This document shows, piece after piece, positions 1 through 64,000 of a DNA stretch of 64,000 bases. Under the pieces are notes generated by a model. The model ran no database searches and was not told where the DNA came from. It worked only from the letters and a program-made list of their open reading frames with translations. The translations under genes were made by a program, and so were the position numbers. The DNA is from Trichosphaerium sp. ATCC 40318 (lineage: Eukaryota > Protista > Tubulinea), in the NCBI GenBank assembly GCA_038496445.1, contig JALMLS010000466.1, forward strand, positions 806,001 to 870,000, given 5' to 3'. Position 1 is the stretch's first letter; each line of letters opens with the position of its first letter.

Positions 1-170
1 CGTCAACGAGTTGTTTCATCCTGTTTTTCAGTTTTTCGACTTCTTCTAGAGGCACAGCGTTCTTAACAACCAAATAACCTTGGTGCACGCGTTAATGAGA
101 ATAATCAATTATACAAATAACCACTACCATCATTGTTGAACTTCTCAATCTGTTCTTTAGTGAGCTTCAT
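1..170 (-). CDS. 5' part of a phytanoyl-CoA dioxygenase (PhyH/PHYHD1)-family protein; runs off the window
   Basis: Spliced MKLTKEQIEKFNNDG|YLVVKNAVPLEEVEKLKNRMKQLVD matches the typical PhyH N-terminus (LT.EQ...F..DGYLV); one GT-AG intron. Confidence 0.7.
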
Positions 171-370
171 GCGTGGTCGTTCTATAGCGGTACAGTTTAC
201 AGTATTTAGTCAGTTTGGAAGTTAAGTGAAAGAGTAAAGTTTTGTTGGACAAAATCCCAACTGTAGTAACAGTTTAAAACACTCACGACGTCTCTCATCA
301 GTGTGACTTATATGTGGGATACCACTACAATTTTCTCAGAACGCCAGGGGAGAAATATTATAATTTACTT

Positions 371-2156
371 TTATTCAATAAGTAGTGAACCTTTATCCCA
401 TATATCCTTAACAGCATTATTGAATCGTTGCCTAGCAACATGTATATTCGGTAATGTTTTCATCTTGAAAGGATAGCAACGATTTGTCAATAAAATAGTA
501 TAAATACCACGCTCCAAGTCACAACAAACTTGTGTCCCAGTGAACCTAAAGTTGAACAACAAATTAGCTAAACCGTTTTTTTTTCTTAAGGTTTTTTACC
601 CTGTATGTGTAAACGTTATCTGACTGAGATCACCACATCCTCTGTAAGTATTTGCAGCATAATTGTTTGTATCCCAACCTAAAGAACGTCAATATGTTCA
701 CTTTTGAGGGGTTAAAAAGTACCTAATGCTCTGCTGCTCTGTGTAACATTTTTAACAGTTACAAAGTATTTAACAGTGGCTTTGTTTATGAAAGGGTCGT
801 CTTCTGTTGCCAAGAAAATTGAACGAACAATGGCGTTGACATCTTTAATAGATGCAAATAAACCAGCGTGGCCAGCAATACCACCCAAAGCATAAGAGTT
901 TTCATCTGAGACAACACCCTGAAAGATGGAAAAAAATGAGAAAAATGAGTCGTTTTACCGAAAAAAGTTATTACCTGCACTTCCTCGTGTCTATAGTAAT
1001 CATCATCCCAAGTAGGTGCAATATTAGAGTACACTTTAGGAGAAGGTCGGAATCCTGTGTTAGATGATAGCTTTAGTCTTTCAACAACATAACGACGAAC
1101 AAACGCTTCATAGTAACATTGATAGATGCTATCATTAACACAAAAGTTAGATCTTATCAAACAATTTGTTTTCACTTACCTAGGGCTATCTGTTGGAACA
1201 CCGTCGACACAAGTTTGGTTTAATTCAAACGCACGAATATAATTCTTTGTACGCGCTATTCTACCAACTACAAACATTGCCGTGATGAAGCTTAAAAAAA
1301 GTATGAATAGGTGAACAATTTCTGATAACTAACCTCAAATCGCTATAAACAAATTTGGCACCGACAGGGTTAATAAGAGTTTGTTTTAACAGAGAATCAT
1401 ATATACGTTCTCTACAGTTAAAAGAAAGCTGTGGATGAAGTTTAGATGTTTCTACAGTGACTTAGCACAGCAAAAACCCATAACAAAAACAAGCGTACCT
1501 TCGCAACCAGTACTATCAAATTTTGCGCTCCCTAAATAGGTTGTTGGCAAACAGGCAATAAAAATAACTTAGCACGTGCAATATGCAGGTACTGGGTCAG
1601 GAGGAAAACCAGCATTATGTAGAAGTAGGTTCATTACTGTTATCTCTTCTTTACCGTTTTGTGCAAATTCGGTTCCTAATAAATCTGGATGTGACACTTT
1701 CATGCCTATACTTGTATTAACACGCTAGAAAAGAGCTGCATAAGGTTATATACCCAAATCTACGTCGTTTTTTTGATATAGTATCATCATACACGTCGTT
1801 GTAGCCAATACTTTTGTGAGACTAGCCAAATCATATTTGGTCTAGGTTTATGAGCTTATTGACGCTTAGGCTAGCCGTACATCTAATGTTGTACTTGGAT
1901 TTGTACCGTTATTTGCTGGTGATGGTTTTCCATACGTGAAGTGACCAATAGGCTGCGAATATAGTACTCCCTGTCAGAGTTAGCAAATTACAGCTAATAA
2001 TTAGCGATTTACCGTTTTATCGCCGACAATTGCTACTGCGCCAGGCATAGTTTGCTTTGATACCTCTTCCTTTAAAATAGTCGTTACAGGAGACCAATCT
2101 AATGCGACAGCAAATGCTATGCCTAAAACAAGCCATAAAAGAGCTTGTCGGTGCAT
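371..2156 (-). CDS. Secreted beta-lactamase-family (class C/AmpC-like) serine hydrolase, multi-exon
   Basis: Signal peptide MHRQALLWLVLGIAFAVA; PGAVAIVG; catalytic SxxK in YDLASLTK; LLLHNAG; C-terminal HTGFTGT...ILLTNR. Confidence 0.85.
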
Positions 2157-2412
2157 AGTGACAACTCTTTACACTTTTCTGACCAAAAACGAATTTCAAA
2201 TGACCATTGACTTATGAAATACGCAAAAACAGTTTTTGATACATTCAATGATGAAAAATGTAAAGTACGGTCGTCAGGCTTTTTTAAAGGTGGCGTACAA
2301 ACGTTGTTATGTTAGTCTAATGTATTGCAAGTCCAAGTCTAAAAAGGATTCACTACAATGACACTTTAGGTAATTTTAATGACACGAAATGGTTTTTTTT
2401 TGACACCTTTCT

Positions 2413-3313
2413 CTATTTACATTTATTTTTTACACCTTTCAAAACACTTGAGTCTGAAGCTTTTGTATATCCTTCTTTAGCACCTTTCCTTGATTAAGCG
2501 CTTGGTCATATAGTTTTCTCAACCTGACAATCTCATTCTGAACTGTCTTCTGTGCTTCGAGAATATCTTGTTCTTCTTCTGCTGTACTCGCTTGAATAAG
2601 TCCTAAGCGTTGTGAGCAACTTACACGCCATTACAAGTGATTTACACTTGACATCTTTTAGTTAGTCGTTAGCAAGCTACATACCTTTTTCCCAGTCGTG
2701 TACGACCGGTGCAACTGATGGTTGTGGGTTTTGTAAAAAGATATTGTTTAAAAACACAGACGGATCCTTAAATGAGAATACCTTGCGTAGGTTTAGCGAA
2801 CTACGTAGTTTTTGATGGACGCACTCGATATACTTCTGCAATAACTATTTGAGTCTTTTTCTTGTTTTGTCCACGAGGTGGTGGGAACAGTTTAAGGTTG
2901 TGGTTGAATGTCACAGGCGAAATGTTCTCATCAACAAAGTAAACATCAATTTTAATTGTAAATTCGCCCCAACCTTTTTCTTCAATTGCAAATGGGTGTT
3001 TATCCACAACTAATACGTAAGTAAACAATATTAACGAGTTATTGTGGCGTACTGCGCAACGGGTTTGCAAAGGACTCATGAATCTGAAAATGGACCTTCT
3101 TGATGAAGTATGATATGTCTTGATCCTCTACAATACCCCTTTTAAGCAGTTTGGTTAGAATGAGGTAGTTTTGCATATTCTTCGCTCCTACCTTACATAC
3201 ACCCTCCATGTGTGCGTATTATCAGAGTCAGGTTGCTTTGGTATTATCTTGGCGGTAGATCCGTATACTATACCGCGTTTATGCTCTTTACCGTACAATA
3301 TTTGTTCTCCCAT
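2413..3313 (-). CDS. YEATS4: YEATS-domain protein (YEATS4/GAS41/Yaf9-like)
   Basis: IVYGSTA...THTWRVYVRG...IKKVHFQIHESFANPLR...PFAIEEKGWGEFTIKI...HNLKLF, followed by a C-terminal coiled coil. Confidence 0.88.
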
Positions 3314-3411
3314 GATGCTTTTACCAGTGGCACTAGATTAAACGAATATGGCGTTGGTACTTAAAGACCCATTATGACTGTTGCTAACCAGCACTTTTTT
3401 ACGATTGACAC

Positions 3412-6400
3412 ATGTTTGGCGTGGTAACAAAACGCTCTATTAGGTTCTCGCACGCGCGGGTACAGCACAGACGACAAAAACGCCTGTACGAACGACTTTA
3501 AACCAACTGTTATTCTGACACCCAAAAAAGGCCCGTTACGCTTAAGCGTTTCTGTGCTAATACGCTTCGACGCTCTGAACCTCCAATACCGTCTCCATAC
3601 CAAAGCAATCGAAACTTCAAAGATATTGATCATTACCTCAATGAATACAAACGCAGTATAGACGAACCAGAAGCGTTTTGGGATGATGTATGTTTTTTTA
3701 AACTGTTTTAATTTCTTATTATTCCCAAGATCGCTAAAACTTCGCTCGCATGGCACAGACCATACGACAGGGTTAAATCTGGGTACGTGGTAATGTTGTA
3801 TTTCCCGAAAACAGGTTTTAACCAGTACACCAAAAGAGGATTTGAAAAAGGAGATATTGCTTGGTTTTTAAACGGAGAAATAAACGTTGCTGAGAATTGT
3901 CTTGATCGACACGTGCAAAACAACGGAGATAAAAATGCTATTATATGGGAAGGTGATAGACCAGATCAATGTAGATATATCACCTACAATGAATTGTATT
4001 TGATGGTAAAAGGAGCTGTACTTTTTTTTTGAAGTAATTTTTATTTTAGGTTTGTCAGTTGGCCAATGTTTTGAAGCAAATGGGCGTAAAGAAAGGTGAT
4101 AGGGTTTGTATTTATATGCCTATGGTTCCTGAGACGGCTGCGGCAATGCTCGCTTGCGCTAGAATAGGAGCTGTTCATTCTGTTGTGTTCGCAGGTACCT
4201 TTTTGTTTACAGGCCTTTTTTTTATTAAACCTGTTTTTAGGGTTTAGCGCTGAGGCACTTCGTGATCGTATTAATGGTATTTGAAATTTCAAGTGCTGTT
4301 AGCTGACGTCATTAGCTTCTGGATCCCGAGTCGTTCTCACTGCTAATGAAGCACCAAGAGGCGGTAAATTTTCTGATTTGAAGAAAACAGTAAGTTGTTA
4401 AACACGTAATGTTTCGTGCTCCAAGGGTAATCAAAAAAAGGTTGATGACGCTTTACGCGGATGCCCTCAAGTACAATCTGTCTTAGTTTACAAGAGAACT
4501 CCTGAACACACAAACATGGTAGAAGGACGAGATCATTGGATGCACGAATCTATGGATAAAGTGGGTTGTGTTGTCTTTTCTCTTTAGTGTTAAATCATTA
4601 TAGGTTCCAGGATACTGTCCATGTGAACCAATGAATTCTGAAGATCCTCTGTTTATTTTATACACTTCTGGGTCAACTGGAAAGCCGAAAGGTATGCTCA
4701 TCGTCACGTGTTTTGTATTGATTGGAAAAAAGGTATTGTACATTCCACTGCTGGTTATCTTCTTTATGCATCTACTACCCACAAATACGTCTTCGATTAC
4801 AAACCTGTAAGCTGACCAACAAAAGTAACAAAATATCATGCTTACAATGATAGGGAGACATTTACGCTTGTGTTGCAGATGTAGGCTGGATAACTGGTCA
4901 CTCTTATATTGTATACGGACCTCTGGCAAATGGTAATGACCTGTTTTATTCTCGAGAATAATCCATTTTCAGGCGCCACAACACTTATGTTTGAATCTAT
5001 TCCTACATACCCTGATGCCTCAAGGTACTGTAACCATAAGCGCCACAACGCTTAAGTAATATGGTTTAGATACTGGCAAATGGTTGAGAAGTACAAGATT
5101 AGTATCTTCTACACTGCACCAACGGTTTGTGTTACGAACAGAAAGATATGCATCATTGTTTTGACCACTTGTTTGTTCCTAGGCTATACGTGCTTTGATG
5201 AAGTATGGTAATGACCCAGTTAAAAAACATGATTTATCTTCCCTACGTGTTTTGGGAACAGTTGGTGAGCCTATAAACAGAGAGGCATGGAACTGGTATT
5301 TCGAAACTGTTGGTGGCAAGAAATGTCCAATCGTAGACACTTATTGGCAGGTACGCCCACCTAATAACTACAATTCTATTCCCGTCAATAACAATATAAT
5401 TAGACAGAAACTGGGGGTGCTATTATCAGCCCTTTGGCTGGAGTTACGTCTTTAAAACCAGGTAAATCTCAGCACATTCCTGGCAAGTTGTTTTATAGAG
5501 TTGATTAGGTAGCGCTGGATTGCCACTTCCTGGTGTCAAGTTGGCTGTCTTTAAGGAAAATGGAGATAAATTAAAACAAGGCGAGGCTGGTACAGGTCTT
5601 CTTGGAATAGAGTCCACGTGGCCAGGTATATGTAGGACTGTCCTAGGTACTGTAATATCTCATAATGTTGTTTTTCTTAACGCTTGTCAAAGATGACCAC
5701 CAACGCTATCTCTCAGCTTACATGAGCACAATTCCTGGCAGTTATTTCACAGGTGATGCGTGTGAAGTAGACGGCGATGGATATATTTGGATAAGAGGTC
5801 AGTAAAGCAGTAAGCGGCCAAACTCATGTTTATTTTTAGGACGCGTCGATGATGTTATCACAAAAGCAGGACATAGACTTGGCACAGCAGAAATTGAAGG
5901 GGCCTTAACCGAACACCCAGGTGTTACAGAGGCAGCAGGTAATCAAATATATTCTCTATAATCGCAAGCAAGATGTTGACTTTTGTATAGTTGTCGCAAC
6001 ACCTGATCCAGTTAAAGGGTAACTAAGTTTTTTTTTATCAAAACATGACACGTGCAACAATTTCTTAGCGCTAATGCGCTTTGTTTCTTGCCTTCTGACC
6101 TTTTGTTTAGGCAAGCGATCATTGCGTATTGTGCTGTTAGACATGGATATAAAGTTACATCAGAAACAATACCAGAACTACTTAATGAAGTGAAGACACA
6201 TATTGGATCAATAGCAAAGCCAGATACAATAATATTAACTGATGATTTACCAAAAACAAGGTCTGGTAAAATAATGAGAAGGCTACTTGTTAAAATAGCA
6301 TCAAACAATACTGACATTGGTACGCCTGATCTGATTTTTATGTACACTTTTTTTGTTTTCTTTCAAGCGCTCGAATGCTTGTCCTCACCAATTTTTTCTT

Positions 6401-6620
6401 TTCGCGTATGGCGTGGCGTGAAAAAAACCGTGACATCCTAGGAGTGTTACTTACATTTTACAAATCACCACGTCTCGTGATGCTTTCAAAAAGCTCTTAA
6501 AATAGTTGTTGCTGAGATTTTAACAATACTAAATATTTTATAGGAGATGTGTCTACGCTAGCCAACCCTGATATTGTTGATACATTAGTAGACTTAACAA
6601 AACAAGAGATGGGCCTGTAA
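3412..6620 (+). CDS. acs: Acetyl-CoA synthetase with a predicted mitochondrial transit peptide, many introns
   Basis: Arg-rich leader [16 protein letters not shown]; [10 protein letters not shown]; [11 protein letters not shown]; VGEPIN; DTYWQTETG; YFTGD; GRVDD; [12 protein letters not shown]. Confidence 0.95.
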
Positions 6621-6862
6621 TTTGTCACGTTTTTATCATAAGACAGTCTCAGACAATGAAAGAAAAAAATTTGGATAAAACAAAAAAAAAAGAATAAATA
6701 GTTCTTAGTCCTTATTCAAAACGAGCTCCCTTCAAGTACTAGTTTCGAAAAAGCCAGATAGGAACCTCACTGCTTAGACAACATATTCATTACCCCCGTT
6801 TCAGTTAGTTAAAGATAAAGAAAAGTAAACCATTGAAAGAAGATAGTTTATTAATGAACTAC

Positions 6863-9032
6863 TTAAAAAAATAAGCTTTGTTTAGGAAATGACAAGGTTT
6901 GGGTGGAAGGGAAAGCTGCTTTGTAGGTATCTCCTAGTGCCCTGACGTTGCGATTATCCGCACCCAACATTTTCATGTACTGTATATTCCTTCCAACACC
7001 GTTTACAATGCGGTAAGCCTCCGCGCTTTTACAGTACTCTTGGACAATCTCCTGATCCTTCTTGCCAGTTTTGTCGGTTGCTAATTCGTGAAAAAGCACA
7101 CCAAGCTTGTACCATGCGATATGAGGTCTATCTTCACCACCTCTTCTTGTTGATTCTGCACAAAACTTGTCATACGTAAAAAGAACCTGTCCGACCATCT
7201 TGATCGCTTCAATATGCTCGGGGTGTAGTTTCGTTGATTTTAGAAACTCTCTTCTAAGTGATATGACATTCCTATCAATCATACTCGTGAACTGAGGTGG
7301 ATCGTTAATCATCTTTTTAAGCTCGATGAAATTTTTTGCAGTGTGATCTCCAAGAGCCCATATTTTCTTGGAAACAAAGGTTGATACATGAGGTGAAAGC
7401 TGATATCCTACTTTTCCTTGAAGAGCTTTCGCTAAGCGAAGGAAAGGCTCATATTCTTCGTTCCATTTCATAAGCTTTTCAATTAAATCGTTGGTAAAGC
7501 AGCTCAATTTGTCGCTATCAGCACGTGATGCTACATCAGCTAAAAGATTGATAGCAGATGTTACAAGCACAGATTCTTTGTTATCATCCTTTGACAGTTC
7601 GGATTCAAGGGCTTGGTTGAGACTGCTGATAATATCGCCTATTTTTGCGTCCATCAAGAAATTAGCAGTTGTCTCGTCTGGAGCATCTGAAGGTTTCAAT
7701 GTCGAGACATCAAAAGAAGCCTTGTCCTCTTCTGACAAGTTGTTTAAGGTCTTTTCTACCTCAGGCCACGCGCTGGATACGTATTGTGCCAATTTCGCTT
7801 TTCTTTCTTCTTCTTGCTTGCGTTTCTCTTCAGCAGCTCTTTCTTGTTCTTCCTTTTCACACTTTTCGAAGTCTTTCGTTTTTTCTTCGATATCCGATAT
7901 TTGAAGCGAAAATGCGATGGAGAGTTTTCCGTATTTCTCAGCTCCTTTCTTGCCATCACGAGAAGTCAAAGGAACTTCTGTTTTAAGGTCGTGCAAACCT
8001 TTTTGGAAGACTTGCCAGCCTTTATCCTTGCACGAGTCAAGCTTCTCTGTAAGCTGATCAACAAAGGATACACAAGTACGACCCATAAAATCGTCAGATC
8101 CAATAGCATCTTTATCCCTAAAGGTAGAAGTTAGCTTGTTGTAGCGTCTAGCAGAAAGCTACTGCAGGCGAAAAAAAAATGACAAGTGTCAACTGCCTTG
8201 TAGTGACAGAATCTCAGTCGCCTGGTTTTATGTAATAATCTCGGTATTGCAGCAATAATAAGTTCGGGAAATGCGTACCAAACGTCAAGACGTAGAACGT
8301 ATTGGTCAATAGGACCTTTGATTTCAAAGTGAAAGATTTCATTCCATCTTGGACACAATGTCTTTTTCTTTGTTGACGTCTTTCCATAAAGCGCAGCTGA
8401 TGCACCTTTTTTAGGCGCTTTAACTGCATCATTAGCTTTACTCTAAGACTTACAGTTAGTATTTTATGAAAGGCCGAAAGAGTTCGAAAAAAAAAAAAGT
8501 CCGAAAAAAAAAAATAGGGCCGGTTGAGCGCGCTCACGCCTCGCTGGCTGCCCCAGCGGTTAAAGGGGCGTTTTCAGGTTGTAACATGGCCGTTGGTGGG
8601 AAATAAGTAAAAAAGGGTTTGCCGGTTTCGAGGTTCGACCAACTATTTCGAGAGAAAATAGAACCCGTGTAATTTTATGGAACAACTTTGAGTTGGTCTA
8701 CAAGGGAGCGTAGAGTGTTGAAAACTATTCCAAATATTGATACAACTAAAACTGTTGCATATGTTTCAAATTTGCATAAATGACCGAATTACGCTGCTAC
8801 TACGCGCGATAAGGGCTATCGGTGTATTTTTAATAAATTCGAGTTCGCTTACGCCTTTTTGTAGGAAAACCTTCTTTGTACATACCTTTTCACAAACGCA
8901 AAGCTTAACATAAGGATCTGATGTTCCGCCAACATCGCATGCAGCTAGTTTTGCTCCAGACATACTGAAAATCGTCACCTTTGTTGTGGTTGCCTGAGAA
9001 AACGCTGGTAGTTCGTATTTGAAGCCTTCCAT
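6863..9032 (-). CDS. C2-domain protein with a coiled coil and an unrecognised ~300-aa C-terminal domain
   Basis: C2 motifs LAACDVGGTSDPYVKL, KTLCPRWNEIFHF, VWDKDAIGSDDFMGR over three exons; ~1.25-kb terminal exon (ORF 6863-8086). Confidence 0.8.
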
Positions 9033-10167
9033 TTGTTATTGCTAATAAAGTGATTCAAAAGTTTAAGTTCGCTTCTAGTAAGCTCTAAAATCCATGAAAA
9101 TTCTATAGGGTGAGTACCCGAGCTTATATACTTCATAAATAACATGAAGACAGCACTGAAGGCTTCCCCTGACAAACCCAAAAAAAGTCGGGTTTCCAAT
9201 GTGGAATGGGTAGCTACAATTTTGCCGAAATTTATGTAGTTTCGCGATATCTGTCGAGCATGGTTTTAGAAACCAAACTTTATATAAGTACTTTATAATA
9301 CAACGTAAGTATTATCTCTGGGAATGTGGTGTTTTTTGACAACTTTTCACTTACACAACGTGAACGTGTCGGACTTAATCTCTAATTTCTGGGATGGGTA
9401 AGTTCCTTTATTTTTCACCGTCAGACTTTCCATCGTGAGCAGTGGGGAAAGCGATCAATTTCCTAGCCGGCTACCCCGGCAGAAAGCGAAAGCCACGTTG
9501 TACATTGAACATTTTAACTTCGTTTTGTTGGTATTCTGTCGTTTGGAAAAGTCGAACTTACAGGTTTGATTGGTTAAGGTAAGAAAGAAGGAGAATTAAA
9601 AATATAGTATTCAAGTGGTCAATTACTGGAGTTGTGTAACTACAGCAAGGGTCAAAAACAAGGACTGACCGCACTTTGGCATGAAAATGGTCAATTTAAT
9701 ACTTTTGAGTGAAAATGATTTGGCTGGCCTTGACAAAACTGCCAATATCAAAGTCAACACAATGTGCAATAACATTGGCTCGAAGAATGAAATCTCAACC
9801 CTTAACCTCGCCCTGATATCCTCTATTCTTACTACTGTCTTTTTTTTCTATGTTGCAAATGTCATGCCTGTTCTTAAATGTAGAATAAACCGCTTGTATG
9901 GTTATGCTAAGCTATCAAAGACTTAAAGCGTCCCAATCATGTCTCTTGATTGAATAGACATTATTGATTAAGCTTTTCCGTAGACTCATTAACAGATTCA
10001 CGCTGTGGTTGCTATCAAACTTTTTGTAGTTTATGTAAAAAGCAGCAAGTTAAACAAATAGCTCACGTGATAGCGTAAGTTTTAACAAGTGGATTGGCCA
10101 ATCAATTAGTTGATCCCTTTTGACTGTCATACCCTCTACCCTTAACTATAACAAGAAGTAACGTATA

Positions 10168-11028
10168 ATGGAACATGAGAAACAATTATCTCCTCGTAAA
10201 CAGCACGCAAATACTAGGAAAGAATGCATCACTGCAGAATTATCTATTCTCAATCTACCTTTCGATATTTGGGCTTCACTACTCTTAACTCTACTCCCAA
10301 GCCGAGATATTGTTTTTATCATTAAAACAGTGTGTAAGGCCCTCAACAATCAGCTAGATACCGAGCTAGTGTGGAGGCGTACTTGTAAACAATTTCTACA
10401 ACACATAGCGAAGGAACAAATCAATCCAACGTATTATGATCCAAATACTGATTATTTTAAAGACTACACTCAAAGTATGTTTGATCGATATGGAAACTGG
10501 TTTGATTCTTACAAGAATATATATCTATGGCATTTACCTTCATATTGTACTTTTACTGAAGATAAAGTCGATAAAGAAGACTTCGATCATACAACTTATG
10601 AGGTCCCTAAGATGTTCAATTACGGTGACATGTTGTGCCTAGACGCGACAAGATTATGTGGTCTTTACTTTGTTGTACATGGAAAGTTAGTGTCAGCTAG
10701 TAAAGAGCAGAATGATTGTTTTACAGGCTGTACAGAAATTGCACCGTACATAATTAGTAGCAAGATGAAATATGAGGAGTTCTTTGAGGAACACAAATAC
10801 AGTATTAGTTCATGGTATTATAGAGGTGATGATACACGTGTTATCAATTTATTAGGTAAACCATTACCTGGTCATTGTATAGTGGAAGAAGAGACTCAAA
10901 CTGGATGGTTTCGTTTTAATCCAGGGAACAATACATATATTTCATTTCGAGGTGAACAATATGTCACTTACGAACGTGTAATGAGTGCAATGAACCCTAA
11001 TACTATTATTAAAGCTGCGAACATATAG
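10168..11028 (+). CDS. Intronless F-box-like protein
   Basis: 286-aa ORF with an F-box-like segment ILNLPFDIWASLLLTLLPSRDIVFIIKTVCKALNNQLDTELVWRRTC; C-terminus not recognised. Confidence 0.7.
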   Translation: MEHEKQLSPRKQHANTRKECITAELSILNLPFDIWASLLLTLLPSRDIVFIIKTVCKALNNQLDTELVWRRTCKQFLQHIAKEQINPTYYDPNTDYFKDYTQSMFDRYGNWFDSYKNIYLWHLPSYCTFTEDKVDKEDFDHTTYEVPKMFNYGDMLCLDATRLCGLYFVVHGKLVSASKEQNDCFTGCTEIAPYIISSKMKYEEFFEEHKYSISSWYYRGDDTRVINLLGKPLPGHCIVEEETQTGWFRFNPGNNTYISFRGEQYVTYERVMSAMNPNTIIKAANI

Positions 11029-11230
11029 CCACCTTTTATCGAGTAAACATGTACATTGTAGTATTGAAAGCTCAAACTCTTTAGAATATTAAAATACCAC
11101 AAAATCCAGATTTCTTTCAAAAAAATAAACAGTATTGTGCAGTCACTTCTATCAAATCCGTACTGTACTTTTTATTTTATTGTTACACCCTCGCCATGTC
11201 CAAAACATTTAAATTTTCGATTCATCAATG

Positions 11231-12600
11231 CTACGCTATTGTGAAAATACATGCAATAGGTAGATGATCAGAAGAATGTTCCTTAATTGGTAATCCTTTC
11301 AACATCTTATCCCTCAATTCTTTATCCTCTGGTAAAATTCTTTTAATAGCAATAGGATACAACGTATCATAAGTATAGTACATAGCATCAACGCGAAATG
11401 AATTACCGTTCTTCTAGATTCTTTTTGTTAGAAACGGATCACGTGATATTGTTTTTTGAGAAAAAAAAAGGACAAAATAGTTGCCATACAATGTAAGTTG
11501 GGTCTGTTGTGTAACCTTTGTATACTTCTTTAAACTTGAACTCATGCTGAAACGTCTTTTCACCAACCATTGCTTGCTTTGAAGTATCAAAGAAATTATA
11601 CTAAAACAAACAATCAGTGTCTGATAAAAAAAGACTTATTCTATGTCTGTGTGTACCGTTAATGACTGTTTAATCAAATATTCACCAACAGGCCTATGAA
11701 TACCTTCGTTAAAGTCTCCACAAACAATGATAGGTGCTGGAGCGCCTTTCATTTTGAGTATTTGTTTCCTCATGTGTTTTAAAGACGATTTTATTTGATC
11801 AAACCTACAGCGCTTTAAGCATTGATCACAAAGTAAAAGAAATATCAAAATGATGAATGCAATATTTACCTTTGTTTTTGCTTCGAAGGATGTCCTTCAA
11901 GATGCTAAAGGAAGATAATTAACAAACCGCCAATTGTATTCACTGAAAAGGGTCGATTTCTTTTGTTTCAAATGCTTCTCACAGAGCTTAACATAATTTT
12001 TTTTGGGCGTTGGTTGCACGTACTACATTGCATATAAACAAGGGTGTATTTGTGACAGTATCGCGCAGTTTTAATAGCATCGTTCTGCTACGGAAGTCTA
12101 CCCACTCTTGAGAGAAGCGTGTTTTATACAAAACAGCGTTTGTCCAGCGCTCGTAACCGTTCCTTATCCTTATAAGCACAGCACAGCTTAGAAAACGGAA
12201 ATACCTTATTTCTCTTTTAAATTTCGTTTTTATAATCTTATTGTAGCCCATGGAAAGAAATACAGACGCGAAATCGTCAAATAAGTCAATATCAACTTCT
12301 TGAAGGCAAACTATATCCGGATCGCTCTGTAATATCTCTTTTTGTAGCTATGAATCGTTACCACTTGTTTTAAGTTGTTTTCACGCACTTGAGGTTTTCT
12401 GTATTCCCACGCCAAGTACTTGTCATCTAGAGGGAACCTCTTTGTAAAATTCGCCCAACACTGCGCCAAACTAGTGGTTTAAGCGATTTGAAAACAATTA
12501 AAAGCCAATCAACTTACAGATTAAACGAGAGTACAGTTATAGTCTCTTTAGCACTTTTACTGGTTATAATTGTGTTTGAAAGACGTTCAAAGCTTGCCAT
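11231..12600 (-). CDS. EEP-superfamily CCR4/nocturnin/Angel-like phosphoesterase
   Basis: TVLSFNLLAQ...LAWEYR...DPDIVCLQEVD; HLEGHP; IIVCGDFN; VDAMYYT; terminal SDHLPI. Confidence 0.88.
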
Positions 12601-12821
12601 TCTCTACTCTGAGGGAATTTTGATATTGCTTGGTTTTTTGGAGTATTTCTTAAGATGATTTCACAGAATGTCATGTGAATAGCCACGTATAAAGTCTCAA
12701 GTACACGTGTATATACTCCCTTTGTTTAACCTTGTACATACCATCGGATATCCTACCAAACAGCCAATCTACTACGAACTTTCTTGGTTTGTTCTTTTTT
12801 ATTTACAATTTTCTTGTTGAA

Positions 12822-15800
12822 TTAATTTAAGAATCCTTGGCTTTGATTGAACATTGAAGATCGACGCTTCTTCTTAGGTCGTTTTTTAGCTTTTAGTATT
12901 GGCTTAGGTAGTACCTGTGGACATTAGAAAAGTAGTATAAGATCATTATGTTTAGTACTTGTGTAGGTGCTGTTTGGCTTGATTCAAACATGTCTTCATC
13001 AGATGCAGTGCTGGCTCTACGTTTGCGCTTTCTTGAACGGCTAGATACAACAGCAGCCAGTGCACTAACACAAGATAAATACATTGATATAGAAGTAGCT
13101 ATGTACGGTTGGCTTGAAGTAGGTTGGAGCGCTTGACTATCAATAGGGAATTCAAAGTCATCTTCTGCAGCTTGCTCCTTTTGTAGTTTTTGAACTGCAA
13201 GAGACGCTTTTTTCTGTGTCCATTCAAATTGTATATTATCTATAAGACCTAAACAGTGTAAGTACGAGCTGTGCACGTATTTCATTAGTAAAAACATACT
13301 CGCTGTAAAGAGCATATCTTTTTCTTCTATTTTTCTTTTTGATTGTGCTTTGACTTCATCAAGCAACATCGCATTTTTCAAATCTTCAGGAAACAACTCC
13401 TCATCAGACATTGATTCTTCATCCTTTCCAAAGAAATTTCCTTGTTTCTCTGATGACGAAGATGTAACCTCTATGAAAAAAGCGTCAGTACATTTAAGAA
13501 TAAAGTAAGAAATGGAAATACGAACCTATTTCAGAAACTGCAGAAATCGTGTCGAGGTACCACACAGACAATGTTTTATCATCATTAACTTGATACTCAA
13601 CCTCTTTCACATCTTCCATCTCTCGTAAATGTAGAGACAAAGCAGCACAAGATATATTTGTGTTCCTCTTTAAAAAGCGAAAGATTTCGTTCCTAAAAGG
13701 ATAATCAAAAAAAACTGACACAGAATTATTTCTTATTATTTTACGTTGTTCTTGGGTGCCCCTTCAAGAGTTTCTTTATCGCCGACGATAATCTAAAATA
13801 TGCTTTAATTATAATAGGTTATCTTAAGATGACATACGTGTTTATAGGGTGTTGTTGATTCACATTAGATTTCTTGATTTTTGGTGCCTTACCAAACTCC
13901 ATATTTATTCCTTTTTTTGTATTAGTTAGTCTAACCATACTTTCGATTTTGAAGACGTACTGTGCCACATATCTCCAAGCTCACAATCCAAAGTTACTAC
14001 AGCCTTTCTTATACATCCAATAATAGTACGATCCAAGTCATTATACTCAACAACACGCTGCTTAACATCAACAGACTCTAGATTATTTTGTAGAATATGA
14101 TAAGGACAACAAAAGACATTTCCGCATTCATCAGCATGGATAAATAAAGCATTCTCTTGTTCGCCCTCCCCTTTGAAAATCAAAGAACATGCGCCGCTAA
14201 GAAGCGAACATTCCAAGTACTGTTTACGAGGTAAATCATAAGTCTCGTAGATAGGTATAACTGGTTTAACTGAATCTAAGTATGTGTATATTGTTTGTTG
14301 TGTATCCAGTGGTATTGGTGGCTCGTTTGGAGATTCAACGTGCTTTAATAGGCTTTTGTACTTATTCTTTGGATTCAGTTTATATCTATACAGAAGCATC
14401 CTTGGTGCGTGAAAATTGACTGTAAATAAATAATCTTGGAAGACGGTGAAGGAAAAAAAACAGTAAAAAATAGGAAAGAACATAGAGCAATGGAGAAAAC
14501 CTCCAACACATCTTGTGTTAAATTATTGTATGCAGGATACTTATAGAAGAATCTCTTGGATCCGAATATACAGATATCGAGTGTGGAGTGAATTCCTACG
14601 AAGAACCAAACAGTTAACTTGAAAAGTCTTCGTGTACTCGAAAAACACTTACAAAATTCTGCCATTTTAATAGAGGTAATTTCAAGTATCTCGTATCCAT
14701 TAGTGATATATAACTACGTGATACCAAGAATACATGAAACGGTTGTGTTGGGTGCCTCGCCTATAAGATGATAATCAGAAGAAGAACATTTCTGGCCCCA
14801 AAATCCAAAATTGTTGATTGTTTCTTCCGCTTCACGTGCCATCTGTAAAATTGTATTTATTTTCTCATTAGATCCTTTTTGTACAAGTTTCGCTTCTACC
14901 TTCTTGGTCTAGTTCAAAAGTTTACTTGTTAACAATAACAATAGTGAAGTAACAATCAAAATAAAAAACGTACTGTAAAATCAATAGTATACAAGTCACA
15001 ACCACTTGAAAGTAAAATCTTACGACCCACTGTGCAATAGCATATCCTCTTATGAGTAGATGTATTGTCAAGCTTTTTAAGAATAACCTTGTATCTTTAG
15101 CATTAAGTTAGATTATGAGATAGGCAATGAAGATTGGCGTACTTTTTAGGTTCATAGCTATTCCAAATATATACTTGACCACCCATCGTTGCAACGGCAA
15201 TCTCAAAATGAGTTGGACAAATAGCAACATCAGCTATTGCTTGACCACAACTAAGGTGCTTTATCAAACCAAGTGCAATCTCACCAGTAGTTTCATCTTT
15301 TCTTAACATTTAGCACTAATACAATACAAAGGCAATTTGTACCAAAAGTAACTTCATAGATGAATACAGAAGCAAGTGCTCGCACTACTACAGTGGGATT
15401 TTGTGTTTTGTGGACTAATACAGCTATTAAATATTCAAGATAAGTAAGAGTATGTGTACAAGAAGACTTTGTCGTTTGTAGTGATAAAATATCAGTTCCC
15501 AAGTCTTCTTCATCTGTATGTATACCGTGGTAGTTATGATTTGTGCTTGACATGATAGTTGCACTTGCGAATGTTAAGGAAAATAATTTTAAAAATTATG
15601 TGATAGTAGTAAAGGATATTCAAACAAGTTAGGTCAGGACCAGACATGTGAAACGTTACAACGTCCAAATCATGCTTAACACTGCCGTTAGGAAAAAAAA
15701 CAAACAATTTTAAAACCGTACCATACAACTCGCCACACGATTACCCAATTGATACGCTGGTTCCGGATTAAGAGACCACCATCTATGTTAATATTTAGAA

Positions 15801-16413
15801 AGAGCCTTTCTTTGAAAAATACACTACAACTTGAAATATCTTCAAAAATGACATTTTGACACTTGACACTTTCTTTTTAGTTTGAAAAACATACGTTGCA
15901 CGCTCTTGTTCAATACCTTCAATGGCAAGATCAGTTATCATTGGTATATCCAAGCCTGGTTCACAAGCAAATATCGTATTTGTAAGTGTAAGTGTCATTG
16001 GTTTGAGTTCTCTTCGAAAATGAGGAATATTGTAATGTTTCAATTCTGACACAATTTCATCCCTTATTAGTTTGTTAGAAGCTTTGCAATGCAAATAGGA
16101 GTGCTGCTGACTGTGTTTTTTCTCAAGCAGTGAGAACGGTTGAGGTTTTGAATTTTGTAAGCTTTAAACTCGTGCCTTCGCATTGAACGACTAACACTTG
16201 TCTTATTATGAGCTATAGGAACAGGACGCGATACTGGTATTAGCCATTGATGACCTTTTTGTTCATACAGCATTAGAATGTTATCAAACGCATTTAATAG
16301 TATCAAAAGGGCGTACTTGAATACTTCTCGCGTTTATACAAATGTACTTTGCCTTCACACCCAATATCTACACCACAAGGCGATAGGGGCACGAAAAATG
16401 GTAAAGACGTCAT
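12822..16413 (-). CDS. RNA polymerase I initiation factor TAF1C/Rrn6-like beta-propeller protein
   Basis: WD40-like strands (IADVAICPTHFEIAVATMGGQVYIW; VTLDCELGDMW); GNRVA...FHMSG and VVVRA segments reminiscent of TAF1C; low-complexity tail ending KKRPKKKRR...SQGFLN, like the basic-GF ends of TAF1C/Rrn6. Several exon boundaries are uncertain. Confidence 0.55.
15559..15619 (-). other. U12-type (minor) intron
   Basis: Minus strand: donor ATATCCTTT at 15619 and branch TTCCTTAAC at 15581-15573, both perfect U12 consensus, at the point where the reading frame must shift. Confidence 0.75.
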
Positions 16414-16553
16414 GATATGACAAGCACCTCAGGTTATTCTCAAAAAACGCAATAAAGAAAATCTTTGAAAAAGTGTACGTCAGATTGTTTTGTGCTTGCA
16501 TACTGGGAACCTAAAGTAGCAGTTTACTGCTCAAAACAAGTGTCAATTCAACC

Positions 16554-18614
16554 ATGCACGTTTACATTTGTGCAATGATCGTTCTAGCGCTTAGCAGCAC
16601 TATTGCTACCCCAACGTGCGACAAACAAAAAATTGGACAAACTGGTTGCGTTATTAATGAGCAGGGTACAAACGAGAACGCAGTACTCTTAAACTAACGC
16701 ATCACAAGCATATGTACCTGGGCCTGGCTGGTTTTCCATCGAAGTTACACCAAAGCGCCTGTCAGCACTAGAATATTCTTTTTCTAATCTTGTGTGCTCT
16801 CCTACTATACCACACTGTAAGATTGATCACTAAATAAGACAAATACCTAATTCACGAGATTTTAGGTGCAATTACCGTAGCGCTACTAAACAGTACTGAA
16901 ATGGGTCTACTACGCAATAACAGTGTACGCAGCTACAAAGTAGCTTTTTTCATAACAAATTATTCGCTAAAATGTACGAGATAGTTTGATGTTGCCAATG
17001 CATCTAACAAGCAAGGTTTAATAGAAAATAAGACGAATGGAAGCCAAAGCGTAAGATTTGATTTCGTGCTAACTCCGCATCGCTTTGATTTTTTCATCTC
17101 ATTAAAAAAACGTGTTGCTTTTTTTCTCTAAATATCGCCTGTAGGTGCTTTTCTCGGGCGAACATGAGACTCCTGATTACTCAATTGTTTATGTTAATCC
17201 TCACAATCGAGTAAACATAACATTGTCTTATAATATTTCGTACAGCATAAGAGGTGCACCATCGATAAACTTTTTTTTTGTCAAATCTATGCATTTTTTT
17301 ACCCTTTTTTTTTAATTGTTTATTCACTGGTTGATACTAGACTCGTGCTTGGCATTTTTCCTCGGTGCATCTGGGTTTATGATACTCCTATTTGCCATAA
17401 TCGTCGTGGCTGTCTTTCTGGAGATGTGCAAAAACAAGAAGAATGGCAAAGCTTCAGTAAGAGTTTTGAAAAAAAAAAATCAAGTTTCTTTATCTGATTA
17501 GTTGATTCTTAGACCCTTGTTCCAAAATACAAATATGTCATGCCTCAACCCTTCGAATGGTGTACTTGTGGATGGACTATCCCACTCTTACAAAAAGTGC
17601 GTTTTTTACGTCTTGGTAAAAGATCATGACGTCACATCAAACTCACAACAACTAGCAAGCAACAGGTTGGTGGTATTACTATCTTCATAATGACGACATT
17701 TTGTGGATATGGTTTCCAGACCCAGTTGAAGTACTAACGTGCGCTGTTTTTTGCAAAAAAATTTCTGAATTAGCAGGTGCATAGATTAAATTGTTAACAC
17801 TCTTAAGGCGAGCAGAACGCGTTGTTGTATCAATAACATTCATGCTTATGTATTTGCTCTTTTCAAGCACCTGGGGACGTAGTTTGAGTACGTAAACTAG
17901 CGTTACAAGATGGTTTTATCCCAATGAAGCAAAGATCTTATTATATTCCAATAGAACCACTTGAGCAAGATATTATCGGTGTAATACCCGATGAGATACT
18001 GTCCAGTTCAACAGTTATTCAGTTCATTGTGCTTAAAATTGTATCAGGTACGTCTCCATCTTAGTATTGGCAATTTTTGCCAATACATCTTGTTTTGGCT
18101 ATATTTTTCTTCATAATTTTAAATCGCTTACTCCTTTTAGGTGCAACACTTATTGCTATTATCGGTACATTTTACAAACCTCTTCTCCGTGTTATAAAAC
18201 AAGGTGCTTGTATATCATCCAGATCGAACTGGAAAAGATGTTTCAGTGCAGTTTTCTTATTGATAGGTACTAAAGTGTTTTTTTTATCTCCTCGTTACTC
18301 ATTTCCTCCTTCTAGCTGCCCTTGTTCTCTTTACACTTTTCTTGTTTGTCGCCGTATCTGTATTTTTTCTCCTGGATCGTTACACTTGTGAAGATCTCCT
18401 TGTCAATGTATTAATCTCTTTTGTTTTGACTGTGGTAACAAAGAACATAATCTTTGGATTTCCACTAAGATACCTGGCGTACAGAATTGAATGTACATTT
18501 GGTTCCCCACCACAACTACAAGCAACTATGGACGAGATTAATCTCATATGGAGCGAAACACCTGAAAATGCCACAGCTCTAATAGAGACTAAAGAGCCAG
18601 GAACAACAGACTAA
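16554..18614 (+). CDS. Multi-pass membrane protein with a signal peptide and Cys-containing ectodomain; function unknown
   Basis: Signal peptide MHVYICAMIVLALSSTIA; TM LAFFLGASGFMILLFAIIVVAVFL; further hydrophobic exons to the stop at 18614. The ILWIWFPDP...RRAERVVVSITFML segment weakly resembles polycystin TM regions. Confidence 0.6.
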
Positions 18615-18799
18615 TTTTTAACAAAGCAATCAACAAAAAAAAGGACTTTGTGCCTTTAAAAATAAATAACATACAAAGTAAACGCACTATTCCTCTTTGC
18701 ATATTTGTTTCATAGTGAAAAGAAGTCTTTTGAAGCACAGAGCTATGAAATGTAAAAAGTCAAACTACAATTGATAAATATTGTATTATTATCGTACAA

Positions 18800-20016
18800 A
18801 TGTCGCTTGTCGTTGACACGCACGTCCATGTTGGTGAGAACTGGTTTGAGCCAGTAGAGGCACTGTTGTTTCAGATGAAACGCAATGGCGTAGAGAAGGT
18901 AATGTACTATACACACAAATGCACTATACGCTAAATACCGCGTAGGCAGTACTTATACAGCATAAAGGTGCGAGTTTACACTTGATGCAGGATAAATTCG
19001 ATTAAAAGCGAAACCAGGCAACTTTGATAGCTCATATATGCTCAACTGCGTTGCTCAGCACCCTGGAAAATTTGTTGCGTGCTGTTTAGTAGACACTTGG
19101 ACAGAAAACAAGCCAGACGCTCTAAAAAGTACGTTGCGATGCTACACGAGTAATAATAGAAGTTAACAATATACAGCTCTGACAGAACTAAAAGCAAAGG
19201 GTGCCAAAGGAGTGCGCGTGTACATGTCAGAATGCCCTTCTGAAGGTACACAACCCAACAAACTAATGATTCTCTAACATTACATTTAATCAAGCCTCTG
19301 GCTATTGGAAAAAGTGTGAGGAGCTCGGTTTAGTAATAAGGTACAGCCATCAGTTTTTCTTATATTATTACGAAAAAAAGCTGATTTCTCGTAGTGTGAT
19401 GGGTAACTGCACTCAACTCTCCTCTGATTCGTTTGAAAGCATTGTAAAAAATCATCCTAAACTATCTATCGTACTTGAACACGCTGCTGGTATGCAAAAA
19501 AACCCAAATTATGTTTTTATGTTTCTCTTCTTGTTTTGACACATTGTAGGGTCTCACTTTGATACCTTTGAAACAGGGCTTCTCCAGCCTCCGTTTACAC
19601 TATTTAAAAAGGTCTTGGCTCTATCAAAATACCCAAATACATACGTGAAGGTGCCTGGTCTTGGAGAAATAAGTGAACGTCCACCTCTACTAACAGATGT
19701 ATTTCGTGTCAAAGTGCGTAGTACTACATTGTTTTTGTCTTTGTTTAAAAGCTCTCAGGGAACCCCACCAATAGTAGAGATGATCTATGAAGCGTTTGGA
19801 AGCAAGAGAATGATGTGGGGATCAGACTATCCTCCAGTTTCAGGTAACACGAATAAACACATAAAACTGCAATTACAGCTAACGCTTATCCTCCAAGGTC
19901 GTGAGGGGTATCATAACGCGTTACAAGGCATAAAAGATATGCCTTTTTTTAAAGATAAACAAGCAGAGCTAGCGCAGATACTTGGTAAAACTGCTAATGA
20001 CCTTTGGGGCTTTTAG
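18800..20016 (+). CDS. Amidohydrolase family 2 (TIM-barrel metallohydrolase/lactonase-like)
   Basis: N-terminal metal motif VVDTHVH; AVLIQ; IVLEHAAG; LSKYPNTYVK; FGSKRMMWGSDYPP. Confidence 0.88.
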
Positions 20017-20407
20017 GACCGAATGAGGAAGCTGTTGCTCAACAATAAAGTCCTCTCTTTCCAACTTACTTATTTGAAGCTGTTTAACGACAATACACGT
20101 TGTACGGCACCACGACTGCCAGGTCATTACAATAAGAACCCTCATGCTTTACGTTGAAAAGAGAATTTGTGGTACTTCAAAAAAAAGTAACTTGACATTT
20201 CTTGGTTTGGGTAAATGATCGAGATGTGTTCACAGTTACCAAGTCATTCAGTGTAGCGTTATCATGTTTTTGGGCGCCACTACCAATGCAAGCTTTAAAA
20301 TGTGGTGTACACAATGGGTTGTTTAGGAAATTATAGGCGAACAAATGTGATTGCGCGTCTGCAGTGTTTCCCATAGTTTTTAAACATATACAACAAGCAC
20401 ATCAAGG

Positions 20408-22135
<1,728 letters not shown>

Positions 22136-22560
22136 AGAAATGAATAAATTACTTTTCTTCATATTTTACCTGTCCTTATTTACAATCCCCAAACGATGTA
22201 CGACAAGTTTGCACTTACTGTGGTTTTTTGTAATTACGCTTACACGTGATAGCAACAATAACACTAACTAAAATAGTTATAATCTTGTAAGCCCTCAACA
22301 GGCTGTAACTAAAAGCTGTTCGAGTATGAGCATGAGTGCTGCTTACCAGGGTTTTGGCAAAATCAGGCATTTACAGCTCTTGTCCTGCGTAATTGTATTG
22401 ACTTTTCATTTACCTCCCCCGTAGTGAACCCAAGCAGCGTTCTTGGACAATGGAGAAAAGTGGGTCGTACAGTGGCACAGTGTAGATGTCGGGTCTTTAA
22501 GTTAAGCGCTCACCTTAAAAAATTAAGCAGAAATCACTGACATCAATCGATTGACTCGTC

Positions 22561-24368
22561 ATGCAAAAGGAAGGAGAAGATAGCGGTGATATTCAACTCG
22601 ACGTAGACGCAGAAGTTGAGGATATTCAACTCACAGCAGAAGACGAGGGAATCGTACAAGCAGTCCGTGAAAGCATAGATCTACAGCGCAACCGACAGCC
22701 ATCAAGCGCAGAGGAAGAACAGCCTACTGCAGGAGAAAGATTAACAGACCAAGATAAATCACCAGAAGTGTACCTTGAGGGAGAACCTGCAGAGGTATTG
22801 AGCGCATTTTATGCGATATTTTTGACTTTTACTTACGGTGTCTGTTTTCAAGACTCGAAACATCACTACCGCTAAAGGAGTCGTCAAAGTACAAATTCAC
22901 GGAGATTTGAAGCAACCAGCAATCGTTACTTACCATGCTGTCGGTTTAAATGGTGCGCACGCCCCAAAACTGCCCACAAATAACCATACACGTAGCTAAA
23001 ACAGCATGGAACGGTTTCGTTAACTACCCGGGCATAGATAAAATTTTCTCTAGAACGTGTCTAATTAACTTCATCGCACCTGGACAGCACGACGTACGTC
23101 ATTCAATATCGTTTTTAAAACCAGACGCACACAAAAAAAAAAACTCACAAAATATCAGAGCTAACAAGTATACAGGGCGCTGCAGCTTTACACCCGCGTT
23201 ATAAGCCAACAATTAATGACCTCGTGGACCAGGTGAAGGAAGCCATTGGCATTCTCGGGTACCGTTAATGTTTTTCTATCTGAACCCAAAAACTTTTGCT
23301 GAACCTTGTTTTGTTTTTTTTTTTTGACTACTTGTACCCTCTTTGTTTGCGTTGCATGTACAAGAAACTGTTCTAACTGTATTTAGTGTACGTTATTTCG
23401 TAGCTATGGGCGTTGGTGGTGGCGCACACGTGATGTTACATTACGCTGTACGTAGTTCTTTTTTGAAGAAATCTTCTAACGGAGTTATTTTTTTCTATTT
23501 TACCTACTTTGTAATATACGTCTAATGTCGTTATTAGTTGCAACATCCAAAACCTGTACGCGGATTGATATTCATATCAGGAAACGCAGATTCTGAGGGA
23601 TTCTTGTCATGGGGAAAAGGATTGGTGAGTACAGAAAAGCCCGGATTCTTAGCTTTAAAATTCCGTTTTGGTGCCTCTGCAAAAAGCTTTTCTCACTCTT
23701 CACTACACGCATTGATCTTGGGTACTAATATGTGTAATAGCTCGATAAAGCAATGTGGAGCGCCGAAGGTCCTGTCCCAGAACGTGTGGTAAACGGATTT
23801 GTCTCCAGATTTTTCTCAAATGTACGTAACGAGTCAAAAAACTTTCACGTGAAGACGATTTCGTAATTGGTGTCGTTAGGATGCCGTCACCGCAAATACA
23901 AAATTAGTTCAAAAGTACAAGGAAGAAATAGCCAAGTTGAACCCAGCCAATCTCGCGCACTTTGGCGCAGTTATTAACTCAAGAGATAATCTCCTAAAAC
24001 GCGTAAATGCGGAGCTCAGGCACGTCATCTTTTTTTTTTTTGAGTATCCGCTACGAACTATTCCGCTAACGCATTAAATTAGCTGCCCACTGTTGTTGAT
24101 TACCGGTAAGGAGGGTCCAAGTCATCCAAATGTTATGGAGCTTTACTCGCGCCTTGATCCATCCAAATGCGCTTCAACTCTAGTTGAGGTACAATTTTCT
24201 TACATGTGTTACATTTTATTTTCCCAAACAATGTTTTTTATCAATTCACCATTATTTTTTTTCTAACACCCGAAAAAGATCCCTGGAGCTGGTGATTTAT
24301 GCCATATTGAAGATCCTGAACCTATCAGAGAGGCCCTTCATTTGTGGTTATTCAGCATGGGTATTTAA
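22561..24368 (+). CDS. NDRG/Ndr-family alpha/beta-hydrolase-fold protein
   Basis: GDLKQPAIVTYHAVGLN; INFIAPGQ; YPTINDL; GVGGGAHV; SCPLLLITG; ends LHLWLFSMGI. Confidence 0.85.
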
Positions 24369-24771
24369 TTTAGCCATTTCGTGTAACTTGTCGTACCCTT
24401 TCACCTTGTAATAAACATAAAAAGAAAAAAAATACAATTGACACGTAGACACGCTAGTTTCAAAGTAAAAACAACTTACGGTTTATGCGTTTTCCGTGCA
24501 TAATTTATTTTCTCGTGGTATTTGCCCGCAAAAAACCATAAGTATTACAATAAAGGGCAATTCGCTACAACAACACCTGCTACTCGCTGCTGCATTATAT
24601 ATATCAATACAAATCCTTTAGGCGGGTTTTAAACCATCCCTATACTGATAGCCGGCGAATTCGCGTTCACCAAAAAGAAAACCTTCAATATGAGTTCTCC
24701 TGTAGGAAAGGTACGCTTGAAACTCGATAATTTTACTTTGATCTTCCGAACCCGCCAAAAACGCGCTGTAT

Positions 24772-27093
24772 ATGCCTGGCGATCCGCCATGCGCCGCGTA
24801 CCACGTCATGACTTATTTTGGCGGCCTTTTTATGCTGTTACTTCTGCAAAGTGAAATTCACGGCACGGCTTCCGCCTTGCCCAAAACACGCATAAACGCA
24901 CGTAGACGGTATTGGTGACCACGTTTAGCGTGCGCAAAGTGCAACCTTTGTTCCCCAAACTGTTCCCATTCTCATTGCAGCCTTTTTTTATCTCATCAGC
25001 GTATACGTGCGACTCAATTAACATGTTACCTAGATACAAGTTCAAGTAACGACCGCTGAACTCGCACTTGAAGAAGGCAATTTTCTCGATGCAAAGAAAC
25101 ACTACGAAATTGCGTGCAAGTTATGTGATCACGCACAAAAATACTCACGTGATGCTCTGGTATGTCAAAGCATAAAACAGATTGTGAACCCAAAAAAAAC
25201 TCTTTACAACTTTTTTTTGAATCGGAGTTTTTTTTTTACCCCTCGGTGACGCGTCTACGTGTTTGTACTGATGTTCGTTTACGTAGGCCAAAGAACTCCT
25301 TCAGCTCATGAGAAACACATATGAATCTCGTGTTAAGAGTATAGACGACTATATCTACAATAAAGACATGTCTATAATGGTTGATACAAATGACTTGTAT
25401 GAAGAAGTTATAGAGGTTCGTAGTCCTTTTTATGTCTTTTTAGAATGTTGTCTGCCTTTGTAGTATCGTGCAGTTTTTGGCTTGAAGTTTTTTTGTCTAC
25501 AAAGATCCCCTTTGCTGTCACTCATCATGAGACGTAGGACGAATTGACTGAGGTAGAAGAGAATTACTACTACGAGCCAGAAGAAGAAGATACACCTGAA
25601 ATTGAGGTTAGTCTACAAGTCTTTTTGTTCTTTTTTTGGCCCAAAAGTTGTTAGCTTAAACTGACTTGTTCGTCCAATAGATGATTCAGCAGTCTTCCAG
25701 CCCTCTATCACTGAACAACGTACGCGCCAAATAAAAAAACTAAAACCTCAACGTATACAATATGTTGACGCCCTTTTTAGCTCTACTATGGCGTCAACAA
25801 ACTTGTTAGTTACATCAATTCTACGCCACCAAACTCGCCTCCTCCACCAAAAACAGAAGAAGGTACGACGCCAGTTCTTTACATCTTGTCATCGCTTACT
25901 CATTTACAAGACCTTTGGGGCTCTTTCTGTATTGTAGAGCAAGACTCTGCTTCACCTCATCGTTCAGTGAACTTCAAAGTCCAAAACCAGTACGTAGTAC
26001 AAAACTGTACACAAAGACTTTGTTTTTTGATCAAAAAAAAAACAGGAGTTGGAGTTCAACAAACTAACTGTTTATTAAAGGGATAAAAGGAGGTTAGAGC
26101 AAGTCATTACGCATAGCAAAAAGCAACAGAGGCTCATTGAAGCTTTGAGAAAGCAAAACCAGCTTTTATTGAAGGTACACGTTAGTGCCTAGTCACAAAG
26201 GAAACAAAATTTAATTAGTAAACTAAATTCTGTTTTCAGAACTTTTCATCGAATGGTATGCGTTCTATTCTACAAGAAAATACAAAACTAAGACGAAGTT
26301 TATTAAAGACTAAACAACCTGATAACTTCGTACGTCGACTAAGTTTGCTGTTGCCAAGTCCTAATCTTTTTTGTAGAGCGGGCGAAGCATGTCTACTATA
26401 CGTTCTGGTACATCGCCTTTTAGGCGAACTGTTAGTAGAGGAACTTCTGCTATTTCGGATGTTAATATGCTCAATACTCACAAGAATCGATTTTCTATTG
26501 CTGATAATGATACCAATATGATTACTCTACAAAAAGACTCTGGTACGTCAAACCGAACTTTTGGGCAATTCCGAAAAAACTCCTCAAATGATTTTGCTTA
26601 CAGATGCCTTAGATGATAAGATTGAGCGCCTTGAGCAAGCTCTTAATGAGAAAGACAACAACATAGAGGAACTCAACGCTAAGATTGAACAGTTGGTACA
26701 CTAGGACCTTATAACGTCTTTTGTAACTAACAACTTTGTTTAGAAGAACCTTTTGGATGTTCGTAAAATGTCAGAGTCTCCTACTGAGATTTATGAACCT
26801 GTTCCTTCAGGAAACACTAGTTATCAAGTCCAAAGCTTACAAGATGAAAAATCTGTTCTTGAACATCAACTCTCGGACTTACAAGCGTATGTGAAGGACA
26901 GGGAACTACAGATAAATCACTATGTATGTAACAAGTTAGAGTACTTCTTTTTCATTTCGAAACATTTTAGTAACTTGTAAGACAAGTTTTTTTCTTATTA
27001 TTTTTGTAGCGTCAAGAATTAGTTGAGAAGAATAAAAGGCTAAGTCAATGGACAAAGAGATTTAACGAACTTGCTGAAGGGATCAGCAAGTAA
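24772..27093 (+). CDS. MIT-like domain and coiled-coil protein; start codon uncertain
   Basis: AELALEEGNFLDAKKHYEIACKL...LMRNTYESRVKSI resembles an MIT three-helix bundle; downstream heptad-rich exons. Confidence 0.55.
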
Positions 27094-27325
27094 GGGCGAT
27101 TATTATATGGAGATGGCGGGGTGTAGAGCAAAAGGGAAATGTATAGGGAAGTATTGTAGAGAGGAAGTTCCCCATCGAAGGGTTTTTTAAACTATTGTAA
27201 ATTTGTACAAAGCATAAAACATGTTGTATTTTAAGTAAAAATAAGTTGTTACAAGAATATTAAGGGGTGTCCTTGTTTGTTCGGTTTGGTCTGTCTTTGT
27301 AGTTTTTGGATGGTAGTGGTGTTGT

Positions 27326-29046
<1,721 letters not shown>

Positions 29047-29132
29047 CACGGGAGTCTTTTGACAATTGTTTTGAAAAAGTCAACAAATGTCATTCCAATT
29101 CTGCAGTCTCTTTAAAACACGGACGATTTACT
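29047..29132. promoter_or_regulatory. Putative bidirectional promoter shared by CPOX and FECH
   Basis: 86 bp between two divergent ATGs; it must contain both 5' ends. Confidence 0.65.
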
Positions 29133-31199
<2,067 letters not shown>

Positions 31200-31388
31200 T
31201 AAAATCATCAATTTTTTCAAGAACACGTGTTATCTTTAAAAATGCTCTTTATTTTTCTAAACTAAGCAACAAAATGGACGTGGCCTGTTGTTAGTAGTGC
31301 TTTTCTAGGGTTCTTTGCTGGTTCATTACTGTACAGCCTTGTTCTTACGACACCTTTTATTTTTACTAGATGATACAAGGTACACAAA

Positions 31389-32660
31389 TTACAACCAATC
31401 ATAACTTGAGTTTGTTTCATTACAATCAAAATGAACCAACCACTTAGACAAAGCGAAAGGAAAACACCCAACAACCTTATCAAGTCTTGTATCAATGTGA
31501 GAGCACCATCGTAAAGGACCCCTTCCACCAGAAAGCTGAACACTCCAGGTATATTGCTCATTCCACGGATCTGATAATCCAACAACGCTCATAACTTTGA
31601 AACTACCACTGCTGAAAACAAGCTTCATGGCATCAATTTGAAGTGTTCCAGGTTTACACTTTTTACTAAAAAAAGGCTCTTCAGGCATTCTAATGTCTAC
31701 TATTTTCACGTGATCAACAGATGCTCCTCCAATAATGTTATCTATCAATGTGGTCACTTTTGATAGATCTGGAACTGTGATTACTTCTTTAGGCCCTGAT
31801 CTTGCATCCCATATTTTTGTTATACTTCGGTCTGAAGATAGTACAAGATTTCCACATACTGACGTACGTACTTGACATACAGCAGAGTTATGGCCCGAGA
31901 ATTGAGTTGTTATTTTTGATGTTGGTATATCGTATATCTTTACATTGTTGAGATTGGAGTATGATGTAGCACCATGCACAATTCCAAAGTGAAGAGATTT
32001 GCCTCCAATGCCAAAGGCAAGAGATTTATCAGTAACAAAACACATTCCTATTAAATCACACTTTGTATCCAACTCTGTAAAACATGATACTTTACCATCG
32101 CCATTCCATGTAATGATACCCTCTCCAGTACCTCCAACTATGACATCTTTTTGAATAGCACAAGTACTTACCTTTCCTGAACTAACTTTTTGATGTTCAA
32201 AATGAGTTGTAGAACCTTTTTCTTGAAACATCAAAAAACCACTGTTCTGATGTACACCGCAAATGAAGATCCTGTCTTTGTTGTTTGGATCCATCTTCAA
32301 CTCAGAGATTAAACCTCTACCCTCCCTGAAGCGTATAATCTCTTGGTGTTGTTTAGGATTGTTAACAAAAAAGCTGTTTTTTGCTGAAACTGTTGTTTTC
32401 ATGGCTTCTTTCCATGATTCTGGATCTGACGCTCTTCTATTACCATTTTTATACACCCAGTATGGCATTGGGAATGTTTTGGCGTAAATCTTAGTCCAAA
32501 TAAAGTTTGAGCTACAAATAATGTTCATACGCTCACAAGTAGTTGATAACGCCAAAATATCTTTGTATGAAATGTTAGAGAGTATTCCAACACAAATTTC
32601 GTTGGGTAGACTCCAAAAACGACAGGCGTTGTTCTTAGACGTTAATTTTGTACGTTTCAT
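31389..32660 (-). CDS. Intronless F-box/WD40 protein
   Basis: F-box FWSLPNEICVGILSNISYKDILALSTTCERM...IW; WD repeat FSGHNSAVCQV...SSDRSITKIWDAR; first Met at 32660. Confidence 0.85.
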   Translation of the reverse strand: MKRTKLTSKNNACRFWSLPNEICVGILSNISYKDILALSTTCERMNIICSSNFIWTKIYAKTFPMPYWVYKNGNRRASDPESWKEAMKTTVSAKNSFFVNNPKQHQEIIRFREGRGLISELKMDPNNKDRIFICGVHQNSGFLMFQEKGSTTHFEHQKVSSGKVSTCAIQKDVIVGGTGEGIITWNGDGKVSCFTELDTKCDLIGMCFVTDKSLAFGIGGKSLHFGIVHGATSYSNLNNVKIYDIPTSKITTQFSGHNSAVCQVRTSVCGNLVLSSDRSITKIWDARSGPKEVITVPDLSKVTTLIDNIIGGASVDHVKIVDIRMPEEPFFSKKCKPGTLQIDAMKLVFSSGSFKVMSVVGLSDPWNEQYTWSVQLSGGRGPLRWCSHIDTRLDKVVGCFPFALSKWLVHFDCNETNSSYDWL

Positions 32661-33103
32661 TTGATGATTTATAACTCGGCTGTTAACGTGCAAAAGTTGT
32701 TTTACTCACTTAATACAAAGTGATTTAAGTTCTCTTTAAACAATCAACACAGACACTTTTGCAATCATGGTGTGGCATGTTATGGAGATGGTATCCTCTT
32801 CAATGTGCTATAGAGTGATGTTATAGGTACCAAAATGTACTGGTGTCTTGTTGTAATATGAGTTACATATTAATTGAAACTGGCCAAAGAGCTACACTCT
32901 GAGAGGCTAGAATTACTAAGACATGAATACACTTATTAATAAAAAAACAACAAGAGTCAGTTAAATAAATGTGTTGTTTAGGTTTTTTTTTATCTAACAA
33001 TCTTTTACAGCAGATTACTTTTTGTTTTGTTTTACAGTTGCACGTGCATGAGAGTACTCTTTTTTTTTTTTTTTTTCTTGTTTGTTATTTTTCTTTACTT
33101 TGT

Positions 33104-36100
33104 TTAAAAGTACTTGGATTTAGATGATGATGATCTTGAATTAAAGTACCAAACAAGTACAATCACAAAACATATTTGGAATATAATAAAATATGTCCAG
33201 AAGCTAAAAGATGAAGAAGTAGCAATAACCTCAGCTAATTCCTGCTTATTCCTTCTCATTTCGCCTGCAATATTATTTCCATGTTGCTTAGTATCCTTTG
33301 AAAACAAAATTAGTACGACAAGCAAAAATATCATGGAAAAAAGAAACTGTGGCATTACAACTTTGAAGAAAAAAAACGTTGTTTTTTGTCAACCACCTCA
33401 AAGAGATGACAGAAAGTAAAATTGCAAGTTTGGACTGAGATCAAGTAATTTCATACTCCCTCTACTCTTTCAAAATGAGCCAACAGCGCTAGTAGTTTTT
33501 TCACTATCTGAAAATTTTGCGAAAAAAAAAGCGACTCTTTCTTCGTTTTTTCGGCAATCAAGAAGGATTTATGCTGTCATAAATGTTGTGTATTGTTTCA
33601 CATAGACGTACGGCTACATTTCGTGAAATTTGTGCAACATAGTTGTGCATAGTAGAGACGTCTCCTTTAAGAGTTGCAACAGCACCAGAAAGCTCAGAAA
33701 CTGATTTATGAAGATTTTGTGACTCCATTTGCAAATCAGATCTCTTTAATAGGTCTGCAGGAAGTCTTGGGATATTAGAAATAGCTTGTTGTACTTGTTG
33801 AATAGTCTGACGGAGCTGTGCGAAACCTTGTGTTTGTTCTCTTATTAGTGTATCTATTTTTGTTGTTTGAGAAGTAAGAGCTGATTCTAAGCGTGTAATA
33901 CGTTGCAAAGCATCCTAAAGAAAAAAATTAGGAGACGAAATAATTGAGAAAAAAGAAGGAAAAAGTTCTTCTAGCATCCTTTCTACTACCAAGGGTTTGG
34001 ATCGAAAAGTAGTACTAAGAATGAAATGCGAATATACTTATGTATGTTATATGCAATGAAAATGATAAAAGAAAGTATTACTAAATACTCCAAGAGCGTT
34101 TAAAAACTTGAACAAGTCTTTTTTTTTGAGTTTCACTTACCGCAATATTTCTTGAATCTGTGTTACTGTTACCAGTGTTAACAGCTTGCTGTTGTTGGGT
34201 TTGTATATTTTGTTGGTTGTTATTATTAACAGCATTATTGAGATTATTATTCTGCCCTGGAAGGTTTCCAGCTTGTCCATTTGAGTTGAGTGGATGTGTT
34301 CCAACATTAGCTTGATTATTCGCTTGAAAATTTTGAGCTTGTGTATTTGTTCCAGGCAAGTTTTGTGGTACTTGATTATTCTGTGGTACTTGTCCTACAT
34401 TCGCTTGATTGTTATTGTTGTTGGCGTTTAGGTTTTGTGAATTCTGTGGTATGTTATTCTGTTGTTGGGTGTTGACGTTGTTCTGAAGGTTTTGGATGTT
34501 CCGCTGTTGTTGTGCGTTCAACTGTTGGTTGCTTTGTGGAATATTCTGTGCAGCTGCGTTTGCTTGGTTTAATTGCTGGTTGGTTTGTGGAACTTGTTGT
34601 TGCTGTTGTTGCGTGTTCGATGCAATATTACTGTTTACATTGTTGTTATTAGTTGCACGATAGCCTTGTGTAGCTTGGGCTTGTTGGGGCTTGTTTGGAT
34701 CATATGGCGCTTCATACGAATATGTAACAAATTGATAAACATCATGATTATCAGTAATGGCACCTAAAACATAAGTCAAACCAGAGAGGAAGCCGAAGAA
34801 AAAAAAACAGTTTCTCAGAGTGGCTTGTGCGTTGTTGGTTTTTTTCTTGTTTTGTGGTTTTTTGGTTTTATTTGACGTACCTGTTGCAGCAGAAGTACCA
34901 AGATAGTATCCTTTTGGTAGTTGTACATCACCAACGTCAATACACTTTACCCAATTGCCACGGTTGTTTGCATCAACGAAAACCATCAATCTATTGTTTT
35001 GATAGTATACACGTATCATCGCATGAGTCTGGTGTCCAGTGTATCTAAAAAAAAATAAATGACAACGCTATTACACTTCAAAAAAACAGAAAAAAATGGG
35101 TAAGAATCGCAGTCCTGGAAATAAGTACCTTAGGTTTGGTGCCATACAATATCCTAGAGCTTGAGATTTTCCATCTCTATCATGTTGGTACGCTTTTGTT
35201 CCGTCGTTGAGGACCTATTTAGGACGCATATCAGTCAAGAAACATGCGATACACCAAAAATGTCAAAAAAAACAAGTGATAACGATCATTTTCTTCTTTG
35301 TTGATATCACCATACAGGAGAATATTACTGTATTTATTACCGAAAGTATTAGAGGCTTTGGCTTTATTTGAGGTTCGGAATTTGAAAAGAGAGAAAAAAA
35401 AAAAAGAAAAACGTCATTTGATGAAAACAGGTAAATGTACCGCGACAATACTTGGATTATCTCTTCCGCGATCATTATCAAATGTATCTACAAAGATACC
35501 AAGACCTTTCCATTGATCTCTTGATCCGTACACAGGACCTTGCATTTGTCCTTGTTCTACATACCATATGCCAAGACCATCAGCACCGATTCTATTAGGA
35601 CCACCAATACTAACTTTTACCTCAATAGACCAATGCTCGAAATTTAATGGCTACCGATTAGGGTTAGTTATTGTTTATTGCAATTTTAGCGTGTCTGAAG
35701 ACGTATGGTGGACGCCAACTAAGATATAGGGCGTTTGTTTGAATTAAAAAAAAAAGCGCAACGTGGTTGCTATTTGGTATGTCAGTTTCGCGTGTTCTTA
35801 CCCTAGTGTTCCACATATATCCATTCTTGCTCGTTGCTGCAGGCGTTAACCTGACAAATTCATCGAGTACTACTGTAGCTCCACCATATTCCCAGTTAGG
35901 GATGTTATTACCTCTAACTACTCATTTGTTAGCGTGGATAGACCGCTAGTTTGGGTAGAAAAAATGTTTAGCGTACCAAAGACGAAAGGGCTTCTAAACG
36001 AATTAACAAACCTATATATACCCCTAGAGGAAGGATAAGGCAGTTGAGATGCGATTTGTGACTCTGATATAGCCAGAAAGCATGGAATTAATGCTAGAGC

Positions 36101-36127
36101 AATCAACACGCGTAGGGGCTGAAGCAT
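33104..36127 (-). CDS. L-type lectin cargo receptor (ERGIC-53/LMAN1-like) with a Q/N-rich insert and coiled-coil stalk
   Basis: Signal peptide; GADGLGIWY, GPVYGS, GLGIFVDTFDND, LPKGYYLGTSAATG...DNHDV; coiled coil; C-terminal TM; tail KSKYF (dilysine/di-aromatic type). Confidence 0.88.
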
Positions 36128-36408
36128 GTTAATGCAGACAATCAAGAAAGCTTTTTCCTGACTTAGTTTTGACCTTGAAAGAAAAAACCACTGAATGTCC
36201 TCCAATAAGGCTCAACGTACGGAAACTAGCTACACGAACTACCTTAAGCTTCAAATACAGTTGTAGATCCGAAAAATAAAAAGATATTGTTTTATGACGT
36301 GGCACGTGTGAGAAAAACCGTTACAGTAGTGGTAATATTTAAGAAAAAGATGGTGTTGTTGTTTTCCATTTATTTACAATGTTGATAAAAATTAAATGTG
36401 GCAAGAGG

Positions 36409-38679
36409 TTATTGGGTAGATTCGATACTAGGTTCTTCAAGAGTAGTCATGTATGTATCGAATGCAGTAATTTGAGTACTTCCTCTTGTTCCTAAAGCCA
36501 GTTATTCTTTACTTTTTTGCGGCGGAGATTGCTTTCATTATCTTACCTCCCATGATAGATTGTAGTTCCTTTTTCTTCTCCTCTTCCTTCTCACGAGCAG
36601 ATCTTATACCGCTCTCTTGAATTGTGATAACTAGATACGCCATAATCGTCATACCTACAAAGAAGGTGGTGAATAACAACGAAGCTGCTTTTTTTGCTTT
36701 TATTGGATAAAGGATGTAAACGAAAGGTGTACCTATTGCTGCGTATACGACAACAATAAACCGAGCTCCTCCACTATCGGCAGTTAGATCACCAAAACCG
36801 ATTGTTGTCAAAGTGCCAGCAGTGAAGTACATGGCATCCACGAAATTCCTGATCAGATTGTTAGTTTCTGAATCCACAATCTTTCCCAGGTGTACCATTT
36901 TTCAAGTGCTGAGAAAATACCACTGCCAATTAGGAACAGCACAAGTGCCATTGCAAATGCAATACTCAATTGTATATAAATTGGTAGTGAGGTGTACTTT
37001 TCAAGTACCCAACGGAAGCAACGACGCCTAGATTACATTCAAATATATCAATGTTGAATTTCTCTTTTCATACTTCTCTGGTTGATAATCAAAATTGTGC
37101 TCCTTCTTCTCTCGTTCTCGAGATGATATACGTTGTACAACGTAAAGCATATAAAACTTAAAGGCAAGTATAGAAAGCACAAAAATAACCAAATAAAGTT
37201 TTGCTCCATTTTCTGTTTTAGAATTCATTGTAAGCTTCATTGAATCTTAGTTTACGCACTTGAAGGTACAACGTCGCCATAACCAATTGTTGTTACAGTT
37301 ACACAAACAAAGTAAAGGGCCTAACAAACATATGATTAGTGATCATTAAAGAGAACCAGGAGATGGTGAGCATACCTCGCCGAAACTCCAATCATCCACA
37401 ATTAAGAAAATAATAAGAGAAAAAATACAAAACACCGCTGCTGCACCCATAGATACTAAAAAACCAGCACGATCACCGGATAAAAAACGCTTTGCGCGCT
37501 TATAGAAACCGGACGACAATGGAAGTGCACCTTGCTGAGCCAATACTTTACCTAAAAATCCGAAATAGTAAGCCAACAAAAACTATCAAAAATTCGGTCA
37601 CCTTGTTGAGTTGCGATTTGTGAAATGACACATAACGTCACTACCTTAACACCGAGACACCAAATCACAACGAATATTAATAGAACCTGGCCACCTTTTG
37701 AACCGGGTTCAAAGTCACCATAACCTTTGAAACGTCAGAACATGTCATGTAAAAACATTTGTTTTGAAAGCCATTAGCACCTGTATTTGAAATTACCGCG
37801 GCAGCAAAGTAAATTGAGTTAATGAAATTCCACTTTTCTATTAGCCCAAATGTTAATGCTATGAAGCAAAATGTAATCAAAAATGTCGAAATACACCAAA
37901 ACAACTAAATTAAGAGTCAATATTGTTGAACACAATGGACGTCCTCAAATGACGCCAATGAGCGCACACTATTTCCAATAAAATCAGTCCAATGACCACT
38001 TTGAGGTATCCTATTGTTCATGAGTATTTGTCTCTCTTCTTCAGATTCTTGCATCCTACACAGACACATTTAAAACACTATAGTTTATGGATATAATAAG
38101 AAATAAGCACAAGAACTAACCTTTTTGCCCTTGCAGCGTATGCACGTGCAACAATACTTAGCATATAAGCTAATGCACCTAGTGTGAAGAATGCAAAGAA
38201 AATAAGTAACACTCTACCAGCCACAGTAATAGGAAGACTCGAATTAAGTCGTCCATAACCTAAAACTATACTTCAACAAAAACAACAAAAAAAAAACTTG
38301 AAAGTCTGTTTTTTTTCTGACACGTGAAGTATAAATTCGAGAATTAAACTAAATTGGTTTTGAAACGAACCCACTGTTGTTACAACCATAGTCGAGAAGT
38401 AAAAGCCTAACATGTGCATGTCAATGACATAAAATGCCAATAATTCGTAAAAAGCCGTGTTTCAAGCCTCCTTTACCTTGTAGCGCGGACCAGCGCTCAA
38501 TACCACAAAATATACCGACACCAGCAGCCCATGTTAGTACAATACATCCTATCGCAATTGCCAGACGTAGGGCCTCACTCCTAAGCTTAAACCAATGCAA
38601 GCGCTTAGCGCCCTTTCAAAAATGTGAGTATTTACAACAAGAACGCGCTTACAAAGTCAAGAGGATAACTAGATGACAT
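36409..38679 (-). CDS. Potassium channel with four pore domains in one chain (8TM/4P), ~500 aa, 13 introns
   Basis: Manual GT-AG splicing gives one open frame with four TM-W..F..YF-filter-TM modules: TTVGYG, SNTGYG, TTIGYG, TTIGFG. Confidence 0.85.
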
Positions 38680-38911
38680 GCTATCACCAAACCATGAGGC
38701 TTAGAAGGCAAAAAAGAGGCAGTCAAGAAAAGTAAGTGTCATTTTCGAAAATTCTTGATTTTTCCAAGGTGGAAGCTTTCTTTTTACTTAATTACTATGA
38801 CAAACGCTCGTTATTACAAGTCTTGTCGCTATAACAGCTTTCTTTTTTTTTTGAGAAATGCGACTTTTTGTTTTGTGTAAGTTGTTTTTAGCGTTAATAC
38901 TACGCCTAAGC

Positions 38912-41522
<2,611 letters not shown>

Positions 41523-41834
41523 TTTAGAGGGAAATTATGACAGTGGTAAGTCGGAGAAAGCGAAAAGGCTTAACATGTCACCTGTTTGCAAAAGGGACTT
41601 ACGTGCTACGATTGATGACAGGGAACGCTTTTCTATTTTCTTTTGTGACATTGCGACAAATGACAGGTTGCGAAAAAGCAACGGAGAATCAAATAAAAAT
41701 GATGTTTTTTAGGTCTGTTGTAAAACAGGCACGTGGCAACTAATTGTGCATTTCTGTATTCTTCAATTGTGATATGTGAAGTGTTCCGGGTAAAACAGTC
41801 CCTCGCTTTTACTATCACAACAAATAGCTACGAG

Positions 41835-43415
41835 TTACTCAAAGTATGGTCCAGGAGTTTTCAGATCAACGTCTGCAGGTGGGATTCGATTTGTTATTTT
41901 TTCATTCACATGTTACTACAAAAAAAGGGAGCGATAACCTAGGTTAATGCCTGCTCTATAGAGCAACGCAGCCTTGTGTTGTACAAGTAGTACAACCTTG
42001 CGTATTTTGTTGAATGTCAATCTTGCCAATATGCTAAGTTGTTTTAGCTCAGTTGAACTCAGTAACTTGTACCTCAGGATATGCACTTGTATCAGTGAGC
42101 TTTGATAATGCTGAGCAGTTTCCTTGCAATATTCCTTGTGAAAACGCATTCACAGCTCCTGAAACAAACTTTTGATAAGCCTTGTAATCAGCATGCTTGT
42201 TAGGGTTGCCATGGCATAGCAAATCTACGACAAACAAGTTATTTTTCTATATGATTGTGCTGATGCATATAACTTACGAACAGTAGGAGTTATCCACCAA
42301 TCTAAGAAGTCTCCATGGCCCCTTTAGCGTTTGTTAAAAGAATTAAAATGATTAATAAGTGAGCACCATTGCGTAGCATTCAAAGACCAAACAGGGCATA
42401 GTGCCGCATTGTAGAATCTTGGGAAATTTCTTCCCGTAGGTGCACAAGACGGAAAAAGCTTTTCAGTAGGTATAGGTCCATAGCCTAGAATACATGAGTA
42501 TGTATGGCTTTAATCAAAGTATAGTACTTACCTGTACCCAATACAAAAGTTGGAATTGAAAAGTTAAGCTTGTGTGGAGGATGAATGACGAAATCGTCAA
42601 TAATACCCCAAGGATCAGATCCATCAACTGGGTTCAATAAAATACTTGCTGTTATTCCTTTAGTGCATCTATCAACTAGTAGCTTTGTGACCTGAAAAGA
42701 AAGATGTTAACCCAGGATTAGGAATATCTTTGTACCATCTTTGATCCAGCAGAGTGACCCATAACAGCAACACGCTCGAAATCAGCAATGACACCACTAC
42801 CTATACGCTTTTCCAAATCCGCATTAAGATGTAACCTAGCCCAGTCTAAGACTTTACCAAATTTTGTCGCTATACTATCGAGTGGTATGGATGGCAGCGT
42901 AGATACACCAACCTGAAAAAGTTTAAGTACTACTACTTCATCTTGTCGGTTAAATAAAAGCGTGTCAGAACTTACAACAATGAAACCATGAGAAGCAACT
43001 TGATTAATGAAAGTGGTGTATCCTAGTACGGGAACATCACCTGCCTAACAACAGTGTCAGAAAAACAAAATGTTGTCATAATAGGCCAAGTACCAAACCA
43101 GGCAAGAACATGATAACTGCATAATCCCCCGCCTGTTTTGGAGCTGTTACTCTTATGTTGTACAATGGTCCCTTACAGCGTATTATATTACTATCTTGCA
43201 CCTTTTGACGCACTTCTTTACTGTGAAAAACATCAAAGCTCTTTAGAGCTAATGTACCCTCTTCAAACGGCTCACCCTCGTACACGAATGTACTTGTAGC
43301 TACGTAATGACATTAATACCGTTTTTTACAAAACAAGTAAACCAACGACATTCTGTATACCTGTGGATGATAGAAATAACACAGTACAAACGATAATCAA
43401 TAGATTTGGCAGCAT
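41835..43415 (-). CDS. Secreted chlorophyllase-like alpha/beta hydrolase
   Basis: Signal peptide; APKQAGDYAVIMFLPG...YTTFINQVASHGFIVV; nucleophile GHSAG; LLNPVDG; SCAP...FY; GHGDFLD, in the motif order of plant/bacterial chlorophyllases. Confidence 0.8.
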
Positions 43416-43547
43416 CGGTTAAGTACAATAAAAAAAAAAGAGCACAAATAGTCAAATGTGTTAAAAGCAGCAACAAAATTTAACCACTCCTCCCTAAGCA
43501 AGCAAAAAATGAGCTTGTACCTACCACCCACTTGTTAATAATCTACC

Positions 43548-44740
43548 ATGTCAATACCACTACAGTGCGTAGCAAAGGAAAATAGCAAAGGTACGGAATT
43601 CTCGTGCGCAAGTGCACCGCAAGGTGTCGTATGATACGTCTTTATTACGTCCATACTTGCGGTTTTGAAACAATAAAAAGCAAACCCAACGTATAAAAAA
43701 AAAGCTAAAAGTAAAAAAGGTTCGCTCTCTCTGGGCGCATTATCGCTCCCAGCGCTTGGTGTAACAGAATCATCTGAAGACCCAACTATTGCACTATTGT
43801 CACTATTGAAAACAACCGTAAGGAATAGCGGAGCAATTCCACAACCTAATTATTTACCTGCACAAATGCACCAAACCACTTCAGTACGCATTAGTTTTTT
43901 TATCATCAAAAGGTTTTATTATTTCTTTCTAACCCAATCCACTCCTACAGCATGATTATGAGGAACCCATATTTGTAAACGCCAAACAATATCATCGAAT
44001 CTTAAAAAGAAGACAACAGAGGGCCAAACTTTCTCAAGTAAACAAACTACAAAAATTGAACAACAGGTAACCGTTTTTGAACGTCTTATTAGGCATACAG
44101 TATTTTTTTTCTGACATACTTTCTTTTTTGTAGCTACATTTACGAATCTCGTCACCAGAACGCCGTCAAGTACGTACAAGTTCACCAAAAGCTTGTTCTC
44201 AATTGTTTTTGTTCATTTTTTTTTTAATTTTTTCTCCCTCTCTAGGCGTAAACGAGACCATACGGGTAGGTTTCGTAAAAAGCAGAAAATAGGAAATAAA
44301 ATCGATGATACTGTGGTACAGGTAAAGAAAAAAACAGATTTGGATATCCAATTTTGTTGTACACCATTTTTTCTAATTTTTCTTCCTCGTTTTAGTCACT
44401 ACAACCCACACCTTCAAAAGACGATACTCCAACAACACCTGAAGAGCAAAATAAACCATTAGACACCTCCACTGCCCCAGAAAGTTCTCAAATCACTGAT
44501 AATATCTTAAACACTCAACCAACCTCACCTATTGCTGTACCACCACCTTCTCGAGATGAGTCTATAGACGGACAAGTTGTTGACACGGAATCAGGGTATG
44601 TTATTGGCTACTAAGCGCAATACAATTTTTTTATTGTTAAATGCCATGTGTACCGTTTCTAACTTGTTTATATTAGATGTCCTGCACCTATTGTAACAAA
44701 AGTGAGCCACACTGCTCAGGATTTAACCGAGATAAACTAA
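43548..44740 (+). CDS. NFYA: CCAAT-binding factor subunit NF-YA (HAP2)
   Basis: EEPIFVNAKQYHRILKRRQQRAKL...YIYESRHQNAVKRKRDHTGRF. Start codon is tentative. Confidence 0.88.
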
Positions 44741-44976
44741 AATCTTAAAAACCCGATGAACGAAGAAACCTTGATCTACCTTTTCTCTGTGTCCTTCTCA
44801 GAAACCTTTTTTATGGCGAAAGGATAAAACAAATATAATATACGCAATTTATGTTGCGTGTCACCTGTAAAAAAAAAAGCCCAAAAATGTAACACGTGTA
44901 AATAAAAACGAAAAGTACAACAGCAAAAAAAAAGCCCAAAAACCAAAAACCGTTTATTTATATTTGTACAGGGAAG

Positions 44977-45485
44977 TCACTTTTTAGATCCTCCAAGACA
45001 GTTTGGTGATGTATGATTTATTTTTTTTCCTTTCGCTTCCCATTTCTCAGGTGTCATTGTTTTAAGACTCAGGGCGTGTACTCCTGTCTGCATTTCGTCT
45101 TTTAAAGTAGCGTATATCATTTGATGTTGTTTAACCAACATTTGGTTTTTAAATAGCTCAGAAACGATTTCTACCTTATTTGTACTGTTAATTAGATGAA
45201 ACTATTAATGTTATTACTTTAAAGTGCGTCTCTGATCCTTGGGGTACGTTGTGTTTGTAGCTTTCGTTCTCTATTGTCATGTGGAGTGGTTTATACTCAG
45301 TTGAAAGTTTTTTGCGGATTGAGGCCTCTATAGGGGCGCTCATGGTGTATTTACGCGTAGAGACTCTGTTTTTCACTGTTCTGCGAGGTACAGCTATGGA
45401 ATATAGTTAGAGTAAATATAACTGCTGTTCGAACAGTACCAGATGATTTGCTGTATGCGTTCAATACTGTAGAGCGTAGAAACAT
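44977..45485 (-). CDS. BOLA1: BolA-family protein (BOLA1-like), probably mitochondrial
   Basis: IENESYKHNVPQGSETHFKV...HQMIYATLKDEMQTGVHALSL...SPNCLGG; Arg/Ser/Thr-rich leader. Confidence 0.9.
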
Positions 45486-45621
45486 TGCTAAAGTCAAAGC
45501 CAGTATTTTACACATGAAGAACAGCACGTGTAACGCTATGGCGTTTGGTGGTAGCTCAATTAGATAATAACGACATTTTTGAAGTACTTCGCTGTGTTTT
45601 TCGTCCTCTCGCGCTGTCGTC

Positions 45622-46913
45622 ATGATTGTCGCGCGGCGTATGACTACAAAGCAATACGACAAGCAATTTATGGATAGATTGGCAAAAAAACTCAAAATCA
45701 AGCATTTGGACGATTGGTACGGTGTACCACACAAGCGGTTACGAAAACACGGTGGTCACTTTCTCATACTAAGGTGCTTAACCAAATAAGAGCGGTTGTT
45801 TACAACGACTTTGTTAATACCTCGTAGATACGGAGGCTACGTGGCTACAGTACTCAGTTCATTGTATCCAAAGCATAAATGGGCTTTTTGGAATTTCCAG
45901 TGCGCAACAACAGTTTCATGAACCTGCTTGTACCCATTATCGTTACAGACACTCTCCGCGAAACTATTGGAGTGATATAAAAAATCATTTCTACGCTTTT
46001 GATGTCATTGGAGAAATGATAAATATCAAAATTTTGGATGATTGGTATAATGTTAGTACACAACATATGATGAAGCTTGGCATTGGAGGGATGATGTATT
46101 GGTACAAATACCCTCACTGTTCTCTCTTTCGCTTATTGTTCTTTGAGAAAAAGTTACATGAACTCCATGAGTCGAGCTCTAGCAGCTGTCTATCCATATT
46201 GGAAATTTCACATATGGAAGTTCAAGTACGCCTTGAAGGTCTATTTTTTGAACTCTCTAACTCTTCCATAGGTACCCCCCTCCTCTTATTTACTCTGACA
46301 ACTCCTCCTTGCGAGGCAAGGTAGAAGATCTGGCAATAATGCTAGAAGTTAAAGTATTTCATGATTGGTATACTGTCTCACGTAATAATTTCTTGGCTAG
46401 TGGCGGTGCAGGTGTTATAAAAGAGTATGTGTACTCACTAGTTATTCGGGTAAAGAACTAATGGTTTCGCCTTAGATGTGGTAGCCTCTCAAATGCTTTA
46501 AAATTACTCTATCCTATTTTTAAATGGAATGAAGCCAAGTTTTTGTTCCAGTATGTTCTGAAAATAGTTTTTGACTATGTGACTAACAGTTGTTCCCTAA
46601 AGAGCTTCGAAACCTAAAGTTCATGTAAGAGGGCACTGGATAAAACGAGAGAATAGGATAGCTGCACTTAAAGATATTGAGATTGAGTATGGTATAGAAA
46701 AGGTTGAAGATTGGTACTTTACTTCTTTTTTAGTTATCTTTTTTGATGTATTGATTTCTTCTTAGGTATCGCATTTCTACAGTTCTTCTCCGGAAAGTTG
46801 GTTATGGTGGTCTAGAGTCTTATTATCCTTATGTTATAAAAGATTTATATCCAGAGGTTGATTGGGACTGGGATAGATTTCTATTGAGAGAAAAAAAGAC
46901 AGTACAAAAGTAG
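45622..46913 (+). CDS. Uncharacterised repeat protein (DDWY..GG..YP..W.F repeats)
   Basis: Four ~65-aa repeats: HLDDWYGV...HGG; ILDDWYNVS...GIGG; FHDWYTVS...SGG; VEDWYRIS...GYGG, followed by YP/HP...W...F. Confidence 0.7.
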
Positions 46914-46954
46914 GTTTTATTCCTATCGATTACTTGAACAAAACTTTTACGTAT

Positions 46955-49007
46955 TCAGAAATGGACTAAAGTAAGTATTTTTAGGGGTCTGATACATAGC
47001 GTCGATTCGTTATTTCCAGAAGGTACTGGTCTTGACACGATAGCGACATAAATGATTTGGAAACATTCAATTACAAAAGGGTAAATCGCTTTCTTCGACG
47101 ATCTTGGAGTATGGCACTTCGAAGGAATATTGTGTACAATAGAGGGTGTTGTAGTACAGTTACTACATTACTAGTCAAAAGTGATACGGGTAAAAGTTGA
47201 AAGTAACTTCCGTAATTTGTTCTGCACGTGGTACCTTAGAATAAAACAAAATATAAACCCGACAGAAAGAAAAAACTGCGTGACACTTTTGGTACAACTT
47301 TTTTATGTACAAATACTTCTGTTAAAAAATACACACTGCAAAAACAACAACTTTTACATAGGTGGCGGTAAACAAGCATATCCATCATCATCGTCATCTT
47401 TATAAGCGCCTAAACAAAGTAAAAATGTCAACTAGATGATTTTTTTCTTTTGATTTTTTTCTTACTGTAAACTTGACGAGAAAGGGTTCCAATGCTGTAC
47501 GATTGCTCTTCTTCTGAATCTAAAACGTTTGGCAGAGGCGTGTAAAATCCGGAATCTATAAGCGCTCGCGATTTTGGTCGAAGAGGGCTTATCAAATCCA
47601 AGTCTTCTGAACTGCTTTCTGATGGAAATAAAGGTAAAACAGCATAGTCTTCACTGCTCTCTTCGAAAAAATTAGGAGCGACAGCGTAGTTCTCTACAAC
47701 TTGTTTTTTCCCTCTTCGACTTGTTATAGGTGATCTTTTCTTCATGGCATGACCTTTACGTTTCCCCTTAGGCGTACTATCACGTGAGGTTTTTTTCTTT
47801 TTACTGCCGGTTGATGTTTCCGGACTTGTACTTTGTAAAGATGTGCTTCCTCCTGTACTCAGTCGGCGTTTTGTTTGTAACTCCATGAATGCTTCTACAG
47901 GAGCTGTGTTGTATCTTGAAGGTAGTGGCGCATAGTCTTCATCAACACTACCCTGAAGTTAGCACGGAAAAAGTATAATTCATTTTGGGCACGTGATTAT
48001 CACGTGAGAAACTTACTATTCGCATTGTGACCCTACAGTTCTAGATCTGCCTGGCATACCTGTAGCACTACCTAACGTCGACCCAGACCCTGTAAATTCG
48101 ATTTAGTTTACAGTTTATGCAAGAATTTTAGTTAATACCACTTGACGCTGTACATGACCTTGAAGCCCTCATAGTATGCGCCTTCTTTGCATAGTTTTTT
48201 TTCGCGGGTCGACTATTCAGTTAGTAAATCACGTGATTTATACAACGTGTATTCTTTTGGGTGTAAGTACCGGCGACTGTGTGATTTTTGGATAACTGTG
48301 TTCTCTCGCAACGAAGCGTCTAAATGAATACTTACAAAACCGAAAAAATACCCATTTGTTAAACAATAGTGCGTACTCTCAGATGCTGCAGCATTTATTT
48401 TTTCTACCCATAATTGAGCAGCTTCATCACCATCTTCATGTAACAAGAATTAACAGACACGATTTGATGAAAAAAAAACAAAAAACAAAACTAGCGAATG
48501 CTCGTTTTACTTACTGACGAGAATAGAGTATGTGCGTGAAGTGGCATCAACGAAAAACATACGTCTTTTCTTACGCTCTAGACCAAATCTTGCTTTTCTT
48601 ATTTCTCTTAGAGGTATACGCCCTTTCTCATCTCGCATGTTCTACAATAGATTGTAAGTAAACTGTAAATCAAAGAAAATAAAAAAAACGAGTGACCCGA
48701 GAAGTGTTTTACTCGTATTGCGCTCATACCTTGTCAGCGTAATATAATAAATGGTGCTTCTTCAGCACCAGCATCCGCTTTGTCCAATTCTACAATATAA
48801 CTGAGATTTCCTTACGTAAAATCGTTTGGCAATAAAGTCTAAATTTCAAACAAAATTTTTTTAACAACTCATCGGAGCTATCACGTGGGGTGTTGTAGTT
48901 GTGTTAGCTGTTTATTTTAAAACGGCCACAATTCGTTACCACTCGTACCCTTCGTAGAGCGCCCTTTTTTTCAACCCAACCAGTGTACAATACATCGTCT
49001 TGGACAT
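46955..49007 (-). CDS. PH-domain protein with a long Ser/Lys-rich disordered region; ends approximate
   Basis: NWTKRMLVLKKHHLLYY...EKGRIPL...SRTYSI...AQLWVEKINAA; repeated DYA/NYA motifs. Confidence 0.7.
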
Positions 49008-49277
49008 CCATAATGTAAGTTGGGTGAAAGAAGAAAATTCAGAAGCAAGGGTACTGTGCACGTGATTTACAAAAAAAAATTGCTTGAATTTTTTGGGTAA
49101 AAAGGTCACACAAAGCACTTTAGAGAACTACCTTCCGAACAACATTGCTACAATACTTGTTAAATTGATAGCGTTAGATTTATATCAATAACGGCACACC
49201 GTTATTCAGATAGGGAGTAAGTCAGAAAAAGAGTCATTCCGTTTTGTTTGCTTAAAACTGTGTTGCTTCGTTTTTTT

Positions 49278-49710
49278 TTACATCAGAGCTGCTTTCTTTG
49301 TTTCGTTTACACGATGGAGGAAGTAATCCTTAATCTTTTCAAGAACGGAAGCCTTCTCAACGCTCTCTTCGCTCTTCCAACCAGCAAACTCATAGAATTC
49401 GTCCACTTCAAACATAATGAACATGTCTTCGTTGCGACTCTTCAAAATAAAAAGTCAGCGTTCAACTCATTTTCTCTATGTGTTCTTGTACGTACCAAAA
49501 AGTCACCTACTGCCGCTTTAACGTTTTCTGCCGTTATCTTGTCAGCTTGACATGTAGTGAGTATTTCTACGCTTAAAAATGTATTGTACCATCACCACAA
49601 GTTGAAGTTACAGACTTTTCCAGGTCTTGTTTGAAATCCCCTTTGATTTTATCTTCAATAGGCTTAAGCATCTCATTTAATTGAGCAACTACTTCACTGT
49701 TATCAGCCAT
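49278..49710 (-). CDS. Small acidic protein (~105 aa, 3 exons), missed by the ORF track
   Basis: MADNSEVVAQLNEMLKPIEDKIKGDFKQDLEKSVTSTCGD|ADKITAENVKAAVGDFL|SRNEDMFIMFEVDEFYEFAGWKSEESVEKASVLEKIKDYFLHRVNETKKAALM; two clean GT-AG introns. Confidence 0.75.
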
Positions 49711-50043
49711 TATAGCTCTTCTGTGGTAGTGAATGTATCGGCTATTTTATTTTCCCAGACATTAAGCGATGCACTGAACAACAACTGTCACTAGACATTG
49801 ACTGGTCAATGTTAATTTGACACCAAGAGTTATTCTCATTTGTATTAAACCAAGTATAAGCCGCGAAGCTTGCAATTGTAACGCTCCAGACTACTGAGTC
49901 ATAGACTTAACCTATTTAGAAACAACGTGATGAATAACTGTTTACACTAATCTCGGTACGTTATCTCGTAAACATACAGCAGGCTTGTAATAAAAAAAAT
50001 TTGTAATCTACTTTACTTTATGTACATACAAGTCGAAGGATTT

Positions 50044-51734
50044 CTATGGTTGGCACCGTTTTCCTTTACCTTTGGGTTGATTTTGTCGATGATTATTATT
50101 ATTAGTTTTCTTCACTCCATTATTATGGTTTCCTTGACGTTTCTTTCCTTTACCCTGACTATTTCTCTTTGGTTGCTTCTTCTTTTTAGCTCTAATGTTC
50201 TGCCGAGAATGAAACTTCTGAGCAGTCATTGCCTTTACACTACCATTTAAAGCAGTTACACCATTAGAACTTCGTGATGTATATGGTAAAAGAGCTAGGG
50301 CAATACGTTCAGGGTTACCACCTTGTATAGCCTTTAATAGCACAGGATCCTAAGAGCAAGAGTGAGTTCAAACACTCCAAAACTATACAGATTTTCGTCA
50401 AGATTTCAAGTTTTTTCAAAATACAAAATCTTGATGTCATTCTCTTTCGTTTAGTTCGGATTCGTGATAAGTATACTACTTGCTTTTGAAAGGAAAATAA
50501 AAAGAGTAGTTACTTAAGTTTTTATTGGTGGACGTACCATTGCTGCAGGTATTGTAGAGTTTGGTCCTTGTGCTACCTTTAATGCTTTTTGTACTCTCAT
50601 TTTTTTATCTCTTTTTTTTTCTGATTTTGTTTTCTTCTTAATAGGTTCCCAATAATCTGCAATCTTTCTAAGTGTCTGATTGACATTTTTTTTACTAATC
50701 TGTGATCTTAAGAAATAAGTAAGGCTCTGAGTTTTTCCTATTTCATCTACAACACAAGCTCTATTACTTGCATCAATAAGCTTTGATGCTTTTACCCAAT
50801 GCAATGATAATTGCTTATCGTCACAATCATCACTTCTATTCAAAAACTGTGCAGCAGCTGCCTCAGAATAAGGCATATGACAGAAGAAAAGGTAATATCT
50901 AGAGTCTGGCAAGTAACAAAGTTCAGAATCATCCTTTGAAATATACTGTCTCATGAAAGGTACATCTGCCTCAAATATACCTCTAGTCTCTTCTGTAAAC
51001 TCTCGTAGAGCTGTTTCAACAGGACTAAATCTATCTTGTTCTTCTACTTTCCCTCCAGGGAAAGCTAAACCTTTATCTCTTCCTTTTCTTTGTTCTCTGG
51101 TGGAAAATAGAGTTAACACGGCAACAACTTCGTTGAGGTTGCTTGTACGGGTACACAACCGTTTAGAGCACGTACTTTACGAGAAGGATCAGAATATCTG
51201 AATCGCTTGATTTACGGGTAAATGCGCAAACACCTGCTGCGCAGAAGTTTGTGCTGTTTTGCCTGGTTGCTCTAATTTGTTCGTCGGTGAGCTTGACACT
51301 AGATCTTTTCTTCTTCTTTGCGGGCTTCTTTTTGGGTTTTGGTGCCGCTTGGGACTCGTCACACAGATCGACCATAATTACGTCCTCTGATAAAATAAAA
51401 GAGTAAATACCTGAATTTCTATTTGATTGGATATTAAATTACCAGTAGCTGGTTGGTTGTTACGCTTGCGCTGATGTTGATCTCTACCATATTGGTCTTG
51501 TATTGAAGCAAACGAAGAAAGCGTCGTATCGTGCTACAATAGCGTTATTTTAACGTAGAGGGCTCAGAAATCGCTACCTGTGTTGTGGGAACAAGGCTGG
51601 GCTTACAATTACCGCCAGTGTCCATTTCTTCCGTTTTACGGCGCTTTGAACGCTGTCCGTTGAGAATTGATGAGTTTGGGCGCTAAAAATGAGTTAATTT
51701 TAATTGAATATTCTCTGGATACCTTTTTCTCCAT
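50044..51734 (-). CDS. Nudix hydrolase with basic low-complexity termini
   Basis: Nudix box LAFPGGKVEEQDRFSPVETALREFTEETRG; AAGVCAF N-strand; NLS-like basic tracts. Confidence 0.85.
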
Positions 51735-51852
51735 TGTTTACGCCTACAGAGTTCTTGTACAAACTAACTAGCAGTGTCGATGGCTTAAAAGGTTAATTTC
51801 GTTAAGTCTTCGAAAAGCAACTTCCCGTTTTTACAGTGATCATTCAACACTA

Positions 51853-55671
<3,819 letters not shown>

Positions 55672-55701
55672 CAATCAGAGCGATAAAAAAGCCAGCTAGG
55701 T

Positions 55702-57511
55702 TTAATTAACAGAATCTTCCAAAGCGCGTTTTACAAGTGCTACAATTTCTGGACTATCAACTGATACTGGTTCATCAAAATCTATTTCTTGACCATCTAG
55801 TGTATATCCTCGTATTGGTTTAGGATGTTCCACTAGCTTCTGCGTCATGTGTTGCCTATTTTTTGTAAATATGTAAAAAAATAATAAAGTACATTAAAAG
55901 AAAAAAGTAGAGCGGAACTCTTACCAAGCATCTTGTCTTGCTGTTTGGACTTCAAACTTCCATACTCTTCCTAGTTTATGGTATTGATTCGATTGCATTA
56001 CAATCCACCTAGGCAGGAGTGAGTAGCGGGTTTTAAACAACGTTTGAGATGCGACGTACCTCTTCATTGCTTTCAATCTATTTATTCTTGACTTTGTCGA
56101 ATTTTTTCTTGCTGATTTAGAAAATAACTCAACAGAAAACATGAACAGGTCATCTCGCCTTTAAATTGTAAATATCACGTGATATATTTGATTAAAAAAA
56201 AGAATGTAAAAAATAAATGACGTACTCTACTTTATAATTATACTCTTCGGGTTCTTTTTCAACACCGTATCCAGAAAAATGTGATGCTATTACAAGACCT
56301 CTAAGTAAAGGACTACTTGTCTTCCAAAACACCTCAGCAATCGTAGTGTATAATATCTTAATCTCTCCTTTTCTATTTGAAAATGGCTCTTTTGGTTTGT
56401 TTAAAACCATAGATGAGAAGTCTCCAGGTGAATCAAGTGCGTGACTTTGTAAACTAAACTTAGGTCTTATAGGAGCGAACTCACCAGCTGTGCTTAGTAT
56501 ATCCATTTGTGTTTGTGGCTTTGGATTATTAAGTTTTGTCTCAAAGAGGACTGGGTTTCTTATTAATGGTGGAGGAGCAGTAATTGTTGTATGATGAGGA
56601 TTGTATGATCCTATATTATACGTTTGTGATGGGTCAGGCCAAGATTTCACTCCAAAACGTTGTTGGGCGTTGGTTTGTTGGTAATTAAATAGTGGCTAAA
56701 AAAAGCACGTGAGAATAGGGTTTATACTCCAAAAATATCAAGTTTAGTAGCGAACCTCTGGTGGTTTTTGAGGCATCTGTGGTTGATAATAATATGGAGG
56801 ATCATGTGGTTTTGGGTTCGTAGATATGAGTTGTTGCTTAATTGGTGTAAAGTTGAAAGCCGTTGTCCCTTGTTCCCTTTCACTACCATTTGTGTTATTT
56901 TTAATTTTTTCTTCTTCCTCGATTTGTTGCTGTAATAACCCAGGAGATAGTTTAAGAATTTCTGACTAAGTACCCAACAGTCAGTGTCGTTGTTTCAAAA
57001 AATAAAATAAATAAAATAATATTAACGTAAAACATAAATGAGTCAGACGAAGGCAATGGTAATGCACGTGCGTGCAGTAATATAATTTTGTTTTTCTGAA
57101 AAAAATTACTGTAAAAACGTGACAGCTAACCGTTGGGGGTAATTGAAGGGACGTCGAAGACATCATGCCGCTTAGTTGATCGAATTCTTGGGCACCTGGA
57201 GGAGCAGAAGTGTGCTATAGAACCAAATAAGAGAAAATTACACATGTTCGTTTAAACGCGATTACCCATAGTTTAGCCTCTTCTGCACTACCAAAAAAGC
57301 CGTTGGACCTCTCAATATGTTGCTGATCGTGATTTGATAAAGTATCAGCATTAGAACCGTTACTGTACTCCAGTATTTTTCCTGCGAAGCAGTTTTAGCA
57401 AACAACTTTATACTTTCACAAACCTAGCTCTGTCGCCGCGAGGTGTCTAAATTCATCAGAATAATCTATTTCTTCGAGATGAAAACGTTTAGCAGCTGGG
57501 ATATCAGCCAT
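55702..57511 (-). CDS. Unknown protein: Pro/Gln-rich middle region and a basic globular C-terminal domain (possible transcription factor)
   Basis: Consistent exon chain from MADIPAAKRFHLEE to ...RALEDSVN; no family recognised. Confidence 0.6.
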
Positions 57512-57978
57512 TCTGGTTATTCTGTCGACAGACTGGCGAGCAAAATTCAGTAAACAGTCTCAAAAATTCAACAGCTGGTTGGTTTTGGTCTTGGAGAGCG
57601 TTAGCATACCATGCGACATGTTTACGTACGATTGGTTACATTGCTTTGGCAGTAGAGGAGCTCTACGTTATAAAAAGCGCCAATTACGATGGAGTACTTC
57701 AAAAAAGAAGTTAAAACAGTACAACATAGTGAACGCGCTTGTTCGTACATCAAAAACTCTAGAACCTGCGCACGTGGTTTTATGTATGGGATTAATAGCT
57801 TGTTTTGGTTTCGCAACGAAGTATTAGTACATGAAATAACCGTATCGTTCTAGTACTCGAAAACTAAAGATTGGCGTTTTTTCTTCCAGAAAAGCCCGTT
57901 AACTTCCCAAAACAATATTAACGCGTCGTAACAACTACCACCACAGCAGTAAATAGCTGGAACAGTACTAGAGTATCG

Positions 57979-60900
57979 ATGCACATTATAGCTACTGTAC
58001 TTGGTACAGTAATGCTAGCGTTTATTGTACAAGCGCAACTATGTCCTAATACTGCAAGTTGCATTGGCCCTAGCACACCAGATGCTTCTGTTTTTGGGCT
58101 TGCGCCAGGTGGTGCTACGAAAACTATTTCTATACTAACAGTGGGCGATTCTGGTACGTACAGCAATAGTACTATTCCGTTGACTTGTTAAATCAGTAAA
58201 CAACAAGCCGAACTCCACAGATCCTTACAGAATGGTTGGTTGGCCTGATGGTACCACTTGACGCGTCTAAAACCGTATACACCAACTTTTTTTAAGGAAT
58301 GGGTTCCATACTGAAACCAGGAGATCCCACTCGATTCATAGTAACGCTAAACCACGAAATGTCGTCGGATCGTGGAATTGAGCGTTCACATGGAGCAAAA
58401 GGTATTTTTGTACAAACCTTCTTTTGAGAAGCTGCTAAAAAGTCGTCTAGGTGGATTTGTTTCAATGTGGGAAATAGATAGACGCACATTAGAAGTATAC
58501 AAGGGCGAAGATTTAATAAGAAGCCCAGAACACTTGCATGTTGTCAATGGAGAAACTGTGCGAACTCTTTTGTTCATGATTTGGTTGTAATATTAAAACG
58601 TTTGGTAGACACTAGAAAGATTCTGCTCTGGTAACGTACCAGCTATATCTGCGCTTTACAACAGCAAGACCGGTCTTGGTACAATAGATCGAATGCACAT
58701 GGCAGGCAAGTTACTTTGGTTTTTTTCTGTCATTCTTCGCGAGATATTTTCTGATAATGTTACTGTTTTAGGAGAGGAAGTAGATAATGGACGTGCATTT
58801 GCTTGGGTTCTTACTGGTCCTTTCGCTCGTCACGCGTATCACTTACCACGTGCCGGTACTCTAAGGTTTGAAAATGTAATTGCTTGTCCTTTTGAACAAG
58901 ATAAAACATTTGTCGTAAGCCTAGGTACCTTTGGTTTCTTTTTTATAGCCTCAATGTAATTGGTTCTTAGACGACAGCCATACGGGCATAATGTATGCGT
59001 ACATTGGTACCAAGACTAGGTCTTCGGATCCTGTTACGGCAGCTGGATTAACAAATGGAAAACTGTACTGCGTTGACATAGAAGGTGTGTAGTATCACTC
59101 TCAATCTTCTTACAATTTTTCTTAGGTTATGATAGAGAAACTTCTACTGCAGAACCAACGCCTCATACGCCTTTCAGGTTTGCGGCAAACTTAGATATAC
59201 TCCTTGCTTATTTCATGTAGCCTAGTGGAGCTGGGAACAGATGGTGACGTTACAGGCATAAGCGGAGCAAGCTTGAAAGCTCAAGCTATTGTAAGAGGCT
59301 GTACCATCTTCCAGCGGCCTGAAGACGGCGCGTGGCAAGGTATATATCCTTATACACTCGATAGCTTTATAAAGCAATAACAACTATTGTAGAGGGCACA
59401 TTTGAAAGTGATGATCCTTCTCTTTTCTATTTTGCAACAACATCAATTCCACGTGTTTGGCTTTTGAATTTTACTGATATTGCAAACCCTGATCTTGGAG
59501 GTTTTGCTGGGGCTGTACTTGACCCTAGAAACCCGGAAATACGCCCAAATACTAATGATACTGGAAAAGCTTATGATAACCTTGGTACGCTTGTACATTC
59601 AAATAATCAAACTAACAATTGTAAGCTTGGACTGGTGGATATAGAGGTAGATTTTTTTATATTTGTGAAGATCATGGAGCAGGCAGCCAGAAAATTTGGC
59701 GTTATAATATTGATGCTGATGAACTCGTAAATATGGGTGATCATTCAAAGGGATTAGGTTCGAGGGAGTTCAGTGGTATCATATCAGCAGGTACTATTTA
59801 TTGTAAAACATAAGACTAAGGCTGCTCTTTTTGTTGTATGTAGTTCTCATCTTTCAAATAGCAAAGGTAATCGGGCCTGGTTGGTTTTTAGCAGTAGAGC
59901 AAGATCACGAGAATAAGCTATCCGATCCCGAACTTAGTGAAGGAGGCCAAATATTTGCTTTTTATGATGAAGTTGCAGCATATCCAGTACCTCCTGAAAT
60001 ATTCTCTTTTGATACTTCTACAATGGAAACTACTGTTACTATGGGTGAAACAATCACTTTTACAGTTGATGCATATGATTTTAATAACGGTGATGATATA
60101 CACTTTATTTACTACTTCGGAGATGGCGAAAGTGTACGTTTAGTTAGTATTAAAAAAGGGCTAATGTGATACCATCAATAGGCTATTGGAACAAACTCAA
60201 TAAGCCACGTTTATGGTGAAAACGTTGTTAACAAAGCAATAAGCGTTGAGGTTATTGTTAAAGATAGTACTGGACTACACACTACACGTATACTTAGGTA
60301 CATGAGACTGTTTTGTAAGGCTTTTCTTTAACCTTGTGGATTAGATTAAACGTAGTAGAACCAACAACACTTGCACCAACTACAAATCCACCAACACAGG
60401 CGCCAACAACACCTGCACCAACTACAAATCCACCAACACAGGCGCCAACAACAGAACCACTTGTATGAATGAATTTCATTCTACTGGTAAGTATACTAAC
60501 AATAATATTTAGCTCGATTCAACAAAGGGTGTTGTAGTACCAATATTGGAGTGTATTGAGCGTGTTGATTCAAACACATTCATAGCATACTTCGGACATA
60601 GAAGCTCTGGCCACATTCAGCCTGCTCAAAATGAATTCAGTCCAAGTCCAGTAGTACGCACTATGCCCGAGTTAAATTGCGTTCTTATATCTGTAGTTTC
60701 GTGGACAAGTGAGTTCATTCCATAATGGAAGTAGTATAAGATACCCAGGCAGTACTTTCACTGTAGAGTTTACAGAATCATCTTTGACATGGACTGTAAA
60801 TGGTCTTTCTGTTATTGCAGATACTTTCGACGCTAGACAATACTGCAACGTTAGTACGTATACCTCTAAAGAATAACCAAGGGCTTATAAAACGAATTGC

Positions 60901-61616
60901 GCTCTAATATTTCTTAGAAACATCAATGTCTTTTGAAATAACTCAAAATGGAGTACCAGAAGCTGATGTTTATCAAGATATCGTAAATGCTTTGAGTTTC
61001 GTATATAAATTCTCTCGAACTAGAATCTTTATAGAAGTGTCTCCTAAGCGAGAGGTTGTGACACCAACTATATTCATAGGTACACCAGTGTTTTGACAAA
61101 GTATTTTCGCCAACTTTTTATTGACATAATTTAGAACGTACATCACATACAGCAGTTGAGCCAAGGTGCGTTTATATTCGACTTTATTAAAGTAAGTGTA
61201 CTAATACTTTATTTTCAATAGTGCTGCTTCTCTTACATTACAAATTGTAAGCGATTTCCAAGACGATCCTACAATCCTCAATTCGAGGATGGGTGCTTCA
61301 AGAATTACGTATGTGTTCTTTTAGTTATGCTGCATTACTAATAAGTCACCCTTCCTTTAGAGCTGTGAACGTGCTACCAGGTAAAAACTCTGTCGAAGGC
61401 ATTGAAAAACCAAGTATAATACCTCGCCAATGCCAAGAGTATGAAGTAGATGCATCAGAATTTGTTTGTACGTGCTTCAGTGAAACTCCCTTCCAAAACA
61501 AACCGTTTACCTTTTCGCTAGTGTTCGGTTTACTATGTTTCACAGTAATCATTATTGCAGTTCTATTAGTTTATATTATCTATTTGTCTTACCGCAAACG
61601 CGTACGAAGCGAATAA
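57979..61616 (+). CDS. Type I membrane protein: PhoX/DUF839-like beta-propeller, PKD-like domain, PT repeats, further Ig-like domain, TM
   Basis: Signal peptide; GLPDGMG...LNHE...SHGAKGGFVS...RFCSG...GEE...FENV...FQRPEDG...EFSGII...EGGQ; YYFGDG (PKD-like); TM FSLVFGLLCFTVIIIAVLLVYIIYL followed by RKR. Confidence 0.75.
60361..60453 (+). repeat. 42-bp coding tandem repeat, ~2.2 copies (PTTxAPTTNPPTQA mucin-like linker)
   Basis: ccaacaacacYtgcaccaactacaaatccaccaacacaggcg twice, plus a partial third copy. Confidence 0.95.
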
Positions 61617-62006
61617 CTATGGCACGATTTTTGTTTACTCACTTTAGAAATAAACGCCCTCAACAAACTCCACAGCGTTGGGAAAGATACAGTGAGCGAC
61701 AAGACGCAATAAAAATGTTGTACAACAATTTTGAGGTTGTTTTGTAGTTTTTTTTTGTGCTGACGTATAATTGGCAACATCAGTTCAAGCGTTACCAACG
61801 ACATGTGGTGGCGGTTTGAAATGAAAAAAAATACGCAAAAACTGTTGTGAACTACCAAATCAAAAAGATCGGGCATGATCGTACTGTGCGAAGTCGGACT
61901 GGTAGTCCAAGAAAGAAACAAGCCTTTGAACAAAAGGAGACTCGTTGGGGAAAAAAACGTACGACTTTTTATAAAATAGCGCAGTCAGTATCAATAGCTC
62001 CTCATA

Positions 62007-64000
62007 ATGAGTCTTTTGTTTACTGGAGTGTCTAGATTAGGCCTACGCGCCAATAGACAAAGAACTGCAGTCGCTACTTCAGCGACTAGCAGTTCGCTTT
62101 CCTCCTCGCGGCACCACATTGGAGGTGTTACGAAACCAACAAAGTTCAAGACTTGGACAACTAGGCCAACCTTTTCGATTAGAGGATATTCTTCAGGTAT
62201 TATAGCGAAACGCGCTTTAAACTAACTATGGGTACACTAGCTGGGCAATTTTCGGAGCAAGAAGCAAGCATGGTTACTGCTGCTTGGCAAGGAGATTTAG
62301 AGGCGGTACGGCGTTAGAAACTCATAGGAGCTTATTCGCAAAAGGTTAAAGCAGCGATTGAAAAAGGCGTTAACGTTAATGGAAGTGATTACGACGGTAG
62401 AACAGCGTTGCATCTTGCTTGCGCTGGGGTACGTTTTTACAGAATCTCGACGCAGATGATTGAATTGTTTTCTTTAGGGACACATGGAGCTAGTAAAGTT
62501 TTTGGTAAAAAGTGGTGCCAAGGTTAATATAAAGGACAGATGGCACAATACACCACTTCAAGATGCTTTACTTGGCAAACACGACTCTTTGATAAAGTAA
62601 GTTCTTTTTTCAACTCGTACAGCCCAACAACTGACGCAATCGTAGGCATTTGCGTACTATGGGAGGTAGTATCTCTTCTGCACGCGCAGAGGAAATGCCA
62701 TCGCTATTTTGTGGCGCTGCAAATGAGGTACGGCTCGTTTAGTTTATTTTTTTCTAAAATGTGGTAAAAGGGCAACATCGAAGAGATGAACCGTCTCGTT
62801 GAAACAGGAGCTGAAGTTGATAAAGGTGATTACGATATGCGTACACCACTCCATTTAGCAGTTTCAGAAGGCCACGAACAGGCCGTTAAATGGCTCCTTG
62901 ATCACGGTATGATATTTTTTTTTACCTTAAGCGTAAAATTCTCTTAAATCTGCGAGTGTGCGCTAATAATTGTTAGGTGCTTCACCACAAGTTGTCGATA
63001 GATTTGGTTTTACGCCATTGATGGTAGCACAACAAAAAGAGAATTCGTAAGAGAAATATTAGGTAACCTTTAGACTCACTTTCGGCTTTGTAGAAATTTG
63101 GCAACTCTCTTAACACAACATGGCGCAGATGCAAGTGCTTATGACGTATACGCTTTCAGACATACTGCTGAATTCCGTACAACACTTGAACTCAGCTTAC
63201 CTTTAATCGCTGAAAGAGGTATACGCTATTTTTTTTTTTTTTCATTGTATTTTTCTAACATTTTAAAAATAGCTGGCTTTGACTACATCGAGGTTTGGGG
63301 TCCTACTGCTGATGGTTCTCAGTTGAAACTCTTCCAAGAATGGTTAGTATCTATTGTATAGTTAGCCTTGCTAATACTGACCGCGTTTAGCGCTTATTCT
63401 CCAGCGTATCAAACTAATATTCAAGAATTTCGTTCAACTCAAGATTCTTTCAAAGTTAAAAAAGGAGAAGGACTACTAGGTTCTGCATGGACTTTAAGTA
63501 AACCAAAGGCTTTCAAAACTATGAAAGATGCAGTATGTACTTTGTATTTTAACTGCTACATTAATGAATGATTAGAAACTTGGTAGTAGAGGCAAGACAA
63601 TTGAAGCTATTGGCATGAACTCAGGTACACTTTTAAACAAGAATTGAGCAATGTGCTCATCCTGATTTTTAGGTGTTATGATACCTGTTAAGGATCAAGG
63701 AGATGCCTATTTGGTTCTCGCTTGTTTTACTGAACTTGACACATGCGCTACTGATAAAAAGCTTGCTGCTGATTGGCCTCGCTTTAGCGTTTTCCTAAAT
63801 GGACTTATCTCTGCTGGAGTATTCAGAGAAGGTGTACGTGAAACAAGTTTTATTTTTTTATCATAATCTGACTATGTACACAATAGGAACCGGAGTTTTC
63901 TCCTTTAGCAAACAGATTTGAGTATAATATACCATCCAATCAAATGGCATCAGTATTTAGACATATTGTACAGCAAGGTGTCTTCTCACCAAGCACAGTT
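62007..64000 (+). CDS. 5' part of a mitochondrial ankyrin-repeat plus GAF-like protein, probably a large NAD-dependent glutamate dehydrogenase; runs off the window
   Basis: Transit peptide; ankyrins DYDGRTALHLAC and DYDMRTPLHLAV; GAF-like YIEVWGP...KKGEGLLGSAW...GVMIPV; terminal QMASVFRHIVQQGVFSPSTV resembles the start of Gdh2-type NAD-GDH. Confidence 0.6.

What the first reader, a model, noticed from the sequence alone, without database searches (positions are those of the whole stretch)
36409..38679. Single-chain four-pore-domain (8TM/4P) potassium channel
Seen in sequence: splicing 13 canonical introns gives one uninterrupted ~500-aa frame with four TM-P-TM modules. The filters are TTVGYG (~38380-38253, split by an intron), SNTGYG (~37790-37718, split), TTIGYG (~37294-37277) and TTIGFG (~36809-36791). 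The linker between modules 2 and 3 lies in one stop-free exon (~37376-37582), which argues against two adjacent K2P genes. P1 and P2 have a phase-1 intron in the same filter Gly codon, consistent with internal duplication. Established: K+ pores need four P-loops, supplied by tetramers (1P) or dimers (K2P, TPK, TOK: 2P); the 4x MPM Trk/Ktr/HKT/KdpA transporters lack full GYG filters. Inference: this is a monomeric, fully asymmetric K+ channel with no K2P extracellular cap, and the deviant SNTGYG loop may tune selectivity or gating. I do not know a characterised family with this architecture.
Basis: partly seen in the sequence, partly recalled or inferred. Interest (0 to 1): 0.9.

Follow-up and report, generated by a model that had tools for sequence, protein, structure and literature searches.

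The report
Single-chain four-pore potassium channel gene
A protist (reportedly a marine amoeba) transcribes and splices a gene for a small protein that carries all four pore loops of a potassium channel on one chain. I found no paper describing this layout, although uncharacterised relatives exist in several other protist groups.

Summary
On the minus strand, 38679..36409, 14 exons joined by 13 GT-AG introns give one open frame with four 2TM-pore modules (filters TTVGYG, SNTGYG, TTIGYG, TTIGFG).

Spliced cDNA contigs from three public studies confirm every intron. One contig runs from the P2 filter through P3 and P4 to the 3' UTR, which rules out two adjacent K2P genes.

The gene is not unique. 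A collinear 38%-identical relative (P0037) and 28-31%-identical relatives in Cochliopodium (Amoebozoa) and two euglenids share the four modules position by position. Dinoflagellates and other proteins acquired four modules by separate doublings of a two-pore unit.

An AlphaFold2 model of P0037 (pTM 0.77) superposes over all four modules on the pore domains of single-chain CaV/NaV channels (Z 14-17). This fits a pseudo-fourfold pore formed by one chain. There is no K2P cap.

Eight full-text searches found no paper on a natural 8TM/4P K+ channel. Single-chain K+ channels are known, however: CNGK has four 6TM repeats.

Verdict: a real, expressed, uncharacterised variant of tandem-pore K+ channels. 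Conduction, selectivity and stoichiometry are untested. The scan has not reported this on other DNA.

The parts
36409..38679 (-). Coding span of the gene (ATG 38679..38677, TAA ending at 36409). It has 14 exons, 13 GT-AG introns of 40-111 nt, and encodes 495 aa.
   Evidence: cDNA contigs reach from 36353 (3' UTR) to at least 38686 (5' UTR).
38653..38679 (-). Exon 1 (aa 1-9, MSSSYPLDF).
   Evidence: Intron 1 joint seen in run X1. The YP.DFG motif across the junction is shared with P0037.
38477..38612 (-). Exon 2 (aa 10-54): cytosolic N-terminus and M1.
38371..38406 (-). Exon 3: pore helix 1 and the first half of filter P1 (TTV + first base of Gly67).
   Evidence: Joints 38405/38476 and 38256/38368 in X1, X3 and X4.
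38121..38259 (-). Exon 4: the rest of P1 (GYGR) and M2.
   Evidence: Pfam Ion_trans_2 gives a weak hit on this exon alone.
37968..38055 (-). Exon 5: cytosolic linker between modules 1 and 2. The donor is corrected to 37968|37967.
   Evidence: Joint 37904/37968 in X1, X3 and X4.
37781..37904 (-). Exon 6: M3, pore helix 2 and the first half of filter P2 (SNT + first base of Gly184).
37602..37724 (-). Exon 7: the rest of P2 (GYGD) and M4. The boundary is corrected by RNA.
   Evidence: Joint 37549/37600 (cut +2) in X3 and X4.
37376..37551 (-). Exon 8: cytosolic linker between modules 2 and 3, and M5.
   Evidence: X4 record 12 and X3 record 10 cross it in frame.
37260..37320 (-). Exon 9: pore helix 3 and filter P3 (TTIGYG at 37293..37276).
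37074..37212 (-). Exon 10: M6 and the start of the linker between modules 3 and 4.
36896..37027 (-). Exon 11: linker and M7.
36733..36848 (-). Exon 12: pore helix 4, filter P4 (TTIGFG at 36808..36791) and the start of M8.
   Evidence: Pfam Ion_trans_2 E 1.3e-10 on this exon alone.
36547..36654 (-). Exon 13: the rest of M8 and a charged cytosolic tail.
36409..36491 (-). Exon 14: C-terminal tail and stop codon.
   Evidence: Joint 36490/36546 in all four runs.
38157..38217 (-). Alternative 61-nt GT-AG intron inside exon 4. It would delete part of M2 and shift the frame. Seen in one run only.
   Evidence: Joint 38156/38218 in X4 only; X1 and X3 keep exon 4 whole.

Best explanation
This is an expressed nuclear gene of a protist, said by an earlier scan note to be a marine amoeba. 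It encodes a 495-aa membrane protein made of four consecutive, non-identical K+-channel pore modules (M-P-M x4, 8TM/4P). Both termini and all three inter-module linkers are cytosolic.

Inferred mechanism: one chain folds so that its four P-loops surround a single central axis and form a pseudo-fourfold selectivity filter, as the four subunits of KcsA or the two subunits of a K2P channel do. The protein then acts as a small leak-type K+ channel. It has no voltage-sensor, RCK, CNBD or EF-hand domain and no extracellular cap. Any regulation would have to go through the short basic cytosolic linkers and the charged C-tail.

Shown here: the gene, its splicing, the four modules, and homologues that share the four modules position by position. 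Inferred: monomeric assembly (from a predicted structure of a 38%-identical homologue), K+ selectivity (from three canonical filters plus SNTGYG), and leak-type gating.
For: Gene and transcript. All 13 introns appear as GT-AG joints in spliced contigs from 3 studies. X4 record 12 (1050 nt) runs from the 3' UTR through P4 and P3 to the P2 filter. X3 record 11 (566 nt) runs from M4 through P2 and P1 to M1. They overlap by 139 spliced nt. The frame is open for 495 aa.

Selection. 7 of 10 variants between the window and the cDNA contigs are synonymous, including all 5 in the TM/P core.

Domains. A local 2TM-P profile hits four times at E 1e-21 to 1e-27. Pfam Ion_trans_2 hits exon 12 at 1.3e-10. 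The four modules are only 20-27% identical to each other, so the duplication is old.

Topology. There are eight hydrophobic segments. K+R count is 33 in the predicted inside loops against 6 outside.

Homologues. P0037 is 38% identical and collinear (E 7e-88) and has 4 PF07885 stretches. In a careful ML tree of 80 modules, each module position of the window protein, P0037, Cochliopodium, Entosiphon and Ploeotia forms one clade in 90-98% of bootstrap trees.

Fold. The AF2 model of P0037 has pTM 0.77 and pLDDT above 90 in the TM/P parts. Its residues 30-474 align sequentially with the four pore domains of CaV3.3, CaV1.1 and NaV1.7 (Z 16-17, 366-407 residues, rmsd 4.7-6.5 A). Half of it aligns with TWIK-1 (Z 15.8).

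A hinge Gly is at the same column of M2, M4 and M8.
Against: No function was measured. The structure was predicted for a homologue, not for the window's own protein, because a spliced protein cannot be handed to the tools by reference. The alignment behind the model was shallow (21 sequences), and I could not inspect coordinates for filter geometry.

No single contig spans all four P-loops.

P2 has Asn where the S4-site Thr normally sits, and Thr in place of Val/Ile. P1 is followed by Arg instead of Asp. M4 and M6 carry a Lys two residues after the hinge position. Any of these could lower selectivity or conduction.

A minor frameshifting splice form exists.
Confidence: 0.7

Rival explanations
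1. The four-module chain is real but does not work as a monomer. Chains pair or swap modules (for example two chains forming two pores, or a pore built from modules of different chains), or they need a partner subunit.
For: K2P and TOK relatives work as dimers. Some K2P structures are domain-swapped, which Foldseek's large rmsd values on K2P chains recall. AF2 was run on a monomer only, so it could not show an alternative assembly.
Against: The monomer model already closes into the CaV/NaV-like four-domain ring with pTM 0.77. Linkers of 25-40 residues are long enough for neighbouring placement. Positional conservation of each module over long evolutionary distances is what a fixed place in one ring predicts.
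Confidence: 0.12
2. It forms a pore that is not K+-selective, either a non-selective cation channel or one with shifting selectivity, or it is a poorly conducting regulatory protein. The cause would be the deviant loops.
For: P2 reads SNTGYG and P1 reads GYGR. Relatives show further deviations at fixed positions: module 3 is TTIAYG or TTVAYG in P0037 and Entosiphon, and module 1 lacks the Asp after GYG in all five clade members. From general knowledge, a Thr before GYG in TWIK-1 P1 is linked to altered selectivity. A C. elegans K2P with constitutive Na+ permeability is listed (PMC11513965, title and abstract only).
Against: All four loops keep G-Y/F-G, and three keep the full T-T-[VI]-G-[YF]-G signature. 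Non-Asp residues after P1 GYG are usual in functional K2P channels (general knowledge). Core variants are all synonymous, so the sequence is under constraint.
Confidence: 0.15
3. The locus holds two adjacent K2P-type genes (P1-P2 and P3-P4) that were wrongly merged by hand splicing.
For: The two halves align with each other (26.7% over 180 aa, E 2e-17). Merged gene models of neighbouring tandem-pore genes probably occur in databases, for example a 4-module pineapple 'Two pore potassium channel c, partial'.
Against: X4 record 12 and X3 record 10 cross the M4-M5 linker and intron 7 in frame. No contig end, poly(A) or start clusters there (tables 5, 6 and 8). P0037 and four other homologues are collinear across the same junction.
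Confidence: 0.02
4. It is a Trk/Ktr/HKT-type cation transporter, the known single-chain 4x M-P-M family, rather than a K+ channel.
For: The topology is the same, four M-P-M units in one chain. KtrB, TrkH and HKT appear among the Foldseek matches over 467-547 columns.
Against: Those matches have TM 0.22-0.28 and rmsd 21-23 A, and VIA-align aligns only half of the model with KtrB at Z 11. Pfam gives Ion_trans_2 and no TrkH family hit. All four loops carry full G-Y/F-G filters instead of the single Gly of Trk/HKT. The nearest solved sequences are K2P channels (E 1e-14).
Confidence: 0.01

Closest known systems
K2P / TPK tandem-pore K+ channels (KCNK, 4TM/2P, dimers)
   Same: They share the Pfam pore module (Ion_trans_2). 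K2P chains are the nearest solved sequences (TREK-1 E 1.3e-14) and the best half-length structural match (TWIK-1 Z 15.8). Other shared traits are non-identical P-loops in one chain, a non-Asp residue after the first GYG, and the absence of a voltage sensor.
   Different: This protein has four modules per chain instead of two. It has no extracellular cap, because the M1-to-pore-helix loop is only a few residues. It is predicted to need no partner. It also lacks the EF-hands and 14-3-3 site of plant TPK.
CNGK and four-domain NaV/CaV/NALCN channels (24TM/4P single chains)
   Same: One polypeptide supplies all four pore loops. CNGK is K+-selective (PMC7576140, PMC4749565). The model's four modules superpose in order on the CaV/NaV pore domains.
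   Different: Each repeat here is a bare 2TM pore module, with no S1-S4 voltage sensor and no CNBD. At 495 aa it is about a quarter of the size. By sequence the modules belong with K2P-like 2TM units, not 6TM channels.
Trk/Ktr/HKT/KdpA superfamily (4x M-P-M in one chain)
   Same: The topology is identical (8TM, 4 P-loops, one chain, pseudo-fourfold pore).
   Different: Trk/HKT filters keep a single Gly (or Ser) per loop and belong to Pfam TrkH. Here all loops are full TxGYG-type Ion_trans_2 modules. Structural matches are weak.
Fungal TOK1 (8TM/2P)
   Same: It also has eight transmembrane helices in one chain and tandem Ion_trans_2 pores. It matches by sequence (E 2.6e-10).
   Different: TOK has only two P-loops after four extra N-terminal helices, and it dimerises.
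Uncharacterised four-module proteins in public sets
   Same: These include P0037 (environmental transcript), Cochliopodium minus EP01091_P014298, Entosiphon and Ploeotia transcripts, Durusdinium and Polarella 'Potassium channel domain-containing protein', and Thecamonas XP_013755670.1. All have four PF07885 modules in one chain. The first five share module-by-module orthology with the window protein.
   Different: Euglenid members carry a FYVE finger between modules 3 and 4. The dinoflagellate proteins, P0017 and P0048 arose by separate doublings of a 2P unit. None has a published function that I could find.

Membership tests
K+ channel pore-module superfamily (Pfam PF07885 Ion_trans_2) | Significant match to the 2TM-P profile | tested here: met
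   Exon 12 alone scores E 1.3e-10. A local module profile hits four times at 1e-21 to 1e-27. The homologue P0037 has 4 stretches at E 1.6e-49.
K+ channel pore-module superfamily (Pfam PF07885 Ion_trans_2) | T-x-G-Y/F-G signature after a pore helix, between two TM helices | tested here: met
   The filters are TTVGYG, SNTGYG, TTIGYG and TTIGFG, each between two hydrophobic segments. P2 deviates at two positions.
K+ channel pore-module superfamily (Pfam PF07885 Ion_trans_2) | K+-selective conduction | not testable with these tools
   This needs electrophysiology or yeast complementation.
K2P (KCNK) / plant TPK | Two pore modules per subunit (4TM/2P), with the channel formed by a dimer | tested here: not met
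   There are four modules in one open frame and one transcript.
K2P (KCNK) / plant TPK | Extracellular cap helices in the M1-P1 loop (animal K2P) | tested here: not met
   M1 ends at ..IERW and the pore helix starts about five residues later. The AF2 model of the homologue has a 3-residue loop between H19-59 and H63-74.
Trk/Ktr/HKT transporters | Four M-P-M units in one chain | tested here: met
Trk/Ktr/HKT transporters | Reduced filter (a single Gly per loop) and a TrkH-family sequence | tested here: not met
   All four loops have full GYG/GFG. Pfam gives Ion_trans_2 and no TrkH hit.
CNGK / four-domain voltage-gated-like channels | Four pore-forming repeats in a single polypeptide arranged round one pore | tested here: inconclusive
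   Four repeats in one chain are shown. The ring arrangement is seen only in a predicted model of a 38%-identical homologue.
CNGK / four-domain voltage-gated-like channels | Each repeat has 6TM with an S1-S4 sensor (plus a CNBD in CNGK) | tested here: not met
   There are only eight hydrophobic segments in 495 aa and no other Pfam domain.

The most novel reading that the evidence does not exclude
8TM/4P proteins are working monomeric K+ channels, the smallest complete single-chain K+ pore. They form an undescribed class that arose several times in protists by doubling of two-pore units. In the amoeba-euglenid lineage the four places in the ring have been fixed and individually specialised since before those groups diverged: no Asp after GYG in module 1, and altered filters in modules 2 or 3.
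Probability: 0.55. Interest if true: 0.72.

Novelty: new variant of a known kind. Interest (0 to 1): 0.62.

Why it matters
Textbook and recent accounts list K+ channel architectures as tetramers of one-pore subunits or dimers of two-pore subunits; a 2026 paper on the origin of tandem pores does so too (PMC13715775). The only natural single-chain case is the large CNGK.

A natural 495-aa chain with four different pore loops would complete the series 1P x4, 2P x2, 4P x1. It would show that the doubling which produced K2P channels happened again, and more than once.

It would also give biophysicists a native, genetically fixed, fully asymmetric selectivity filter. Each of the four loops could then be mutated separately without engineered concatemers. 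Its small size and lack of accessory domains make it a convenient target for structure determination and for studying how filter asymmetry sets selectivity and gating.

Tried and rejected
1. My first hand model (500 aa) used a 36-nt intron 5 and a 62-nt intron 7. The cDNA joints replaced both.

2. Pfam on single exons gave only weak hits, except for exon 12, because the filters are split by introns.

I therefore searched with exon 12 and used the best full-length hit, P0037, as proxy.

4. The window's own protein is absent from the 1.84-billion representative library (no near-identical hit). A neighbouring 434-aa ORF finds nothing in the 5.8-billion set, so the organism could not be named independently.

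5. The word-indexed homologue searches with P0037 and with a clade alignment returned few hits, mostly two-pore.

6. ESM Atlas searches by features and by shape found only two-pore-size clusters. This says only that no cluster of 50 or more members has the full four-module fold.

7. Foldseek alone gave misleadingly poor full-length matches. VIA-align was needed.

8. Eight literature searches with varied wording (four pore domains, four-pore, K4P, four P-loops, pseudotetrameric, 2TM repeats, dinoflagellate or amoeba K+ channels) found no description of a natural 8TM/4P K+ channel. Subscription journals and TCDB/InterPro architecture tables were not searchable.

9. A scan of the whole window found no second K+ filter gene.

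10. The top-scoring library hit, P0001, is a 2788-aa Bacteroidales surface protein with 10 short repeated matches. I set it aside as a repeat artefact.
Full report
**Observation.** I read window 36200..38900 on the minus strand and translated it in three frames. Splicing by hand gave 14 exons, 13 GT-AG introns and one open frame of 500 aa with four hydrophobic-P-hydrophobic units.
- TTVGYG at 38380..38252
- SNTGYG at 37790..37717
- TTIGYG at 37293..37276
- TTIGFG at 36808..36791

The first two filters are each interrupted by a phase-1 intron in the codon of the first Gly of GYG.

**Transcripts.** The look-up of sequencing runs returned four holders from three studies. Their contigs, laid on 36300..38800, carry GT-AG joints at all 13 introns, so they derive from spliced RNA. 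Eleven joints match my model exactly and two correct it:
- Intron 5 is 37967..37905 (63 nt).
- Intron 7 is 37601..37552 (50 nt). Exon 7 therefore extends to 37602 and exon 8 is 37551..37376.

The corrected frame is 495 aa and open throughout.

The contig coverage is as follows:
- X4 record 12 (1050 nt) runs from the 3' UTR (36357) through P4, P3 and the module 2-3 linker to 37837, beyond the P2 filter.
- X3 record 10 also crosses the linker.
- X3 record 11 (566 nt) runs from 37643 to 38573 and covers P2 and P1.
- X1 confirms intron 1 and reaches 38686.

X3 record 11 and X4 record 12 come from one sample and overlap by 139 spliced nt. No single contig holds all four loops. The specific rival of two K2P genes split between P2 and P3 is excluded. 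A contig of the upstream gene ends near 38755, so the channel gene is a separate unit.

A 61-nt alternative intron inside exon 4 (38217..38157) occurs in one run only and would shift the frame.

Of ten single-base differences between the window and the contigs, seven are synonymous. These include all five in the TM/P core. The three replacements lie in a linker and the C-tail.

**Anatomy.** The approximate layout is:

| Module | Outer helix | Filter | Inner helix |
|---|---|---|---|
| 1 | M1 24-46 | P1 TTVGYG 64-69 | M2 80-103 |
| 2 | M3 143-163 | P2 SNTGYG 181-186 | M4 196-219 |
| 3 | M5 255-279 | P3 TTIGYG 293-298 | M6 308-328 |
| 4 | M7 366-389 | P4 TTIGFG 408-413 | M8 422-443 |

- Loops predicted to be cytosolic hold 33 Lys+Arg, against 6 in the outer loops. 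This fits N-in, C-in and P-loops facing out.
- The outer helix runs almost directly into the pore helix, so there is no room for a K2P cap.
- The four modules are 20-27% identical to each other (blastp E 1e-9 to 1e-13), and the two halves align at E 2e-17. The internal duplication is therefore old.
- A Gly sits at the same inner-helix column in M2, M4 and M8.
- No other domain was found. Pfam on exon pieces gave Ion_trans_2 at 1.3e-10 for exon 12 and weak Ion_trans_2 hits for exons 4, 6 and 7.
- A local module profile hits the protein four times at 1e-21 to 1e-27.

**Relatives.** A spliced protein cannot be passed by reference, so I searched 1.84 billion representatives with exon 12. There were 682 hits and none was near-identical, so this protein is not in the library.

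Local phmmer with the full 495-aa model against the best 150 hits put P0037 first (489 aa, environmental JGI contig, E 7e-88). It is 38% identical and collinear from the N-terminal YP.DFG motif to M8. The next hits, at 28-31% identity, are:
- Cochliopodium minus (Amoebozoa) P0007/P0157
- the euglenids Entosiphon sulcatum (P0127) and Ploeotia vitrea (P0002)

Pfam gives four Ion_trans_2 stretches for each of these. The euglenid proteins also carry a FYVE finger between modules 3 and 4.

Of about 165 proteins collected, 41 have four modules, and many are compact at 380-600 aa. They include Durusdinium trenchii and Polarella glacialis (UniRef 'Potassium channel domain-containing protein'), MMETSP transcripts, and two Thecamonas trahens proteins.

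**Module tree.** I built a careful ML tree of 80 modules (96 columns, so many deep forks are unresolved). It shows three things.
- For the window protein, P0037, Cochliopodium, Entosiphon and Ploeotia, each module position forms one group in 90-98% of bootstrap trees. The four-module chain therefore predates their divergence.
- In the dinoflagellate group, modules 1+3 (98/90) and 2+4 (98/92) are sister sets. This is the pattern expected from doubling a two-pore unit, and the group is separated from the amoeba-euglenid group by a supported branch (96/86).
- P0017 and P0048 show very recent 1~3 and 2~4 pairs (100/99-100).

The architecture has therefore arisen several times.

Position-specific traits agree with this. 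Module 1 lacks the Asp after GYG in all five members of the amoeba-euglenid group (R, K, G, F, G), while modules 2-4 keep it. Module 3 reads AYG in two members.

**Fold.** AlphaFold2 on P0037, with an alignment of 21 four-module proteins, gave mean pLDDT 76 and pTM 0.77, with values above 90 in the helices and P-loops.
- Foldseek listed K2P chains covering half the model, and KtrB/HKT/TrkH with poor superposition.
- VIA-align gave as best matches the single-chain four-domain channels CaV3.3, CaV1.1 and NaV1.7. These align 366-407 residues across model 30-474 or further, in order, on their four pore domains (Z 16-17, rmsd 4.7-6.5 A).
- TWIK-1 aligns with half the model (Z 15.8, 198 residues, 3.9 A).

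One chain is thus predicted to close into the usual four-fold pore ring. By sequence the nearest solved proteins are K2P channels (TREK-1 1.3e-14), then TOK1 and NaK. No solved chain has four such modules. ESM Atlas searches found only two-pore-size clusters among clusters of 50 or more members.

**Mechanism.** The gene is real, spliced, expressed and under constraint, and it encodes four K+-type pore modules in one chain. These points are shown. Three further points are inferred:
- The chain forms a monomeric pseudo-tetrameric pore. The only support is the predicted structure of a homologue.
- The pore conducts K+. Three filters are canonical. P2 has Asn at the S4-site Thr position and Thr for Val, and P1 is followed by Arg.
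- The channel behaves as a background channel, because no sensor domain is present.

The basic linkers contain R-x-x-S motifs (KRFLS, QRISS) that could be kinase sites. This is speculation.

The rivals considered are another stoichiometry (0.12), a non-selective or non-conducting pore (0.15), two merged genes (0.02) and a Trk/HKT-type transporter (0.01).

**Comparison and novelty.** The protein works most like a K2P channel whose two subunits have been fused. It fails the defining K2P features of two pores per subunit and a cap. It shares topology but not filter type or family with Trk/Ktr/HKT. It shares the one-chain principle with CNGK and NaV/CaV but lacks their 6TM repeats (PMC7576140, PMC4749565).

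Eight full-text searches found no paper describing a natural 8TM/4P K+ channel. Both a 2005 survey of microbial K+ channels and a 2026 paper on the origin of tandem pores list only one- and two-pore subunits (PMC2234077; PMC13715775).

I rate it a new variant of a known kind: undescribed in the searchable literature, but already visible as unnamed proteins in public sets and not confined to this genome.

**Limits.**
- The organism is given only by an earlier scan note (marine amoeba, s1-390498), which I could not verify.

Noticed in passing
window 38157-38217 (-): An alternative 61-nt GT-AG intron lies inside exon 4 and is present in run X4 only. It removes part of M2 and shifts the frame, so it is probably a non-productive isoform.
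   Followed up: partly
window 38684-38695 (-): A short upstream ORF (ATG GTT TGG TGA) lies 16 nt before the start codon. cDNA contigs reach only to 38686, so it is unclear whether it is within the 5' UTR.
   Followed up: no
window 38755-39319 (-): The upstream neighbour on the same strand ends with a protein-kinase-like C-terminus (ORF 39038..39319). It is covered by a 1604-nt cDNA contig with high depth (104) in run X2, which ends near 38755, about 70 nt before the channel gene's known 5' end.
   Followed up: no
P0127 residues 358-422; P0002 residues 343-404: The euglenid four-pore homologues carry a FYVE zinc finger (E 1e-19 to 1e-21) in the cytosolic linker between modules 3 and 4. This suggests PI3P or endosomal targeting or regulation in that branch.
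   Followed up: partly
P0037 residues ~303-310; P0127 module 3: The third filter reads TTIAYG or TTVAYG (first Gly replaced by Ala) in two relatives. Module 1 lacks the Asp after GYG in all five members of the clade. Both are position-specific filter asymmetries.
   Followed up: partly
P0046 (Ananas comosus OAY68892.1); P0015 and P0050 (Thecamonas trahens): These annotated genome proteins have four pore modules. The pineapple one, named 'Two pore potassium channel c, partial', may be a merged model of two neighbouring TPK genes. The Thecamonas ones (809-823 aa) have long linkers, and one is named in UniRef as a C2 domain-containing protein.
   Followed up: no
P0001 (MHC1732989.1, Bacteroidales MAG, 2788 aa): This was the best-scoring library hit to the 38-aa P4 exon. 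It is a 'Cys-Gln thioester bond-forming surface protein' with 10 short repeated matches, most likely a repeat or composition artefact rather than a channel.
   Followed up: no
window 31392-32693 (-): A 434-aa single-exon ORF with an F-box and a WD40-like stretch finds no relative at E<=1e-20 among 5.8 billion proteins. The genome's proteins appear to be absent from the collection.
   Followed up: partly
L001 1664-2179 (+): The environmental contig that carries P0037 has a second ORF of 172 aa only 110 nt downstream on the same strand. It has no Pfam match. The channel gene there is intronless, so the contig is probably a transcript or comes from an intron-poor relative.
   Followed up: partly
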